Shown piece after piece: positions 1 through 64,000 of a DNA stretch of 64,000 nucleotides. Position 1 is the first letter of the stretch. Each line of letters starts with the position of its first letter. The stretch comes from an uncultured Clostridia bacterium (GTDB lineage: Bacteria; Bacillota; Clostridia; Christensenellales; CAG-314). The DNA lies in assembly GCA_947053925.1 (NCBI GenBank), contig CAMRUG010000006.1:4350-68349 (forward strand). The letters are read 5' to 3'. The notes below the pieces were generated by a model, which was not told the DNA's origin, did no database searches, and worked only from the letters and a program-made list of their open reading frames with translations. A program made the position numbers and the translations under genes.

Positions 1-5
1 TAAAC

Positions 6-806
6 TCACTGTCGTATCTGATTGCCGTTTTGCCAAAACTGCTCCAACAGTAGATTAAATTCGTCGGGCTTATCCATATTTACGCAATGCCCCGCGCCTG
101 CTACTACCGCATATTGACAGTTTGCTCTTTCCGCCCAAATTCGCGATACTTCTAATTCCATAGGTATATCGTGCTCGCCGCAACCGACCAGCAAAGGATA
201 ATCGGGCATCTTGGACGGATACTTGTTTACAAGATTGCCCAACTTTGCCAAGTACATAAAAGATTTTTTTGGAAATTGTATATTCAAATTGTAAAACTCT
301 TCCTGCGCCGATTCGGTATAAGCCGAAATCTTCTTGTTGGACTTTGCAAACTGTTTAATAGAAAACAACGCTTTAAACATCATTGACATTTGCTGTTTAG
401 TATTGCTTTTTTGCGCTTTAATGTCAAAGTCGTTGATGTCGTATCCGCCGAAGCACGCAAGCGAAAGCACTTCTTTGTCAAAGCGGTTGCAAAAGTCCTG
501 CGCTATAACCGAACCTAACGAAACGCCTACAAAATGCGCGGCGTTTATCCCGTGCTTTGTCAAAATACCGTCTATCCACCGCGACATATCTTCTATGCCG
601 TCTTTACCGCGCGCTTTAACAGATTGACCGTGTCCGATAATATCAACGGCAATCAAATTGTACTTGCCTGCAAAATAATCAAACTGCTTATTAAACATAC
701 GGCTGTCTACAAAAGCGGCGTGCAAAAATACAACCCAATCTTTATTACCTGCGCTACCGTCAATATAGTAAGCAATAGGCGAATTTTCAAGATACAGTTT
801 TTCCAT
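6..806 (-). CDS. alpha/beta-fold hydrolase
   Basis: 266-aa ORF with a nucleophile elbow GVSLGS (G-x-S-x-G), an HGQS region and a C-terminal GAGHC histidine region, all typical of alpha/beta hydrolases. Confidence 0.8.
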   Translation of the reverse strand: MEKLYLENSPIAYYIDGSAGNKDWVVFLHAAFVDSRMFNKQFDYFAGKYNLIAVDIIGHGQSVKARGKDGIEDMSRWIDGILTKHGINAAHFVGVSLGSVIAQDFCNRFDKEVLSLACFGGYDINDFDIKAQKSNTKQQMSMMFKALFSIKQFAKSNKKISAYTESAQEEFYNLNIQFPKKSFMYLAKLGNLVNKYPSKMPDYPLLVGCGEHDIPMELEVSRIWAERANCQYAVVAGAGHCVNMDKPDEFNLLLEQFWQNGNQIRQ

Positions 807-810
807 TATA

Positions 811-1335
811 TTACCTCAATTCCTTTAAAAAATTTTTATACCACTCTATATTAAAACGCACGCAATCACGTCCGTATTTTGCCGATTGCAACTGAAAGAA
901 TAAAATATCGTTATATTCCTTAGATATAAGTCTGTCGCCTTCAGTACATATAAAATCGAGTTTTTGATAGGTTGTATTTAGGTCTTCGATATATTTTTCC
1001 ACTACCGAAACGCGGTTGGCTTTGTCAGAGAAACCCATAAAATATATTTTTGCCAATTCGCGGTTTTTTCCGAAATCGTTTTCAAGCGGACTGTTTACCC
1101 ACTTACTAAAATAGGCTCTGCCCTGTTCGGTAATGGCGTAAGTCTTAACGGCGCGCCCTTCGCTGCTGACGTCGCTAACAACAATGTACCCACCACCCAG
1201 CAATTTTTTTACTGCGGCTTGAATACTGCCCATACTGCAACTGTACATAAGATTTAAACCTTGTTCGATTCGTTTACGCAATTGGTAAATAGATCGCGGC
1301 TGCAACAAAAGCAACCCCAAAATTATGTTTTCCAT
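811..1335 (-). CDS. PadR-family transcriptional regulator
   Basis: N-terminal winged-helix pattern ILGLLLLQPRSIYQL...GSIQAAVKKL...YAITEQGR. The ATG at 1335 is preceded by GGGAGGA, so the upstream in-frame ATG at 1365 is less likely. Confidence 0.8.
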   Translation of the reverse strand: MENIILGLLLLQPRSIYQLRKRIEQGLNLMYSCSMGSIQAAVKKLLGGGYIVVSDVSSEGRAVKTYAITEQGRAYFSKWVNSPLENDFGKNRELAKIYFMGFSDKANRVSVVEKYIEDLNTTYQKLDFICTEGDRLISKEYNDILFFQLQSAKYGRDCVRFNIEWYKNFLKELR

Positions 1336-1502
1336 ATTGTCCTCCCGTAAACATTTACTGTGCAAAAATTTGATAATGCCGCATTATTGCCCGATACTTG
1401 GGTAATTTTACTCAAATACCTACCCGACCGAACGGATTGAAACAGATAACTGTTAAACATTATCAATATTACTAATAGTAACATTGAACGTTAAAAAAGT
1501 CA

Positions 1503-1558
1503 AGCATTGAAATGAAAATTGACTAGGTTAGCGGCAGTTAGATTTTTGTAACAGGCGC
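1503..1558 (-). repeat. terminator-adjacent dispersed repeat, diverged copy F
   Basis: The minus-strand sequence GCGCCTGTTACAAAAATCTAACTGCCGCTAACCTAGTCAATTTTCATTT aligns to the consensus of the other copies. It starts right after the T-run of the 1557-1589 terminator. Confidence 0.45.
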
Positions 1559-1589
1559 AAAAAAACACTGCAACAATCTTTGCAGTGTT
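1557..1589 (-). terminator. intrinsic terminator
   Basis: 9-bp stem AACACTGCA/TGCAGTGTT followed on the minus strand by T7. It lies about 260 nt downstream of the DUF1893 gene. Confidence 0.6.
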
Positions 1590-1849
1590 CCCGTTTAAAT
1601 GAAATTTATTTTACTACAATCCATTTCACACACCAAGCAGACCTTTGCAAACAGTTAACCATTTGCGTGATGTGATGTATAACCGTTGTTAATTGTCGTT
1701 AAACGCTCAATACGGTTACATTTTTATTATACAGTAATGCAAATTATACAAAACAAATAGCATTACTAAACTTATTGCGATATAATATTTTAATCGCTTG
1801 TATCTAATGTTTTGATATTCGCGTTGCGTTTTTTAACGTAAAACGTATG

Positions 1850-2263
1850 CTATGCTTTTAGTAACTCTAGTTGTTGTTTTATGCAAATGTACGCTTCGTC
1901 AGGAGTTTGCGCATTAGCCACGGCTTTTTCCATAGGACAAATATCCGTACCCAAACGGTTAATTATTGCGTCCGTCAATTCGCCGTAGCCGTATGCAATG
2001 CCGTACTGTTCCAACACGGCTTTGCCGCCCCTAGACATTGTTTTGGCATACACGTTTTTTATACCTGCTTTAACAAACAGCATTGCCGCCGCTCTGCCGA
2101 CAATCAAATCGGCGACGGAATATCCCGACAGATTTATTCCGTCGGCAATAAAGTCCATCATAGGAGAAATACCGCGCTTATCGCTAGTTAAGTCCGTATT
2201 ACCTTTACAGAGAGCAATCGTATGCCCGTCCAAATTGTTTTTTGCCCTTTCTAAATCAGTCAT
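1850..2263 (-). CDS. DUF1893 (TM1506-like) domain protein
   Basis: 137-aa ORF whose pattern KRGISPMMDF...VADLIVGRAAAMLFVKAGIKNVYA...GTDICPME matches the DUF1893 family as I recall it. It overlaps the upstream gene by 8 nt. Confidence 0.65.
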   Translation of the reverse strand: MTDLERAKNNLDGHTIALCKGNTDLTSDKRGISPMMDFIADGINLSGYSVADLIVGRAAAMLFVKAGIKNVYAKTMSRGGKAVLEQYGIAYGYGELTDAIINRLGTDICPMEKAVANAQTPDEAYICIKQQLELLKA

Positions 2264-2840
2264 TTTTGACGTCTCTGTTTAAAAGCAGTTTTAAACCCAT
2301 TACTGCAAAGGGAACAACCACTGCTTGCAATACCATTCCTAAAAGCCCCGCTTGAATTTGCGACCAAATAAGCGCAGGAGAAAAGGGCGTAACGGATTGA
2401 AACACTACCGCAAGTAACATAAATACCGCGCGGCCGCCAACTTGAGCAAGCAATACTGCAGGAAACGCAAGCCACGCGTTAGCGTTGATCTTTTTTGCAA
2501 ATAAACCCGATACAACGGCAAACACTGCAAGTTCTGCCATCATAAACGGTAAACGTGCGGCGGCAGGCATAGGATTGCCGGTACCTAACGTAATCAAAAA
2601 ACTTACAACAGGCGCCGCCAAACCGATACCGACGCCCCAGCCGATACCGAGAATACAACCGCCGATAAGCACGGGTAAATACATAGGCAGCCATTGTACT
2701 CCGCCTGCCGAACCCAAAGCCAAATGCACAAGTTGAGGCAGAGCGACAGCCAACGCAACAAGCCCGACCGAAATTAAACTTTTGACGGTAATTTTAATTT
2801 TGACTGAACAGTTTTTCTTTACCAGTATACTTTCTACCAT
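2256..2840 (-). CDS. polytopic membrane protein, ECF-transporter S-component-like
   Basis: 194 aa with about 5-6 hydrophobic helices rich in Gly and Ala. Size and topology fit substrate-capture S components. The substrate is unknown. Confidence 0.5.
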   Translation of the reverse strand: MVESILVKKNCSVKIKITVKSLISVGLVALAVALPQLVHLALGSAGGVQWLPMYLPVLIGGCILGIGWGVGIGLAAPVVSFLITLGTGNPMPAAARLPFMMAELAVFAVVSGLFAKKINANAWLAFPAVLLAQVGGRAVFMLLAVVFQSVTPFSPALIWSQIQAGLLGMVLQAVVVPFAVMGLKLLLNRDVKND

Positions 2841-2933
2841 AATTAACTCCTGATATTTTTAAACAATTTATTTTAAACGACTTGCGCGGCGTTGTTTAAT
2901 TGTCTTACGCCGACGCGTTTTAGCACACTAACG

Positions 2934-3760
2934 CTAATCTTTTCTTCCGTCTGTAAGCAACGGAGAATTTGTCTGCTGTAATACCCTTAACTGCGAACGC
3001 GCCATATTGTTTAACTGTTTCAAACGCTCTGCTTGCGGAATTTGTTGTTCTATCAAATAAGCGTTCAAACTTTCCATATTTGCAATAACAAGTAATTGTT
3101 CTATCGTTGCGTAGTCTCGGATATTGCCCTTTTTGTCAGGGTTTTCTTCCCGCCACTGCGCCGCCGTTTTGCCGAACAAAGCCACATTCAACAAATCTGC
3201 CTCGTCTGCGTACACAAACTTTAATTGCTCTTCCGAAAGCGTAGGAACAATATTCTCCTTGATAGCGTCTGTATGTATATGGTAATTTACTTTTGCCAGT
3301 TCACGCTTTGCCGTCCATTCTAAAGCCTTTTGTTCTTCTACTTTTAACCGCTGGAATTCTTTGATAAGATACAACTCGAATTCGACTGAAATCCAACTTG
3401 CAAATTTAAAGGCAATATCTTTATGCGCGTAAGTGCCGCCGTAACGCCCGCCTTCGATACAATACCGATAGCATTTGTTTTTTCTATCCATTGTTGAGCA
3501 GTTAAAACAAACGAATTTTCGCCCGAATCGTTTTTAATGTATTCGAATTCTAATACATTAAAATCGGGGTTATGCAAAGTTTCCCACAAACCTAGATACT
3601 TGATAGTAGAATAATTCTTTAACCAATTTATTATAACCATACCGGAATGTTCCGAATTCTTGGCTTTGGCTATATCGGTTAAACAAATATAATCATTGTC
3701 GTCAACACTGCTGTTATATCTGACATTTATTCCCTTTACAAAAACTTCTTTATTCGCCAT
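2934..3760 (-). pseudogene. KilA-N domain protein, frameshifted
   Basis: Two overlapping ORFs (3344-3760 and 2934-3491) in different frames. Together they give a contiguous KilA-N-type protein (...IGIVSKAG | RYGGTYAHKDIAFKFASWISVEFELY...). The frame switches in the GCGGGC run near 3445-3452. Confidence 0.75.
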
Positions 3761-3984
3761 TTTAAAAAGGCTCCTTTTTCACAGTAGCGGAATCGATACT
3801 GCTATTATATCAATAATCAAAACAAAAAGCAATGCTTGTCAAATATTTATTGCTAAACGTAATTTTACGCTTTATTTACAAGAATTTCGTTTTGTCGGTT
3901 TTTGTAGTTTTTTGTCGAAAAATGCAAACGGGTTATGTTTAAAAAGGCTAAAAGATTGAATAGTAGCTCTTTTAAACCAACTGC

Positions 3985-4040
3985 GGTAATGAAACCGCTT
4001 ACGGCTCGGCAATTTTTGTTGCAAAGGACGACAATAATAG
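3985..4040 (-). repeat. terminator-adjacent dispersed repeat, copy E
   Basis: The minus strand reads ATTATTGTCGTCCTTTGCAACAAAAATTGCCGAGCCGTAAGCGG..., immediately after the T-run of the 4040-4070 terminator. Confidence 0.7.
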
Positions 4041-4070
4041 AAAAAGCCCCTGCTACCTACGCAAGGGCTT
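4040..4070 (-). terminator. intrinsic terminator of the sigma/peptidase operon
   Basis: Stem AAGCCC(C)TGC / GCA(A)GGGCTT followed on the minus strand by T5. Confidence 0.6.
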
Positions 4071-4182
4071 TGTGCCGCAAATTTGTCAGTCGCCTACGGC
4101 TAGCGAACATTGTTTTAAAAACAATCTCTCTTTTTAAATAAATTTACTTTGTGTAAATAACCGTGTTTGTTACTTTATTGCA

Positions 4183-4869
4183 CTATTTAACCGCGAGCAT
4201 TTGTTCAACTATTTCGGTAACGCGGTTTTGGTTAGCGGCATTGTCTACTTGTAAATAATATCTAAAGCCGTTGTATTCAAATGTTGCCAACATAAAAATT
4301 TCTGTTTTAACGGTTTGAACCGACACTCCGCATATTACAGATTTTTTTTCACAATTATTCCATTTATTTAAAACATCAACTCGAGTTTTGTTATCTGTAA
4401 TGATAACTTTAATAAGCTCTCCTGTCGTACCGTTTTCCATTTCTTCCGATATAAAAATCATATCGTTACGGTCTTTTAAATTGTAATAAAACTCAGTTAA
4501 TATTGTATCAACACTATCATACAAATCAAGATACAACATATTTTTATTGTTTTTTTCGGAATATTCCTTTATGTTATAGCTTACAATTTCTCCAACGTAA
4601 TCGCCGTCAACACAATAACGGTTCTTTGTTTCGGTCAACGTTACGGGAAGAACTATTGCAAGGCACAGCAAACACGCCGTAACTACCGAAGCAATAACAA
4701 GTGTAAGTTTGTTCTTTTTCTTGGCAGCAACAGGCTTGTGCTCAGTATTCTGCTGAGTTTGCGGAAAGATATTCTCCTCCGCAATACGCACCTTTATTTT
4801 GTCGAGCAGTTCCTGTTTGTGTTCGGGGTCTTGCTGTTCGATAAGGTCGTGAACGTCTCTTTCTCTCAT
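4183..4869 (-). CDS. single-pass membrane protein (possible anti-sigma-like partner)
   Basis: 228 aa: a charged N-terminal ~55 aa, one TM segment (LTLVIASVVTACLLCLAIVLPV), and a C-terminal ~150-aa extracytoplasmic domain. It is the last gene of the sigma operon. No zf-HC2 motif was seen. Confidence 0.55.
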   Translation of the reverse strand: MRERDVHDLIEQQDPEHKQELLDKIKVRIAEENIFPQTQQNTEHKPVAAKKKNKLTLVIASVVTACLLCLAIVLPVTLTETKNRYCVDGDYVGEIVSYNIKEYSEKNNKNMLYLDLYDSVDTILTEFYYNLKDRNDMIFISEEMENGTTGELIKVIITDNKTRVDVLNKWNNCEKKSVICGVSVQTVKTEIFMLATFEYNGFRYYLQVDNAANQNRVTEIVEQMLAVK

Positions 4870-4955
4870 TTATATCTCCTTAACTTACATTATGCAACAA
4901 CTACGGTCAAAATATTAACTGCTCTGTTGTTTTAACGTAAGAAAAACAACAGATG

Positions 4956-5777
4956 CTAATAAATATTGACTATATAAGCCGCATTCAGATTATTTGAATC
5001 AATTTTGTAATATGCTAATGACTGCGGACTTCTTCCCGTTGCAACTTTCAAATATGTATCTGTACGGAACAAGCCGTTAGCGTTGTAGTACTCAACCTGA
5101 TAATATCCGTAAGCCACCATTATATGCGCGCCGGATATTGTTATAGGATCAATCGCATCGTATCCATCATACATACTTATATCATAAACTTCACCGGCCT
5201 TAGTTAAAAGGGCAATAACTTTGTTTTGGTCTAGCGCAGCCTTACATTCGTCAAAATTGAGTTTACCCAACCAGTTACGCACGCTTGTATATGTTAGATT
5301 GTGCCCGCGATTGTTGACGTAGGTTTGCAGTCCCGTTTTAAAATCGTTTTCGCTCACGCCCACGTCGTCCACATTAGTACGCATAAGCGTATACAGTTCG
5401 TTCATAACTGCCGGCACATAGGTTGTGTCTTGCAAACGGTATAAACCGCTTGCTTCATAATACGATACCCAATTGGGAATCAGGTTAGGAAAATACTTAT
5501 CGTAGAAGCCTACTATCGTAGTTCCTGCTACTGTACCGCAAGCATTGGTCATATTGGTTAATTGTCTGTATCTAGGACATTTTCCATCAGTTTCGTTTGA
5601 TAATTTTTCTATACGGTTAGTATAATAAATTTTTTCGCTTGTGGAACGTGGACTTATAAATGGAGCGTCAGCGTATCTGATATCGGTTTCAGCAACTGCC
5701 GTAAATGTTGCAACGCCGAATATCATCGAAAATACCAGCAACAACGGCAAAAGAACAAACTTCCTTACTTTTGTCAT
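4956..5777 (-). CDS. secreted papain-fold cysteine peptidase-like protein (C39-like/C10-like)
   Basis: Signal peptide after the ATG at 5777 (RBS AGGAG). Candidate catalytic Cys in NMTNACGTVAG and His in SGAHIMVAYGY. It is homologous along its length to the ORF at 49882-51093. Confidence 0.6.
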   Translation of the reverse strand: MTKVRKFVLLPLLLVFSMIFGVATFTAVAETDIRYADAPFISPRSTSEKIYYTNRIEKLSNETDGKCPRYRQLTNMTNACGTVAGTTIVGFYDKYFPNLIPNWVSYYEASGLYRLQDTTYVPAVMNELYTLMRTNVDDVGVSENDFKTGLQTYVNNRGHNLTYTSVRNWLGKLNFDECKAALDQNKVIALLTKAGEVYDISMYDGYDAIDPITISGAHIMVAYGYYQVEYYNANGLFRTDTYLKVATGRSPQSLAYYKIDSNNLNAAYIVNIY

Positions 5778-5842
5778 TTGTGTACTCCTATTAAACATTA
5801 TTATATACGAAACTTTTACCGTTGTAAACAAGTTGACGTCCA

Positions 5843-6379
5843 CTAATTTTGCAATTTTTCTCTAATCTTAGCCAGTATCTTTTGCAAACGTTTGTAAATT
5901 GCCGCTTTTGTAACACCGTAACACTCTGCAATTTCGGCGAAAGTTTGATTACGGAAGAAACGGCGTTCGATCAAATCGCGTTCATGTGCGTCAAGTTCGG
6001 AAATAACACAATTGATATCAATTGCCGAATCAGTATCTTTGGAACTTACTTTGTGTAAAGTCAACGCTAGGTTTATGTGATTTTCTTCGCTCAGTTTAGT
6101 GTGGCTATCCAACTTGTTGTAATCGAAAGCCACATTGCGCACGATTTTATACAACCAGTTATAGCCGTCGCTGTTCGGATCGAATTGATAAATAAAATGT
6201 GGCAATTTGACAAACACGTCTGCAACAACGTCATCTGTATACAACTTGTTTGACAGATAACTGTACGCTACACAACGCAAGTGATTTGCTATGTAATTGT
6301 AAAGTTTATCAAACGCCGATTCATCACCGCGTTTGTAACGAGACAAGTAGATATTTACCTTGTAAGAATATTTTGACAT
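5843..6379 (-). CDS. sigma-70 family (ECF-type) RNA polymerase sigma factor
   Basis: 178 aa with a region-2-like N-terminal half and the region-4 HTH pattern ERDLIERRFFRNQTFAEIAECYGVTKAAIYKRLQKI. Confidence 0.8.
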   Translation of the reverse strand: MSKYSYKVNIYLSRYKRGDESAFDKLYNYIANHLRCVAYSYLSNKLYTDDVVADVFVKLPHFIYQFDPNSDGYNWLYKIVRNVAFDYNKLDSHTKLSEENHINLALTLHKVSSKDTDSAIDINCVISELDAHERDLIERRFFRNQTFAEIAECYGVTKAAIYKRLQKILAKIREKLQN

Positions 6380-7051
6380 TTGTACAACCCTAAGTTAATG
6401 TAGGAAAACGCGCATCGATAACCGTTGCCGACTTGGACAGAACCAGACTTTAACAAAGTATCTTAACACGTTTACCGTTTGTAAATTAGTACTAATTTTT
6501 ACTGTATGTAGACCGAATACGTTTAGTATGTTTTTAGCAAAAGACAGTTTTCTCTTTAACTTCGACCGTAAGGTAAACGGAGAATATCTTAGGCTAATGG
6601 AATATTACGGCAAAATACAAAAAAATAGCCTCCTTAATAATACTGTTTTTAACGCCTGTTTGTTTCCCAAATATGACGACTAATTTTTTTGTTTGATAAA
6701 ATAAGTAGTATTATACAACGAAAAATTTACGCGCAAACAAAATATGAAAAAATGCAATCTGTAAATTAAACGTCGTTTTTTAAACGGTAATGAACAAACG
6801 CCTTTTTAACGGATAATGTGTTTATTAGATTATACTTAAATTTATTTTACAAATACAAAACAAACTTGAATCTGATTACCTCAGCCGTACAACTTGCCGA
6901 CCGACACCGACTGAGTGTATCAAAACGCAAATATCTGTAATTTACAGTTATATTTTACGACCGATAAAAACATTTCTACTAAATATTTATTACACAAAGT
7001 TAAAATACTTTTTAGTTTATTTTCAGTTATTTATACTGTAATAAAAATAAG

Positions 7052-7080
7052 TTTACATTTTACTCAATTTAGTTTATAAT
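7052..7080 (+). promoter_or_regulatory. sigma-A type promoter
   Basis: TTTACA-N17-TATAAT, about 70 nt upstream of the ATG at 7150. Confidence 0.5.
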
Positions 7081-7149
7081 TTTTGCGAATATTGTTTTTT
7101 AGGCGTTTAAACTTGCCCTCAACAGGTTAACGCTAAAATAAAGGCGATT

Positions 7150-7911
7150 ATGAAAGAGATAGTTAGACAGAACTTTAAAGTTAAATTAGTAGAAACAGAA
7201 GAAGAATTGTACAAAGTCCGCAGACTGCGCTACGAAGCGTTGATACTGGGACACCGCGACCCGTCGACTATTACGTTTGAAGAATCTTTTACGGAAGAGG
7301 ACCGCGATTGCGACAATTTGATTGTAGTAGACACTACTAACGATACGGTTGTAGGAAGTTACCGTTTTATTACAAAAGAAATGTTTGAGCGTCCTAATTG
7401 CAGGATAGAAAGTTTTTATTCCGAATGGGGATTTAATATAGACGACTTAAAGAAGTTGCCTTACAAAATTTTGGAGTTAGGCAAGGCGGCGGTACACAAA
7501 GATTACCGCAACGGCGTTGTAATTAAACTTATGTTAAAGGGCGCCAGCGAATACGCCAAAGAACACGGCTTACGTTTGTTATTCGGCATAATAACGATGC
7601 CCGAGATGACGGACGCCGACTTACGGAACGTATTTAGTTACCTGTATTACAGAAGTCCGCAAACAGACCCTAATATGCAACCCTACGCGTTAGAGCCGAG
7701 TATACCTATGGATTCTGTTCCCATTGAGGAGATAGACGTACTCAAAGCCAAAAGACAAATACCTACCGCTGTTAAAGCGTATCTTGCCTTAGGCTGCAAA
7801 TTTGCCAAGTCGGCTTGTCCCCGTAACAAATTACTGCACCACGCCGATATGTTGATTATGCTGGACATTGAAAATATGAACAAAAGATACGCGCAGTATG
7901 TTTTGAAATAA
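7150..7911 (+). CDS. GNAT-family N-acyltransferase (N-acyl amino acid synthase / hemolysin-like, Acetyltransf_5 type)
   Basis: 253 aa with the pattern VRRLRYEALI...DRDCDNLIVVDTTNDTVVGSYRF...LELGKAAVHKDYRNG, characteristic of the OlsB/NAS-like GNAT group. Confidence 0.7.
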   Translation: MKEIVRQNFKVKLVETEEELYKVRRLRYEALILGHRDPSTITFEESFTEEDRDCDNLIVVDTTNDTVVGSYRFITKEMFERPNCRIESFYSEWGFNIDDLKKLPYKILELGKAAVHKDYRNGVVIKLMLKGASEYAKEHGLRLLFGIITMPEMTDADLRNVFSYLYYRSPQTDPNMQPYALEPSIPMDSVPIEEIDVLKAKRQIPTAVKAYLALGCKFAKSACPRNKLLHHADMLIMLDIENMNKRYAQYVLK

Positions 7912-8137
7912 AGACAGAGTTTAAAGAATAAACTATAAAAAGTACAAATTTGAACCGTAAATATCAAACGGCTATATTGCTGTTTTAGTAATTACCGATT
8001 AAAAGATACGGAAATTTACACGGCAATCCGCACTGAATAAAAAAAATACAAATTGATTGTAACAACTGCGGAATGAAACGGCATATAAAAGTAAAAACTG
8101 GATATGATTTTGCGGCGTGCCGCAAATTTATATATAC

Positions 8138-8515
8138 GGGGGTGTTTGTAAGATTCGCCCGACGTTAAAGGATATTTGATAAGCGTACCGCAGTGCATCT
8201 GCGTTAAAAATGCAAACTTAAATTAAACGCTAATAATAGCACAAATACAAGCCGTTCTTACGGAATGGCTTACGCCGCTTAATTATACCGGCTCGTAGGC
8301 TTTCGCTTTTTTGCGTGGCGGAATGTCCTGCGTCATAATACGCAGATAGAATATTAGCGGATGCGACAAAACGTTGGTATTTGAAATTTAATTTGTTGCG
8401 GACAACGGTTGGTTTGTTTGTTTTCCGTCCGTTGCGACTCAAAAATAAACTGTGTACGGAGAAAGTCTTATAGTCTTGCGTTGGTACGCGGGTGCAAGTC
8501 CCGCCACCTCCACCA
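8138..8515 (+). ncRNA. ssrA: tmRNA (SsrA)
   Basis: The 5-prime GGGGGTG pairs with the 3-prime CACCTCC-ACCA, including a G3:U pair. The T-arm GGTACGCGGGTGCAAGTCCCGCC is tRNA-like. An internal tag frame at 8229-8282, GCT AAT AAT ... TAC GCC GCT TAA, encodes ANNSTNTSRSYGMAYAA. Confidence 0.9.
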
Positions 8516-8624
8516 CACAAGACGTATACGCACACCCTGCGTTTATGTCGGAATTAGAAATCGCTTTTGCGGTTTTTTTTACATTGTAATCATCGTTTGT
8601 TCCGTAATCAGTAAATAGAGAAAA

Positions 8625-9089
8625 CTAAACTATTTCAATAATCTTTTTTTTACGTTTTTGCGCATAATCAAACGCTATCGTTGTTCCGCCACGACCTGCA
8701 CTACTTTTATAGTAAAAAACACATATATTACTGCTATCAATAAGCTCTTCATTTCTTTTAATATATACAAGCCTACTTGCATTACGAGATTTCTCTGCAT
8801 AGTAAGTTTCTTCATAAAAACTCAAAAGATAATTTAGATAGTCATCAGAAACAAACTCGTATTCGGCACGAACATATACCCTTGTAATATGAGGGTAAAT
8901 CTCCTTTAGTTCCGTTACCGCTTTCCTGCAAAGGTCGTTAAATTCGCTACGACTACCAAATAAAAATGTGGTAATATTTGATTTCACTATTAAGTCTTGA
9001 ATACAAAGTTTTAATTTTTCATATATATACTGTTTGTTTTCGATTTTTCTATGTCCTATAAAACAGCAAGATTGTTCTATCATTCTCAT
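8625..9089 (-). CDS. SLOG-fold protein, DUF1273/YpsA-like
   Basis: The pattern CCFIGHRKI...FLFGSRSEFNDLC...RNEELIDSSNICVFYY...GGT...YA resembles DUF1273. The start is probably the ATG at 9089 or 9083, after GAGGTG. Confidence 0.6.
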   Translation of the reverse strand: MRMIEQSCCFIGHRKIENKQYIYEKLKLCIQDLIVKSNITTFLFGSRSEFNDLCRKAVTELKEIYPHITRVYVRAEYEFVSDDYLNYLLSFYEETYYAEKSRNASRLVYIKRNEELIDSSNICVFYYKSSAGRGGTTIAFDYAQKRKKKIIEIV

Positions 9090-9172
9090 AAAACACCTCA
9101 TAATTGACTATAATTCCATTATATTGCTTATCAGTCAATTAGTCAAAGCGTTTAATTGACTAAAATATAATT

Positions 9173-9379
9173 ATGGTATTTAGCGATTTTGGAGTTAATT
9201 TAGCAAGAATAAGAATAAAGGCGAAATTGTCGGCTTATGAATTGAGTTTGCGTATAGGAAAAGACGCAAGTTATATTCATAAAGTTGAAAGCGGAAAAAT
9301 CAATATAAGTTTGAAAACAATATTGGATATTTGCGAAGTTTTGAGTATAGAGCCTGCCGAACTGTTTAAGTCTAAATAA
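9173..9379 (+). CDS. XRE-family helix-turn-helix protein
   Basis: 68 aa with the HTH_3 pattern LARIRIKAKLSAYELSLRIGKDASYIHKVESGK. It is divergent from the SLOG gene. Confidence 0.75.
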   Translation: MVFSDFGVNLARIRIKAKLSAYELSLRIGKDASYIHKVESGKINISLKTILDICEVLSIEPAELFKSK

Positions 9380-9596
9380 TTACAGCAATTAGGTTTGCAT
9401 TATCGACGGCTTTTACCGACAAACCAAACAGTACGCCGACAGCGGCATATAACCCGACTAGAATATTACGTTTGCTTACATTGAATATTGCCGTACGCGA
9501 ATTTGACTTTACGTTATGTCCCTCAAAAAAATACGCGCACAGTCAAATGTGCGCTTAGTTTTATACGATAAACAAGTAAACAAATTTATTTCTTTT

Positions 9597-9755
9597 CTAC
9601 ATTTCGTATTCATCATCATCTCTGGAGTAGCCTAAAGACGGAGACGGATCGTATCCACCGTCATCGTCATTCGGAGTAGACCACGTTGTACCGCCTAATG
9701 ATGAACCGTTATTATAAGCGTAAGGATAACCGGTTTTCACACTTTCATCGCTCAT
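9597..9755 (-). CDS. small acidic Gly/Tyr/Asp-rich peptide (52 aa), hypothetical
   Basis: It is below the cutoff of the ORF track. The ATG is preceded by AGGAGG at 7-nt spacing. The translation is MSDESVKTGYPYAYNNGSSLGGTTWSTPNDDDGGYDPSPSLGYSRDDDEYEM. Confidence 0.35.
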   Translation of the reverse strand: MSDESVKTGYPYAYNNGSSLGGTTWSTPNDDDGGYDPSPSLGYSRDDDEYEM

Positions 9756-9985
9756 AATGAAACCTCCTAACTATTATTACTCTTATTATACTGCTGAATT
9801 TTAAAATGTCAATACTGTTTTTATTCTTACTTTATTCCTCAATTTAAACATTATTAAATGCTATATGTATGAACAAAATAAACTTTTTGCAAGCAGAACT
9901 AACTAAACGGAATATACTATCTCTTAAACGTTTTATTATCGTAGAAAACAATCTGAAATTGGTATATCAACAAATCAATATAATA

Positions 9986-10040
9986 AAACGGATTATGTTT
10001 TACGCTATCCGAAGGTAATAGCACACATAATCCGTTTTTT
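9986..10040. terminator. long hairpin / bidirectional terminator
   Basis: 12-bp arms AAACGGATTATG / CATAATCCGTTT with a ~28-nt loop, and T6 on the plus strand. It sits just downstream of the minus-strand gene ending at 10074. Confidence 0.5.
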
Positions 10041-10073
10041 ACACTTTTATTTATTTTTGAATTTTGCTATATG

Positions 10074-11429
10074 TTAAAAAAATACGTTGTAACGGTTTGG
10101 CGCGCGGTCGGGAAGATCGTAAAGGTAGTCCAGACCTTCCTTTTCGTCAGAAACCTTGTGATTAGGAAATTCAGAGTCGGTTTTACAAAAATAATCGTAA
10201 ATTTTGCCGCTGGGTATATTGGGCTGGTCATCCCAAGTAAGGTCGTACCAGTACCAACCGCCGTTATCCATTTGAACTAAATTCCACGCGTGTCCTTGAT
10301 TATTGCTTTGCCCCGTAACGTAAATGTTATTTATTCCTTTGGCGTTTAACAATGCCTGAAAAGCCTTTGCATATCCTTCGCACACTGCCGACTTACGCTC
10401 GAACACGCCTATTATGCTGTGCGCCCAACGTTCCTCTTGCGGAAGCCCTTCATTTGTATAAGCATAGTCAATGTTGTCGATTATTTTATTGTGAAAAATT
10501 TCGGCTACTCTGTACGCATTGTTTTCGTTTTGAACAAGTTGCATATATTGTGAAATTGATTTGTACAGTTTGGCGTTTTGCTCTACCCGAACATTGCCTT
10601 GCGCATATTCTTCCTCTACGCAAACTTTCAAAGCGATATGTCCCGCTTGCGAAGAAGAAGTTAGCACGCTGTTGCTAATCCAGTAATAAAGCGGATGGTC
10701 GTTGCGGTAAGACGACAAAACGGTAAACGCCTGAGTTTGGTCTAGATTATACTGAACAAAATTAACTTGCGGCAGTACATACCAAGTGCCGTTTTTAGTG
10801 GTAACTTTTTCGGCATTAAAGTTGGCGTTGCTGTGCGCGTCGCCCATAATGCTGTCCAGCGCGTTGTAATACTTTTGCATTTTTTCGCCGTCTTCAAGCG
10901 TTGCAAGTTGTCGGTATCCGTAGTCGGAATTGCAATACTTGGCGTAATCGACAATATAACTACAAACTGTGCACGCTCCGTCCTGCATTTCGTGGACGTT
11001 TTTGTTAAACTCGGCTAAGCACACGTCGCATATTTGCAGATGGTTATCTTCGTCGTAGTTCCACTTATCCGAAGAATGGGCTTCCTTTTCGCCTTTTATC
11101 CCGTTGCAGAACTTGCACGCCGTCCAGTGCGCGTTACCGTCATATACTCTTATATACGCGTGTCCTTCCGACAAAAGCGCGTCAACGTCCAAAATAACCT
11201 GCTGAGCGTCGGCATCGGCAAAATATTGCGAACAGCCTTCGCAATACCAACATTCCGTTTGAGTGTCCGCAATACAACTCACTTCCAAAATTTTATTCTG
11301 TAAGTTATGCGTATGCTTTTCCGGTTCCGGTCCGAAAATTATATCCAAAATAAAATCGCAGGACGACAAAACCGTCAACGACGATACACACAAAATAACA
11401 AATAAAACTATCAGCAGTCTGCGTTTCAT
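10074..11429 (-). CDS. transglutaminase-like (Cys-His-Asp) lipoprotein with a Cys/His-rich N-terminal region
   Basis: Lipobox LTVLSSC. The C-terminal core is SAVCEGYAKAF...GHAWNLV...WYWYDLTWDD. The N-terminal ~140 aa carries many CxxC and H pairs. Confidence 0.75.
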   Translation of the reverse strand: MKRRLLIVLFVILCVSSLTVLSSCDFILDIIFGPEPEKHTHNLQNKILEVSCIADTQTECWYCEGCSQYFADADAQQVILDVDALLSEGHAYIRVYDGNAHWTACKFCNGIKGEKEAHSSDKWNYDEDNHLQICDVCLAEFNKNVHEMQDGACTVCSYIVDYAKYCNSDYGYRQLATLEDGEKMQKYYNALDSIMGDAHSNANFNAEKVTTKNGTWYVLPQVNFVQYNLDQTQAFTVLSSYRNDHPLYYWISNSVLTSSSQAGHIALKVCVEEEYAQGNVRVEQNAKLYKSISQYMQLVQNENNAYRVAEIFHNKIIDNIDYAYTNEGLPQEERWAHSIIGVFERKSAVCEGYAKAFQALLNAKGINNIYVTGQSNNQGHAWNLVQMDNGGWYWYDLTWDDQPNIPSGKIYDYFCKTDSEFPNHKVSDEKEGLDYLYDLPDRAPNRYNVFF

Positions 11430-11471
11430 AAGCTTAGTTTACCATAAACTTTGCAAAATTTCAACCGAATA

Positions 11472-11479
11472 CCCCCCCC
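11472..11479 (-). repeat. homopolymeric G8 tract (C8 on the plus strand)
   Basis: This is the only G/C homopolymer of 8 nt or longer that I saw in the window. It lies 43 nt upstream of the lipoprotein ATG, just 5-prime of a TTGAAA-N17-TAAACT promoter-like motif. Confidence 0.6.
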
Positions 11480-11896
11480 CGTTTCCATTTTTGATACTTG
11501 TTTTATTACAAAATATATATGTTGTTATAATAATAATTGCCAAAACCCTTTAATACGAATACAACCGACTCTGTTTTTATTATCAAAAACAACTTAAAAT
11601 GCGTTATTTGTGTAGTCAAATTTAATGCCGCAGTTCAAAGCATCTGCTTTATTGCGGTTTGCAGACAATTATATTGACGTCAAAATTATATTTAACTATC
11701 TTTGTCTATGCCGATATTATTTAGTAAACAAAAATTTGCCGTACTAACTAAACAAACGCAAAGTAAATCTACAAATGTGTAAAAATTATAAATAGAGAAT
11801 TAAAATATTCGTCTATTTAATGTTGTATTAAGCATACTGCATTATACTTACGCATTATAAGAAGATTTATAAAAACAATCTTGTAAAGGAGTTATT

Positions 11897-12505
11897 ATGC
11901 AAGAGAAGAAAACCGACCGCAGAGTAATAAAAACTAAAAAAGCAATACGCAACGCTTTTATTACTTTACTCGCGCAAAAGGATTACAACAGCATTTCGAT
12001 AAAAGACATAGCGGACGTCGCCGACGTTGACAGAAAAACGGTTTATAACTATTATGCCGGAATTTACGAAATACGCGAAGAATTAGAAAACGACCTTATA
12101 ATTTTGTGGAAAGACGCTATACAGCAATTAGACTTTAAAAACCACATTTCAAATCCTCAAAGAATATTTGAGATTTTGACAGAGATAATAGACAGCAACT
12201 TTGAACTGTACAGCAATTTGATGAAGTTAGACGCGAAATCGCATGTTGTACGCAAACTCAACAAATCGCTTACGGAAGTAGTGAAACAAGCGCTGAACGA
12301 AAGTCGGAAATTTGCCGACAATATTCATATAGCGGAAATTTCCGCTCAGTTTATTACTTCGGGAATGTTGTCTACCTATCAGTATTGGTTTAATTCCGAC
12401 CGCGCTATGCCGCTGAAAGAATTATCTAAAGAAATAGGCAACATAGTACTTTACGGCATTGCAAGTTTAGAACAGCAGCCGGACACCGCGGCAAAAGGAG
12501 AATAA
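11897..12505 (+). CDS. TetR/AcrR-family transcriptional regulator
   Basis: N-terminal HTH TKKAIRNAFITLLAQKDYNSISIKDIADVADVDRKTVYNYY. RBS AAGGAG. Confidence 0.85.
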   Translation: MQEKKTDRRVIKTKKAIRNAFITLLAQKDYNSISIKDIADVADVDRKTVYNYYAGIYEIREELENDLIILWKDAIQQLDFKNHISNPQRIFEILTEIIDSNFELYSNLMKLDAKSHVVRKLNKSLTEVVKQALNESRKFADNIHIAEISAQFITSGMLSTYQYWFNSDRAMPLKELSKEIGNIVLYGIASLEQQPDTAAKGE

Positions 12506-12507
12506 CG

Positions 12508-12960
12508 ATGAAAGAATTTAACCAAATCTGCAAAGAATTCGAACAACTCGACGTATTGAGTTACGGAGCAATACTTGCGGAAAAATCCGCCAAAATTTTG
12601 CCTGCGCTTAAAAACATTACTCAAGACGGGGCAACGGGCGCGGCAATTTACGCCACGTTTATTTTAGGCGCTATTGCGGCAGACGGTAAACTGTCCGAAG
12701 AAGAGTACTTGCTCGTTTATCCGCTGCTAAGCGCATTTTTCGGAGAATCGGTAAACTACGAAGAAGTTAAATATGCCGTAAAACTGTTAAAACCCGAAAG
12801 CAAAGAATTGAAAAACAGCGTTGACGCAATGGTTGATATTTTAGGAAAAATTGACGAAGAATTAAAAAACGATATTATCATTGTTTGTATGATGATATGT
12901 GCAATCGACGGAAAAATATCCCAAAAGGAAAAACGTTGGATAAAACAACTGATTGCGTAA
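12508..12960 (+). CDS. TerB-like (tellurite-resistance TerB / DjlA N-domain fold) protein
   Basis: 150 aa with two ADGK/IDGK-x-S-xxE repeats (AADGKLSEEEYLL, AIDGKISQKEKRWI). It is translationally adjacent to the TetR gene. Confidence 0.5.
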   Translation: MKEFNQICKEFEQLDVLSYGAILAEKSAKILPALKNITQDGATGAAIYATFILGAIAADGKLSEEEYLLVYPLLSAFFGESVNYEEVKYAVKLLKPESKELKNSVDAMVDILGKIDEELKNDIIIVCMMICAIDGKISQKEKRWIKQLIA

Positions 12961-13043
12961 TTTTAAAAATTGCAAACTAAAACTTACCCCTATTTAAAAA
13001 AGCGGGAAAGCCCCTACTGTTACTTTCTGCTTTTTTGCAATGT

Positions 13044-13075
13044 AAAAAGCCCTTGCGTATTTCGCAAGGGTTTTT
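13044..13075. terminator. bidirectional intrinsic terminator
   Basis: A5-CCCTTGCG-tattt-CGCAAGGG-T5, between convergent genes. Confidence 0.75.
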
Positions 13076-13104
13076 GCTTATTTTTAACTGATTTATTGCA
13101 ATGA

Positions 13105-14940
13105 CTATATTTTTATCAAGACCGCATATCCGTACGGTTGTACGGCGCAACTGTCTGCATAACGCCTGCCTGTAAAAATATCCTTATAATAACCCGTAAG
13201 CGGCAAAACGTATTCGGTATCGCCGCGGTTTACTATTACTACGGCTTGTTCCTTAGCAGAATTACTGGAACGCACAAAAGCGTAAGCGCCCAGTTCTGCG
13301 GCAAGTTCGTGAAAATCTCCGTCGGTAAATACGGGCATACTTCTAAGTTTACCCAAACGGCGGTAAAAATCCAACAGTTCCACATTCTCGTTTCCCCACG
13401 GATAGCAACCGCGGCAAAACGGGTCTTTGTACCCTTCCATACCGACTTCGTCGCCGTAGAACACACAGGGGAATCCGAACATAGTATACTGCAAAACTGC
13501 GGCTAATTTTAGCAATTTTGTGCCGTGAACATACTGCGCTTCGGACAGTTTTGTTCTTGACATAATATCCTTGGAATCGTTGTCAAGTCTGTCTCCCGCA
13601 AGATTTGTAAGTATACGGAGCGTATCGTGCGTTCCAAGAATATTCATCAGATTGTTACGCGCAAACAGCGGATAATTGTTGACAATATCGAATACCACAT
13701 CCGACAAAGCCTTGGCGTTGCCGCTTCGGGCAAACTCTACTATGCCGTTAGTAAGCGGATAATTCATAACGGAATCCAACTGACTGCCGTCCAGATAACG
13801 GCGGCGGACGCCGTAGTCCACTTTGTTTGAAGCGTCCTCCCAAACCTCGCCTATAATAGCGCAGTCGGGTTTTGCCTTTTTTGCAGAAGAGACTATTTTG
13901 TCCAACATACAATCGGCAATCTCGTCAACAACGTCCAAACGCCAACCGTTTGCCCCTGCCTGAAGCCAACGGGGAACAATCCCGCCCTTTCCGCACAGAT
14001 ATTTTTGCGCGCCCGCGCTTTCGGCATTTATACGCGGAAGCGTTTCGAAATTCCACCAACATTCGTAATTGTTGTTACCGTCAAAGTTAAACCAGTTACG
14101 GTAAGGAGAATTAACATCGTTATAAGCCCCGCCCTCGCCGTATTTATTGCCTTTGTTAAAATACTTGGAAGTTGCGCCGACGTGATTGAAAACGCCGTCA
14201 AGCACTACTTTCATTCCGCGTTCTTCCGCCTCTTGGCACAGTTTCTCAAAATCTTCCTGCGTGCCGAACATAGGGTCTATCTGTTCGTAATCTTCTGTAT
14301 CGTATTTGTGATTAGAATACGCCTTAAATATGGGATTGAGATAAAGTGTTTTTACGTTAAGCGTCTGCAAATAATCCAATTTACTGATAATGCCCTGCAA
14401 ATTTCCGCCGAAAAAGTCGCGGTTGCGTACTACGCCGTCCTCGTCGCGGTAAAAAGGCTGTTCGCCCCAGTTGCGCATTATTTTGTCTTCCGTGGCTTTC
14501 GTTTCCCCTACTTTGCAAAAACGGTCTGTCATTATTTGGTACATTACGCCCTTATTAAGCCATTCGGGAGTTTGGTATTTCTTTTTGTAAACGGACAGTT
14601 GCCAAGCGCGTACGTTGTCGTAAAACAAACTTGCCTTTTTGTCTGTGCCCATACCGATAAACCTTTCGTACGGTACGCCGTCCATCTTAAAGTAATAAAA
14701 GTACAGACCTTTTTTCAGACTGATGTCGGCAAGATAATTATCGTAATCGTCAGCGCTTTGTTCCTTGTACATAACGTAATCAAGGGTTTGTCCGTCGTCG
14801 CCGTAAATAACAAGCGTTACGCGCAAAGGATTTACGACTTTGTTAATTTGCAAGCGGATACCGAAACGGGTATTCTCGCTTACTGCACCTACTATACTTT
14901 TATAAAACTCGTCAGTAGGATTGTATCTTACGTATTGCAT
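13105..14940 (-). CDS. glycoside hydrolase family 13 enzyme (neopullulanase / alpha-glucosidase type)
   Basis: GH13 conserved regions GVFNHVG, GWRLDVVDE, GEVWED and LGTHDT. The preferred start is the ATG at 14940 (GGAG upstream), which overlaps the glgP stop as TAATG. Confidence 0.85.
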   Translation of the reverse strand: MQYVRYNPTDEFYKSIVGAVSENTRFGIRLQINKVVNPLRVTLVIYGDDGQTLDYVMYKEQSADDYDNYLADISLKKGLYFYYFKMDGVPYERFIGMGTDKKASLFYDNVRAWQLSVYKKKYQTPEWLNKGVMYQIMTDRFCKVGETKATEDKIMRNWGEQPFYRDEDGVVRNRDFFGGNLQGIISKLDYLQTLNVKTLYLNPIFKAYSNHKYDTEDYEQIDPMFGTQEDFEKLCQEAEERGMKVVLDGVFNHVGATSKYFNKGNKYGEGGAYNDVNSPYRNWFNFDGNNNYECWWNFETLPRINAESAGAQKYLCGKGGIVPRWLQAGANGWRLDVVDEIADCMLDKIVSSAKKAKPDCAIIGEVWEDASNKVDYGVRRRYLDGSQLDSVMNYPLTNGIVEFARSGNAKALSDVVFDIVNNYPLFARNNLMNILGTHDTLRILTNLAGDRLDNDSKDIMSRTKLSEAQYVHGTKLLKLAAVLQYTMFGFPCVFYGDEVGMEGYKDPFCRGCYPWGNENVELLDFYRRLGKLRSMPVFTDGDFHELAAELGAYAFVRSSNSAKEQAVVIVNRGDTEYVLPLTGYYKDIFTGRRYADSCAVQPYGYAVLIKI

Positions 14941-17357
14941 TACATTCTCCAAATCTTTTCCGCATATTCGCGCACAGAACGGTCAGAAGAAAATCTGCCT
15001 GCCTCGGCAATATTCTTCAACGACATTCTGTTCCACAAATTAACGTCTTTATACGCTTCGTCCATCTTGTCGTGGCAATTCATATAACTTGCAAAATCGG
15101 CAAAACACATATACGGGTCGGCAATGGGATAATTACGCAGCAGGTAGTTAGAAACAGATTCAAACGTTGTTCCGCCGAAACCGTTGTTCAAGTCCTCAAC
15201 GATAGCGCGCAATTTCGGTTGCTTGAAATAATAATCAGTCGAATTGTAGCCGTTAGCCCAAACGTCGGCAACTTCGCGAGCGTTAAGTCCGAATATAAAG
15301 ATATTGTCCTTGCCTACCGCTTCGCTCATTTCGACGTTTGCACCGTCCATTGTTCCAAGCGTCAACGCGCCGTTTATCATAAACTTCATATTGCCCGTGC
15401 CGCTGGCTTCCTTACCTGCAAGAGAAATTTGTTCGGAAACTTCCGCCGCCGGCATCAGACTTTCCGCCATTGTTACGCAGTAATTCTCCATAAATACAAC
15501 GTTGAGTTTTTCGCGTATTTTGGGGTTGGATTCCAAGTCCTTTTGAATACTGCAAATAAGGCGGATAACTTCCTTAGCGGTATAGTAACTGGGCGCGGCT
15601 TTCGCCCCGAAAATAAACGTTTGCGGCGTTATATCTAAATTGGGGTTTTCTTTTAAGTCGTGATACAGCGAAATTATTTTTAATACATTAAGCAATTGAC
15701 GTTTGTATTCGTGCAGACGTTTAACCTGAACGTCAAAACGCGTGTTAGGGTCAATGCTTACCCCAAGCTTTTTGCGAGAAATATCTGCAAAACGCTTTTT
15801 GTTCGCCAGTTTTATTTTTGCCATCTGCTGATGCGTTTCGCTGTCATCTAAAAATGCATTGAGTTTGGTAAGTTCGGCAGCGTCCGTCATAAAACTGTCG
15901 CCGATTAAATCTTTTATTAAAGAAGTAAGTCCGGGGTTTGCCTGACAAAGCCATCTACGGTAAGCAATACCGTTTGTTACGTTAGTAAATTTACTACGGT
16001 CAAGAAGATAAAAATCTCTGAACAAGTCTTTCTTTAATATGTCGCTGTGCAATGCGGATACGCCGTTGACTTTGTGCGAAGAAATAATGGAAAGATTTGC
16101 CATACGCACTTGATCGAACGCTATGATAGCAAGATCGGACACTTTTTTAAAATCCTGCGTTTTGTTATAAAAATCCTTGCAGGCGCGTTCGTTGATTTCT
16201 ACTACTATTTGGTAAATTCTGGGAAGCAACTGTTTAAAGATATATTCCGGCCAGCACTCGAGAGCCTCTGCCATAACGGTATGGTTTGTATAAGCGCAAA
16301 CTTTGTTTACCATATTCCACGCCTTATCCCAATCGATACGGTATTCGTCAACAAATATACGCATAAGCTCGGGACCGCAAAGCGCAGGATGGGTATCGTT
16401 GATATGCACTGCTACAAGTTTTGTAAAGTCGTCAAAATTACCGTAACGCTTGTAATGGTCGGCAACAATATTCTGCATTGCCGACGAAACCAAAAAGTAT
16501 TCCTGCTTTAAGCGTAAGATTTTGCCTTCTTCGTGGTTATCGTTAGGATACAATACTTTGGTAATCATTTCGGCGTGCGATTGCTCTTCTAAAGCGCGCA
16601 AATACTCGCCTTGTCCGAAAGCACGGAAGTCAAAAGGCTTGTTGTTGCGGGCTGACCACAGGCGCAAAACGCCGACAGCGTTTGCATGGTAACCCTCTAC
16701 TACCATATCGTACGGAAAAGCCTGTACTTCTTCGCAACCAACTTGCTGATAAACAGGACCTTTGTCCGTCCAAATTTCGTTAACCTCGCCGCCGAAGCGT
16801 ACTATCTGGATTTTGTCAGGGCGTTCTTTAAGCCATACTTCGCCGCCCGGAAGCCAATTGTCGGGCAATTCCGTTTGCCAACCGTCGACTATTTTCTGTT
16901 GGAAAAAACCGTATTCAAAACGCAGAGAATGTCCCATTACAGGATAATTTTCCTTTGCCAGACTGTCCAGATAACAAGCGGCAAGACGTCCCAAACCTCC
17001 GTTGCCAAGTCCTGCGTCAGGCTCGCATTCGTACAAGTCGTCGAGATTTACCTTGTAATACTTTTTTAACGTTTCGGCAAACAAGCCGTCCAGTTCCATA
17101 TTGTAAAGATTGTTTTTCAGACTTCTGCCCATTAGAAATTCCATCGACAGATAGTGAACTCTTTTTCTGTCGCGCGCTTTATGCTCGTGATTAAATGCGG
17201 CGCGTTTTTCAAGCAGCATATCGCGCACAACAGTCGCCACGCATTTGTACATCTGCATAGAATTAAGTTCCGTTGCCGATACACCGAACGCCTTATTAGA
17301 CGCGCTTTCGATAAGTTCTTTTATATTAGATTTATTCAAATTATTTACACTAGCCAT
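14940..17357 (-). CDS. glgP: glycogen/maltodextrin phosphorylase
   Basis: 805 aa with the PLP-lysine motif EASGTGNMKFMINGALT and typical GT35 length. Confidence 0.95.
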   Translation of the reverse strand: MASVNNLNKSNIKELIESASNKAFGVSATELNSMQMYKCVATVVRDMLLEKRAAFNHEHKARDRKRVHYLSMEFLMGRSLKNNLYNMELDGLFAETLKKYYKVNLDDLYECEPDAGLGNGGLGRLAACYLDSLAKENYPVMGHSLRFEYGFFQQKIVDGWQTELPDNWLPGGEVWLKERPDKIQIVRFGGEVNEIWTDKGPVYQQVGCEEVQAFPYDMVVEGYHANAVGVLRLWSARNNKPFDFRAFGQGEYLRALEEQSHAEMITKVLYPNDNHEEGKILRLKQEYFLVSSAMQNIVADHYKRYGNFDDFTKLVAVHINDTHPALCGPELMRIFVDEYRIDWDKAWNMVNKVCAYTNHTVMAEALECWPEYIFKQLLPRIYQIVVEINERACKDFYNKTQDFKKVSDLAIIAFDQVRMANLSIISSHKVNGVSALHSDILKKDLFRDFYLLDRSKFTNVTNGIAYRRWLCQANPGLTSLIKDLIGDSFMTDAAELTKLNAFLDDSETHQQMAKIKLANKKRFADISRKKLGVSIDPNTRFDVQVKRLHEYKRQLLNVLKIISLYHDLKENPNLDITPQTFIFGAKAAPSYYTAKEVIRLICSIQKDLESNPKIREKLNVVFMENYCVTMAESLMPAAEVSEQISLAGKEASGTGNMKFMINGALTLGTMDGANVEMSEAVGKDNIFIFGLNAREVADVWANGYNSTDYYFKQPKLRAIVEDLNNGFGGTTFESVSNYLLRNYPIADPYMCFADFASYMNCHDKMDEAYKDVNLWNRMSLKNIAEAGRFSSDRSVREYAEKIWRM

Positions 17358-17372
17358 TCTTGCAATTCTCCG

Positions 17373-19226
17373 TTATTTGAGTTTAGACTTTTTTGCGGGT
17401 TTGTAAAAGTACATTACAGACGAAGCAGGTATAGTCATCTCGGCATATCCTTCGTCGTTTGTAGCAAATTTTTCCGATACCGCTATACCTCGACCGCCGT
17501 ATTTGGCGTCGTCGCTGTCAATTACCAATTCGTATTCGCCCCTATCCATAAAAAATCCGTAATTGTAGTAATCGTACTGACTGAAGTTGATAACAACCAA
17601 CATTATGTTGCCGCTTTTATCTATACGTTCAAACGCAAGCACGTTATTGTTCCTATCGTCTGCAAGCAGCCATTTAAAACCATCCCAATTCGCATCGTTT
17701 TGATACAGCGGTTTATACTTTTTGTACGCTTTATTTAACTCGGCTACAAATCTGCGGTGAGAATCGTGCTTGGGATAAGTCAACAAAGACCAGTCCAGTT
17801 CTTTATTCTCGTTCCACTCGTTCCATTGCGCAAGTTCAACGCCCATAAAGTTAAGTTTCTTGCCGGGGTGGGCATACTGATACCCGAGCAGGGCTTTTAA
17901 TTGCGCAAACTTGGTATCGTATTCGCCGAACATTTTATTGATAAGACTGCCCTTTAAATGCACTACTTCATCGTGAGATAAGGGCAAAACGTAATTTTCG
18001 CTGTACGCATAGCACATAGAAAAAGTCAGCTTATTGTGATGATCGGCACGCCACAGAGTATCTGTTTTCATATATGACAGGACATCGTTCATCCAACCCA
18101 TATTCCACTTATAGTTAAAGCCCAAACCGCCCACATAAGTAGGATGCGTAACCTTGGGAAATGCGGTAGACTCTTCGGCTACAAACAATGCGTAAGGACA
18201 GGTTTCAAATACTTTACAGGAAAGTTTCCGCAGGAAATCTATCGCTTCTAAGTTTTCTTTTCCGCCGAATTTATTCGGTCGCCACTGCCCCTCGCCTCTG
18301 TCGTAATCGAGATACAGCATACTTGCAACGGCGTCTACTCTCAACCCGTCAAAGTGAAATTCTTTAAGCCAATACATAGCGTTAGAAATCAAAAAACTCT
18401 GCACTTCGTAACGGGAATAATCGAATATACGCGTGCCCCAACCTTTGTGCTCTTTTTTAAACTCATCGGCAGACTCGTAACAGCAAGTACCGTCAAATTC
18501 TATCAGTCCGTGCGCGTCTTTGCAAAAATGCGACGGAACCCAATCTAAAATAACTCCGATGCCCGCCTTGTGAAATTGATTTACAAGATATCTAAGGTCA
18601 TCGGGCGTGCCGTATCTGCTTGTCGGAGCGTAAAATCCCGTAACTTGATAGCCCCACGAACCGTCAAACGGGTGTTCTGTTAAAGGCATAAATTCAACGT
18701 GGGTATATCCCATTTTTTTAACATACGGTACAAGATATTTTGCCAAATCACGGTAGGTATACAGTCTGCCGTCAAAGTGTCTGCGCCAAGAACCTGCGTG
18801 CACTTCGTAAATATTGACAGGAGACTTATAAACGTTTTTCTTAGTTTGTTTTTCTATCCATTTTTCGTCTGTCCAAACAAAAGTTCCGTCCTTATCATAT
18901 ATACGGCTAGCCGTATTCGGACGAACTTCGGCATAAAAAGCGTACGGGTCGGCTTTGTATAAAACGCTGCCCGACTGCGTTGTAATCGCATACTTGTAGC
19001 AATCGCCGTTCTGCGCTTCCACCGTTATCTGCCAAATACCGTCAACAAGAGTCATCTTGTCGTGGCGGACCAGCCAGTTGTTAAAATCGCCTATTAACGA
19101 TACTTCCGCAGCATTAGGCGCCCACAAAGCAAAATGGTACAGATTGTCGCCAACTTTATGACAACCCAAAAGTTCGTAAGCATTCACGCTGTTGCCGCTG
19201 TAAAATTCAGTAAATTTATTAGACAT
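17373..19226 (-). CDS. glgB: 1,4-alpha-glucan branching enzyme
   Basis: 617 aa with GH13_9-type motifs DWVPSHF, GLRVDAVASM, AEESTAFP and SHDEV. Confidence 0.95.
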   Translation of the reverse strand: MSNKFTEFYSGNSVNAYELLGCHKVGDNLYHFALWAPNAAEVSLIGDFNNWLVRHDKMTLVDGIWQITVEAQNGDCYKYAITTQSGSVLYKADPYAFYAEVRPNTASRIYDKDGTFVWTDEKWIEKQTKKNVYKSPVNIYEVHAGSWRRHFDGRLYTYRDLAKYLVPYVKKMGYTHVEFMPLTEHPFDGSWGYQVTGFYAPTSRYGTPDDLRYLVNQFHKAGIGVILDWVPSHFCKDAHGLIEFDGTCCYESADEFKKEHKGWGTRIFDYSRYEVQSFLISNAMYWLKEFHFDGLRVDAVASMLYLDYDRGEGQWRPNKFGGKENLEAIDFLRKLSCKVFETCPYALFVAEESTAFPKVTHPTYVGGLGFNYKWNMGWMNDVLSYMKTDTLWRADHHNKLTFSMCYAYSENYVLPLSHDEVVHLKGSLINKMFGEYDTKFAQLKALLGYQYAHPGKKLNFMGVELAQWNEWNENKELDWSLLTYPKHDSHRRFVAELNKAYKKYKPLYQNDANWDGFKWLLADDRNNNVLAFERIDKSGNIMLVVINFSQYDYYNYGFFMDRGEYELVIDSDDAKYGGRGIAVSEKFATNDEGYAEMTIPASSVMYFYKPAKKSKLK

Positions 19227-19244
19227 ATTTTTCTCCCTGTCGCC

Positions 19245-20708
19245 TCAGCAACGGTTAACCCTTTCGGTAAGCGCACGCAGCCACTTGACTTTTTCCGCAC
19301 GCAAGTCTCCGCGTTTTGCCATATATTTCCAACAGCCGAGAGTCCCCGGTATGTTCATTCTGGAATTGGTATCGTCTTCTACTATATCCTGTAAGGAATA
19401 CAACACAAGTTCGGCGTTGCTTTCGGCAAGACGCTCTATAAGTTCCAAAGATATATGTTCTCCCGAAACATTGCTAAGACGTCTTACAATATCCTTTTGC
19501 CAATCGTTAAGCGTATTCCACCAACCGACAGTCGTATCGTTATCGTGAGTACCCAAATACGCTACGCAGTGCGTAGGATAATTTTGCGGAAGAAACGCGT
19601 TGTATTCGTTACCGTCGTATGCGAACTGCACAATTTTCATACCTGCAAGTCCGCACCTATCGCGCAAATCCAAAACGCTTTGCGGAATATCGCCCAAGTC
19701 TTCGGCAATAATTGTCAAATCGGGAACGCTGTTTTGAACCGTTTTAAGGAAATCGTATCCGACGCCCTTTTTCCACTGTCCGCGGCGCGCAGTAGTTTCG
19801 CCGTACTTAATGCAATAGTAACTGTCAAATGCACGGAAATGGTCTATACGCAAAACGTCAAACAACTCCGAACACTTTTTAACGCGTCTTATCCACCAAT
19901 CGTAACCGTCCTTTTTCATTGCGTCCCAGTTATACAGCGGATTGCCCCACAACTGTCCGTCTTCCGAAAAATAATCGGGCGGAACGCCTGCAACCAAATT
20001 GGGTCTGCGCGTTTTGGTCAAATCGAACAAATCGGAATGAGCCCAAACGTCTGCAGAATCGTATGCGACGTAAATAGGTATATCTCCTATCAGTTTTATG
20101 CCGTTATCCGACAGTTTCTTGCGGAATTTACTCCATTGTTTATCAAAAATATATTGACAGAAAATGTGGTAATCAACTTCTTCCGACAGTATTTCGTGAT
20201 AGCGCTGCATAGTTGGCTGCTTACGCATCCGTATATCTTCGTCATCCCATTCCAACCAAGATTTACCTTTAAAATGTTTTTTCAATGCGCAGAAAAACGC
20301 ATAATCGTCCAACCAGTACGAATTTGCATTGCAAAACTCCGCATAATCGCGCGTCGGGTCTAATTTTGTAAAAGAAGCAAACGCTTCGCGTAAAATCTTT
20401 TCTTTGTGGTATATTGCATAACCGTAATCGTTTCCGCGTGCATTTTTCGACTCGGTCAAAGTATCTTCGGACACAAGTCCTAATTCTGCCAACTCGTCTG
20501 CGTCAATCAATAGAGTATTGCCTGCAAAAGCAGACGGAGACGCATACGGAGAATTTACAAAGTCCGTGGGTGTAATCGGCAATACCTGCCAGTAAGTCTG
20601 TTTAGACTCGCGCAAAAATTCTATAAACTTGTTTACGTCGGCAAGGGTGCCTACACCCGACATACTCGGTAACGACGTAATATGCAATAGTATTCCGCTA
20701 GATCTCAT
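19245..20708 (-). CDS. malQ: 4-alpha-glucanotransferase (amylomaltase, GH77)
   Basis: MRSSGILLHITSLPS start (RBS AAAGGAG), then DIPIYV, LRIDHFRAF and GTHDNDT motifs. Confidence 0.9.
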   Translation of the reverse strand: MRSSGILLHITSLPSMSGVGTLADVNKFIEFLRESKQTYWQVLPITPTDFVNSPYASPSAFAGNTLLIDADELAELGLVSEDTLTESKNARGNDYGYAIYHKEKILREAFASFTKLDPTRDYAEFCNANSYWLDDYAFFCALKKHFKGKSWLEWDDEDIRMRKQPTMQRYHEILSEEVDYHIFCQYIFDKQWSKFRKKLSDNGIKLIGDIPIYVAYDSADVWAHSDLFDLTKTRRPNLVAGVPPDYFSEDGQLWGNPLYNWDAMKKDGYDWWIRRVKKCSELFDVLRIDHFRAFDSYYCIKYGETTARRGQWKKGVGYDFLKTVQNSVPDLTIIAEDLGDIPQSVLDLRDRCGLAGMKIVQFAYDGNEYNAFLPQNYPTHCVAYLGTHDNDTTVGWWNTLNDWQKDIVRRLSNVSGEHISLELIERLAESNAELVLYSLQDIVEDDTNSRMNIPGTLGCWKYMAKRGDLRAEKVKWLRALTERVNRC

Positions 20709-21403
20709 ATTTGCTCCTTTTAAAATGATTACAAAAATAATAGGCATAAAAATAAATTTTCACACCGTCTTGATTATTTTATCACTTAAACTATTTAAAA
20801 TCAATAGTTAATCTAAAAGTTTTTGGCTTTTTAATTAAATTTATTGCATTTTTTTCACAAAAATTACACTAAAAATAACACAATACTGTTATTTTAAATT
20901 TAATAACGCAAAACAGACATAAAATTTGACTAAGAACAACGCAAATACTCAAGTTTGACTAATATGTTTTTAAATCAACAGCCCAAAAGTGCAATCCGTA
21001 CTTAGCGGTCTTAACAACGGCATTTTTATTCTCAAATGTAAACCTATGTTTTAATGTAATTTCTGTCGCAATAAAACTCTCACTACCGCTTCTATTGAAC
21101 TGCCTAACGTATATCATTTAAACAGACAAAAAAAGTCTGCCGAACGGCGTCCATACGGCAAACTTTCAAAAAACTCTATTCCGATCAGTATTTTTTACTT
21201 TTGATTAACAATGCACGGTAATTCGATAATCCAAAAGCGTTTGTATTGAAACGCTTACCGTTTATTTACAATCAATAAAACAATTTATCGACACATTGCG
21301 GACGTTTATTTTCCTAAATGCTGACATTGTATATTGATTTTTTGGCTCATTTTATTTGTAAATAATAGCAACCGCACTACCAAATCGCACTAAAAACACG
21401 CCG

Positions 21404-22057
21404 CTAAAAAATCAAACTCAACGCTATAAGCAACATTCCGGGAAAATATAATAACGTATTTACCATATCTATTATACGAGACTTAAATTTGTACAAATAC
21501 AACCCCAAACAAATATCGCTCAATAAATACATAAAACAGCCGAGTCCGAACAAAATCATTGCTGTTGAATTTGCCGTACACAGCAGTACCAAGCCCAAAC
21601 TTCCGCACAAGCTGACACACAGCGTATAAATATTCAAATAGACTATACTGCTTCCGTAGGAATATAGACGCACTGCTTGGCAAACAATGTTTGCAACTAT
21701 CAATATGAGTAGAGGTAAAAGCGCCCAGTAATTAAAACCGTATTCAAGAACGGCATAGCAAAAAATCGTAGAACTTGCCGCCGCAAAAGACAGTACTCCC
21801 GCTATAAACAACGCACGCTTATCCATAAATACAAGAAATAAGTCGCCCAAAAACGCAAAACACAGACCGATAACAAGCACGAAATCGTACTTGCCTTTGT
21901 GCTGTAAACAACCGTAAATCACGGTCGCCACAAACAATGCTGCCGTCAGCATTTTTATAACGCCCCTTCCGCGGCTTGAAACACGGAATCCCTTTAATAT
22001 TATAAGTGCAACGGTAAGCAAAGCGAAAACCGATATTATAGATATCTTGAACGCCAT
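21404..22057 (-). CDS. YhhN-family (lysoplasmalogenase-like) membrane protein
   Basis: About 8 TM helices. The motifs AFLGDLFL and YLLSDICLGL resemble the YhhN signature. ATG at 22057 after GGGAGAG. Confidence 0.6.
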   Translation of the reverse strand: MAFKISIISVFALLTVALIILKGFRVSSRGRGVIKMLTAALFVATVIYGCLQHKGKYDFVLVIGLCFAFLGDLFLVFMDKRALFIAGVLSFAAASSTIFCYAVLEYGFNYWALLPLLILIVANIVCQAVRLYSYGSSIVYLNIYTLCVSLCGSLGLVLLCTANSTAMILFGLGCFMYLLSDICLGLYLYKFKSRIIDMVNTLLYFPGMLLIALSLIF

Positions 22058-22244
22058 ATATTTCTCTCCCAAAACGTTATCTCAAAACACTTTTAATCAA
22101 TATGTTTACATTTAATATACTCTAAAACAACTGTTGCCTGTTAAAAGTGAAACGGTTTTATTATTAGTATTATAAACCATTAAAATTGAAAATACAACAT
22201 ATAATTTTTCGCGTAAGCCGATTTCTGTTTTAACTTATCACGAG

Positions 22245-22273
22245 TTGACAAATTTTATTTTTCAGTCTATAAT
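22245..22273 (+). promoter_or_regulatory. consensus sigma-A promoter
   Basis: Perfect TTGACA-N17-TATAAT. Confidence 0.7.
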
Positions 22274-22279
22274 ATTTAA

Positions 22280-22380
22280 GTAAAAATAAAATACCTTAAG
22301 CAATGTGGGAGAAATCCCTTGTCCATTCGCTGCGGAAATTGAACGACAGACTAATATTTTAGTTGTGTCGTTTTTTGTTT
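22280..22380 (+). promoter_or_regulatory. candidate riboswitch/attenuator leader or small RNA (class not recognised)
   Basis: About 100 nt lie between the consensus promoter and an intrinsic terminator. It contains a GGGA-gaaa-TCCC hairpin and sits 110 nt upstream of the EamA transporter ATG. Confidence 0.4.
22342..22380 (+). terminator. intrinsic terminator
   Basis: The stem AACGACA(G)ACT / AGTT(G)TGTCGTT is followed by TTTTTTGTTT. Confidence 0.65.
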
Positions 22381-22488
22381 AAACGGGCAAAACAATTAAA
22401 TAAAGGGATATACTCAAAACACAATTTCTACAACAACGAACCTACTCGAAAATAATTACATAAACTATTCTTATAGGATTTATCGGTA

Positions 22489-23466
22489 ATGGTAACAAAA
22501 ATCAACAAACAACATACGCTTGGGATAATTCTATTATCCGCTACGGCAATACTTTGGGGCGCAGGATTTGTACTTAATTCGCAGTTAAGCAGTACGTCTT
22601 TTGTCAACGCGCCCGCAATGTTAAACGCCGTAAGATTTGTAGGCGCGGCGTTGATTTTGCTAATTATCTTTGCAAGAAAACTGAAATTTAACAAAAAAAC
22701 ACTACTTTACGGAAGTATCGGCGGTATTATGTTGTTTGCAGGCTTCCAACTACAACTTGTAGGGCTAGGATACACCACGCCTGCGCATTGCGGATTCTTT
22801 ACCGCGTCGTATATAGTATTTGTGCCTTTTATGTCGTGGATAGCATATAAGAAACGTCCCAAATGGATAGTATTTGTAGGCATCGCATTGGCAATTACGG
22901 GGCTTGTAATTCTTAACCTAAACAAAGAGACCGATTCTTCAAAAAGCACTTGGATCGGAGATTTGCTTACTCTGGGCGGAGCGACAATGTTTGCGTTGCA
23001 AATAGTATGGGGAGATTACGCATTAAAAAAGGGAATGGATTACAACAATCTTACCTTTTGGCAAGTGGCGTTTGCAGGCGTACTGTTCATTTTGTATTCG
23101 CTTATATTCGAAAGTAAAAATTACGACATTGCAAACTTTGACGTAAATTACAGTTGGTGGCGGTTATTGATAGTAGTATTTGGCGGAACGGCTTTCGCAT
23201 ACTATGCCCAAACTTACGCGCAAATGCACCTTACCCCTTCGGAAACGTCCTTACTGCTTGCGTGCGAATCGCCCATAGGAATGGTAATTTCCGTAATAGT
23301 AGGTTTGGATGACGTTACTTGGACGATATTTGTAGGCGGAACGCTGGTTATAGCTGCCGTCATACTTGTAGAAGTCGTTCCCGCGCTAACCGACAAAAAA
23401 CGTAAAATTCAGGAACAAGTTAACGTAACGGAAACCACGGAAAACACGACCGACGATACGCAGTAA
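22489..23466 (+). CDS. DMT-superfamily transporter (two EamA domains)
   Basis: 325 aa with about 10 TM helices and a duplicated EamA-like architecture. Confidence 0.8.
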   Translation: MVTKINKQHTLGIILLSATAILWGAGFVLNSQLSSTSFVNAPAMLNAVRFVGAALILLIIFARKLKFNKKTLLYGSIGGIMLFAGFQLQLVGLGYTTPAHCGFFTASYIVFVPFMSWIAYKKRPKWIVFVGIALAITGLVILNLNKETDSSKSTWIGDLLTLGGATMFALQIVWGDYALKKGMDYNNLTFWQVAFAGVLFILYSLIFESKNYDIANFDVNYSWWRLLIVVFGGTAFAYYAQTYAQMHLTPSETSLLLACESPIGMVISVIVGLDDVTWTIFVGGTLVIAAVILVEVVPALTDKKRKIQEQVNVTETTENTTDDTQ

Positions 23467-23497
23467 ACGTACTCGACACTGAATTTAACAATAAAAA

Positions 23498-23530
23498 ACG
23501 GCAATGATAAATGTTTCATTGTCGTTTTTA
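23498..23530 (+). terminator. intrinsic terminator
   Basis: ACGGCAATGA / TCATTGTCGT stem followed by T5. Confidence 0.7.
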
Positions 23531-23586
23531 TTATCTTTGCAAGCAAAACCGTCGAGACGTTACTAGGCTGAGACGTTTTTTATAAC
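23526..23586 (+). repeat. terminator-adjacent dispersed repeat, copy G
   Basis: TTTTTATTATCTTTGCAAGCAAAACCGTCGAGACGTTACTAGGCTGAGACGTTTTTTAT. Here the hairpin arms are AAAAC(C)GTC / GACGTTTT. Confidence 0.6.
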
Positions 23587-23742
23587 TAAGCTCTTTGCGC
23601 TTTCCCTAATAACCGTAGTATTGTTAAACTTAAATAATTTTACCGTTAAAAACAAGTGGCGTTTAAATATATACAACAGTAGCGGTTAGACCAGATTGCC
23701 GCCTTTTGTTAACAACTTATGCAACTTATTTTCAGGCTTGCT

Positions 23743-24570
23743 TTATATAGCATTATCTGCCAAAAGGGCTTTGCACACAAAGGATAAGTCCTCACGGTAG
23801 GTAATACCGTACCACTTGTCGTCTGTTCCGTACACCCGTACAGTCGCTTTGCCGCTCTCTAACGCTTGCGCTATTACCGTAGGAATTTGATATTCTGCCG
23901 TAGACAAATCGGACGTTTTTATAAACCGTCCGTACCCTTCGCTCAATAAGCCGAACACATCGGGAGTAAACGCCCACAAATTCATAGACACAACCGTATC
24001 GGTCGGCAGTTTAACGCCGCTACCGTCTTGAACGACGCAGTTACTGTCAATACGCGGCACTTCTTTTATGTTTGATAAAAAACCTCCGTCTACCTCGCAT
24101 ACTCCGCGCGAAACACAGCCGTTACCGCTCACCGTATTGTACAACTTGTACCCTACCATTGCGTATTGAGTTTGCTGAGCATTGACAAGATGACGGTAAG
24201 CCAAATCAAGCGCTTGCAAACCGTAGTAATCGTCGGCATTAACAACGGCAAAAGGGTCTTCAACCGCTTCCCTGCAACAAAGCAAGGCGTGCGCCGTACC
24301 GAGCGGCTTTTGTCTACGCGGAAATTCGTACTGCTTTTGAAAAACGTATGAACAGTTTATACTTTGCGAAATACGCCTTCCAACAACGGAATAAAAATCG
24401 CTGTACATTTCCTGACGGATAACAAATACTGCTTTGTCAAATCCGACGCGACAGGCATTTGCAACGGTATAGTCGAGCAACGTTCTGCCGCTTTCGTCTA
24501 CCGCTTGCATTTGTTTCAATCCGCCGAAACGGCTGCCCATTCCCGCCGCCAACACTACCAAAGTGCACAT
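23743..24570 (-). CDS. sugar-phosphate nucleotidyltransferase family protein
   Basis: N-terminal LVVLAAGMGSRFGGLKQ nucleotide-binding motif. ATG at 24570 after AGGAGA. Confidence 0.7.
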   Translation of the reverse strand: MCTLVVLAAGMGSRFGGLKQMQAVDESGRTLLDYTVANACRVGFDKAVFVIRQEMYSDFYSVVGRRISQSINCSYVFQKQYEFPRRQKPLGTAHALLCCREAVEDPFAVVNADDYYGLQALDLAYRHLVNAQQTQYAMVGYKLYNTVSGNGCVSRGVCEVDGGFLSNIKEVPRIDSNCVVQDGSGVKLPTDTVVSMNLWAFTPDVFGLLSEGYGRFIKTSDLSTAEYQIPTVIAQALESGKATVRVYGTDDKWYGITYREDLSFVCKALLADNAI

Positions 24571-24864
24571 TAGTCTTTCTCCTTGCTTATACACTAGTAT
24601 ATTGAACGAGATTGACAAAATGTTACTGCAAAAAACGAAACTGCTAGGGGGATTATAAAATAACTAAAAAGTGGTTTTATTATAAAAGATAAATGATAAC
24701 GGGATTTGACGGCGATACGCAAAAATACGAAATTTATCGTTTTGTTACGTCAAAAGTAGACAGAAAATACTGGGCGACAACCGCAGTTTATACAATGAAT
24801 AAAAAATTCAAAAACGGCACCTGCTTGAATATGCAAGCGCCTAACTTTACTACTTATAAACAAC

Positions 24865-25062
24865 TTAATCTACGCCGGAAATAAGTTCGATAATATCTTC
24901 GCGCTTGCGGCGTTCTATCTTATCGCATACGCCGTTATCTGCCAAATACTTGGCTAACTCGTAAGGGTCTTGCGTGTCAGCCTTTTTTATCAATTCTGCA
25001 AGACGCGTAATATGCTCTTGCTCACGGCCTTTGCGGGCTTCTTTAACTTTTTCCGAAAACAT
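24865..25062 (-). CDS. small hypothetical protein (65 aa)
   Basis: RBS AAAGGAGAG 8 nt before the ATG. The protein is charged and helical, and I do not recognise a family. Confidence 0.45.
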   Translation of the reverse strand: MFSEKVKEARKGREQEHITRLAELIKKADTQDPYELAKYLADNGVCDKIERRKREDIIELISGVD

Positions 25063-25712
25063 AGATTACTCTCCTTTTTTAATGTTAAAAACACAAATGA
25101 TTACTTGTTAAAACACCAAACTCAATATTTATTGATTTTTTTACTATAATTTGAACGCTTCTTTTCTTACCGTATCAAATCAACGCTTTATTCTTGCTGT
25201 TTACAAATAACTCTTTTACAAAAAGCTTTAAACGGCTTTTGCGGCAAACGATAGATACATCAAAGAATCAAATAGCGGCTTTTTCCTTATTTAAATTCAT
25301 ATTTAAACCAAAACTATTCTTACCGTAATTTGCTGTTTTACACACACTTTAATTGCCGTCAAAAGCCACAGATACTTCATAAAACAACTGCCGTTTTTTA
25401 CTTGATGCAATGTAATTAAAATATCATAAATACACTGCTTCTGTTATTACATTTTTCAATACACGTTATCGTTATCAAAAAATGCCAGCTTAAACTGTAT
25501 ATAATATATGATACGTCGGTTTGATTTTTAATGTTAATAAATCAATTTTTAAATCCTTTCAGGATACAATAGAAATATTAACAATGCGCTAAATTAGTAT
25601 TTGAAAACGCTTACCGCTTTTCTCTCTCAAATCATCTTACATTTAAAAAGACTACTTTTCGATGATAAACTCGGCTGTCATTCAAAATTTTAATTTAACG
25701 CAAGCGAGCCAA

Positions 25713-26420
25713 CTACCCGATTAAATCTTTTATTACTTCGCTTGCAATTATTAACCCTGCTACCGACGGCACAAAGGCATTGCTTGACGGAATCGGTTTG
25801 CGGCTAATTTCTTGTCCTTCATTACAAAGCGGCGTAATCGGTTCTTCCTTTGAGTACACTACTTTTAATGAAGTGATATTTCTCTTTTTTAATTCTCGCC
25901 GCATAACCTTTGCAAGCGGACAAACTGATGTTTTGTAAATATCAGCAACTTCAAATGCACAGGGATTTAATTTGTTACCGGCGCCCATAGATGATATTAT
26001 AGGTGTATTTACGGCATTAGCGCATTCTGCAAGAGCAATTTTGCCCGTTACTGTGTCTATGGCGTCCACTATGTAGTCGTATTCGGCAAAATTGAATTTA
26101 TCTGCCGTTTTAGATGAAAAAAACAAATTGTATTTTCGGACAATACAGTCAGGATTGATATCTTTTATGCGCTGCTCAGCAACGTCAACCTTATTTAATC
26201 CCACGGTGCTGTGAGTTGCATATATTTGACGGTTAATATTTGTTAGCGAAACAACATCGTTGTCTATTATATCTATCGCTCCTACGCCAGTGCGGACGAG
26301 TGCTTCCGCGACATAACCGCCCACACCGCCTATGCCGAAAACAGCCACACGGCTTTTATAAAGTTTTTCCATACCGCTCTTACCGAGCATCATTTCCGTC
26401 CGTGAAAATTGATTTGCCAT
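25713..26420 (-). CDS. tcdA: tRNA threonylcarbamoyladenosine dehydratase (ThiF/E1-like)
   Basis: VAVFGIGGVGGYVAEAL...IIDNDVVSLTNINRQ. The ATG at 26420 gives a protein of the typical ~236 aa. Confidence 0.8.
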   Translation of the reverse strand: MANQFSRTEMMLGKSGMEKLYKSRVAVFGIGGVGGYVAEALVRTGVGAIDIIDNDVVSLTNINRQIYATHSTVGLNKVDVAEQRIKDINPDCIVRKYNLFFSSKTADKFNFAEYDYIVDAIDTVTGKIALAECANAVNTPIISSMGAGNKLNPCAFEVADIYKTSVCPLAKVMRRELKKRNITSLKVVYSKEEPITPLCNEGQEISRKPIPSSNAFVPSVAGLIIASEVIKDLIG

Positions 26421-26653
26421 AAAACACCTATATGTACTCAAATCTATAAATCTGTTAAAATTAAGTTTATATATACAAATTTTACAACAAAACAATTTTG
26501 CAGTCAACAGGTAACGGGAAAACGTGTAACGCATATTTCCGTACAGCGTACCCACCATACGGCGTATGTTCGATGACCTAAACAAAAACCCACTAGAAGC
26601 CTATTTTTGACTTCTAACGGGTTTTGGGTAAAGATATTGCAACCTAAAACGAA

Positions 26654-27829
26654 TTATTTCTTGACTTTGAGCGCCTCAAATTCTAATCGTAAAGATGGAC
26701 TGTTTTTTGTGAGCTTTTTTATTGTCAAATCTTCTGCTTTGCTATTTGCAGTAATCAGTTGTTTACTTGTTCCCAACAATTCTTCTTTGACTTTTTCAAG
26801 ATGGTTTATTGTTTTATCAATTTCCGCAACTGCGTTATCAAACTTATTTTTGGCGCGCTTTATATTTCCTGCCAAATCGTTTTTAAATCTCGTTAATTCA
26901 TCTTCAAAATTCGTAATATCAACATTTTGTTTTTGCATTGTTGCGATGGTCCTTTTATACTCCAAGGAATTCATCGCCTCATTACGTAGCAGAGATATAA
27001 TAGGAATAAAAAATTGCGGACGTATTACGTACATTTTAGGGTATTTGTGCGACACATCGACAATACCCGAGTTATATAATTCGCTGTCGGCTTCCAACAT
27101 TGAAACAAGTATGGCGTACTCGCATTCTTTCTCAGTCCTGTCCTTATCTAATTCCTTAAAAAAATCCTCATTTTTCTTTTTGGTGGCAGTAGCGTCGGCT
27201 TCATTTTTCATTTCAAACATTATTGAAAGAATTTCCGTTCCGTCATCGTCGTTAATCTTAAAAATATAGTCGCCTTTACTTCCAGTGCGCGAATCGTTGT
27301 CTTTTTCAAAAAATGCATTTCTGAATCCTATAGAGCGCATTTTTTCAAATTCAGTTTGACAATGCTGTTCTAAACTTTCTCCCAACACTTTAACAGACTG
27401 TTTTGCTTTGAAATCTTTATACTGTGCAATTAACTCATCCTTCATTTTTAATTGTATCTCATATTGTCTTTTCGTTTCACTTTCACGAATTTCATATTCC
27501 TTTTCGGCAATATCTAAGCGACTTTTAAGCGTCGTAACTTCCTTATCCTTTGCGACAAGTTCCTTTTCCTTGTTTTTTAATGCGTTTTCGACAGCTATTT
27601 TCTTGCCATCCTCGTTTCTATTGATTATTTCATTAAGTTTTTGTATCTCTATTTCATACTTTAACGATGTCGATTCGATTGCGGATTGTCTTTCTGCCTC
27701 CCATAGAGCCTTCATTTCCTTAATCTTTTTTTCAAATTCCTTATCTCTAACTTGCAAGGCAATTTTTTCATAACTTGACTCGCCAAGTTTAAAGCTTTCT
27801 CCGCATTTTGGACATTTAATTTCGTTCAT
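26654..27829 (-). CDS. DUF2130-family protein (zinc-ribbon start, long coiled coil, C-terminal nuclease-like domain)
   Basis: Begins IKCPKCGESFKL, followed by ~200 aa of Glu/Lys-rich coiled coil, then the conserved DYIFK...FEMKNE region. Confidence 0.7.
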   Translation of the reverse strand: MNEIKCPKCGESFKLGESSYEKIALQVRDKEFEKKIKEMKALWEAERQSAIESTSLKYEIEIQKLNEIINRNEDGKKIAVENALKNKEKELVAKDKEVTTLKSRLDIAEKEYEIRESETKRQYEIQLKMKDELIAQYKDFKAKQSVKVLGESLEQHCQTEFEKMRSIGFRNAFFEKDNDSRTGSKGDYIFKINDDDGTEILSIMFEMKNEADATATKKKNEDFFKELDKDRTEKECEYAILVSMLEADSELYNSGIVDVSHKYPKMYVIRPQFFIPIISLLRNEAMNSLEYKRTIATMQKQNVDITNFEDELTRFKNDLAGNIKRAKNKFDNAVAEIDKTINHLEKVKEELLGTSKQLITANSKAEDLTIKKLTKNSPSLRLEFEALKVKK

Positions 27830-27904
27830 AAACTCCTCCTTTGTTTATTTAATAGAACGTATTATACAATTTAATATTGCTACTAAAAGAAAATATAATA
27901 ATTG

Positions 27905-28084
27905 TTATTCGGCAAGATTTTTCTTTGCTTTCTTTATATCTGCCGTCAAACGCATATATTCTTGTCGATATTTTGCTTGCCCGTGTTCGTGCTTGTAAAG
28001 GTATTTATTGCTTTTTAATTGCTCAAATTCCTTTTGCCAAATTGCAAGGTTTTCTGCCCATTGTTGTTTAGTGTTTTTTACCAT
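27905..28084 (-). CDS. small helical protein (59 aa), hypothetical
   Basis: It is below the track cutoff. The ATG is preceded by GAGGAGG. It overlaps the stop of an even smaller acidic ORF at 28078-28152 (ATGGTAA junction). Confidence 0.35.
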   Translation of the reverse strand: MVKNTKQQWAENLAIWQKEFEQLKSNKYLYKHEHGQAKYRQEYMRLTADIKKAKKNLAE

Positions 28085-28411
28085 TCTTCGTCCTCCTCAA
28101 ATTTGTCAGTGTCTAACTCGTCCCAAATGCACAAGTCGTCGATTTCGTCCATTGTCGTGCAGATGTTGTGTCCGAAGTAGGGACATTACGCCGTATAGAA
28201 AAATCAAACGTGTTGATAAAATTTTTCGATGAAAACCATAAAACAATAAAGCCAACTTATAATACTACAAATGTACTTTTGACATATATACTTATCGTAT
28301 ATTATCTCAGCAAAAACCCACTTTTTTGTCAGAAAATTTAAAACTTGTTTTGTTTTATAGCGACAATGTGATTAAAGTTTGTATAAAATTTTCAAATTAA
28401 ATCGAAGTACT

Positions 28412-28594
28412 TTAAATAATTTCTCGAAATTCTTTTGCATTACACTCTATAATTTCCCTACTACTGTCTTTGTATAAGACAACAAGTGAATACATAGACA
28501 AATTATATGTCGCCAATATTTTTGTTTCTTCGCTTATTCGCACTCCTAAATCTTTGTCTTTGCAAACCTCCTTATTGTTGCTTAATCCAAACAT
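28412..28594 (-). CDS. hypothetical 60-aa ORF divergent from the XRE gene
   Basis: The ORF exists but has no clear Shine-Dalgarno sequence. Its position, divergent from an HTH gene across a palindrome-bearing region, is the only support. Confidence 0.25.
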   Translation of the reverse strand: MFGLSNNKEVCKDKDLGVRISEETKILATYNLSMYSLVVLYKDSSREIIECNAKEFREII

Positions 28595-28625
28595 ATTTTA
28601 TTTTCGAAACTACTATAGCATAAAT

Positions 28626-28688
28626 TATGGTTATATGCAACCATATAAAAGTAAAAAATAATAGTAATCTATGGTTATACATAACTAT
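28626..28688. promoter_or_regulatory. two operator-like palindromes
   Basis: TATGGTT-ATATGC-AACCATA (28626-28645, perfect 7-bp arms) and TATGGTT-ATACAT-AACTATT (28670-28688, imperfect), 44 nt apart in the divergent region. Confidence 0.5.
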
Positions 28689-28701
28689 TTGGAGTGCTAT
28701 A

Positions 28702-28947
28702 ATGGAAAATTCGGTTAATAGAGCAGTTGCATTAAGGATTGCTGAATTATTGGAACAAAAACAAATTACAAAATATCGTTTAGCAATGAACAGCGGTATA
28801 ACGCATTCGACTCTTAAAAATATTATGCACGAAACAATAAAAGACAGTCTATTGTCGACTGTCATTTTAATTGCAGGTGGTTTTGATATGACTGTTAGTG
28901 AATTTTTAGATAGTCCGTTGTTTGATGAAGCAAATTTGAATATATAG
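28702..28947 (+). CDS. XRE-family helix-turn-helix protein
   Basis: RIAELLEQKQITKYRLAMNSGITHSTLKNIM. ATG at 28702 after GGAG. Confidence 0.7.
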   Translation: MENSVNRAVALRIAELLEQKQITKYRLAMNSGITHSTLKNIMHETIKDSLLSTVILIAGGFDMTVSEFLDSPLFDEANLNI

Positions 28948-29046
28948 AACATAAATAATTTTAATGTCTCTTCATATTGAGTTGTAGTATTTATTACTTC
29001 AAAACCAACAAATTTAAGTGAAGAGTGAAGAATAAGGATAAAATAA

Positions 29047-29080
29047 AATCGGCAAATATACTACGAAATTTGCCGATTTT
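29047..29080. terminator. bidirectional intrinsic terminator
   Basis: 10-bp stem ATCGGCAAAT / ATTTGCCGAT flanked by an A-run and a T-run. Confidence 0.7.
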
Positions 29081-29157
29081 TGGTAGAGACAGTAAGACTC
29101 GAACTTACGACCTCTCGCATGTGAAGCGAGCGCTCTAACCGACTGAGCTATGCCTCC
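29081..29157 (-). tRNA. tRNA-Val (anticodon CAC)
   Basis: The cloverleaf was read by eye: acceptor GGAGGCA/TGTCTCT, D-arm GCTC..GAGC, anticodon stem CTCGC/GCGAG with loop TTCACAT, T-arm GTAAG-TTCGAGT-CTTAC. CCA is encoded. Confidence 0.9.
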
Positions 29158-29297
29158 GTTCTCATTATCAATACTATACGCCTAAAACAAAATTTTTGCA
29201 ATTATTTCAACGTAAATTTACCGTTTTTTTAACATATTGCTTATTGTAATCGACATTAACGCTTGCTATTCATTATTGCCTATGCTAAAATTTCAAT

Positions 29298-29957
29298 ATG
29301 AAACATTTACGCTACCCTTTTAGCAACAACGTAGAGCAAACTACCCGAAAAAAGCGCCTTGCACTGCTTAGCAAGCAAGACAAAAAGCATTACCGCGTAA
29401 GACAAGTTTTAATATACTGCAATCTGGCCTTACTAATTTGTTTATTTGGCGCGCTGATATACTTGTGCTTTTTCATAGGGCATTGCGAAGAATTGAGTGA
29501 ATTCTTGCGTATAGCCTTGATAATTATTAACATATTGTGCATCGTCATTTTACCGACGGCGATTTGCGCGTTATTGTTCGCATTGATTGATAAACTGTTA
29601 CCGGAAATCCCTCTTCCCAAGATAAATAAGACAGTTGTTTATTCCTGCGCGGCACCTTTAAAAAAGTTTTACAAAATCGGCAATAACTTTATCGTAACAA
29701 AATGCTATCGATCAACCGTCGACGGATTGCAAAATAAAGATTTAATGCTGTTCGTATATAACGAAGAATTGCGTATAGTTAACGATTTTACCTCAACTGT
29801 AAAAGACTTCGGATGCTACGCGTTTAGCAAAAGCGAATTGACATATTATTACGACGAACTCAACGGCAAACGAGTTACCGTAATAAAATGCCTCGATACC
29901 GTTTTCATATTGGGTAAAAGAGCAAAACAGTTTATTACAAAAAATTTATTCAATTAA
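29298..29957 (+). CDS. hypothetical membrane protein (2 TM helices plus a C-terminal soluble domain)
   Basis: 219-aa ORF with two hydrophobic segments. No family recognised. Confidence 0.45.
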   Translation: MKHLRYPFSNNVEQTTRKKRLALLSKQDKKHYRVRQVLIYCNLALLICLFGALIYLCFFIGHCEELSEFLRIALIIINILCIVILPTAICALLFALIDKLLPEIPLPKINKTVVYSCAAPLKKFYKIGNNFIVTKCYRSTVDGLQNKDLMLFVYNEELRIVNDFTSTVKDFGCYAFSKSELTYYYDELNGKRVTVIKCLDTVFILGKRAKQFITKNLFN

Positions 29958-30214
29958 AACTGTCCTTTGATAAAAACATAAAATAAAAATACGCCAACTA
30001 TCGGCGATACATTTGTTGTCTATATACCTAAAAAAGATAATTTAATGAGCAATAAGTCAATACTGATAAATTGATAGAGAAGAATTTACTGCAACGCAAT
30101 AAAGAATATATAGAGTCCTTACTTTTTTAATATATATTTACAAATATCCGCTCAGAACACATTTAGACTTAAAAGCATTTGTATAATCTTAAACCTTATA
30201 ACATAATTTATAAT

Positions 30215-30247
30215 AAAAACCCACCGAAACGTTATCGGTGGATTTTT
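30215..30247 (+). terminator. intrinsic terminator
   Basis: CCACCGA-aacgtta-TCGGTGG followed by T5. Confidence 0.65.
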
Positions 30248-30304
30248 ATTGTCGCCATTTGCAACTAAAATTGTCGATGTTCTGTTAAGCGAAAACAACT
30301 TTTA
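30247..30304 (+). repeat. terminator-adjacent dispersed repeat, copy A
   Basis: TTATTGTCGCCATTTGCAACTAAAATTGTCGATGTTCTGTTAAGCGAAAACAACTTTTATT. Confidence 0.7.
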
Positions 30305-30362
30305 TTGTCGTCCTTTGCGACATAAAAAGTTGAACGCCGGTAAACGAAAACAATTTTTATTA
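30303..30362 (+). repeat. terminator-adjacent dispersed repeat, copy B (tandem to A)
   Basis: TTATTGTCGTCCTTTGCGACATAAAAAGTTGAACGCCGGTAAACGAAAACAATTTTTATTA. Confidence 0.65.
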
Positions 30363-30425
30363 AATCACGTTTGTTCAAGTGTGGCTTTTCTGCAAAGAAA
30401 AACTCACAAAATCATTACGCATTTA

Positions 30426-30641
30426 CTATCTGTCGTTAGGTACGTCTTCTAAGGTATCTACGTCAATATAGTGTGCTTTGCAAAAATTAGCAAATGCTCT
30501 TTGCGCGTTGTAATTAGGCTTACATCTGCCCGATTCCCAACGGTTAACTGTAGCAAATGCAACGCCCAATTCTTTCGCCATCATTTCCTGACTTAAATAA
30601 AACTTTTTTCTTACCGTCTTTACCTTATCCTTAAATTCCAT
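30426..30641 (-). CDS. XRE-family helix-turn-helix protein
   Basis: 71 aa with the pattern LSQEMMAKELGVAFATVNRWESGRCKP. Confidence 0.75.
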   Translation of the reverse strand: MEFKDKVKTVRKKFYLSQEMMAKELGVAFATVNRWESGRCKPNYNAQRAFANFCKAHYIDVDTLEDVPNDR

Positions 30642-30882
30642 AATTGATACTCCTATAAAATCTGATATTTAAAAGGACACCCCGTTTCAATACGTTATAG
30701 TTAGTATGTAACAAACTCAACCGTGTAATTCCGTTTATTTACATAATTCTACAAAAATCTCGTTTTTTAACGTAAAAAAACACAAGATTTTTGCATTGGC
30801 AACGCAGTGAATCAATTGTGTATGCCTATTATAGCATATCAATAATGATTTGACAACACTTAAATTACATTTTTAAAACAAT

Positions 30883-31506
30883 TCATTGAGTTACGCCTAT
30901 TGCCCCGAACAATACTACCCCTACTACGGCAGACAGAACAATGAGCAAAATAGGATGAATTTTTTTGCCTTTTATCTTAATTCTGGATAGCGGGAAAAAT
31001 ACCGCAACAATAATCAAAGATATCCAGTTGAATTGTTTAAACCCTTCGCCCGTTATTGCTTTAAGATTCAAATTCGGCAAAATCACTGTACACATTATCC
31101 TTATTACCGACGCCAGAATAAGTCCTACTACCACCGGACGTATTCCGTACAGTACTCCTTGAACGTACTTTGAATTGTTAAATTTATCAAACAATTTCGT
31201 TACGACGATGATGATAACCAACGACGGCAAAACAACCGCAATTGTCGTTACTAAAGCGCCTAGGATAGAACCGAAAACTCCCAAGGCGGTTGTTCCGCCC
31301 ACCCTTACACCTACAAACGTTGCAAGATTGATAGCAAACGGTCCGGGAGTAGACTCTGCAATACCGACAAAATTATAAAGTTCGTTTTCAGTCATCCAGC
31401 CGTACTTCTCTACTACTTGCGTAACGGGACTCAGCATAGCATAGCCGCCGCCGATAGTAACCAAACCTATTACAAAAAATTCCCAAAACAGATAAAGAAA
31501 CTCCAT
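30883..31506 (-). CDS. chromate transporter (CHR) family half-protein
   Basis: TIGGGYAM motif, ESTPGP motif, about 6 TM helices. Confidence 0.8.
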   Translation of the reverse strand: MEFLYLFWEFFVIGLVTIGGGYAMLSPVTQVVEKYGWMTENELYNFVGIAESTPGPFAINLATFVGVRVGGTTALGVFGSILGALVTTIAVVLPSLVIIIVVTKLFDKFNNSKYVQGVLYGIRPVVVGLILASVIRIMCTVILPNLNLKAITGEGFKQFNWISLIIVAVFFPLSRIKIKGKKIHPILLIVLSAVVGVVLFGAIGVTQ

Positions 31507-31507
31507 A

Positions 31508-32236
31508 CTACTTTTCTCCTCCGCTTTGTTCGTTTTCGTTTATTCCGTCTGTTGCGCTGTCAATAATGTCAGATTGAGCGTTTAAATTACCGTTGAGAGT
31601 ATCGCTACTAACGTTAGTTGATATGTCGGATTCAATTGTCTTATCTATATCGCCGTCATTGACAACTTCTTTTACAGCCTGCTTTTTTTTGCGGACGGCT
31701 TCATATATCAAGGTTATTATTAAGCCAAGTACGCCACCGATAAGTATAAGAAAAATTACGTTAAAATTCGTAAACGTCGCAACCGCAAAAGCGGCAAGCA
31801 CTGCTATAACATTAAACCAATCCCGTTTTAACTGTCCTGCCATTTTGATAAATGCGTTTATTATCAAGATTGTTACACAAGCCTGTATTCCTGTAAAAGC
31901 CGCCTTATACCATTTGTTATCTGCAATAAGTTCTATAACAAACGATAGCCCTGTAATAATTATAAATGACGGAAGTACCACGCCTATTGTTGCGATAATC
32001 GCGCCGAAAAATCCGCGCAAGCGGTACCCGACGCTTGTTGCGGTATTTACGGCAATTACCCCCGGAGTAGACTCGGCAATAACCAGCATATTGAGCATAT
32101 CTTCGGACGTTATCCAGTTTTTTTTCGCTACGAGTTCTTCTTCCAAAATAGCAATCATAGCGTAACCGCCGCCGAAAGTAAACAAGCCGGTTTTAAAAAA
32201 GGTTATAAAAATTTGCCATAAACTTACTTTTTTCAT
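31508..32236 (-). CDS. chromate transporter (CHR) family half-protein with a hydrophilic C-terminal tail
   Basis: TFGGGYAM and ESTPGV motifs, plus a ~65-aa Asp/Asn/Ser-rich tail. The stop lies 1 nt from the next start. Confidence 0.8.
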   Translation of the reverse strand: MKKVSLWQIFITFFKTGLFTFGGGYAMIAILEEELVAKKNWITSEDMLNMLVIAESTPGVIAVNTATSVGYRLRGFFGAIIATIGVVLPSFIIITGLSFVIELIADNKWYKAAFTGIQACVTILIINAFIKMAGQLKRDWFNVIAVLAAFAVATFTNFNVIFLILIGGVLGLIITLIYEAVRKKKQAVKEVVNDGDIDKTIESDISTNVSSDTLNGNLNAQSDIIDSATDGINENEQSGGEK

Positions 32237-32427
32237 TAAATTTCCCTAAGTATATATTGACTGTCAGTTACGTCGTTTTCTGTTACGATAGTAACAGCAA
32301 CCCCGTTTTCTTTTGATATATCCAAGCCTGTATTTGCCGTTTGCAAACGTTTTTTACTGCTTCACACCAATATATTTTTAAATACTACACACTTTAATGT
32401 TTTAAATTACGCTTTGAATTTAAATAG

Positions 32428-33375
32428 TTAATTGCGCTCAACAGCGGATTCCGTAAAAACGTGCGGCACTGTTTTTAAAACCCGCCCGATTTCCGACTCG
32501 TCAAAACTCGGCAAGTAATCTTTAGCGGCAGATTCGATATCCTGAAAATAACCGTGAGTAAGCCCTAAATTATAAAAGTAATTTTTTATATTTTCGTACT
32601 CGTGCTTAAAAAGTTTACGGTTTAGTTCAGGACAATCGCCGTCCAAACGCGCGACAAAATACTGAGACATAAGACTTATATACAAGTTTTTGTCAAAGTC
32701 CGCAATCCAATCCAATATAAGTTTACTGTCCTCTACATAAGACGGCAAGACCAGATGCCGAACTATCATACCGCGCTTTATATAACCTTGCTCATCAAAC
32801 GCTTCGCAAGGCTGTTGACGTCGCATTTCGCCGATTGCGGCGGTTGCAACCGCAAAATAATCCGCCGCATTTGCCAAACGGCGGGAAACGGTCTTTGAAC
32901 AAAATTTTAAATCAGGCAAATATACGTCTACAAGCCCATCGAGTTTTTGCAAGGCTTCGACCTTTTCGTAAGAAGAAGTATTGTACACAACGGGAATATT
33001 CAAACGCTGTTTTACAATACTTAAAGCCTGACAAATTTTATCGGAAAAATGCGTAGGAGTAACGAGATTGATATTTGCAACTCCCGTATCTTGCAAATAC
33101 AGCATAATGTCCGCAAGCCTTCGGTAAGTTACTTCCGCTCCGTGCGGATTAACGGAAATATCGTAATTTTGACAAAACCGACAATGCAAATTACAGCCCG
33201 CAAAAAAAATTGTACCGCTGCCCTTTTGCCCTGATATACACGGCTCTTCCCAGTTGTGGCGGGCAACACGGGATACAATGATATTGTCTGTTTTACATAC
33301 GCCCAAACTAACGCTACGGTCAACGTTGCAATTTCTCGGGCAAAGATTACAAATCATAGCACAGATATAATACAA
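32428..33375 (-). CDS. radical SAM protein (PflX / activase-like)
   Basis: CNLHCRFCQNYD (CxxxCxxC) plus an N-terminal Cys cluster CNLCPRNC. The start may be the ATG at 33357. Confidence 0.8.
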   Translation of the reverse strand: MYYICAMICNLCPRNCNVDRSVSLGVCKTDNIIVSRVARHNWEEPCISGQKGSGTIFFAGCNLHCRFCQNYDISVNPHGAEVTYRRLADIMLYLQDTGVANINLVTPTHFSDKICQALSIVKQRLNIPVVYNTSSYEKVEALQKLDGLVDVYLPDLKFCSKTVSRRLANAADYFAVATAAIGEMRRQQPCEAFDEQGYIKRGMIVRHLVLPSYVEDSKLILDWIADFDKNLYISLMSQYFVARLDGDCPELNRKLFKHEYENIKNYFYNLGLTHGYFQDIESAAKDYLPSFDESEIGRVLKTVPHVFTESAVERN

Positions 33376-33769
33376 TATTTATAAGTTTTTGACAACTAAA
33401 CTCTGACATTAACGCCCTGCGCAATTTTAACGGTTTTTTACTATACTGAAATTTGTTCAATTTAATCAACTATCGTTTTATTATACGGGAAATCAAAACC
33501 ACAAATCGGTAATGATTTTAAGTCGTTATTTACGGCAACGGCATATTTTTAAGAATACTGTAATTGCCGAATACGTTGCGGTATAAACTTTGAAACAAAT
33601 GCTAAATCTTTCAACTAAAATCGTGTTTAATCTAATAGACGATTTGTTGGAATGGAATAAATTATTCCCCTAAAACTACCGACAAGTAAATTAAACTCGT
33701 TAGAAAATTCCGAAAATATATTGACAAATTACAATTACAGTACTAAATTTATTGAGAGGGTAATTAGAT

Positions 33770-34249
33770 ATGAAAAAGAACAAATTTATTTTTTTGATAA
33801 CATTGCTTATTATTTTGATTGTCAATTTTACGGGATGTTCGGCAGGTACTCCTATTGCCTTTGCAAGATTAAAAATAAATTTACACAATGACCTTTACCA
33901 ATCAAGGGGTTCGCGCGCTTATTTAATAAGAAACGAAGCTGCCTTAAACGAATTTTTAGAAGATAGCGCTTTGTGGTTAAACAGTGATCAAAATTTGCCA
34001 AGCGACTTTTTTAACGATAACGCGTTGCTGATCGTTCGTCATACGGTTTATTCGGAAGAAACTTACAAGGTTAAATCGGTAAAAATAAAAGAAAGCAAAT
34101 TGACCGTTAGTCTTGACAGAAAATATCCGGATAAATCACACCCTAAAGTTTACTACTTGTTTTTATCCGTAAATAAAAGCGACGTGGAAAACATAACGAA
34201 TTGCGTTGTTTTAGAAACAACAACACAGGGAGTTTTCAATCCGTTCTAA
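33770..34249 (+). CDS. hypothetical lipoprotein
   Basis: Signal peptide plus lipobox NFTGCS. Confidence 0.6.
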   Translation: MKKNKFIFLITLLIILIVNFTGCSAGTPIAFARLKINLHNDLYQSRGSRAYLIRNEAALNEFLEDSALWLNSDQNLPSDFFNDNALLIVRHTVYSEETYKVKSVKIKESKLTVSLDRKYPDKSHPKVYYLFLSVNKSDVENITNCVVLETTTQGVFNPF

Positions 34250-34292
34250 AAAATTACGGTTTACTTTTATTAAAATACGGCAAAACACAAAA

Positions 34293-34322
34293 AGCGAGGA
34301 TTTAAAATCTTCGCTTTTTTTA
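34293..34322 (+). terminator. intrinsic terminator
   Basis: AGCGAGGAT / ATCTTCGCT stem followed by T8. Confidence 0.7.
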
Positions 34323-34455
34323 TTACTAATAAAAAGCACGTTCGACCAAACTAGCTTATTATTAAACAGTAAAACACCTTTTTTTTAAAATGAAACAAGC
34401 CTTAACAAATAAGTTAACGCTATTAGCCATATTTTAGTTGTACAGGAGTTTTAAA

Positions 34456-35136
34456 TTGTTTACAACTTTACTTAACTTTTTACGGCGGATATTTTTTATG
34501 ACGGGATACTTTTCTAACGGAAGTTATCCCCAACCGCTTTCCGCCGAAGAAGAAGCGCGCTGTTTACAGCGTATGAAAGAGGGTAGCGAAGAAGCGCGCA
34601 ACAAACTCATCTGCCACAATTTACGCCTTGTTGCGCACATTGCCAAAAAATACGGCAAAAATGACCTTGACGACCTTATTTCAATAGGTTCGATAGGACT
34701 TATAAAAGGCGTGGAAAGCTACTCTACCGAGCGAGGCACCACCCTTGCAACATATCTTGCACGCTGTATCGAAAACGAAATTCTTATGACGCTGCGCTCT
34801 AACAAACGGTATCAGAATACGGTATACTTAAACAATACGCTCGGCGTTGACAACGACGGCAACGAGTACACTCTAATGGACGTTTTGGCAACTAACGAGG
34901 ACAGCGTGTTCCACCAAGCGGAGATGTCAATACTGCGGCAGAATTTACTCAAAATTATCCGCGAACGGCTTAACGACCGCGAACAGAAAATCATACTTAT
35001 GCGTTACGGACTGGAAGAAAACGCAACGCCTATGACGCAACTGGAAACAGCAAAAAAACTCGGTATAAGCCGCAGTTATATTTCGCGCATAGAAACCCGC
35101 GCGCTAGACAAAATAAAACAGTACATACAAGATTAG
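34456..35136 (+). CDS. sigK: sporulation sigma factor K (pro-sigma-K)
   Basis: YPQPLSAEEE...HNLRLVAHIAKKY...GLIKGVESY...ARCIENEILM...GISRSYISRIE closely parallels SigK as I recall it. A hydrophobic pro-sequence is present. The probable start is the TTG at 34456, 7 nt after AGGAG (the track start is the TTG at 34438). Confidence 0.8.
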   Translation: MFTTLLNFLRRIFFMTGYFSNGSYPQPLSAEEEARCLQRMKEGSEEARNKLICHNLRLVAHIAKKYGKNDLDDLISIGSIGLIKGVESYSTERGTTLATYLARCIENEILMTLRSNKRYQNTVYLNNTLGVDNDGNEYTLMDVLATNEDSVFHQAEMSILRQNLLKIIRERLNDREQKIILMRYGLEENATPMTQLETAKKLGISRSYISRIETRALDKIKQYIQD

Positions 35137-35453
35137 CGCTCGATATTCTCAAATCAAATAAGCACCGATTACCGTTTAACGATACATTGTTTTTGAAACA
35201 TAACAAACGGTAGTTTTAGCTATACCTAATAAGAAGTCATCGGTTGTTTACGTTATTACAAAACTGAAACGTAAATACTCAAGTCATCTTATGTCTTTAA
35301 TACTCTGTTTTTCTGCAGAATATTGTTTATGATTTCGTTATAAGTCATTTAACAAAAACTCGATATAACATATTTATCCTGTCCGCCCTTGACAAAACAA
35401 GGGCGGATATTATATACTTAGCAACATAGAACACTAAATTTAAGGAGAGCGTT

Positions 35454-36572
35454 ATGTCAAATCTGTCAAAAGTATATTTTTGCGATATGCGCACTAAAGC
35501 CGGCGGAATGAGTTTGCCTGAAAAATTGGCAAATCTTATCAAACGCGCAGGCATTGCCGATATAGATATGTCAAAGAAGTTTGTAGCGATAAAACTCCAC
35601 TTCGGCGAACCGGGAAATCTCGCATACCTACGTCCGCAATTTCCTAAAGCAGTTGCCGACGTAATAAAACAACTAGGCGGAAGACCCTTTTTAACCGACT
35701 GCAATACAATGTACACAGGGCTTAGACACAACGCACTGGACCACCTGTATGCGGCGGAAATAGACGGTTTTAACAGCGCAACGACAGGTTGTTACGTCAT
35801 TATCGGAGACGGACTTAAAGGCGATGACGAAGTAATTGTAGATATTGACGGAGAGTTTGTTAAACACGCCTATATAGGAAGAGCCGTTCGCGACGCCGAC
35901 GCAATCATTACTTTATCTCACTTTAAAGGACACGAAATGGCAGGTTTCGGCGGCTGTCTTAAAAACTTGGGAATGGGCGCGGCGAGCATAGCAGGCAAAC
36001 GGGACCAACACTCGGGAAGCCGTCCGCAAGTTGACGAAGCAGGCTGTATCGGCTGCGGACTGTGCACTACCCAATGCGCATATTCCGCCGTTACCGTCAA
36101 TAACGGTAAGGCGCGCGTAGACCACAGCAAATGCGTAGGTTGCGGACGTTGCGTAGGCGTATGTCCTAAAAAGACAATTCACTTCTTAGAAGGCAACGAA
36201 GAAGAGATATTGAACAAAAAAATTTCCGAATACGCGGCGGCGGTTATTAAAGACAAACCCTGTTTCCATATCAATATCATTATGGACGTATCCCCCAACT
36301 GCGACTGCCACGGCGAAAATGACGCGCCGATTATTCCCAATGTAGGAATGTTGTGCTCTTTCGACCCCGTTGCCGTAGACGTTGCGGCGGCTGACTTATG
36401 CTTAAAACAGCCCGTAATTACCAACAGCGCGGCAGGCGAAAGTCATCACCGCTCGCACGACTGTTTCTGCGACGCGCACCCAAACACCAACTGGCGTTCG
36501 CAAATAACCCAAGCGGTCAAACTGGGAATCGGTAGCGACAAATACGAACTTATTGTTGTCGACGACAAATAA
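35454..36572 (+). CDS. DUF362 domain protein with two 4Fe-4S ferredoxin motifs
   Basis: CIGCGLCTTQC and CVGCGRCVGVCP lie within a DUF362-like frame. RBS AAGGAGAG. Confidence 0.7.
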   Translation: MSNLSKVYFCDMRTKAGGMSLPEKLANLIKRAGIADIDMSKKFVAIKLHFGEPGNLAYLRPQFPKAVADVIKQLGGRPFLTDCNTMYTGLRHNALDHLYAAEIDGFNSATTGCYVIIGDGLKGDDEVIVDIDGEFVKHAYIGRAVRDADAIITLSHFKGHEMAGFGGCLKNLGMGAASIAGKRDQHSGSRPQVDEAGCIGCGLCTTQCAYSAVTVNNGKARVDHSKCVGCGRCVGVCPKKTIHFLEGNEEEILNKKISEYAAAVIKDKPCFHINIIMDVSPNCDCHGENDAPIIPNVGMLCSFDPVAVDVAAADLCLKQPVITNSAAGESHHRSHDCFCDAHPNTNWRSQITQAVKLGIGSDKYELIVVDDK

Positions 36573-36758
36573 ATTGTCCTAATCGTGCGCGCTAAATCTA
36601 AAAAAGATGAAATAGAAATAATCTCAAAATACTATACCGATTTGACTCACGCGATTAGTAAAGAAATACCCGAAGGTAAAAATTTACCCGAAATAGAAAT
36701 CATATCAGATTACTGAATTTAAAAATTACAAACAAACATAAATTATAAGGAGAAAGTT

Positions 36759-37007
36759 ATGGACTACACTTACGACACGCAACTGCTGCTTGAAGGCAAA
36801 AATTTAAACGACCAAACAATAATAGATTACATAAACAAAAATATCGAAGGCGACTGCCTGTTAGTTGTAGGCGACGACGAACTTATAAAATTGCACTATC
36901 ACACTAACACGCCTTGGAAAGTACTGGAATACTGCGCGTCGCTCGGCGAAGTGTACGACGTTGTTATCGAAAATATGGTACGTCAGGCAAACGGACTTCA
37001 AGGATAG
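36759..37007 (+). CDS. small protein resembling the central domain of FakA/YloV (DAK2-fusion) proteins
   Basis: GDCLLVVGDDELIKLHYHTNTPWKVLEY...VVIENMVRQ resembles the ...VVGD..IKVHVHT..P......IENM..Q segment of FakA/YloV. RBS AAGGAGA. It may be a free-standing domain or a gene remnant. Confidence 0.45.
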   Translation: MDYTYDTQLLLEGKNLNDQTIIDYINKNIEGDCLLVVGDDELIKLHYHTNTPWKVLEYCASLGEVYDVVIENMVRQANGLQG

Positions 37008-37023
37008 TAATCAGTCAATAACC

Positions 37024-37088
37024 GACAAAAAATATTGTCTCGGTTAAACAACGGCGATAATTCTTGTTGCAAATCCGACAAACGTAAA
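37024..37088 (-). repeat. terminator-adjacent dispersed repeat, copy H
   Basis: The minus strand reads TTTTTACGTTTGTCGGATTTGCAACAAGAATTATCGCCGTTGTTTAACCGAGACAATATTTTTT, directly after the 37086-37115 hairpin. Confidence 0.65.
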
Positions 37089-37115
37089 AATGCCGACCTT
37101 TTAGGTCGGCATTTT
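37086..37115. terminator. bidirectional intrinsic terminator
   Basis: A5-TGCCGACC-tttta-GGTCGGCA-T4, between convergent genes. Confidence 0.75.
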
Positions 37116-37139
37116 GTATACTTGATAAAATATTTTAAA

Positions 37140-37373
37140 TCAGGTCAAAATAAGTCTCTTTTGAATCAAGCAAGAGAACAAGTCTATCCAACCGAGAAGA
37201 ACACCGGTAGGAAGTATTGCCAAAATCAATACTAAAATCTGCTTACCTGCTTTTCCGTGAAGTGCTGCTGAAACACGGACTATAATTTCCGTAAACCAGT
37301 TAACACCGGGGATAAGGAGTAAAATTATTTGTACAAGTCTGGGTAATTTATTAAAACCGCTGAGTGCCGACAT
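37140..37373 (-). CDS. small membrane protein (77 aa, 2 TM helices)
   Basis: RBS AGGAGG upstream and two hydrophobic segments. Confidence 0.5.
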   Translation of the reverse strand: MSALSGFNKLPRLVQIILLLIPGVNWFTEIIVRVSAALHGKAGKQILVLILAILPTGVLLGWIDLFSCLIQKRLILT

Positions 37374-37613
37374 ATTAAACCTCCTAATTTATATTTATGT
37401 TATGTCTAAATGTTATGTTACAGTATTTTTTCCGTTTTGTCAATACCGTATACGCAAAAAAATATTGCAATAATTTTTAATGGAAATAGAGATATTATAA
37501 ACGGAGTCTATATATGTTATGTATTCATATTCAGACTATATGTTAGCCGTCATTTTCTGTATTCCAAATACTTCAATGCAACCGCTTGCCGTTTAGAATA
37601 AACCAAATTTCAA

Positions 37614-38105
37614 TCAATCGTCTACAATTACGGTCGTTTTATTTATGCTTGCAAGAAACTTTTTAAAGTCGCAAAGATTCAAAACAACCGTTGCCGTATT
37701 ATCGCAAGGATGGAATTTGACGCGTTGGGCATTCCACACATCCTCATCTATTAAAAGCGGCGCAGAGTACTTTGCCGTATCCTCGTTGAGATAAGCAAAC
37801 GGCGAAACACTGCCGCGGTGAACGCCCAAATCGGCAAGCAGTTTTGCTTCCGTAGCAAATTCAAACTTTGCCGTTCCTACATATCCGGCAAGTTTGCGCA
37901 TATCCGCACGCTTGTCAAAAGGCAACACGACCAAATAATAATTGTCGCTTTTTTTGTCCTTTACATACAGACTTTTGCACGACATACAGTTATCAACGTG
38001 TATTACAAGGCGCGATTCTTCCGTAGTAACTACCGCATCGTGCCGTAACAATTCGTAAGATATACCCAAGCCGTCCAAATAATCGGTAACTTTGTTTTTA
38101 AACAT
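37614..38105 (-). CDS. YbaK/ProX-type aminoacyl-tRNA editing (deacylase) domain protein
   Basis: The pattern KSLYVKDKK...YYLVVLP...ADLGVHRGSVSPFA is typical of the YbaK/EbsC fold. ATG at 38105 after AAAGGAAAGG. Confidence 0.75.
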   Translation of the reverse strand: MFKNKVTDYLDGLGISYELLRHDAVVTTEESRLVIHVDNCMSCKSLYVKDKKSDNYYLVVLPFDKRADMRKLAGYVGTAKFEFATEAKLLADLGVHRGSVSPFAYLNEDTAKYSAPLLIDEDVWNAQRVKFHPCDNTATVVLNLCDFKKFLASINKTTVIVDD

Positions 38106-38187
38106 ACCTTTCCTTTGTAAGCAACAAGCGCGACCAAGCAAATTTTAGCCGCGCTTTATTGTTGAAAATTCAAATTCAGTTTACACC

Positions 38188-38478
38188 TTAAAACAGCGCA
38201 AGAATGTTGGGCAAAATAAGTCCTACAAGCGCAACCAAAAGTATCAAGAAGTACAGAACTTTCCAAACAACTTCCTTATTTGCAACGTAACGCCAAGCAA
38301 GTACGGCTACTACGCACAGCATCAACGCCGAAGCGACTGCGAGCAAAAGGTTGAATACGCCTGCAACAGCAGGTATAAACGAGAAAATCAAACCCAACAA
38401 ATACAGTATAGCTGCAATACCCATAAGCCAAAACGACAATTTGTTAAGACTGATAGGATTTCTTGGTTTCTTAGACAT
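38188..38478 (-). CDS. small membrane protein (96 aa, 3 TM helices)
   Basis: RBS AGGAGGG and three hydrophobic helices. Confidence 0.5.
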   Translation of the reverse strand: MSKKPRNPISLNKLSFWLMGIAAILYLLGLIFSFIPAVAGVFNLLLAVASALMLCVVAVLAWRYVANKEVVWKVLYFLILLVALVGLILPNILALF

Positions 38479-38564
38479 AATGCATATCCCTCCTTATTAT
38501 TATGTTAAAATTATAGCAAACTAACACCGAAAAATCAATTGTTTACAATAATATTTGTATTTCT

Positions 38565-39260
38565 CTATTCTGCTTCGTACAAATAAAACATAACTCCGCT
38601 AAAAATGTAACTGCAAATCTTTTCACGGTGAGCGGCGGTTTGCAAAAGTTCCGCTTCAGCATCGTTGCTCAAAAATCCGCACTCGACAATAACTGCTGGA
38701 CAGTCTGTTTCTCGGCAAACGTAATAATCGCCGGCTATTGCCTGATGATTATTGCCGGTGCTGTCGTTAAACACCTTTTGCAGACATTCGGCAAGTTTTT
38801 GTCCGTCATCTTTGCCCTTTTGATAAAACACTTGCGGACCCGCCCTGTACGACTGCGAAAATTTGTTCATATGTACACTGATAACTAAGTTAGGCTGTAC
38901 CTTATCGATTATTGCTTTGCGCGCTTTCATATCCCTGAGTTTAAATCCGTTTGTAGGCAGCCCGTACAAGCCGTCCTCCGTCTTGCGCGTTTGCACTACG
39001 TTAAAACCGCTGTTTGCAAATATCTCGCCCAAAGTTTTAGAATACGCCAAATTCAACGACGATTCTTTAACGCCGTCGGAAGAGACCACTCCTCCGTCAA
39101 TACCGCCGTGTCCTGCGTCGATTACTACGGTAAAATCAATGAGCGAATTGTTACTGTTTGCAAACTGTTTTACACACACGACGGCAGTCAAAGCCAACTC
39201 TGCGGCAATCAATATCAACAGTACCAACACTAGTCTTCTTCTTTTAACAACAATAAACAT
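38565..39260 (-). CDS. cwlD: N-acetylmuramoyl-L-alanine amidase (Amidase_3), CwlD-like
   Basis: N-terminal TM helix, then VVIDAGHGGIDGG...ISVHMN...ECGFLSN. The size (~231 aa) matches germination-specific CwlD. Confidence 0.7.
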   Translation of the reverse strand: MFIVVKRRRLVLVLLILIAAELALTAVVCVKQFANSNNSLIDFTVVIDAGHGGIDGGVVSSDGVKESSLNLAYSKTLGEIFANSGFNVVQTRKTEDGLYGLPTNGFKLRDMKARKAIIDKVQPNLVISVHMNKFSQSYRAGPQVFYQKGKDDGQKLAECLQKVFNDSTGNNHQAIAGDYYVCRETDCPAVIVECGFLSNDAEAELLQTAAHREKICSYIFSGVMFYLYEAE

Positions 39261-39401
39261 TTTGCCCCTTTTTTACGGCTGAATTCGCCTGTTTTTCCAC
39301 TGTTTTTTATTTTGAATTTTTTAATGCTGTAAACACATTTTTTTGCCGAAAAATTCAAAAATCGACATTTTTCGCCCGATTTTGACTAAAAATGTGCATA
39401 G

Positions 39402-39453
39402 TTATACACTTATCCACAGAGTTATCCACAATGACAAATTCCATTGTGGACAA
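39402..39453. promoter_or_regulatory. DnaA-box cluster
   Basis: Two perfect TTATCCACA boxes (39410-39418, 39422-39430), an inverted TTGTCCACA (39445-39453) and a weak TTATACACT (39402-39410). Boxes 2 and 3 sit in the palindrome CCACAATG-N8-CATTGTGG. Confidence 0.7.
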
Positions 39454-39954
39454 ACTGTTTCATATTTTTTGTGAAACGGACAAGCGTTAATTACAAGACT
39501 AGATTATGCCGTCCAAACGCAAAAAATCACCTTATTGACTTTGCTGTTTATATATTTTATTGTAGAAATTTGAACTATTTTACAAATAGTATCGACTACT
39601 TTTGAATGCAAAGTTATATAAACTACAAGTTTGTATTTAAACCTGTTAATAAATAATACTCCGACAGAAAAATAGAACAAGTTTTTATTGAAAAACGGCA
39701 GTTGACCGTTACTTCAATCTTAACAAAAATCAATCGAACAAATTACACAAACTACGATTCCGTTTCTAAACAACTCTGCAAAAACCGCGTCAAATTATTT
39801 TTTTTGTACAATGCATTTCACATTTTCCTTCTTCACAAAAATCAAACAATGCTAACGCACGCTTACTTTATTTGTCTTATATTTAAATTGGAATACACAG
39901 TCTAAAACGCCCGCAATAAGTTAATACTTAAAAAAACAAAAAAAGGAGAACTAT

Positions 39955-41193
39955 ATGTTAAACCCGTTTAACGAGCAACCGATTAAAACTTGCGAAGACT
40001 TTTATAATTGGAAAGAACTTGCACCCAAACCGTACAACAAATTTGACGTAGACCCGTATACACGCGTACGCGTTATACTTGCAAACGGCGCCGAATACGA
40101 GGCAGTAGGCTTTTGCCACCAGTTTCACCGCCACTGCCCCGATAACGACATTCGCCGCGAACTTGCGTTATTGCGCCGTAAAGAGCAACAACAGCAAAAA
40201 CGCATCTCGGCGTTAAAACCTATCGGCGAAGGCATACTGGAACACACAATCGGCTACGAACAACTTGCCGTAGACCTTACTGCAATTTTTGCCGAACGCG
40301 AAAGCAACAAATACGTCAAGGAAGCAATGAATTTTGCATTGCTGGAAGACTTTGACCACCTGTACCGTTACGCAGACCTTTTAGAAATGGACAAGGGCGT
40401 AATTGCCGAAAAATTGGTAGGTAAATATACCGAACTTATGCCGGGGCGTCCTACGATATCCGAACACCGCTATCCTATGGACGACGTAAAACGTTACGTC
40501 AACTTTAAACAAGCGGGCAGTCTGACTAAACTCGACATAAATATTCTTACCGCCGCCGAACAGCAAACAATGAACTATTATATGAATCAAGCGGCTTTTT
40601 ACCAAAACAAACTCGGCAGACAACTATATACGGAAATAGGTATGATAGAAGAACAGCACGTTACGCTCTACGGCGGACTTAAAGACACTACTTGTACTTG
40701 GCTTGAGGAAGCGCTGATGCACGAGTATACCGAATGTTACCTTTATTACTCTTTGATGCAAGACGAAACGGACGATTATATCAAACGTATATGGGAACAG
40801 CATTTTAACGACGAATTGGCGCACTTGCACAAAGTTAAAGAATTGCTGTTAAAACACGAAAACAAACAATGGCAGCAAGTAATCCCGCAAGGAGAATTCC
40901 CCGAACTGCTAAGTTTCCGTTCAAATATCCAGTACGTACGCGACGTATTGGCAAACACGGTAAACATTACTGCAAAGCGCGAAGAATATATACCCGTAGA
41001 CAAACTTGACTCTGACGCAAAATTCTTTGAATATCAGCATCAAGTTAACTACAAAGACGACTATGTTGCAAGCCACAACGTATTAAAAAAGTATATAGCC
41101 GATAACCGCAAAGACTACCGCTACGAAACGGCGGCGCACCCCATTGAAGAACTGCGCGACCGTAAGCACGACAACACTACCGTGGGCAGATAG
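39955..41193 (+). CDS. ferritin-like (di-iron carboxylate type) domain protein
   Basis: 412 aa with several E..(E/D)xxH-type motifs (LLEDFDHL, IEEQHV, NDELAHLH) spaced as in four-helix-bundle di-iron proteins. RBS AAAGGAGAA. Confidence 0.45.
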   Translation: MLNPFNEQPIKTCEDFYNWKELAPKPYNKFDVDPYTRVRVILANGAEYEAVGFCHQFHRHCPDNDIRRELALLRRKEQQQQKRISALKPIGEGILEHTIGYEQLAVDLTAIFAERESNKYVKEAMNFALLEDFDHLYRYADLLEMDKGVIAEKLVGKYTELMPGRPTISEHRYPMDDVKRYVNFKQAGSLTKLDINILTAAEQQTMNYYMNQAAFYQNKLGRQLYTEIGMIEEQHVTLYGGLKDTTCTWLEEALMHEYTECYLYYSLMQDETDDYIKRIWEQHFNDELAHLHKVKELLLKHENKQWQQVIPQGEFPELLSFRSNIQYVRDVLANTVNITAKREEYIPVDKLDSDAKFFEYQHQVNYKDDYVASHNVLKKYIADNRKDYRYETAAHPIEELRDRKHDNTTVGR

Positions 41194-41199
41194 TTTTTT

Positions 41200-41331
41200 A
41201 TGACAAACAAAAGTTTACAAGAAAACAACTATTTCTCCGACGTAAAAAATACCGACGATTTCTTTCTGCACGCAGGAGTATATACGCCGTTCGAGTCCTT
41301 CTTTATGTATCCGTCGGGAATTATGCCCTAA
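41200..41331 (+). CDS. small ORF (43 aa) starting 6 nt after the ferritin-like gene
   Basis: Its ATG lies 6 nt after the upstream stop, with no obvious SD. MTNKSLQENNYFSDVKNTDDFFLHAGVYTPFESFFMYPSGIMP. Confidence 0.2.
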   Translation: MTNKSLQENNYFSDVKNTDDFFLHAGVYTPFESFFMYPSGIMP

Positions 41332-41594
41332 ATGCGAAAAGCGGTAAGATAGCCCAACGGTTAAAACAGTAATTTAATGCGATTAAGCACTGTAAATTCC
41401 GCGAATGCTAATTTATAGTAATACAACTTAATCAATACATTTTAGCGTATTACAATTTAATTAACTTCGGATATCTACCGTTAGATTTAGTTTGCTGTTT
41501 TATTGCAAAAATGCTTTTAATATCGTGCGTATAAACAAACGTCGGGTTTTCACCGTCCGATACGTGCAATAAACTGCAAATGAATTATGATTTT

Positions 41595-41648
41595 AAAACA
41601 AAAAAACAACTGTCAATCTACTTGATTAAACAAGTAGGTTGACAGTTG
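41595..41648 (-). terminator. strong intrinsic terminator
   Basis: 18-bp stem CAACTGTCAA(C/T)CTACTTG with a 6-nt loop, followed on the minus strand by TTTTTTTGTTTT. It lies about 245 nt downstream of the DUF378 gene stop. Confidence 0.75.
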
Positions 41649-41893
41649 CCAACGTAAATATATTACGTTTTGCGGCTCAAATAACAGCCGCGTTTTGTTT
41701 AGCAAAGCAAAATTAAGTTCTGATAAACCGAGTGTTTTATTTCTAATCCGCCGACAAATCTCTAAAGTTAAATTGTAAATTTGTTATTAACTCTTTAATA
41801 GACCGTACTGTCTCATCCTGTCGGCATTACAAAGCAACATTGTATTTAGTAAACATATCGGTTTTACAGACCTAAATTTTCACATTGCAACAA

Positions 41894-42172
41894 CTAATTG
41901 TTGTTTTTTACCGCACGGTGTTCGGAATATTTGTAATCTCTTGCGGTTGTATCGCTTTCCACCATATTAAAGCGCGATACGCACAGCCATACTATCATAA
42001 ATATACCTGAGATACCCACTAAGATATACAACAATCTTTCCAACCAAACCATTCCGAAAGTAATCCAGTTTACAAAGTTGAAACCGAAAATACCTACCGC
42101 CAGCCAGTTAAGCGCGCCGACGATTGTCAAAATAAGCGCGATAACCGAAAAAACGTTGAAAACTTTTTTCAC
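41894..42172 (-). CDS. DUF378-family small membrane protein
   Basis: IVGALNWLAVGIFGFNFV signature. GTG at 42172, 8 nt after AAGGAGGG. Confidence 0.7.
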   Translation of the reverse strand: MKKVFNVFSVIALILTIVGALNWLAVGIFGFNFVNWITFGMVWLERLLYILVGISGIFMIVWLCVSRFNMVESDTTARDYKYSEHRAVKNNN

Positions 42173-42323
42173 AGTGTTTTCCCTCCTTGTTAGTTGTACG
42201 GATAGTATGCGTAACAAAACAAAGAATATACGCCTAAAATATTGCCTTGATAGTTTTATAAAACAACTACGGTATTTTCTGACAAAAACAGTCGCAATTT
42301 AAACGGCATTTCCCATATAGATT

Positions 42324-42361
42324 AAAAAGAGCGAAGAATTTCAGAATTCTTCGCTCTTTTT
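42324..42361. terminator. bidirectional intrinsic terminator
   Basis: Perfect 13-bp stem AGAGCGAAGAATT / AATTCTTCGCTCT, 4-nt loop, with A5 and T5 flanks. Confidence 0.8.
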
Positions 42362-42394
42362 ATTGCCCGATAAATTGTAATTTATCGTTATAGT

Positions 42395-42766
42395 TTATTT
42401 CGTAACTTTAATTTTAAATTTACCAATAAAATTATTGTATTCCGCAACAAGCGAATATGTATCCGTTTTTTTCAAAACAAACCAAGTTACCGACTCTTTT
42501 GCACTGTCAAGATTATAAACTACATTCCCTTGAGAATCACATAGTGTGATGTCTAAGGTTCCGCTTTCAATATCGGACGAAAATGAAAATTTCAAATTAT
42601 CGCCACTCTCTCCATTGAACGTAAAATCGGAAATGCTTGATGTCGATTGCCTGCAAGAATAATTGATATTACCCAATGTGCTTGGTCTTGTTATAAAATA
42701 GACGCTTAAAAATATAATCGCAATAGCTAAAATGATAGCTCCTATGACAATTGCTTTTTTCTTCAT
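42395..42766 (-). CDS. hypothetical membrane-anchored/secreted protein
   Basis: 123 aa with an N-terminal TM/signal segment and a beta-rich remainder. Confidence 0.5.
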   Translation of the reverse strand: MKKKAIVIGAIILAIAIIFLSVYFITRPSTLGNINYSCRQSTSSISDFTFNGESGDNLKFSFSSDIESGTLDITLCDSQGNVVYNLDSAKESVTWFVLKKTDTYSLVAEYNNFIGKFKIKVTK

Positions 42767-42969
42767 TTTAATCTCCGCTAAATTACTGTTTGTTTTTTTG
42801 GGGATGTTTTATTATAAATACAATAAAAAGTAAAGTAAACAAGCGCATATGCCTTGCTTGCAAGGTATGGTGCGCCATACTTATATTTTGTAGTAAAATT
42901 CCCTATGGGAGCTACGGTAGCGGCTGTTGTATGTTTTTTCTCAAAGGTATTTTACCTGTTAGCTTCTGT

Positions 42970-43587
42970 TTATTCGTCATCTTGCTTAAAGTTATGTATT
43001 ACTTGGTTTACAGTGTCAAAGCCGTATCCTCGGCTGATTAAATAGCGTTGAAGTTTTTGCAATGTTTTAACGTCTGACGGTTTTCCTTTCATATACTTTA
43101 CTGCAAGCTGCGCCGCAGCATTCACACTCCTTTCGCCGTCCTGTACGCAATACTTGTCGATAAGCGCTTTAGAAATGCCCTTTACGCTTAATTCCTGTTT
43201 GAGTCTGTATTCGCCCTTGCTTTGTGAATTTTGCTCGACATAAAGCCTTGCATACGTTTCGTCATCCAAGTATTTCAATTCTTTCAGCCTGTCGACTACA
43301 TTTGAAACAACATCGGGACTATACCCTTTTCCTGTAAGATATTCGCGCATTTGCTTGCACGTCTTCATACAACGCGACAAATAGTTTACCGCCCTTTCAA
43401 ACGCAACCGATTTTTCGCTGTCGAAAACTGCCTGCGCAAGTTGCTCTTCACTGACTTCTCTGCCTATTTTAAGCCCGAGTTTCATTACCGTAAGCATTTC
43501 TAACCCGAAAGCAAATTCGCCGTCAATGTAAACGTTGGCGCGCGATTTATTGTTTTTTTGAATTTGCATATCCGTTATCTTCGGCAT
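42970..43587 (-). CDS. recX: RecX family regulatory protein
   Basis: VYIDGEFAFGL...AVNYLSRCMKTCKQMREYLTGKGY...VVDRLKELKYLDDETYA repeat architecture. Confidence 0.8.
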   Translation of the reverse strand: MPKITDMQIQKNNKSRANVYIDGEFAFGLEMLTVMKLGLKIGREVSEEQLAQAVFDSEKSVAFERAVNYLSRCMKTCKQMREYLTGKGYSPDVVSNVVDRLKELKYLDDETYARLYVEQNSQSKGEYRLKQELSVKGISKALIDKYCVQDGERSVNAAAQLAVKYMKGKPSDVKTLQKLQRYLISRGYGFDTVNQVIHNFKQDDE

Positions 43588-43994
43588 TTTATCTCCTAAT
43601 TCCGTCCTGCACTATTTAAACAATTATGTATCAATGTAAAACACACAAACATATTATTCCCTGTTGAAAGTATTAAGCAATGTCAAAATAAGTAATTACA
43701 GTAATCTTTGACATAGGATATTGCTTATTTGAGAAACCGACATATATCCGCTACAAATCCATTTAAATGTTTTACAGAAATGTGATTTTACAAATACCTA
43801 CTGCGTGCGTGATACAATATAATAACAGTCGGTTTATCGAGTTAGTTGTGATTTAACGTCATTAACTGTTGTTATGCATATCATTATACTACCCGCCGCG
43901 CAAAATTTCAAGCGCGTCGACCGACAAACGGATACAATATCTTATCTATGAAACTTTTTTTAACATATCACGGATTTACTGACAGTAAAACTCA

Positions 43995-44052
43995 ATGTGA
44001 AACTGTCGCCGTTTAACAGCGGCTTGACAATTTTTGCTCAAAGGATGATAAG
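43995..44052 (-). repeat. terminator-adjacent dispersed repeat, copy D
   Basis: The minus strand reads CTTATCATCCTTTGAGCAAAAATTGTCAAGCCGCTGTTAAACGGCGACAGTTTCAC, after a weak hairpin plus T6. Confidence 0.65.
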
Positions 44053-44170
44053 AAAAAAGCGGCTTGCTTTAAGCAAACACGCATTCTGTCTGTACTCTCA
44101 CGTTACATATTTTCAATTCAAAAACAAATACAAATGCAATATTTATATCCGATAGAAATATATTGCGACA

Positions 44171-44554
44171 TTAAACCGAATGTAAATTTTTGTATCTTTC
44201 CACAGCCTGCCTGTACTTTGCCGCAACTTTACTTATATACGCCTGCTTATCTTTTGCGGATAAGGTTGCCATATACTCTTGATCGGCAAGGCGCATTATT
44301 GGATTAGATACGGTTTCGGTACTGTCTAAAATTTCCTCGACCTTTTTGTAAAATTCCTGTTCTTCGCAAAAACCGTCGTAATCGTAAATTTGCTGTTGCA
44401 ACAAACGGTGCTGTTCTTCTCCCACTTTACGGGCATTAAGCCCAAGCGTTGCCGCAACCTGCTTTTCCGTTTGTATATTTTGCTTTGCTTCTTCCCAAAA
44501 ACCGCTCTTCATACGCTCCTTGGCGCGCTTGGCATATTCTTTAAATGTAGACAT
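44171..44554 (-). CDS. hypothetical protein (127 aa)
   Basis: ATG at 44554 after GGGGG. The 31-codon N-terminal extension in the track is read-through of repeat copy C. Confidence 0.5.
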   Translation of the reverse strand: MSTFKEYAKRAKERMKSGFWEEAKQNIQTEKQVAATLGLNARKVGEEQHRLLQQQIYDYDGFCEEQEFYKKVEEILDSTETVSNPIMRLADQEYMATLSAKDKQAYISKVAAKYRQAVERYKNLHSV

Positions 44555-44585
44555 AAGTACCCCCGAACCGTCAGGTAAAAGTAAA

Positions 44586-44650
44586 TTAAAATAAAAATTG
44601 TCATCGCTTAACAGCGGCTCGACAATTTTTGTTGCAAAGGTAGACAATAA
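44586..44650 (-). repeat. terminator-adjacent dispersed repeat, copy C
   Basis: The minus strand reads TTTTATTGTCTACCTTTGCAACAAAAATTGTCGAGCCGCTGTTAAGCGATGACAATTTTTATTTT, with the 10-bp hairpin AAAAATTGTC / GACAATTTTT. Confidence 0.75.
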
Positions 44651-44685
44651 AAGACTGCTTACCGAAATTAAGTAAGCAGTTTTTA
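44648..44685. terminator. bidirectional terminator downstream of rpsU
   Basis: ACTGCTTAC / GTAAGCAGT stem with T-runs on both strands. Confidence 0.7.
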
Positions 44686-44723
44686 TCTTGTGTACATTTA
44701 AAAATCTTTAGTAAAAAGCAAAA

Positions 44724-44900
44724 TTACATCTTACTGCGTTTTCTTGCAGCTTCTGCCTTCTTCTTACGTCTAACACTAGGTTTTTCGTACTGTTCCTTTT
44801 TACGAAGATCGCCAATGATACCGTCGCGGGCGCAACGTCTTTTGAAACGACGCAATGCGCTGTCTAATGTTTCGTTTTCACCGACTTTGATTGTAGCCAT
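44724..44900 (-). CDS. rpsU: 30S ribosomal protein S21
   Basis: It is below the track cutoff. The translation is [68 protein letters not shown]. Confidence 0.9.
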
Positions 44901-45051
44901 TTCCTATTCGCCTCCTTTCCGTATCTTGGTTAAAATCCGTATGTTGTAATTATGCCACATCTAAACATTGTTGTCAATTATTTATATCGTAAAACTTGCG
45001 TCTTTTTTGTATGCACAGAGGTACAAATGAACACTTGCTCAAACGCTGAAT

Positions 45052-45462
45052 TTACTTGTTAGAAATAGCCAGTTCTCCGCAAATTTCACTTAAATTCAAA
45101 TCGAATTTTTCGTTTAAACCCCAAGTATTAAGTCCGTCTTCCTGTTTACGGGGTATTATGTGAAAATGCAAATGGAATACCGATTGCTGAGCCGAAGCAC
45201 CGCTGGCGTTTAGTACGTTTAATCCCGTAAAACCGCAATTTTGAACATAATGTTTGGATATTTTCTGCACTGTGTTTATAACCGCTTCAAGATATTCTCT
45301 GTCGCAATCGAGCACGTTTTCACAATGCTTTTTGGGTATTACCAGCGTATGTCCGTAACTGTCGCAGGAAATATCTAAAAAAGCATACGTCTTGTCGTCT
45401 TCGTAAATTCTATACGAAGGAATTTCGCCTTTAATTATTTTACAAAAAATGCAATCGTCCAT
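45052..45462 (-). CDS. HIT-family (histidine triad) protein
   Basis: CIFCKI start and the HLHFHIIP triad. Confidence 0.9.
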   Translation of the reverse strand: MDDCIFCKIIKGEIPSYRIYEDDKTYAFLDISCDSYGHTLVIPKKHCENVLDCDREYLEAVINTVQKISKHYVQNCGFTGLNVLNASGASAQQSVFHLHFHIIPRKQEDGLNTWGLNEKFDLNLSEICGELAISNK

Positions 45463-45500
45463 AAATTTTATCCCCTTGAATATATCTTAATATACTACAA

Positions 45501-46736
45501 CTAGACCTTTTTTCCTAACGCACCGTCCAAATACGGCTTTAAAATTTTAACGTTAACTATGCCGTTCGTTTTACATTCGCCCGTAAAGTATACGCGCAAA
45601 TATTCTCTTGTGTAACCTTCGTAGTAGCCGTTACGCTTACGTTCGCACAAAACCGATTCTGTCTGTCCCACAAATTTTTGTGCGAATTTTGTTTTTAATT
45701 CTGCCTTAATTTCTCCTAGTTTTGCCGCGCGCGCGGTTTTAATCTCGGCTAAAGTATCTTCCCAACTATATGCCACAGTACCCTCGCGCGGAGAAAACGG
45801 AAAAACGTGAATATCGCTGAAACCGACTTTATTGACAAAATCTACAGTTTGGTTAAATTCCTCCTCTGTTTCGCCGCAAAAGCCTACTATAATGTCGGTA
45901 GTTATAGCGGCGTCGGGAAAGACGTTTCTTATCTTTTGTACCGCGTCAAAATACTGCGCCGTAGTATATTTGCGGTTCATTCGCTTTAAAACGGTATCAG
46001 ACCCCGATTGCAACGACAAATGAAAATGCGGACAAAAATCGACGTTTTTAAGCGCGCATAACAATCCGTCCGTTACAACGCGGGCTTCCAAACTCCCCAA
46101 ACGTATCCGCTTGTTTGTGTCTTTTAGCGCGCAAAAAAGTTTCTCTAAACTTTCGCCGGTATCTGCACCGAACTGCGAAATATCGATACCTATCAACACC
46201 ACTTCGGCGGAAGAACACGCTTCTACTTCGTTTACAACGTCTGCAATTTTACGGCTGCGGCTACGCCCCCGCAAATAAGGCACTATGCAGTAACTGCAAA
46301 AATTATTGCACCCGTCCTGAATTTTAACAAATGCTCTGGTGCGTTCCTGCGCCGCTCTTTGTCCTTCTTGGTAAACGCTCGGAACGGTTTCAACGTCTAT
46401 CCCTGTAGCGTTTAAAACCGCGGCTATTTTTTCCTTGCCGACAACGCCTTTTATGAATGTAACTCCGTCTATACCTACAAATTGGTTTGCGTCCTTTTCG
46501 GAAGCGCAACCTACCACTATAATTCGCGCGTAAGGATTGAGTTTTTTTGCACGGGCAACAAGTTGACGGGACTTCTTTTCAGCCTCGCGGGTTATAGCGC
46601 AAGTGTTGAGTACAAATACGTCTGCACGTTTAAGCCCGTGAAACGCCGTATGCCCCGCGTTGTTGAGTTCCGTTATAATTTGTCCGCTTTCGTACAAATT
46701 AGTTTTACAGCCCAATGTAAAAACCGAAATCACCAT
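45501..46736 (-). CDS. mtaB: tRNA methylthiotransferase (MtaB-type radical SAM MTTase)
   Basis: MTTase N-domain, CNNFCSYCIVP, and a C-terminal TRAM-like region. It sits directly after prmA, as yqeV does in Bacillus. Confidence 0.8.
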   Translation of the reverse strand: MVISVFTLGCKTNLYESGQIITELNNAGHTAFHGLKRADVFVLNTCAITREAEKKSRQLVARAKKLNPYARIIVVGCASEKDANQFVGIDGVTFIKGVVGKEKIAAVLNATGIDVETVPSVYQEGQRAAQERTRAFVKIQDGCNNFCSYCIVPYLRGRSRSRKIADVVNEVEACSSAEVVLIGIDISQFGADTGESLEKLFCALKDTNKRIRLGSLEARVVTDGLLCALKNVDFCPHFHLSLQSGSDTVLKRMNRKYTTAQYFDAVQKIRNVFPDAAITTDIIVGFCGETEEEFNQTVDFVNKVGFSDIHVFPFSPREGTVAYSWEDTLAEIKTARAAKLGEIKAELKTKFAQKFVGQTESVLCERKRNGYYEGYTREYLRVYFTGECKTNGIVNVKILKPYLDGALGKKV

Positions 46737-46737
46737 A

Positions 46738-47646
46738 CTAAATATCCCTTTTTACACTAAGCAGCAATGCACGCCATTCGCCTTGACTTACGACTTGTTC
46801 TACGCTAAAACAATCGGAATATATGCTCATAACCTGTTGTAATTTGACGTCTAAAATGCCTGATAAAACAACCTTAGAATTGCTTTTTACTACCTTTAAA
46901 ATGTCTTTGTGCAATAACTCTAAAATATCCGCCGTAAGGTTAGCAAATACAATATCGAAACGTTCGTTTGTTTGCTCGGTCAAGTTGCCCGTTTTAATTG
47001 AGCAACAGTCGGTAAGACCGTTGATTTCCGCATTGTGCCTAGCAATATCTGTTGCCTGACAGTCAATGTCTATAAGTTCGGCATTTTTTGCACCCAGCAA
47101 AAGTGCCGAAAGTCCCAGTATTCCGCTTCCGCAGCCTACGTCCAATACGCTCTTGTTTGTTAACGGCAACTGCTCGCAAAGTTTAATGCACATAGACGTT
47201 GTTTCGTGCTGACCCGTACCGAATGCTACCCCCGTATCGAGAAGCAGTACTTTCTTGTCCGTTTCGACATTTTGCCATTCGGGACATATTACCAGTTTGT
47301 CCGTTTCGATAGGTTTAAAAGTCTCTTTCCACGTTTTAACCCACGCGTCGCCGTCTACTTGGTTAACCGTCATATTAAGACTGCCTGCATTTAAAATACC
47401 GACAAAACTTTGACGTAAAAAATCGAGAACACGGTCTGTGTCCTCTAAATTGCAATAACCTTTTACTATTACTTCTTCGCCGTAAGATTTGTCGATACCG
47501 TCGTCCTTATAATCCCACGACGAGTTTGCGTAAAGGTCGTTTTTATCATATATCGATACGCCATCCATACACGCTTCCTGCAAAAAGTACGCTACGACTT
47601 CCGACGCTTCCGTTGTCGTACAAACGGATATTTCCGAAAATTTCAT
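46738..47646 (-). CDS. prmA: ribosomal protein L11 methyltransferase
   Basis: FGTGQHETT and DVGCGSGIL SAM-binding motifs, with typical length. Confidence 0.9.
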   Translation of the reverse strand: MKFSEISVCTTTEASEVVAYFLQEACMDGVSIYDKNDLYANSSWDYKDDGIDKSYGEEVIVKGYCNLEDTDRVLDFLRQSFVGILNAGSLNMTVNQVDGDAWVKTWKETFKPIETDKLVICPEWQNVETDKKVLLLDTGVAFGTGQHETTSMCIKLCEQLPLTNKSVLDVGCGSGILGLSALLLGAKNAELIDIDCQATDIARHNAEINGLTDCCSIKTGNLTEQTNERFDIVFANLTADILELLHKDILKVVKSNSKVVLSGILDVKLQQVMSIYSDCFSVEQVVSQGEWRALLLSVKRDI

Positions 47647-47653
47647 ACTGAAC

Positions 47654-47977
47654 CTATCTGATAAGAATATCTATAAGACGTTTTGCGTTTTCCCATTCGC
47701 GCTTGTTAACCTCGTACAAGTCGCGCCCCTTTTCGGTAATGGTATAGTACTTGCGCGTCGCGCCGACGTTTTCGCCCCAAAAGCCCTTTATGCAGTCCAT
47801 ATCCTCTAAACGGTGATATGCCGAATACAAACTCTGTTCGTTGGGAACATACAAATTGTTCGTCTTTTTGGTAATAAACTTACGGATTTCGTTGCCGTAT
47901 TTTGTTCCGCTCATCAAAGCAGATAACACAAATGTGTCGATATGTCCCCTTAACAGGTCGCTGGAAATTACTTTCAT
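47654..47977 (-). CDS. PadR-family transcriptional regulator
   Basis: LRGHIDTFVLSAL...YGNEI...LYSAYHRLE...KYYTITEKG. Confidence 0.85.
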   Translation of the reverse strand: MKVISSDLLRGHIDTFVLSALMSGTKYGNEIRKFITKKTNNLYVPNEQSLYSAYHRLEDMDCIKGFWGENVGATRKYYTITEKGRDLYEVNKREWENAKRLIDILIR

Positions 47978-48445
47978 CTTTCGTTCTCCGCAATATATTT
48001 AACTTAACAATACCGACGCTCAAACACAACTGACTTAACGCGACCAAACGATAACGGACTTAACACATTTGATATTGAAAACAATCGAGCATACGTTTGT
48101 TTAAATTAAATATAATCTATACTATGTCTAACATATAGATTAACACTACCGCCCGATTTTGTAAAGCGACAATACGCCATTTTTTAAAAAATAATTATCT
48201 AAAAATTTGTTCGCAAATATGAAACGACGTGAAACACAAAAACGCCCTTATAACATAATTATTAAATTAAAATTTTGTGCGCCCGAATTAAGTCTTATAA
48301 TGCCTATTTGGGGATAAAAGATAATTTTAGGTTAAAAAATATGCAAAAATTTAATATAAAATACGCCCTTTATAGGTCAAACCAACCACTGTCGTTAATT
48401 TTGATTGCGATATACATAAACAAATACATAATCCAATTTTATAAT

Positions 48446-48475
48446 CATAAAATAGGCAAACGGATAACGTTTGCC
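48446..48475 (-). terminator. intrinsic terminator
   Basis: GGCAAACG-gataa-CGTTTGCC, T-rich on the minus strand. Confidence 0.6.
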
Positions 48476-48502
48476 TATTCCTTACTAAAGTTTATTTGTC
48501 GG

Positions 48503-49090
48503 TTACAATTTTATTTCGACGTTCGCCTCTCCGTACTTAGTTGAAAAGGCAATCATTTGTCCGTCTTGCTGAATAAATGCGTAATCGTTTATTTGCAGCA
48601 TAAACGGAGCATTCTCGTCAAGAGTATAGTTGTCGATATTTTCTATATAAAACGTACTTATCGTTTCTATGTCCGCAGTGATATAAGTATAATAAGGCAT
48701 CCAAAAATCATTCTTATCCTTATATTCTGTTATTGCATTAGATTTGACGGCGTTTAGCCTGTCTATTATAGTGAAAAACGGAGTATCGAATATCCATTCT
48801 ACTTCTAAAGAAGGATGGTCGTTATATTTGTCTACAATATAAAACTTTTCCTTTCCTTCATATATTCCTATTAAGAAATAAGGTTGCTTAAACTTCTTCA
48901 AGGATTCTTTATTATTTTCTTTTATCGACACTTTTTTCTCATCTATGTTACAAACCGAAAATACTTTTTCAATGCCGTATTGTCGTTGTACTAATTCTAT
49001 GGCTTTATTTATACTAAAGTCGTAATCACAGGAAGCCAAACAAAACAGCAACGCTATTAACAACGGTATTATAAAAAATTTTCTTTTCAT
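48503..49090 (-). CDS. hypothetical lipoprotein, paralogue 1
   Basis: Lipobox LASCDY. Its C-terminal ~55 aa are nearly identical to those of paralogue 2. Confidence 0.6.
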   Translation of the reverse strand: MKRKFFIIPLLIALLFCLASCDYDFSINKAIELVQRQYGIEKVFSVCNIDEKKVSIKENNKESLKKFKQPYFLIGIYEGKEKFYIVDKYNDHPSLEVEWIFDTPFFTIIDRLNAVKSNAITEYKDKNDFWMPYYTYITADIETISTFYIENIDNYTLDENAPFMLQINDYAFIQQDGQMIAFSTKYGEANVEIKL

Positions 49091-49247
49091 ACATTTCCTC
49101 GTTTATACACTCTTATGCTTGCAGAACTTTTAATCTTACTCATATCGAAGTTACAATATTTTGATAAATCGTCTCCGTCGGCAACTTTTAAAAACAGTTC
49201 GTAGAAAAGTTGGTCGCTCTTGTTATGATTATTAAAATATCTACAAC
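49091..49247 (-). pseudogene. duplicated 3-prime fragment of the cysteine-peptidase gene
   Basis: About 157 nt align base-for-base, with scattered substitutions, to 49874-50030 (the last ~50 codons of the 403-aa gene and its junction). No start codon or upstream coding sequence is present. Confidence 0.65.
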
Positions 49248-49297
49248 ATCGTAAACGTTATCTGTTTGCATATTTATTCTTACTATTTATTCAACAG

Positions 49298-49873
49298 TTA
49301 CAATTTTATTTCGATGTTCGCTTCTCCGTATTTCAGAGAAAAACATATCATTTGCCCGTCTTGCTGAATAAATACATAATCGTTTATTTGCAACATAAAC
49401 GGAGCATTCTCGTCAAGAGTATAGTTGTCGATATTTTCTATATAAAACGTCCTTATCGTATCTATGTCTGCAGTTACATAAGTATAATACGGGTATACCC
49501 AGTCTTCATTTTTCACTATTCCGTTCTTGATAACAGAATTTAATTTTTCGATGATAGTTAAAAACGGCGTATCAAATATCCATTCCACTTCCAACGACCG
49601 ATGATCGTTATAATCTTCTACTACATAATATTTTTCCTGTCCTTGACAAGTACATACGATAAAATAAGGATCATAAAACTTTTCCAATAATTTACCGCTT
49701 TGTTTATCGTAAACTTTTTTAGCGTTGATATGACATACTGAGTATACCTCTTCCGCATTATACTTTTGCTTAACTAGTTCGATAGCATCAACAAAACCGA
49801 AGCCGTAATCGCAAGATGTCAAATAAAGCAACAACGCTAGAAATAACGGTATTACCAAAAATTTTCTTTTCAT
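49298..49873 (-). CDS. hypothetical lipoprotein, paralogue 2
   Basis: Lipobox LTSCDY. ATG at 49873 after GAGGAAG. The track start at 49885 overlaps the upstream stop. Confidence 0.6.
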   Translation of the reverse strand: MKRKFLVIPLFLALLLYLTSCDYGFGFVDAIELVKQKYNAEEVYSVCHINAKKVYDKQSGKLLEKFYDPYFIVCTCQGQEKYYVVEDYNDHRSLEVEWIFDTPFLTIIEKLNSVIKNGIVKNEDWVYPYYTYVTADIDTIRTFYIENIDNYTLDENAPFMLQINDYVFIQQDGQMICFSLKYGEANIEIKL

Positions 49874-49881
49874 ACACTTCC

Positions 49882-51093
49882 TCATTTATACACTCTTATG
49901 CTAGCAGAACTTTTAATTTTGCTCATATCGAAGTTAAAATATTTTGCCGCACCGTCCCCATCTGCAACTTTTAAAAACAGTTCGTAATAAAGTTGGTCGC
50001 TTTTGTTGTGATAATTAAAATATCTGTAACCAAACCCTACAAATGTATGAGCCGATCCATAATGCCTAATATAATTGACGGTAAAATTATAATATCCTAA
50101 TGTTTTTTTGTCGGGTTGATCATCGGGAAGCGTATCGGCAAAATAATACGTTGAACAGGTAATAAAGACGGGTATACCTGCGTCGATACTTTGCCGCATT
50201 TCATAGTAGGATAATCCCGTTTTTCTTTCTACCTTATATCCCTTTTCCTTGATCAGTTTTTCAAAACCTTTGTATCCGTCTGTCGGGATAGTTCCGCCCA
50301 CTCCGAAAAACCAGTTGGTGTTCATATAATCATAGAAGATATTGCCGTAAATTACTGATGTGTTTCCATTCATATCTCCATTAGGATACAATGAATCCCG
50401 ATCAATTTTCAGAAGTTGATTATTATAATACTTGTTCCAGTAGTTAAGCATAATAACACCCGCAACGTTAGCGCAATTGTATTCGTGAGTATTAACAGTA
50501 CTACTATACGCACAAGAAAAATCTTTAATTTCGTAACTAAGACTGTAAAAGTCTTTGCACTCGATATTCTTCACATAGTCTTCGCGCTTTCCTGTGCCGC
50601 ACGCCGCCGAATATGTCGGGAATTCAGCAGGCTTATAATCCGTTAAAACGGTCATTGTTTCGGCATCGTAGTAATTATTACCTTTTTTTATTATGTAATA
50701 TCCCAGCGACGGACAAATAAACATTCCGTCTTTGCCGTAAAATGCCGACGCTTCGTTAAAACTGATTTCAACTAATTTATAGTTTTCATCCATATAGAAG
50801 AAAATCGCGTACCCATGTATACTGTCGGCAGCAAAATCAATAACATATCCTGCCCACTGTTCGTTAGAATAAAACACTTCATCAACAAAGTATTCTGCTC
50901 CAAGCATATCGACATTCTCTTCCGATGCTGTACACTCTATCATTGATTGCATTTCAGCAAAAGCGCTTTCAGAAACTTGCGCCGACGCTTTCACCGCATT
51001 ATATGAAGCAATCCCGATTGTTAGTGAAAGAAGTATACATACCGCAATTATCATACTAGCAATTCTATTCCTTTTACATTTCAAGTCCACCAT
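49882..51093 (-). CDS. secreted papain-fold cysteine peptidase-like protein (paralogue of 4956-5777) with an extra N-terminal domain
   Basis: N-terminal TM/signal segment. Candidate Cys in HEYNCANVAG and His in GSAHTFVGFGY. RBS GGGGGT. Confidence 0.6.
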   Translation of the reverse strand: MVDLKCKRNRIASMIIAVCILLSLTIGIASYNAVKASAQVSESAFAEMQSMIECTASEENVDMLGAEYFVDEVFYSNEQWAGYVIDFAADSIHGYAIFFYMDENYKLVEISFNEASAFYGKDGMFICPSLGYYIIKKGNNYYDAETMTVLTDYKPAEFPTYSAACGTGKREDYVKNIECKDFYSLSYEIKDFSCAYSSTVNTHEYNCANVAGVIMLNYWNKYYNNQLLKIDRDSLYPNGDMNGNTSVIYGNIFYDYMNTNWFFGVGGTIPTDGYKGFEKLIKEKGYKVERKTGLSYYEMRQSIDAGIPVFITCSTYYFADTLPDDQPDKKTLGYYNFTVNYIRHYGSAHTFVGFGYRYFNYHNKSDQLYYELFLKVADGDGAAKYFNFDMSKIKSSASIRVYK

Positions 51094-51400
51094 TTTTTTA
51101 CCCCCTGCATTATCTCTACTTATAGAAAATGAACATTGTCCATCTATTCAGTAAAAAAATAGTATTATTGAAAGACTGGATTTGTAAATATAACTTTATT
51201 TTTTGTAACTTACCCTTTACGACAAAACACAATAAAACTCTTATTGAATATGTGTAGGGATAGTATATCATAATCTCAATGCTAAATCAATATACAAATA
51301 AAATTGCTTACTCTTAGCAATATCCTAACAATATCTCGCTGCTCAGCAAAAACCGACAATTAGAAATACCGTTTCGGTTTTTGCCGAAACGGTATTTGTG

Positions 51401-52543
51401 TTATTTATTGTACAGTTTTGCTACTTCGTCAAGGTATTCTTTCTTTTTGGAGTAGTTTTTCATTGAGCAATCGCGTTCAAAGTCTTCGAGCGCGCGCCGC
51501 TGCGAACGGCTGATATTTCTGGGTACTTCTACGCTGATTGTTACATACAAGTCGCCCGTCAAACCTCTTGCAGTACGGATACCTTTGCCCCTAAACCGCA
51601 ATGTTTCGCCGTTGGCAGTTCCCTCTGCTAGTTTGTGAATAAATACTCCGTCTGGAGACGGGATTTCTATTTCTCCTCCGCAGGTTGCAGTTAAAAAACT
51701 GACGGGAACGGTTACATACAAATCGTAATTTTCTCGCTTAAACAGTTTGCTTGACTTAACAGACATAACCAAAAGCAAGTTGCCCGAACGTCCGCCTTTA
51801 CCCTTGGGCGCATTTCCTTCCCCTGCAAGTTGCAGTACCGCGCCGTTTTCGACGCCTGCCGGTATTGTAACGTTTATAACTTTGTTTTTCTTCACAACGC
51901 CTTTACCGCCGCACGATTTACAAGGGTCGGTAACAATCTTACCCGAACCGCCGCACTTATCGCATGGACCGACAGTAATTTGCTGTCCGAAAATCGTATT
52001 GTGAACTTGTCTTACCTGTCCCGAACCGCCGCACTTATCGCAGGTTTTAAGACTCCTGTCGTCCTTTGCGCCGCTGCCGCCGCAAGAGGGGCATCTTTCG
52101 ATACGGGTAAAATTGATAGGCTTTTTACAGCCTAAAACAGATTCCATAAACGTAAGTTCGACGGTATATGTAATATCCGAGCCTACAGAAAACTGCTGAG
52201 ACCTGCGCCTTGACGACGAACCGCCGAAACCGAACGCGCCGCTGAACATATCAAAAATATCGTCAAATCCGCTCGCGGAAAAACCTCCGCCGCCAAACGG
52301 GTTATATCCTGCACCGCCTGCGCCCATATCCATTTCGCCGCGGTCGTATTTGCCGCGCTTGTCGGGATCTCCCACTACCGAATAGGCTTCGTTTATTTCT
52401 TTAAACTTTTCGGCGGCGGCGTTATCCCCCGGATGCAAATCGGGATGGTACTGTTTTGCAAGTTTACGGTAAGCCGATTTAATTTCGTCTGCGCTTGCGT
52501 TTTTATCAACGCCCAGCGTTTTGTAGTAATCTTTTTTTGGCAT
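51401..52543 (-). CDS. dnaJ: molecular chaperone DnaJ
   Basis: J-domain with HPD, a G/F-rich region, and four CxxCxGxG zinc motifs. Confidence 0.95.
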   Translation of the reverse strand: MPKKDYYKTLGVDKNASADEIKSAYRKLAKQYHPDLHPGDNAAAEKFKEINEAYSVVGDPDKRGKYDRGEMDMGAGGAGYNPFGGGGFSASGFDDIFDMFSGAFGFGGSSSRRRSQQFSVGSDITYTVELTFMESVLGCKKPINFTRIERCPSCGGSGAKDDRSLKTCDKCGGSGQVRQVHNTIFGQQITVGPCDKCGGSGKIVTDPCKSCGGKGVVKKNKVINVTIPAGVENGAVLQLAGEGNAPKGKGGRSGNLLLVMSVKSSKLFKRENYDLYVTVPVSFLTATCGGEIEIPSPDGVFIHKLAEGTANGETLRFRGKGIRTARGLTGDLYVTISVEVPRNISRSQRRALEDFERDCSMKNYSKKKEYLDEVAKLYNK

Positions 52544-52661
52544 TTTTTCCTCTTATTACTCGCGAAAGCCTTGCTAGTAAATTAGCAAGACTTTGCGATA
52601 ACTTTCAACATTTTATTTAGTTTGTACGCATTACCGACGGTAATTACAATAATTCTACAAA

Positions 52662-54473
52662 CTATTTCTTATCTTCGTCAGCAACGTCATACTTAACTTC
52701 ACTGCCGTCCTGTTGCTGCGCGCTTTGCTGAGCCGCTTGATAGAACTTTTGGAAGATTGCCGCAGAACTCTGCGCTATTCTGTCCGTTTCGGCTTTGAGT
52801 TCGTCGGTAGTAACGTCTTTCTTGTCAAGTACTTCCTTACCCTTTTTTATGTCTTCTTCGAGATGTTCCTTATCTGCCGACTCGAGTTTGTCGCCGCTTT
52901 CGCGGATAAATTGCTCTAACGACAAAATCATTTGGTCAAGTCCGTTGCGCGCTTCTACCGCTTCACGGCGTTTTTTGTCTTCTTCGGCATACTTTTCCGC
53001 ATCCTTAACAGCCTTGTCGATATCCGCGTCCGAAAGGTTTGTGGACGAAGTAATAGTAACGGACTGTTCCTTTTGGGTCCCGAGGTCTTTTGCCGTAACG
53101 TGTACGATACCGTTAGCGTCAATATCGAATTTAACTTCAATCTGCGGAATTCCGCGCGGAGCGGGAGCAATTCCCGTCAAAGAGAAACGACCGAGAGTCT
53201 TGTTATCTGCCGCCATTTCGCGTTCGCCTTGCAAAACGTGAATATCAACGCTTGTTTGATTGTCTGCCGCAGTAGAGAATACCTGAGATTTACTTGTAGG
53301 AATTGTCGTATTGCGTTCGATAAGTTTTGCCATAACGCCGCCCAAAACTTCGATACCGAGCGACAACGGAGTAACGTCTAACAAAAGCACGTCTTTGACT
53401 TCGCCGCCCAAAACGCCGCCTTGAATTGCCGCGCCGATAGCAACGCATTCGTCAGGGTTAATTCCTTTGTAAGGCTCTTTGCCGCTGTAATTTTTAACGG
53501 CTTCTACAACGGCGGGAATTCGGGTTGAACCGCCTACCAAGATTACGCGGTTAAGGTCGTTATTCGTAACGCCTGCGTCAGCCATAGCCTTTTTCATCGG
53601 TTCGATTGTCTTTTTGATAATACCGTCAATAAGGCTTTCGAACTTAGCGCGCGTAATTTCTACTTCCAAATGCTTAGGACCTGTTGCGTCCGCTGTGATA
53701 AACGGCAAAGAAACCGTTGTTTTAAGCGTTGCGGAAAGTTCAATCTTTGCCTTTTCAGCCGCTTCCTTTAAACGTTGCAGAGCCTGTTTGTCGTTGGAAA
53801 GATCTATACCGCTGGTTTTCTTAAATTCTGCGATAATGTAATCCATAACTACTTTGTCGATATCGTCGCCGCCCAAACGGTTATTACCGTTAGTAGCCAA
53901 AACTTCAAATACGCCGTCGCCGATTTCCAAAATAGAAACGTCGAACGTACCGCCGCCGAGGTCGTAAATAAGAATTTTTTGGTTTTTGTTTTCGCCTTTG
54001 TCAAGTCCGTAAGCAAGCGCCGCCGCCGTAGGCTCGTTTATAATACGCAAAACTTCGAGACCTGCTATTTTGCCTGCGTCCTTTGTTGCCTGACGCTGTG
54101 CGTCCGAAAAGTATGCGGGAACTGTAATTACCGCTTGAGTTACTTTTTCGCCGAGATACGCTTCGGCATCGGCTCTCAATTTTGAAAGAATAATCGCTGA
54201 AATTTCCTGCGGAGAATATTTTTTGCCGTCAATATCGACAGTATAATTCGTACCCATTTCGCGCTTGATAGAAAGCACGGTTTTATCGGCGTTTACTACC
54301 GCCTGACGTTTAGCTACCTGTCCTACAAGACGTTCGCCGTCCTTTGCAAAGCCAACTACCGAAGGGGTAGTTCTGTTACCTTCTGCGTTAGTTATAACGA
54401 CGGGTTCGCCGCCTTCCAAAACCGCTACGCAACTGTTAGTCGTACCAAGGTCAATACCTATAATTTTTCCCAT
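52662..54473 (-). CDS. dnaK: molecular chaperone DnaK (Hsp70)
   Basis: [17 protein letters not shown] and VGGSTRIP signatures. Confidence 0.97.
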
Positions 54474-54608
54474 GATCTATATCTCCTTTTTAGATGTATT
54501 TTTGTATTTTGCCCGTCTGCCGTAATTCGGCAAACAGGATTGATTGTGAATTGTTGTATGTTGCGTACGCAACCGACAAAACATAAGTTTAACGCCGTTT
54601 ATGCGCCG

Positions 54609-55199
54609 TTAACACCCTACGATTACTTCGGCATAACGCAACACTTTACCGTCAAGTTCGTAACCATTTTTATAAACTTCTACAACTAGGTCTTTCTTGT
54701 CTTCGCCGTAGTCCATTTTTGACAAAGCATTCATTTTGAGCGGATCGAAAGGTTGCCCCATTACTTCCATTTTAACAACGTTAAAGTCTGCCAAAATCTG
54801 CTCAAACTGAGATTGCACCATTGTAAACGCTTTTAGATTGTCTCCGTCTAAGTGTTTTGCGGCAATGTCAAACGTATCCAAAACGGCAATCAACTTAGAC
54901 AAAACCGCCTGTATGCCTTCGCTTTTGGCTTGTTCGCCGTTAAATTTCATACGACGCTTGTAACTTTCGAAGTCGTTTTTCATTGCAACAAGTTGGTTCA
55001 AATAAGTATCCGACTTATCGGCTGAACTTTGCAGTCTGTTGCACGTCTTTTTTAAAGATTTGTTTTCTTCCGTCAACTTTTCGTTTTCGGCAATCAGTTT
55101 TTCGTTTTCTTCCGTCAAAGCCTGTTCCATTTCGGTAAGCGCAGGCTGTTCTTCCTTTACTTCCGTTTCGGGTGCTTTGCTTTTAGTTTCCTTTTTCAT
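54609..55199 (-). CDS. grpE: nucleotide exchange factor GrpE
   Basis: Coiled-coil N-terminus and a C-terminal GrpE beta domain (FDP..M.A). Its start overlaps the hrcA stop by 4 nt. Confidence 0.9.
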   Translation of the reverse strand: MKKETKSKAPETEVKEEQPALTEMEQALTEENEKLIAENEKLTEENKSLKKTCNRLQSSADKSDTYLNQLVAMKNDFESYKRRMKFNGEQAKSEGIQAVLSKLIAVLDTFDIAAKHLDGDNLKAFTMVQSQFEQILADFNVVKMEVMGQPFDPLKMNALSKMDYGEDKKDLVVEVYKNGYELDGKVLRYAEVIVGC

Positions 55200-56224
55200 T
55201 TATTCTCCTTACCAATCAAATCAATAACGATTTCGCTTATCTTATCCAGTACCGACAATACCTTTTTATAATTCATACGCATAGGTCCTATTACGCCGAT
55301 TGACCCGCTGATATTTTCGCCTAGACTCACACGGGTAGACACCACCGAGCACCCGTCGGGCGCAGAATCGTTTGCGCCTATCTTAATCGTAACACTGCCG
55401 TTTTCGCCGCCGTCGTAAGTAAACATTTCGGCAATTTTTTCTTTGTCCTCTATCTCCGTCAAAAACTTTTGCGCCGAACGTGCGTCGTAGTATTCGCTAT
55501 GCTGCAAAATCTTACTTTCGCCGTAAGTTTCAACGTCCATTCCGCCAAACAGAGATTGCTTTTTTAATACGTCGATAATCTTTTTAAACAACGCGTTAAA
55601 TTGAGAGAATTCGTCGTTTACCAGTGCGTACGGATAGTTGAAATTTATAAATTCCGAAACGTGTTTGCCGACAAACAGTTTGTTGAGCCAACGCTCTGCC
55701 TGCATAACCATTTGCCCGTTAAAGTCGTCGGGAATATCCAACATTCCGTCCTTAAGTACACGCGAATCGGTAACTATTACAACCAGCATTTTGCCGTTAG
55801 ACAAATCCAACAGTTTTATAGCCGTTATCGTATCCGACATATCCTCCTTAACAACTACAGCCGTGTAGTTAGTTATATCGGATATTATCCGCGTTACCGC
55901 CGTCATAACGTCTTCAAGAGTGCTTATCTTGCGGCTGAAATGACGTTCGATTTGTTCGACTTCGGCAACGGTTAAATTGTAGTCGTAAGCAAGTTCGTTT
56001 ACATAAAAGCGGAATGCCTTTTCCGACGGAATACGGCCTGCCGATACGTGCGGCTGAATCAAATACCCCATACTCTCGAGAGCCGACAACTCGTTACGGA
56101 TAGTAGCCGAAGAACATTCCGTAAGGTATTCCTGCTGAATATCTTTACTGCTCACCGGCGTAGCCTTGTCTATATAACCGTCCACTACCGCGCACAGTAT
56201 TTTTTTCTTTCTGTCGGATAACAT
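55196..56224 (-). CDS. hrcA: heat-inducible transcription repressor HrcA
   Basis: LSDRKKKIL...PVSSKDI...SSATIRNEL..LE..G N-terminal wHTH. The ATG at 56224 is preferred over the TTG at 56242. Confidence 0.9.
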   Translation of the reverse strand: MLSDRKKKILCAVVDGYIDKATPVSSKDIQQEYLTECSSATIRNELSALESMGYLIQPHVSAGRIPSEKAFRFYVNELAYDYNLTVAEVEQIERHFSRKISTLEDVMTAVTRIISDITNYTAVVVKEDMSDTITAIKLLDLSNGKMLVVIVTDSRVLKDGMLDIPDDFNGQMVMQAERWLNKLFVGKHVSEFINFNYPYALVNDEFSQFNALFKKIIDVLKKQSLFGGMDVETYGESKILQHSEYYDARSAQKFLTEIEDKEKIAEMFTYDGGENGSVTIKIGANDSAPDGCSVVSTRVSLGENISGSIGVIGPMRMNYKKVLSVLDKISEIVIDLIGKENK

Positions 56225-56258
56225 TTGTCGTTTACCTATCAACGTTTTTTATTGAGTG

Positions 56259-56285
56259 TTAGCACTCTTGACTATCGACTGCTAA
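56259..56285. promoter_or_regulatory. CIRCE operator (HrcA binding site)
   Basis: TTAGCACTC-N9-GACTGCTAA, one mismatch to TTAGCACTC-N9-GAGTGCTAA. Confidence 0.85.
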
Positions 56286-56296
56286 TTTATGCTTCT

Positions 56297-56325
56297 AATA
56301 TACCACTATATGCCCGTTGTGTCAA
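56297..56325 (-). promoter_or_regulatory. sigma-A promoter of the hrcA operon
   Basis: The minus strand reads TTGACA-N17-TATATT, with CIRCE immediately downstream. Confidence 0.7.
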
Positions 56326-56416
56326 ATGTTTATACCGATTTTTTCAAAAAATTATATTTTGACATTATTCGGCAAAACTGCGATAAAAAAATTTACTGTG
56401 CTAAAACGTTTAGACA

Positions 56417-56445
56417 TTGACCGACATACCGATAATGTGTATAAT
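56417..56445 (+). promoter_or_regulatory. sigma-A type promoter
   Basis: TTGACC-N17-TATAAT, about 315 nt upstream of the next plus-strand gene. Confidence 0.45.
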
Positions 56446-56760
56446 AAAAGAAGAAATAAATAATAAATACTTTATCCTATAAACGCATAGCATATAGCTA
56501 TAAAAATACGTTTAACAATACATAATCGCCAAACTGTCGTATTGAATTTGATAATAAAAATAAGCGAGTTTTTATAGATAAATTATTTGCCTCTCGTTAA
56601 AATTTACAGTCATTAACTTCTCGACACGGCGAGATATAAACAATGTGCATTTTACAATCATCGCTTGTCGGTTATAATAATGAATCGGTACGGCACCATC
56701 AATCACACGCACAATGCTTTGAGAATTTTAAAATTTCATTACTAAACAAAGGAGAAAATT

Positions 56761-57348
56761 ATGTTTGAAAAAATGACAGTCGAACAATATTGCGAGATAT
56801 TATCGAGCAAAGCCCCTGCACCCGGCGGCGGAAGCGCGTTGGCTCTTGTCGGCGCTACCGCTTGCGCGCTTGTCGAAATGTCAATAAACGTAACCGTAGA
56901 AAAATTATCGAAAGACGACGAAAAATACGGTTATTTAACCCGTGAATTAAACGCCTGCAACCGAGCAAGAGCGTGCCTATACAAACTGTCCAACGACGAC
57001 GCAACGGCATATCAGCGCATTGTAGACGCCCGCAAATTACCCAAAACAACCGATGACGAAATAAAATCGCGCACAAACGCACTGCAAAAAGAATTTCACA
57101 AGGCAACGCTTGTTCCGTTGGACGTTATGCGCCTGTGCTCGGATATAGCCAAGCGCGCCGAAAGCCGGGTATTGCCTAATTTGTCTAAATACATTGTGTC
57201 CGATTGCGAAATAGGCATAAGTTTACTTAAAACTGTAATGAGATTTTCAATCGAAAACGTTCACGCGAACACTTGCTTTATTAACGATGAAAATTTAAAA
57301 AGCAATCTTGAAAAACAAGCGCAAGAGATATTGGCGCAAGTTAAATAA
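56761..57348 (+). CDS. cyclodeaminase/cyclohydrolase family protein (FTCD C-terminal / FchA-like)
   Basis: LSSKAPAPGGGSALALVGATACALVEM signature. RBS AAAGGAGAA. Confidence 0.8.
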   Translation: MFEKMTVEQYCEILSSKAPAPGGGSALALVGATACALVEMSINVTVEKLSKDDEKYGYLTRELNACNRARACLYKLSNDDATAYQRIVDARKLPKTTDDEIKSRTNALQKEFHKATLVPLDVMRLCSDIAKRAESRVLPNLSKYIVSDCEIGISLLKTVMRFSIENVHANTCFINDENLKSNLEKQAQEILAQVK

Positions 57349-57371
57349 TTAAACAAAACGGATAAATCTTA

Positions 57372-57410
57372 ATCTGCGTTTCCGTATAATTTGGAAACGC
57401 AGATTTTTTA
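57372..57410 (+). terminator. intrinsic terminator
   Basis: 12-bp stem ATCTGCGTTTCC / GGAAACGCAGAT followed by T6. Confidence 0.8.
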
Positions 57411-57459
57411 TAGGTTTTTACCATAAAAGTTTCAGAGAAACCGTTCAGCGAAGATAATG

Positions 57460-57520
57460 TTTTATTGTGGTCCTTTCGCAACGAAACTTGTCTGTCGCCA
57501 ACTGCAATCTTAAATTCAAG
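57460..57520 (+). repeat. terminator-adjacent dispersed repeat, copy I
   Basis: TTTTATTGTGGTCCTTTCGCAACGAAACTTGTCTGTCGCCAACTGCAATCTTAAATT, about 50 nt after the terminator T-run. Confidence 0.55.
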
Positions 57521-57628
57521 CATTGCGTGTGTATGAACAAGCGCCAAGTCTTTATTTTAAAATTTACTCAACTTTGTTCCACCATTAAGCGAATACACAT
57601 TTTTCTTGTCGTCCTTTACACTGTACGA

Positions 57629-58510
57629 TTAACCATTATGAAAGCCTTCAAAAATATAGTTTACTATTTGTCTTTGTCGGTCATTGAGTTTATCGGCAAT
57701 ATATTCGCAATCGACTGTATTAAGCGGAGTTATTTCTATTGCAGAACTGCCTTTACTTTCAATATATTTGTGAATTTCAAATACTTCTTCCGTAAATCCT
57801 TTAACAGACGTATTAGGATTGTTTAAATTTACTTCCTTGCCGTCATAAATTATTATATACTCGAAGACGTCAACGTTGCCGCTATTGTCGTGATGAATAT
57901 TGACCTTGACTGTTTCTATGTCGTTATAGTCGATACTAGTTTCGTTTAACTGAAAAAACTTAGAATACGTTATACCGTTTTCGTTATAGTAAGCATAATT
58001 ATTAGTGCCTAGAATTGTAAACGGAAATACGATAATAAAAGTAATCAATAGGAGAATATAAGTACGTTTATATGTTTCGTTGCGCCCTGTTACGTTAAAT
58101 AAATCACGCGTCGATACTTCGAAAAACGGCTTTTTAATTGCAAGCGGTATAACGTTCATTCCGATAAAAATATTCAGAAAAAACAAACAAATTACACCTA
58201 TAACACTTGTTCCGAACATAATAACGCTTCCGTTTACAAATATCCATCTTTGCAATCCGTATAAAACTAACGCTTCAATAGCGGTAAGAATTAAAGTAAA
58301 CAACAAACCAACCGTACCGTATTGATGACTGAGCGACTTGAAAGGTATGTGGTATTTTTTAGTCGCTACAAGCTTATCTCCCTGCGCCACTAATTCTTCG
58401 TGTTTATATTTATCCGGATATTTAACAATATCTCTAATTTTAAGAGCAATTAAAACAATTGCCGAAATATAGACTACCGCCGAAACAACTAAAAATACTG
58501 TGTTTTTCAT
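57629..58510 (-). CDS. hypothetical polytopic membrane protein with a C-terminal soluble domain
   Basis: 293 aa with about 5 TM helices followed by ~110 hydrophilic residues. RBS AGGAGA. Confidence 0.5.
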   Translation of the reverse strand: MKNTVFLVVSAVVYISAIVLIALKIRDIVKYPDKYKHEELVAQGDKLVATKKYHIPFKSLSHQYGTVGLLFTLILTAIEALVLYGLQRWIFVNGSVIMFGTSVIGVICLFFLNIFIGMNVIPLAIKKPFFEVSTRDLFNVTGRNETYKRTYILLLITFIIVFPFTILGTNNYAYYNENGITYSKFFQLNETSIDYNDIETVKVNIHHDNSGNVDVFEYIIIYDGKEVNLNNPNTSVKGFTEEVFEIHKYIESKGSSAIEITPLNTVDCEYIADKLNDRQRQIVNYIFEGFHNG

Positions 58511-59061
58511 ATTTATCTCCTAATAATACACATTTTGTTTGCAATAATCCAAGTCTGTCCGTGATTAACAATACAAATTACGTTAAAAATGCTTCAATCA
58601 AATCGAATTTTTGGGCAAACAATAAGACTCCTGCAAAAATTTGCCTGAGTCTTGTTTTTAATCTCTTACCGAGTTGTATTTCAAACTGTGTTGACGATAC
58701 AGAGTAACGCTTACGCGCAAAACTACTCCCCCATGCGGACGCTGTTAACCGCTTTACAATAATATTTTACCATACCCTATAATAACAGTCAATATTTACC
58801 GCGGCATTTTACTATAAAATCGGTATTACGATGACTTAAATGAAATTTATAGTTTTTTTCACGTCTAACAGAAAAAGGACTCAACGCTATAAATTGTTTG
58901 TTTAAAGAAAAAATGTGTATTACGTTAGCGCAACTAACTTAATACACATTAAAACTGACTACTTAATCGAACATACTTTAAAGTTAAAAAATTTTGAATT
59001 ACAGTTTTAGAAACATTGTATATTTACAAAAGTTTTTAACTTGTGGCATAAGTCAAAATGA

Positions 59062-60852
59062 TTAGTCTTTTTTCAACTCCGCCTTTATACGGCGTACTCC
59101 CGATGACGAAGACTGTTCCTTTGTAATAACAAACCGCCCCAATTCTCCCGTATTCTCGGCGTGAGGCCCTCCGCAAATTTCCTTGCTGAAATCGCCCATT
59201 GTGTATACTTTTACCACTTCGCCGTATCTGTCGCCGAAAAGTCCTATTGCACCCGTCTTGCGCGCTTCCTCTATCGGTAATTCTTCGCAAGTAACAGGCA
59301 GTTTGCGCGCAATCGCTTCGTTTACAAGACGTTCGGTCTCGGCAATCTCATCCGCCGTCATAGGACGTGAAAAACTGAAATCGAAACGCAGACGTTCGGG
59401 AGTTATATTACTACCCTTTTGTTTAACTTCGTCGCCTAACACTCTGCGCAATGCCGCTTGCAACAAGTGCGTTGCCGTATGCAGATGGGTAGTTTCCACT
59501 CCGCCGCCTTCAGCCATACCGCCTTTAAAACGCTGTTCGCTGCCTGCGTGAGACTTTGCCTGATGTTCGGCAAACTTCTGTTTAAAGCCTTCTACGTCAA
59601 CGGTATATCCGTTTTCTTGGGCAAGTTCCACCGTCATCTCCACAGGGAAACCGAATGTGTCGTACAGTTTAAATGCCGTTCCGCCCGATACCGTTTTGGT
59701 CGGAATATGCGAGATAACTTTAAAAAATTCTTTTTCGCCCGCAACAAGCGTCTTTGTAAATTTTTCTTCTTCCTTGTTAAGTTCGTCTATAATTTTTGCG
59801 GAATTCTCCGTCAATTCGGGATAGGCGGTTTTGTATACTTCTATATACACTTTCGCAATTTCAACTATGCTTCCCTTAGGCATTCCGAGCGAATTTGCCT
59901 TTCGTACAGCCCGACGAATCAAACGGCGCAAAACGTAACCTTGGTCTACGTTACTAGGAGTAACGCCAACGGGGTCGCCGAGAAGAAACGTTGACGTGCG
60001 GATATGGTCGGCGATTATACGCATTGCCTTTGTCGTAACGTCGTCCTGTCCGTAAGTTTTGCCCGAAAGTTTTTCGATTTTTGCCAACGCGTCTTGAAAC
60101 AAGTCTATATCGTATACCGATTTCATTCCGTTTAAAACGCATACGGTACGCTCAAGTCCCATACCGGTATCGACGTTTTTCTGAGCAAGCGGCAGATATG
60201 TGCCGTCTGCCTGACGGTTAAACTGCATAAATACGTTATTCCATATTTCTAAGTACTTACCGCAGTCGCAACTAGGATCGCAATGCTCAGAGCACGCAGG
60301 TTTGCCCGTATCCCAAAAGATTTCCGTATCGGGTCCGCAAGGTCCAGTTGTGCCTGCTATCCACCAGTTGTTAGCCTTCGGAAGATAAAATATGCGCTCT
60401 TTGGGAATACCGCATTCCTCCCAAACTCTTGCCGAATCGACGTCGCGTTTTGCGTCATCATCGCCGGCAAAAACAGTTACCGACAAGCGGTTGACGTCCA
60501 AGCCTAAATAATCTTTTCCCGTCAAAAATTCGTAACTCCATTTTATCGACTGCTCGTTAAAGTAATCCCCTAGCGACCAGTTTCCTAACATTTCAAAAAA
60601 AGTAAGGTGAGAGTCATCACCGACTTCTTCTATATCGCCTGTTCTGACGCACTTCTGCACGTCGCAAAGGCGCGTTCCGTTAGGGTGTTTTGCTCCTAGC
60701 AAATAAGGTATTAACGGATGCATTCCCGCAGTAGTAAACAAAACTGACGGATCGTTTTCGGGGATAAGACTCGCCGACTTGATAACGGCGTGTCCGCGCT
60801 CTTTAAAAAAGCCTAAATATTTTTCTCTTAAGTATTGAGAAGTAATTTTCAT
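59062..60852 (-). CDS. alaS: alanine--tRNA ligase, compact form lacking a C-Ala domain
   Basis: Class II core (FTTAGMHP, GNWSLGDYF, GPCGPDTEIF) and an editing domain (HTATHLL ... CGGPH). The ORF stops about 30 aa after CGGPH, at 596 aa. Confidence 0.85.
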   Translation of the reverse strand: MKITSQYLREKYLGFFKERGHAVIKSASLIPENDPSVLFTTAGMHPLIPYLLGAKHPNGTRLCDVQKCVRTGDIEEVGDDSHLTFFEMLGNWSLGDYFNEQSIKWSYEFLTGKDYLGLDVNRLSVTVFAGDDDAKRDVDSARVWEECGIPKERIFYLPKANNWWIAGTTGPCGPDTEIFWDTGKPACSEHCDPSCDCGKYLEIWNNVFMQFNRQADGTYLPLAQKNVDTGMGLERTVCVLNGMKSVYDIDLFQDALAKIEKLSGKTYGQDDVTTKAMRIIADHIRTSTFLLGDPVGVTPSNVDQGYVLRRLIRRAVRKANSLGMPKGSIVEIAKVYIEVYKTAYPELTENSAKIIDELNKEEEKFTKTLVAGEKEFFKVISHIPTKTVSGGTAFKLYDTFGFPVEMTVELAQENGYTVDVEGFKQKFAEHQAKSHAGSEQRFKGGMAEGGGVETTHLHTATHLLQAALRRVLGDEVKQKGSNITPERLRFDFSFSRPMTADEIAETERLVNEAIARKLPVTCEELPIEEARKTGAIGLFGDRYGEVVKVYTMGDFSKEICGGPHAENTGELGRFVITKEQSSSSGVRRIKAELKKD

Positions 60853-61205
60853 TCTTTTATTTCCTTGTGTATCAATATTATTTTTATATCAATCTAACTT
60901 GATATGTTTTAACCGCAAACTGTGCGTTTTACATTCCTGCTATTAAAGATTATTCTCTTGTCCGTAAACACGCAAAAAGCAAAATTTCGGCGCACAAACG
61001 TTTGACCTTGCCAAAATTACGAATAACACGGGGTTTTAATACTGTTTAAACATTGCAAGCCGACTTGCACAGGTTAGTTTTACATTTAGCCCCTAACTAA
61101 GATTTTGCGACTATTTTTATTTGGCTTTTAACGTTACGAAAGACCGATTTTTAACAAAGCGGTCTTTCGGTTGTTTTATAATTTGTGCAGTTAAATGCTA
61201 CAAGA

Positions 61206-62483
61206 TTAAGCTGTTTTTTCTTTGAGTTTCTTTGCTTTTGCCAAACAAGAATACAGCCAGAATACCCAGTAATAAACGGGAATAATAAACAGTGCGTAAC
61301 CGTAATTTCCTGCGTGTCCGTCATGCAACGGAGTAAAGAATTCTTTAATTGTAGCAAACGTTTCGTTGCTTTCGGGCAAGTATTTAGAACATACCATAAC
61401 CGTAACAAGCAAAGTAGTTACAATCGCAAGTATCAAGAACAATATGTTCATATTCTTAGAACGTCTTTGCGATATAATACGGATAATGCAAACTACTAAA
61501 TGGAATGCCGCAGTGATGATAAACAATGCTACCAATGCAATCATAAAGAATATTGCCGAGCCGACAGATTCCATAATATAACTGAACATTTGAGCGTTTA
61601 CGAGATCGGGATTAGCTTTAAATTCCTTAGCAACGCGAATGATTTCGGCAATGCAACTGTAACCGTACATATAATGTGTATCGCCGTTCGTGTTTTCGTT
61701 GCCTCCGGTATTGTCTCCCGTGTTATCGCCGGATCCGTCGCCTTCGGTTCCACCGGTCGGAGGAGTAGGTTCTGTATCTCCGCCTTCACCTTCGTTTCCG
61801 CTTCCTGTCGGAGGAGTGGGATCAGTATCTTCACCGCTACCGGAAGGATCGGTTGTTGTTCCGTCATCGGGCGTTGTTACATCCGTTCCGTCGTCTGCCG
61901 CGGGAGGTGTAGCTTCGCCGCTCGAATCTTCGACATAGTTATAAAAGCCCTTGTCGAATTTTACCAAAAATGCAGGACGCGCGGTTGCCGGAGCTATAAC
62001 CAAATAGCAAAATACCGCGAGCAACAACATCGCAAAAATCGCAAAACCCCTACCGCCTTTTTTACTGTATACGGGCTTTTTCTTTTTGGATGAATTTGTT
62101 GCCTGTTGTTGTTGAACAACAGGCAGTTGCTCTTGATGCTTTTTATCGCGTTTCTTATCCTTTTTGTTGGTAGACTCAACATTGACGCGTTTAGGCTCTG
62201 TTTGCTGCAAAGTTACAAACGAATATCCGCAAGCGCAAATATTGTCGTCCGCGTTAATTTCCTTACCGCATCTGGGACAAATTTTAGTTTGTGCGCCTAC
62301 TTTCAATGTTGCGCCGCAATTACGGCAGAAATTAGCCAAAGACGAATTACGCGTATGGCACTTCGGACAAACTACTGCTTCTTCGGGCACTTTCAGCTGC
62401 GCACCGCATCTCGAACAATACTTTGCGTTCAGAGAATTGGAATTACCGCAACGCGGACAGATATTGAAACTGTTAGAAGTCAT
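61206..62483 (-). CDS. zinc-ribbon (x3) membrane protein with a low-complexity ectodomain
   Basis: Three CxxC-N9-12-CxxC units at the N-terminus, a basic linker, a TM helix, a D/T/G/P-rich repeat region, and three more TM helices. Confidence 0.7.
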   Translation of the reverse strand: MTSNSFNICPRCGNSNSLNAKYCSRCGAQLKVPEEAVVCPKCHTRNSSLANFCRNCGATLKVGAQTKICPRCGKEINADDNICACGYSFVTLQQTEPKRVNVESTNKKDKKRDKKHQEQLPVVQQQQATNSSKKKKPVYSKKGGRGFAIFAMLLLAVFCYLVIAPATARPAFLVKFDKGFYNYVEDSSGEATPPAADDGTDVTTPDDGTTTDPSGSGEDTDPTPPTGSGNEGEGGDTEPTPPTGGTEGDGSGDNTGDNTGGNENTNGDTHYMYGYSCIAEIIRVAKEFKANPDLVNAQMFSYIMESVGSAIFFMIALVALFIITAAFHLVVCIIRIISQRRSKNMNILFLILAIVTTLLVTVMVCSKYLPESNETFATIKEFFTPLHDGHAGNYGYALFIIPVYYWVFWLYSCLAKAKKLKEKTA

Positions 62484-62494
62484 AAGATATCTCC

Positions 62495-63355
62495 TTATTT
62501 TTTTCTCTTTTTACCACATTTAGAACAAAATTTATCATCTTTATCGTTTGCAAAACCACACTCTTTACAAACCCATTGTTCCACCGAATCGGGGGCAGTA
62601 TGGTTAAACGACCATCTACACTTAGTACAGAAAGTACTGTCAATAGCATTCTCTGCACCGCAGTTTGGACAATAAGATTTCGGCTCGTCCACTTCTAATT
62701 TTAAACCGCAGTTTACGCAAAAAGGTTCTTCCCTATTATTCAGTGTTCCGCAGTTAGGACATATTAACTTTTTACCGTCAAAGTTTTCTAAAAATGCTTG
62801 CCTTACCGTTACTTCTCCTAAGTGCTGACTTTCGTGCACAACCTGCATTTCTTCCGTTTCCGAATCGGCAAGAGAACAATAACAGTACGAACAGTAATGA
62901 GATTCTAACGAATTGGGTCTGCCGCAATGCGGACAAACTTTACGTTGCACTACACGGTGATCGTGCAAATCGGCAACGCTTGCGCCGCACTTGTTACAGA
63001 ATATTGCCGTCAACGGAATTATCGCTCCGCACGAAGGACACTTTGCTGTCTCGGACGGCGTCATAACAACGTTTCCGTACGAATTGCTTATTTCGTTTAC
63101 CGCATCAACCGGCTCTAAAACTATATCGTCAGTTTCGGCAATACTGGGCGCAGGATTGTAGTCTTCGCTAACGTCCACAGCAAGAGTAGCGCCGCAATTG
63201 ATACAGTGAGTATACGATTTATCGTTTACTTCGCCGCAATTTTGGCAAACCGTCTCTTGTTGATATATGAAGTTAGTATAACCGCAATTACAACAATATG
63301 TCGAATCTCCGGTGTTTATCTCTCCGCAATTTTTGCATACTTTCATCGTATTCAC
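62495..63355 (-). CDS. soluble protein built from seven zinc-ribbon units
   Basis: Seven CxxC-N9-12-CxxC units (for example CKNCGEINTGDSTYCCNCG and CPNCGAENAIDSTFCTKCR). Its stop lies 11 nt upstream of the next gene's ATG, with AAGGAGA in the gap. Confidence 0.7.
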   Translation of the reverse strand: MNTMKVCKNCGEINTGDSTYCCNCGYTNFIYQQETVCQNCGEVNDKSYTHCINCGATLAVDVSEDYNPAPSIAETDDIVLEPVDAVNEISNSYGNVVMTPSETAKCPSCGAIIPLTAIFCNKCGASVADLHDHRVVQRKVCPHCGRPNSLESHYCSYCYCSLADSETEEMQVVHESQHLGEVTVRQAFLENFDGKKLICPNCGTLNNREEPFCVNCGLKLEVDEPKSYCPNCGAENAIDSTFCTKCRWSFNHTAPDSVEQWVCKECGFANDKDDKFCSKCGKKRKK

Positions 63356-63433
63356 CCAAAAGTTAAAACCTACAACTTAAATTATATACTATCATATAAA
63401 TTTTGTCAATGCCAAAAAGCACAGGCGTTCGCT

Positions 63434-64000
63434 TTACTTATTTGCGTTAAAACTGTCTTTTAAGCCTACAATTTCATTAAATACAAGTTTATTTCCGCAA
63501 GAATCCTTGTCCAAAACATAGTATCCTACGCGCATAAACTGGAATTTATCCTCGACTTTGGCAGATTGCAGACTTTTTTCCGCTTTACAGTTTACTACTT
63601 TCATACTGTCGTAATTGTAACGCTCGTTAAAATCGGTTATACCGTCTACAACGTCGGTAAGCAAACTTTGTAACTTTCTTACAGTAACGTCGATACAAGT
63701 TTCGGCGTCTACCCACTGTATTACGCCTTTGACCTTTATTCCGCTTTCATCGCTGCCCGACTTACTGTTTAAAACAACCGAACAACGCAGTTCTTTAACC
63801 TCTCCGTCGTCGCCCAATACGGCTTCGTCGCAATGGATAATGTACGCGCCTTTAAGTCTTACATATCCGTCAGGCTTTAAACGGTAGTACTTTGGCGGCG
63901 GAACAAGCGCGAAATCGGACCTGTCTATATACAGCGTTTTAGAAAACGGTACGCTTCTATACGTTACGTTTTCGGCGTTTGGATTGTCTTCCACAGACAG
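63434..64000 (-). CDS. glnS: glutamine--tRNA ligase, C-terminal part (truncated by the window edge)
   Basis: A class-I GlnRS anticodon-binding beta-barrel pattern (YRLKPDGYVRLKGAYII...IKVKGVIQWV). The ORF is open to the window end. Confidence 0.8.
   Translation of the reverse strand: MSVEDNPNAENVTYRSVPFSKTLYIDRSDFALVPPPKYYRLKPDGYVRLKGAYIIHCDEAVLGDDGEVKELRCSVVLNSKSGSDESGIKVKGVIQWVDAETCIDVTVRKLQSLLTDVVDGITDFNERYNYDSMKVVNCKAEKSLQSAKVEDKFQFMRVGYYVLDKDSCGNKLVFNEIVGLKDSFNANK

Follow-up and report, generated by a model that had tools for sequence, protein, structure and literature searches.

In the genome of a Clostridia bacterium from the mouse gut, a gene for an ECF-type sigma factor is followed, in a single minus-strand unit, by one gene whose product is C39-like, has a papain fold and is secreted, and by another for a membrane protein that crosses the membrane once; the unit is closed by a terminator. 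This trio recurs in about 47 of 52 loci, drawn from some 50 species-level genomes of uncultured gut Clostridia, and probably represents an undescribed variant of sigma/anti-sigma signalling. The gene order had originally been predicted from a stretch of 64,000 nucleotides (here called the window), and our analysis confirmed both the order and the presence of the papain-fold protein in the middle of the operon; all three open reading frames were recovered (Table 1). In the public records the three proteins are annotated as 'hypothetical protein' only, and two of them lack any family match at threshold. A literature search on ECF sigma factors combined with a cysteine, C39 or papain-type site-1 protease yielded nothing relevant, and no published description of the trio was found.

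Table 1. Features of the sigma/peptidase/membrane-protein operon (positions in the window)
Feature	Positions	Strand	Remarks
Weaker motif copy CTAAAC-N17-AGTAAAAA	6496..6526	(-)	147 nt upstream of sigma start; score 12.1
ECF-type sigma gene	5843..6379	(-)	178 aa
Candidate ECF-type promoter GTGGAC-N17-GGTAAAAG	5813..5843	(-)	begins at the final base of the sigma stop codon
Housekeeping-type promoter-like site TTTACA-17-TATAAT	5800..5828	(-)	11/12 consensus positions; overlaps the ECF-type candidate
Peptidase gene	4956..5777	(-)	273 aa from ATG
Peptidase active-site residues	Asn78 5546-5544; Cys80 5540-5538; His218 5126-5124; Asp240 5060-5058	(-)	
Spacer between peptidase and membrane-protein genes	4870..4955	(-)	86 nt, structured RNA
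Membrane-protein gene	4183..4869	(-)	228 aa
Intrinsic terminator-like hairpin closing the operon	4043..4071	(-)	11-bp stem, 6 GC pairs, then T run

The first gene of the unit encodes an ECF-type (group 4) sigma factor, as had been proposed. The protein scores above the trusted cut-off of TIGR02937 (sigma70-ECF; 76.5 bits versus 42.9) and matches the Pfam families Sigma70_r2 (residues 26-87), Sigma70_r4 (residues 126-174) and Sigma70_ECF, regions 2 and 4 being the only ones present. Its scores against the NCBIfam equivalogs are all far under the respective cut-offs (e.g. 53.8 versus 190 for SigV), and a word-based search with the sigma protein returned no match except itself.

The order of the three genes is not a matter of chance. 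Over 51 related loci the conserved gene families were those of the sigma factor (47 loci), the peptidase (50) and the membrane protein (45), and no others, with a fixed spacing in the relatives of about 55 nt between the sigma and peptidase genes and about 8 nt between the peptidase and membrane-protein genes. A survey of gene neighbourhoods, which had been proposed as a check on the arrangement, found the peptidase family together with an ECF sigma factor in about 90% of the loci, so that an objection based on a lack of conserved co-occurrence falls away. A distant branch from the human gut still has the trio; its peptidase is 38% identical and has kept the Cys and the His. Some members of the peptidase family carry an additional N-terminal region of about 120-150 residues, and one long form of 394 aa is likewise encoded within a trio. 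Five peptidase/membrane-protein pairs have no adjacent sigma gene, from which it follows that the pair can exist without a sigma factor in cis; the promoter motif described below is retained in front of such pairs. As to further conserved neighbours that could point to a regulon or a fourth component, only an XRE regulator (10 loci) and a hybrid kinase (6 loci) recur around the trios. Among small peptide genes that might encode a quorum signal none is common to the trios, a 70-aa protein being found in 10 loci of one subclade only. No homologues turned up in 72,556 plasmid and 50,697 phage records.

The open reading frame of the peptidase had been listed from a GTG start (5843-4956), but translation probably begins at the ATG of position 5777, which sits 7 nt after an AGGAG. 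From this ATG the protein has the N-terminus MTKVRKFVLLPLLLVFSMIFGVATFTAVA followed by ETD, with residues 1-29 as the signal peptide, and it is by sequence a stand-alone exported protein with no ABC fusion. The candidate catalytic residues of the original prediction, a Cys in NACGTVAG and a His in GAHIMVAYGY, are both in place as Cys80 and His218, and the dyad aligns and is invariant in 50 homologues that share 32-59% identity with the window peptidase. Asn78, Cys80 and His218 each occur in 50 of the 50 sequences; at position 240, 44 sequences have Asp and the other 6 have Glu. The papain fold that had been put forward gained a Pfam match to Peptidase_C39_2 (PF13529; E = 0.004), albeit one that at 17.8-18.1 bits stays under the gathering threshold of 24; of the family members, 16 out of 50 match at E < 0.1, the best at 3.6e-6. 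In the AlphaFold2 model (pLDDT 92) Cys80 begins a helix (80-93), His218 begins a strand (218-232) and Asp240 lies on the adjacent strand (235-246). The top Foldseek matches in the PDB are IdeC, IdeS and Mac-1, papain-fold proteases that cleave IgG (E 2e-4 to 5e-3, probability 0.91-0.97), and these are weak matches with a TM-score of only 0.31-0.36 and an rmsd above 10 A. From the fold and the conserved residues we infer that the protein is an active peptidase. It is a small family, which accounts for 542 clusters (50% identity) in a set of 1.84 billion representatives. PDB sequence searches, with single proteins and with family profiles, gave nothing meaningful for either the peptidase or the membrane protein. 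NCBIfam, PHROGs and PADLOC gave no family for these two proteins, and the trio is thus not a known phage or defence system. A true C39 bacteriocin-processing peptidase, which forms the N-terminal domain of an ABC exporter and cleaves double-glycine leaders, was ruled out, as neither a fusion to an ABC exporter nor a conserved small peptide gene beside the trio was found.

The third protein had been described as a single-pass protein with an outside domain of about 150 residues that lacks a recognisable zf-HC2 motif, and both statements hold. One transmembrane helix is predicted (residues 55-78, 4707-4636), with KKKNK just before it and 148 residues outside; there is no Cys within residues 1-54, and therefore no HxxxCxxC motif. 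According to the AlphaFold2 model (pLDDT 87) the cytoplasmic part consists of two helices (residues 3-12 and 15-32, 4863-4774) and a disordered linker, and the outside part is an alpha/beta domain (residues 81-228, 4629-4186). A class I anti-sigma domain (zf-HC2 / RsiW-RseA type) was ruled out, since the zinc motif is missing and two helices are found in place of a four-helix domain of about 80 residues. The class II anti-sigma domains (CnrY / NepR type) are short, with roughly two helices that wrap around the sigma factor (PMC8103513). The two-helix head fits this type in length and helix number, with no sequence relation to it. Within the head Ile10 is conserved in 41 of 46 sequences and Glu11 in 32 of 46, and among close relatives the head is more conserved than the outer domain. 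Architecture and linkage together make the membrane protein a candidate minimal anti-sigma factor. Pfam searches with 46 family members and an NCBIfam search with the window protein gave no match, and a profile search recovered only the same small unnamed family. For the outer domain the best fold matches are DcrB and TM1622 (probability 0.94-0.97), along with PsbP, all of them weak (E > 0.02); lipocalin-type folds (apoM, FABP) reach a probability of only 0.2-0.44, and staphostatin structures are absent from the 50 best fold matches.

About 31 of 45 loci share an ECF-like promoter motif, G-T-(A/G)-A-A-C, N17, (G/A)-G-T-A-T-A, which lies 48-68 nt ahead of the start of the peptidase gene. When the motif was tried on 35 held-out loci, 9 of them scored, where 0.33 would be expected (P = 4e-11). 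The window's own ECF-like site is a weak match to the held-out matrix (7.2 bits), and both sites in the sigma-peptidase spacer, ECF-type and housekeeping-type, are kept in a relative that lacks the sigma gene. Motif and position are consistent with the neighbouring sigma factor reading the spacer promoter. Of the two roles originally envisaged for the peptidase, that of a sigma-controlled output gains indirect support from this conserved ECF-like promoter directly before its gene. Upstream of the sigma gene the motif occurs in only 9 of 45 loci. A scan of the 64-kb window gave 14 sites of at least 11 bits where 10 were expected, so that the copy upstream of the sigma gene is not significant by itself and the scan does not single out a regulon in the window. 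The long spacer between the peptidase and membrane-protein genes is lineage-specific, and has a fold energy of -21 kcal/mol (z = -2.6). The sole Rfam match near the locus is a tmRNA, and no riboswitch was found within the 770-nt region upstream of the sigma gene.

In a near-identical strain pair the sigma proteins are 97% identical (dS 0.03), the signal peptides 100% and the head plus transmembrane segment of the membrane protein 97% (dS 0.06); the mature peptidases are 77% identical (dS 0.80) and the outer domains of the membrane protein 60% (dS 1.07). The swap between the two strains is thus confined to the outside domains of peptidase and membrane protein, in what is essentially one well-aligned pair. 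The hot spots recur in a second strain, and the outside-domain polymorphism is documented in two or three strains only. Correlations of identity between domains across species carried no information, as every part varies along with the phylogeny. Sequencing runs labelled as metatranscriptomes were rejected as evidence of expression: they hold 28-kb contigs of a related strain and are most likely DNA.

Taken together, these data can be accommodated in a self-contained, three-part envelope signalling module, a complete account that in our estimation comes close to an even chance and stays somewhat below it. The peptidase and membrane-protein genes form a tightly coupled pair with an ECF-type promoter motif of its own in the sigma-peptidase spacer; given that motif, the pair is most likely transcribed by the neighbouring sigma factor. 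The first product of the pair would be exported as a catalytically competent papain-fold cysteine peptidase with the site Asn78/Cys80/His218/Asp240. The second would cross the membrane once with its N-terminus inside, where the two-helix head would hold the sigma factor as a minimal anti-sigma of class II size. Its 148-residue outside domain would bind the peptidase in a specific complex. Such a complex, with peptidase and outer domain working as a pair, is suggested indirectly by the spacing of 8 nt between the two genes and by the fact that precisely these two outside domains were exchanged together between near-identical strains. In the most likely version of the switch, the docked peptidase, once engaged or activated by an outside cue, would cut the outer domain of its partner near the membrane, intramembrane proteolysis would follow and the sigma factor would be released. 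The freed sigma factor would then raise the levels of the peptidase and of fresh anti-sigma, that is, of an output plus a negative feedback. This switch, from cleavage of the partner to feedback, is the speculative part of the proposal and we hold it to be possible rather than probable, with doubt prevailing. A further extension, a polymorphic outside-in device in which each peptidase allele is matched to an allele of the anti-sigma outer domain and the sigma factor is freed by the peptidase as site-1 protease, seems unlikely to us in this full form. Several observations argue against the module: the head has only about 32 residues, with no zinc motif and no anti-sigma family match; the window promoter is a weak match that overlaps a good housekeeping-type promoter; the peptidase is under the Pfam threshold and its fold matches have a low TM-score; and five pairs lack an adjacent sigma gene. 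Moreover, we know of no system that is built with a site-1 protease co-expressed 1:1 with its substrate, which counts against the proposal as well.

The peptidase could also be an output and nothing else, i.e. an effector directed at host, dietary or cell-wall proteins and switched on by the sigma factor, in which case an ordinary anti-sigma would sense another cue and the two outside proteins would never touch. The promoter in front of the peptidase gene and the intact catalytic residues agree with such a role, as do the extra N-terminal region of some members, reminiscent of secreted zymogens, and the resemblance to secreted IgG-cleaving enzymes. Independent proteins, however, would not be expected to have genes 8 nt apart in nearly all loci, nor to have just their outside domains swapped jointly between strains, and the pair moreover stays together even where the sigma gene has been lost; we consider this explanation improbable.

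Co-transcribed pairs of a cysteine protease and its inhibitor are well known, and the staphopain/staphostatin, SpeB/Spi and Bacteroides fragilis Bfp/Bfi pairs include partners that can be located in the membrane or the periplasm (PMC2873492). Like these, the trio combines the gene of a secreted protease of the papain clan with a closely coupled small gene for a partner, and the outer domain might then be a tethered inhibitor or chaperone that guards the cell or aids maturation, with no anti-sigma involved and the sigma factor an activator controlled in some other way. The faint lipocalin-type fold matches and a head that resembles no anti-sigma family would fit. Unlike the membrane protein of the window, however, the staphostatin, Spi and Bfi partners lack both a cytoplasmic head and a linked sigma factor, and their lipocalin-like or propeptide-like folds were not clearly recovered for the outer domain, for which DcrB and TM1622 score better and staphostatins are missing among the best matches. 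In addition, a two-helix head that is conserved above the outer domain in close relatives is hard to explain for a mere tether, and the linkage to the sigma gene holds in about 90% of the loci; we regard the inhibitor or chaperone role as decidedly unlikely. Finally, a papain-fold protein that no longer cuts and binds a ligand as co-receptor of the membrane sensor would suit the sub-threshold Pfam score and the structural distance to solved peptidases, but it is most improbable, since dead enzymes seldom retain a complete catalytic set and here 50 divergent sequences all share three of the residues and have either Asp or Glu at position 240, with the Cys and His kept in the distant branch as well.

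The proposed module shares several features with the established ECF systems. As in sigma-W/RsiW, sigma-V/RsiV and sigma-E/RseA, in which regulated intramembrane proteolysis brings about release, the ECF sigma gene is accompanied by one for a single-pass, N-in protein with a domain outside, and the promoter has the AAC-type -35 element and the 17 nt to the -10 element of the canonical modules. Sigma-W promoters (TGAAAC-N16-CGTATA) are close to the trio motif. In contrast to the canonical modules, the anti-sigma candidate does not directly follow the sigma gene, its cytoplasmic part has two helices where the canonical ones have a four-helix or zinc-binding domain, the operon includes a dedicated secreted cysteine peptidase, and the conserved ECF-type promoter is found after the sigma gene instead of before it. 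A review from 2020 lists as site-1 proteases DegS/DegP, SipS/SipT and Prc, all of them serine enzymes, and no cysteine peptidase (PMC7593790). In the Firmicutes, the trigger of RsiV (the lysozyme receptor) and RsgI (autoproteolysis of the SEAL domain) is an outside domain that binds a protein or glycan or cleaves itself (PMC4183432, PMC5014341, PMC10328401). The likeness is that of a Gram-positive anti-sigma triggered via its outside domain; the partner there is a host enzyme or a polysaccharide, and it is signal peptidase or the domain itself that does the cutting, whereas the partner proposed here is the operon's own peptidase. PDB profile and fold searches revealed no relation of the membrane protein to RsiV or RsgI.

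A genetic tie between an ECF sigma/anti-sigma pair and a cysteine-type protease domain is also seen in DdvS/DdvA of Myxococcus xanthus and the ECF54-type modules, in which the anti-sigma is linked to a caspase-like CHAT protease (PMC11506125). There the protease has a caspase fold, is fused or adjacent to the anti-sigma and occurs in Gram-negatives, whereas the Clostridia have a separate, exported papain-fold protein. With Peptidase_C39_2 and BtrH_N (Pfam clan CA) the peptidase has in common the N-x-C-G around the Cys, the G-x-H-x-M-V around the His and weak, repeated profile matches; it differs in remaining under threshold, in having no ABC-transporter fusion and no double-glycine substrate nearby, and in its own fixed gene context. 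The mosaic polymorphism, with outside sensing or processing parts swapped as blocks and cytoplasmic signalling parts conserved, resembles that of the agr and com quorum-sensing loci, although no signal-peptide gene was found beside the trio and the regulator is a sigma factor and not a two-component system.

ECF sigma/anti-sigma pairs are among the commonest routes by which bacteria sense their environment, and for most groups the trigger is obscure. The trio defines a compact and strongly conserved module in which the operon itself encodes the likely trigger component, a cysteine peptidase that is exported and whose gene is tightly coupled to that of the membrane partner. Should the peptidase act on the anti-sigma, a new protease class would be added to regulated proteolysis, in the form of a three-gene system that is transferable into a laboratory host; as a site-1 protease of the cysteine type it would be without precedent in ECF pathways. 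Bacteria of the Christensenellales type have been linked to host health and have hardly been studied at the molecular level. The domain-precise swapping of alleles suggests selection on outside specificity in these gut commensals. If the allele-matched device is real, the matched outside domains swapped between strains, together with the presence of several paralogous modules in one genome, would set up specificity groups comparable to the agr and com pherotypes, and in the gut these groups could each respond to other proteins, whether from the host, the diet or competitors.

All three minus-strand ORFs that the original prediction had placed at 4183-6379, encoding a sigma factor, a secreted peptidase and a membrane protein, are present there. 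The ECF-type assignment of the first also held: it scores 76.5 bits with TIGR02937 (cut-off 42.9), has regions 2 and 4 only, and is no equivalog of a named sigma factor in the NCBIfam models. A GTG at 5843 is an alternative start for the peptidase ORF; the ATG start gives a predicted, typical Gram-positive export signal (MTKVRKFVLLPLLLVFSMIFGVATFTAVA, followed by ETD). The DNA runs containing the stretch are mainly metagenomes of mouse gut and faeces.

Features of the operon and its surroundings in the window
Feature	Coordinates	Strand	Remarks
ECF-type sigma gene	6379-5843	minus	178 aa
Candidate ECF-type site	5843-5813		GTGGAC-N17-GGTAAAAG; weak match to motif
Secreted papain-fold peptidase gene	5777-4956	minus	273 aa; ATG start, AGGAG 7 nt before it
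Membrane protein gene	4869-4183	minus	228 aa
Terminator-like hairpin	4071-4043		strong; beyond membrane gene
Peptidase-membrane spacer	4870-4955		86 nt
36-nt sequence	4002-4037; 44615-44650		copies differ by 3 mismatches
Two overlapping ORFs	2934-3760		each matches half of a KilA-N domain
GNAT (Acetyltransf_5) gene	7150-7911		between operon and tmRNA gene
tmRNA gene	8138-8515		Rfam, 113.6 bits; 1.8 kb off operon

The trio is conserved well beyond the window. A word search gave 333 peptidase homologues, all unnamed or "hypothetical" and from uncultured Clostridiales, and in an exhaustive profile search over 1.84 billion representatives the family came to 542 clusters at 50% identity. Scanning species-representative genomes yielded 51 loci, all from uncultured gut Clostridia (labelled Christensenellaceae, Christensenella, Clostridiales or Candidatus Scatosoma) of mouse, rabbit, goat, sheep, roe deer and human. 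By tblastn and ORF extraction, the order sigma-peptidase-membrane occurs in about 47 of them, with stereotyped spacers of ~50-60 nt and ~8 nt, respectively. The expected co-occurrence with ECF sigma factors was borne out: when every ORF was clustered all-against-all, the sigma, peptidase and membrane families (47, 50 and 45 loci) were the sole conserved neighbours, followed by an XRE regulator in 11 loci. The gene order is thus meaningful. It is kept in a distant human-gut branch, where the peptidase is 38% identical and retains Cys and His, and where a fourth gene downstream of the trio (L054:5743-6699, L055:5749-6705) encodes a 318-aa protein with a weak BtrH_N (C39-like) match, and also for a long peptidase of 394 aa with an additional N-terminal region (L056), adjoining a Mob_Pre relaxase. 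Some genomes hold several copies (two in tandem in L022; L023 and L029 on one contig).

Several features surround these loci. In 10 loci of a single subclade an XRE-family helix-turn-helix gene (~105 aa; e.g. L015:998-1321) lies immediately upstream of the sigma gene, often with conserved 70-aa and 122-aa proteins farther upstream. A papain-like protein flanks the membrane protein on either side in L054 and L055. The sigma gene is lacking in the syntenic relative L058 (4565-6503; order tmRNA, GNAT gene, peptidase-membrane pair, S-component gene, DUF1893 gene), in L018, in L023 and in the first copy of L022, and lies downstream of the pair in L045. The peptidase-membrane spacer is enlarged in the window lineage, against ~8 nt elsewhere; its RNA is fairly stable (-21 kcal/mol, z = -2.6) and its structure takes in the membrane gene's ribosome-binding site. 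The 36-nt sequence just past the terminator recurs in the window and on several related-strain contigs, and is therefore a short dispersed intergenic repeat. The split KilA-N match shows the gene to be frameshifted; its N-terminal half (3447-3744) is strongly divergent between the window and strain L057. A 770-nt non-coding stretch lies between the operon and the GNAT gene. Two runs labelled metatranscriptomic (X24, X25) contain 28-kb contigs across the locus (window 3900-7200), so they probably contain DNA and are unusable as evidence of expression.

The middle protein appears to be a functional Cys-His-Asp peptidase and a distant relative of the C39-like group, a fold assignment based on weak matches and residue conservation. 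Its match to Pfam Peptidase_C39_2 is below threshold (E = 0.004-0.005), and 16 of 50 relatives match that family (best 3.6e-6). The AlphaFold2 model, for which 50 homologues were used, has high confidence (pLDDT 92); among PDB structures it is closest to IdeC, Mac-1 and IdeS, IgG-cleaving enzymes of papain fold (E = 2e-4 to 5e-3; TM low, 0.31-0.36). Cys80 and His218 are the first residues of helix 80-93 and strand 218-232, respectively, and the strand after that contains Asp240. The proposed Cys/His dyad does align: Cys80 and His218, as well as Asn78, are invariant in 50 sequences with just 32-59% identity to the window protein, and at position 240, 44 sequences have Asp and 6 have Glu.

Two residues inside the signal peptide show unusual conservation (Phe20 in 31/50, Gly21 in 25/50; window 5720-5715), and since the hydrophobic stretch spans 23 residues the N-terminus might remain as an uncleaved membrane anchor. 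A subfamily of ~385-415 aa (P0192, P0205, P0222; L056:4001-5185) carries roughly 120-150 additional residues ahead of the catalytic domain, possibly a pro-domain. Both outside proteins have a nearly invariant Arg-Tyr at the start of the folded part (RYADAP, RYC), a few residues past the membrane-spanning segment: Arg34-Tyr35 of the peptidase (5678-5673) and Arg84-Tyr85 of the membrane protein (4620-4615). The two may share a site for recognition or cleavage, or the likeness may be coincidental.

Neither the membrane protein nor 46 relatives belong to a Pfam or NCBIfam family, and it has no zinc motif, in line with the missing zf-HC2 noted originally. Its model (pLDDT 87) starts with two short helices (3-12, 15-32) and a disordered linker. 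KKKNK then leads into TM helix 55-78, and the compact alpha/beta domain beyond it (84-226) resembles DcrB, TM1622 and PsbP-type folds only weakly.

Aligned sigma-peptidase spacers contain a two-part motif, G-T-(A/G)-A-A-C, 17 nt, (G/A)-G-T-A-T-A, 48-68 nt ahead of the peptidase start in ~31 of 45 loci. In a held-out test, a matrix derived from nine sites in a single clade detected a site at this position in 9 of the 35 remaining loci (0.33 expected; P = 4e-11). AAC at -35 and 17-nt spacing are ECF hallmarks, and the motif resembles that of sigma-W (consensus TGAAAC-N16-CGTATA). It does not match a housekeeping promoter. In the window, the candidate site overlaps a good TTTACA-17-TATAAT site, and L058 retains both. 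Such a site occurs ahead of the sigma gene in only 9 of 45 loci; L007 and L012 have no spacer site and instead a strong one ~215 nt upstream of sigma. The motif is also kept in the sigma-less pairs L022 (copy 1) and L023, and in L045. The simplest reading of these sequences would be that the pair is driven by the neighbouring sigma factor or a paralogue.

A comparison of few strains showed a mosaic. In L057 the flanks are 98-100% identical to the window, the signal peptide and sigma gene 95-100%, and the spacer, cytoplasmic head and TM helix 98%, whereas the mature peptidase (5680-4931) shares 70-80% and the membrane protein's outer domain (4630-4190) 59-76%. At the protein level the sigma factor, the signal peptide and the head plus TM helix are 97-100% identical. 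dS reaches 0.8-1.1 in the replaced regions and only 0.03-0.09 in the retained ones (dN/dS 0.17-0.30), a picture of allele replacement by recombination and not of local positive selection. Contigs of another strain share these hot spots. The module is split as a signalling model would have it: sigma factor and head are kept together, peptidase and outer domain vary together, a pattern resembling the agr/com specificity groups.

The reading that we consider most likely, at slightly less than even odds, is that the membrane protein is a minimal anti-sigma factor, that its outer domain specifically pairs with the secreted peptidase, and that both genes are sigma-controlled. The 1:1 co-expression and co-swapping favour a physical complex of peptidase and outer domain. 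Within such a complex the peptidase might cut its partner as a site-1 protease, a speculative step of fairly low probability, or it may be inhibited and held by the membrane protein, as staphostatins and Bfi do with their proteases (PMC2873492); conservation of the cytoplasmic head argues against the membrane protein being a mere tether. Alternatively, the peptidase may be merely an effector, the sigma-controlled output of one of the two original readings.

The site-1 proteases in a 2020 review (DegS/DegP, signal peptidases, Prc) are serine enzymes (PMC7593790). RsgI is autoproteolytic and RsiV relies on bound lysozyme (PMC4183432, PMC5014341, PMC10328401), and DdvA-type protease-linked anti-sigma factors bear a caspase-like CHAT domain (PMC11506125). 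The main text of a large ECF re-classification paper mentions no such peptidase partner, and no description of the trio was found in the literature searched. The trio therefore probably represents a variant of sigma/anti-sigma signalling that has not been described before.

Follow-up and report, generated by a model that had tools for sequence, protein, structure and literature searches.

A Short Dispersed Repeat Behind Intrinsic Terminators in an Uncultured Clostridia Bacterium, a Candidate Species-Restricted Mobile Element

In this study, we analyzed a dispersed repeat of 56–65 nt in 64 kb of DNA from an uncultured Clostridia bacterium (the window, meaning that whole stretch), in which positions 30247–30362 are two such units placed head-to-tail. 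We give a probability of about one half to the reading that the repeat is a species-restricted, non-autonomous, REP/MITE-like mobile element that inserts after a terminator hairpin and its T-tract, recreating its own target. Mobility is suggested by the distribution of the copies, their junctions and the make-up of their arrays. Among the roles listed in the original prediction, a REP-like element or a small mobile element targeting terminators is the best fit to the fixed junction, the orientation, the arrays, the restriction to one species and the unoccupied terminators of relatives.

Composition and Detection of the Repeat Family

Related sequence was present at all nine positions that had been named beforehand, at one of them (1503–1558) by eye only. 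An nhmmer profile seeded with six copies recovered a seventh, P1 (23526–23586, plus strand), from outside the seed (E = 3.5e-4). A covariance model (R1), built from 12 copies and run over the whole window with filters off, gave seven matches at E ≤ 6e-5, in addition to a diverged one, N1 (51290–51366, minus strand), at E = 0.03 with 23.1 bits.

The consensus of the 12 copies is TTTTTTATTGTCGTCC-TTTGCAAC-AAAAATTGTCGAG-n-CGCTGnTAAGCGAA-GACAATTTTTATT. In each unit, a 5′ box TTATTGTCG and a TTTGCAAC block, both constant, are followed by a 3′ hairpin and then TTTTTATT, the hairpin having the form A5-TTGTC / GACAA-T5 around an 18-nt loop. The ATTGTC box occurs three times, twice in direct orientation 22 nt apart and once inverted, 24 nt further on. 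The original description of a direct ATTGTCG repeat and of an inverted GACAAT that closes a 10-bp stem is borne out. Box 1 and TTTGCAAC are the best-conserved blocks, and neither co-varies with anything. Identity over the whole element, spacers included, is 75–86% among dispersed copies. Readings of TTTGCAAC as a sigma-54, ECF or sporulation-sigma promoter were rejected by eye, the spacings misfitting the consensus sequences.

The best of the seven strong copies, M5 (44586–44650, minus), reads TTATTGTCTACC-TTTGCAAC-AAAAATTGTC-(18-nt loop)-GACAATTTTTATT, scores 88.6 bits with the covariance model (E = 8e-14) and folds as RNA at −14.9 kcal/mol (z = −3.1). It lies between the rpsU terminator and a gene of 127 aa, whose ATG stands 32 nt past M5, and the T-run of the rpsU intrinsic terminator hairpin (44654–44680, minus, from the hairpin scan) enters it. 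Past the end of the same 127-aa gene and ahead of the promoter and leader of recX, copy M4 (43995–44052, minus; 64.2 bits, E = 1.7e-9) retains a T·G wobble in its stem; the hairpin scan places a terminator-like hairpin directly 5′ of it (44059–44082, minus). Copy A (30247–30304, plus; 73.1 bits), the first unit of the tandem pair, begins at the T-run of a terminator hairpin at 30221–30241 (plus), which in another strain is the tRNA-Val terminator. The second unit, copy B (30303–30362, plus), is a seed member with E = 4e-15 in nhmmer and E = 6e-5 in the covariance model, and it begins within the T-run that follows copy A's own hairpin.

Copy M2 (3985–4040, minus; 49.3 bits, E = 7e-7) follows a strong terminator (4043–4071, minus; 11 pairs, six of them G-C). 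Its 5′ two-thirds are intact, its 3′ arm has been swapped for another short hairpin (GCGGT-TTCATT-ACCGC), and its orthologue in the strain contig L020 differs at two positions. Copy M3 (37024–37088, minus; 55.9 bits, E = 5e-8) sits at a convergent junction behind a terminator hairpin of −14.8 kcal/mol (37091–37111, minus), and the 5′ box restarts after it as TTTGTCGG at about 37015–37024. Copy P1 is diverged, with a compensated stem AAAACCGTC/GACGTTTT (57.4 bits, as a member of the model); the T-run of the terminator of an EamA-family gene (23494–23529, plus, hairpin scan) enters it.

Further copies are diverged or decayed. N1, which was absent from the original list, reads CTAATTGTCGG-TTTTTGC...ATTGCT-aagagt-AGCAATTTTATTT and reaches E = 0.013 with nhmmer in a search of the local region; the dnaJ terminator hairpin (51364–51397, minus, hairpin scan) is directly 5′ of it. 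In M2, M4 and N1, separate and better promoters lie between the element and the next gene. Positions 57406–57625 (plus) hold a decayed head-to-tail array of about four units, seen as four collinear partial profile matches (E = 3e-4 to 0.04 in a search space of 524 nt) and starting at the T-run of the terminator at 57371–57405. The copy named at 57460–57520, which matches a 5′ part of the element, is the second unit of this array; it is weak when taken alone (E = 0.22–0.45) and is flanked by partial matches at 57435–57463 (3′ half), 57580–57606 (3′ half) and 57601–57620 (5′ start). The array explains why this copy had appeared to begin about 50 nt after a hairpin. The remaining candidate, 1503–1558 (minus), had been called diverged and follows a terminator at 1566–1587; it resembles the element by eye, with E = 3.5 in the covariance model and no nhmmer match even in a 100-nt region. 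The proposed nine copies thus become seven strong ones, one unit of a decayed array and one unconfirmed position, with N1 as an addition.

Junction With Terminators and Orientation

The position of the element relative to terminators is nearly constant. At all nine window loci, the first unit lies 5–12 nt 3′ of the stem of a hairpin-plus-T-run on the same strand, measured to ATTGTC, which upholds the earlier observation that the hairpin's T-run leads into the element. With 91 hairpin-plus-T-run sites counted on the two strands of the window by a loose scan, a locus has a probability of about 0.0085 of starting by chance within 12 nt of one in the correct orientation; for the seven secure loci together this gives about 3e-15. 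The element sits behind roughly one third of the window's clear intergenic terminators.

Additional loci came from the JGI metagenome Ga0137307, which contains a strain sharing about 98% identity with the window. Four of the window copies have orthologues in this strain, and five further units occur in it at four other loci, which follow lepA, genes for an esterase and an M23 peptidase, and a gene without annotation. A terminator hairpin was found upstream at three of these four loci, with the 5–12 nt junction at two (L021 and L025). At L023 a strong terminator stands about 58 nt upstream of the unit, and at L017 no convincing hairpin was found upstream. A degenerate unit between the L023 terminator and the good copy was considered and dropped, as it had no profile support.

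Orientation follows the genes as well. Seven of the 13 loci lie between co-directional genes, six at convergent gene ends and none in a divergent, promoter-bearing spacer. The element points in the direction of the genes at all seven co-directional junctions (p = 1/128), and at every window locus its strand is that of the upstream gene. Copies occur on both DNA strands, and the GC skew is negative across the whole window, which corresponds to a single replichore; the orientation therefore tracks transcription and not replication. A lagging-strand mechanism of the IS200/IS605 type is unlikely for the same distribution, copies being found on both strands of one replichore. According to the gene calls, four of the eight loci originally listed are at convergent junctions, as had been stated (23526, 30247/30303, 37024 and 57460), and with about half of all loci in this position the conclusion that the element is "not simply a promoter" holds.

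We consider it very unlikely that the unit is a portable promoter cassette driving the downstream gene, with TTGTCG (box 2) and GACAAT (box 3) 17 nt apart as its hexamers, or TCGACA and GACAAT 18 nt apart on the opposite strand. A consensus scan does flag the opposite-strand pairs in M5 and A (9/12 matches), the sense-strand pair having been read directly from the sequence, and M5 fills nearly the whole gap between the rpsU terminator and the 127-aa gene, the only locus without room for another promoter. However, 9/12 matches are equally common in shuffled sequence (50–70 per 20 kb), at 6 of 13 loci the element runs toward the 3′ end of a convergent gene, the next genes at M2, M4 and N1 have the better promoters mentioned above, and co-variation between a "−35" and a "−10" hexamer is unexpected for a promoter.

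Tandem Arrays and Proposed Insertion Route

Head-to-tail arrays were found at A/B, at L025a/b, at 57406–57625 and at the M3 restart, and in each the next unit starts in the T-run of the preceding one, a junction identical to that between a first unit and the terminator of its gene. Neighbors in arrays are not each other's closest relatives. Copies A and B share 72% identity, compared with 81% between A and M5; L025a and L025b share 70%, compared with 86% between L025b and L023; and the nearest relative of copy B is L025b, at 81%. With neighbors at 70–72% and non-neighbors at up to 81–86%, the arrays grew by separate additions and not by local duplication. This make-up is the main argument that the address is probably "hairpin plus T-run", copied at the element's own 3′ end.

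On the mobile-repeat reading, a copy would be added where the T-tract of an intrinsic-terminator hairpin ends, on the 3′ side and in the orientation of the terminated gene. The 3′ end of the unit is itself a hairpin with a T-tract, so that each copy may recreate the target; later copies would stack head-to-tail and the resulting arrays would then decay. An enzyme presumably encoded elsewhere in the genome may recognize the hairpin by its structure, in single-stranded DNA or RNA, and the two constant blocks by their sequence. Effects on the host would probably be incidental, for example a weak additional terminator-like hairpin acting in both directions or possibly, at the rpsU/127-aa site, the promoter-like pair TTGTCG-17-GACAAT. 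A bolder version, which we hold only tentatively and think improbable on balance, is a miniature mobile element of an undescribed type that targets the intrinsic terminator itself, its enzyme placing a 60-nt unit sense-wise after hairpin and T-tract and the unit's own end serving as the next target; hairpin and T-tract would then probably be read in single-stranded DNA or where the transcript is released.

The termini were compared with those of known elements. Both flanks read TTTT(T)ATT, and the 3′ T-run pairs with the internal A-run, hence it belongs to the element. In a check for target-site duplication, flank variants were not clearly shared between the two sides, the flanks being T-rich and much alike. 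Boxes 1 (ATTGTC) and 3 (GACAAT) are inverted copies of each other over 6 nt. Changes in box 3 are matched in box 2 and leave box 1 as it is, and no co-varying terminal inverted repeat was found in the copies. On the reverse strand, TGTTGCAAAG resembles the terminal repeat of IS6, and an IS6-family origin was rejected: the motif is internal and not terminal, its second inverted copy is missing in most units, and there was no plasmid or IS match. An integron attC site was likewise rejected, as there is no GTTRRRY partner and the copies follow housekeeping genes, among them rpsU, lepA and dnaJ, not cassettes.

Stem Conservation and Folding

The 10-bp stem AAAAATTGTC/GACAATTTTT is conserved as a pairing. 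With the stem specified by hand, 82.6% of its cells across the alignment are paired, compared with 42–57% when the 3′ partner is slid by 1–3 columns; two-sided changes affect four pairs in seven cells, and pairing survives at least five independent double changes. Examples are TTGCC/GGCAA (L021), TTACT/AGTAA (L017), TTGTT/AACAA (L025b and B) and CCGTC/GACG (P1). Box 1 stays ATTGTCG and TTTGCAAC remains unchanged while the stem arms vary; these two are therefore conserved as sequence, and boxes 2 and 3 as a pair. Compensatory changes in a quasi-palindrome can also arise from templated repair without selection. A further contact is suggestive only: TCGN after box 1 can pair with N′CGA before box 3, compatibly in 9/9 copies that have both motifs (3 C-G, 1 U-A, 1 G-C and 4 wobble pairs; p ≈ 0.016 by permutation of partners), and it would form either a pseudoknot with the main stem or an alternative helix.

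This pattern bears on the proposal of an array of DNA-binding sites for a regulator or a nucleoid protein, whose Spo0A version takes TGTCGA for a 0A box. The conservation of box 1 and TTTGCAAC without co-variation and a box spacing of about two helical turns would suit such an array. In addition, Spo0A is probable in this organism given SigK and a CwlD-like amidase: a SigK-type sigma factor at 34438–35136 scores 286 bits against a cut-off of 252, and the amidase is present with a score below its curated cut-off, which makes sporulation, as originally supposed, plausible from gene content. Nevertheless, none of the 73 TGNCGAA sites in the window falls in a copy, the boxes in the copies reading TGTCGAG, TGTCGAT, TGCCGAG and TACTGAG. 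Boxes 2 and 3 change jointly (as in TTGCC/GGCAA and TTACT/AGTAA), which conserves pairing and not a recognition sequence; such change is unexpected of a sequence-specific site, and the Spo0A suggestion is not supported. Furthermore, 75–86% identity over the whole element points to common descent and not to convergent sites, and at the half of the loci that are convergent gene ends there is nothing to regulate. We regard a binding array in general as highly improbable.

The main rival to a mobile repeat is a host-selected RNA module at 3′ ends, spread by recombination and kept by selection, by which a read-through transcript would gain a second hairpin and U-run; it could act as a back-up terminator (for the other strand, a convergent one) or as a block to 3′ exonucleases. 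The element does lie just 3′ of a terminator in sense orientation, its hairpin is flanked by an A-run and a T-run like those of bidirectional terminators, compensatory changes maintain the stem, and the possible TCGN/N′CGA contact is compatible in the nine intact copies. Hairpin and T-run of M5 and M4 also pass the terminator scan, at about −9 to −10 kcal/mol. However, these two are the only copies near that value, and an AT-rich stem around an 18-nt loop makes a poor terminator even with a U-run. Only 3 of 11 copies fold clearly better than their shuffles, the other eight having z from +1.3 to −1.5, and RNAalifold predicted no consensus structure for the 12 copies. Stem mismatches include 4 of the G·U type and 7 of the A·C type; without an excess of the former there is no RNA-strand signature, and the mismatches favor neither strand as the folding one, nor RNA over DNA. 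The copies also decay in place (the 3′ arm of M2, the P4 array and L025a), orthologous copies differ between strains as much as ordinary DNA does, and the lack of the element in relatives is left unexplained. We therefore consider a selected module unlikely, and what survives of the back-up terminator or 3′-end cassette of the original prediction is a possible side effect of the best copies, at about −9 kcal/mol, most copies folding no better than shuffled sequence.

Distribution Among Strains, Relatives and Databases

Every copy checked was fixed in all contigs of the same species, including the strain about 98% identical, and, as a point against the mobile reading, no presence/absence polymorphism was seen among these copies; M5 was found in all same-species contigs. 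Orthologous copies differ between strains at 2–5 positions per 60 nt, against an overall identity of about 98%, that is, like ordinary DNA. As a multi-copy repeat would lead one to expect, several short-read contigs have an end within a copy: L009, L013 and L015 begin inside M5, and L032 stops inside M2. The AlaRS and MtaB genes of the window also occur in GCA_949747335.1 and in many gut-type assemblies.

No copy was found in about 115 kb from five related species (L026, L027, L028, L034/L035, L037 and L038, with L034 and L035 as two contigs of one species), a length that should contain about 12 loci if they were as dense as in the window (eight secure loci per about 72 kb). These relatives share an AlaRS that is 93% identical in L034/L035 and 92% identical in L037 and L038, or an MtaB about 72% identical in L026, L027 and L028. 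In L026 and L028, the orthologous rpsU terminator hairpin is followed, at the site of M5, by unrelated sequence up to a 126-aa gene; the gap that M5 fills in the window species is taken there by a different sequence with TATAAT. Between the convergent FTCD_C and 293-aa genes, the closest relative, L034, has a spacer of 90 nt with one terminator only, compared with 281 nt and a decayed array in the window. At both sites the terminator appears to predate the element; the relatives (MtaB 72–78% identical) have spacers too diverged to show a base-exact empty site.

A search with a 19-base core gave no real match in 185,579 species-representative genomes, a set from which the source species is absent or in which it is masked; six exact-pattern matches there were set aside as chance, coming from unrelated phyla. 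The element core had no match in viral contigs, and the consensus had none by BLAST in 72,556 plasmids. Also against the mobile reading, neither the 64-kb window nor the flanks analyzed encode a transposase, a RAYT or a reverse transcriptase, and no Y1 transposase is present in the 64 kb plus about 50 kb of the species.

Small repeats outside genes are widespread, and what guides them to their sites is rarely clear. If the targeting is true, the element would be a natural, simple case of structure-directed insertion at harmless sites. It would also provide a marker for terminators and for strain typing in an uncultured gut Clostridia lineage, and a known source of assembly breaks in the metagenome-assembled genomes of that lineage. 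On the bolder version given above, terminators would serve as a safe harbor for a DNA parasite distinct from group II introns as well as from classical IS elements and MITEs. If the element is only a decaying repeat, its practical value is limited to annotation.

Comparison With Known Systems

As had been predicted, the element belongs to no known ncRNA family: Rfam 15 returned only tmRNA and tRNA from the whole window at the gathering threshold, and in E-value mode the best matches of two copies (28 and 24 bits, against gathering thresholds of 59–60) were to unrelated families that differed per copy. The element falls within a broad known kind, that of small extragenic repeats (REP, MITE, SPRITE and MIRU); it fails the definition of REP, and neither hallmark of MITEs is clear.

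REP/BIME elements of proteobacteria are mobilized by RAYT, an HUH Y1 transposase. The element is like them a short extragenic hairpin repeat at gene 3′ ends and in convergent spacers, multi-copy, often clustered and lineage-specific. Unlike REP, it has no 5′ GTAG and no G+C-rich stem, its 5′ end being TTATTGTCG; all its clusters are direct and head-to-tail, whereas REPINs are inverted pairs; its position is fixed relative to a separate terminator hairpin; and its host is a Firmicute, with no RAYT in the 64 kb plus about 50 kb of the species.

The bacterial MITEs, including Correia/NEMIS, RUP and bcr1 of the B. cereus group, and the pneumococcal SPRITE were used as comparison repeats (PMC3049150, PMC10969869). 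Like these, the element is small, non-coding, dispersed and species-restricted, units insert next to or into one another, and they can carry terminator-like hairpins (as SPRITE does) or promoter-like hexamers. In contrast to most MITEs, it is shorter, at 56–65 nt; its sole terminal inverted repeat is the 6-nt ATTGTC/GACAAT, whose sides do not co-vary; no target-site duplication is demonstrable; and its orientation is strictly tied to the upstream gene. In the literature on small repeats that target terminators, only general reviews of MITEs and SPRITE were found.

Two kinds of larger element share the target. Class C group II introns insert on the 3′ flank of intrinsic terminators, always in the sense orientation of the gene, and the element agrees with them in a target made of a terminator stem-loop and a T-rich tail, in insertion just after it and in orientation with the terminated gene; it is, however, about ten times too short and has no reverse transcriptase nearby. 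No domain V/VI or other group II intron match was obtained in Rfam, even at E ≤ 10, and a resemblance to domain V in GAGCCG...GCGA was discounted, as the pairing 3′ half is missing. Elements of the IS30 family, such as IS1630 of Mycoplasma fermentans, target terminator-like inverted repeats and tend to build tandems at their own ends; they duplicate the target hairpin and encode a transposase. Terminator hairpins as targets and tandem structures formed through the element's own ends are features in common with this family, but the hairpin upstream of the element is not duplicated and the unit is non-coding.

Finally, mycobacterial MIRUs overlap stop and start codons within operons, and the copy number of their arrays varies between strains. 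Their units of 40–100 nt, their short head-to-tail arrays, their presence in many intergenic spacers and their orientation with the flanking genes all recur in the element described here, whose arrays, unlike those of MIRUs, follow terminators and are made of neighboring units that are old and dissimilar.

Assembly Breaks and Strain Variation at Element Copies

Three same-species contigs (L009, L013, and L015) start inside one copy of the terminator-associated element, M5 (44586-44650, minus strand, after the rpsU terminator), and contig L032 ends inside another, M2 (3985-4040, minus strand). These contigs come from independent short-read assemblies, and the element is abundant enough to fragment MAGs of the window species.

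Beside the tandem copies A and B (30247-30304 and 30303-30362, plus strand), a strain-variable island of 3.8 kb was observed at 26431-30207, comprising a DUF2130 gene, small HTH genes and a 219-aa gene. Its counterpart is about 620 nt instead in L022, a contig of a metagenome Ga0137307 strain that shares roughly 98% identity with the window. A tRNA-Val gene (29081-29157, minus strand), the sole ARAGORN report in the window, is reversed in L022 relative to the window and lies there directly upstream of the terminator preceding copies A and B; the hairpin loop of this terminator is likewise inverted between the two strains.

Other Short Repeats Near Element Sites

Among the element copies, only the Ga0137307 one in the lepA-hemN spacer (L017, 1326-1620) lacks a clear terminator upstream. 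A second short repeat lies on both sides of this copy, with GTCGCTCGTGCATTC present twice upstream and its imperfect inverted copy, GAATGCACTCGC, a short way downstream. The stem of the L017 copy, like that of the L021 copy from the same strain, is extendable by GCAACAA/TTGTTGC. The element is absent from the spacer between rpsU and the 126-aa gene in two contigs of related species (L026, 12229-12727; L028, 5609-5939), and a different direct repeat of ~50 nt, including CTAACTTTTGAGRGCGTATAAG, occurs there upstream of the rpsU terminator, twice in L026 and once in L028, with no copy elsewhere among the loci analysed.

Other Features of the Window

A tmRNA gene at 8138-8515 (plus strand) was detected with Rfam (113.6 bits) and was not reported by ARAGORN in the window. 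A local tandem gene duplication at 48469-50030 comprises two neighbouring 195-aa paralogues on the minus strand, at 48503-49090 and 49298-49885, which share 73-86% DNA identity over about 640 nt. Alanine--tRNA ligase (59062-60852, minus strand) belongs to the short type, with 596 aa (NCBIfam PRK01584, 936 bits), and is conserved among many MAGs of uncultured Clostridia, at 87-93% identity. Additionally, the recX leader (43587-43911, minus strand) carries a strong promoter-like site, TTGAAA-17-TATAAT, at 43911-43883, about 300 nt upstream of the recX ATG; a segment of this leader, AACAACNGTTAATGA, is common to the window and the relative L026, and this may be a conserved 5' leader.
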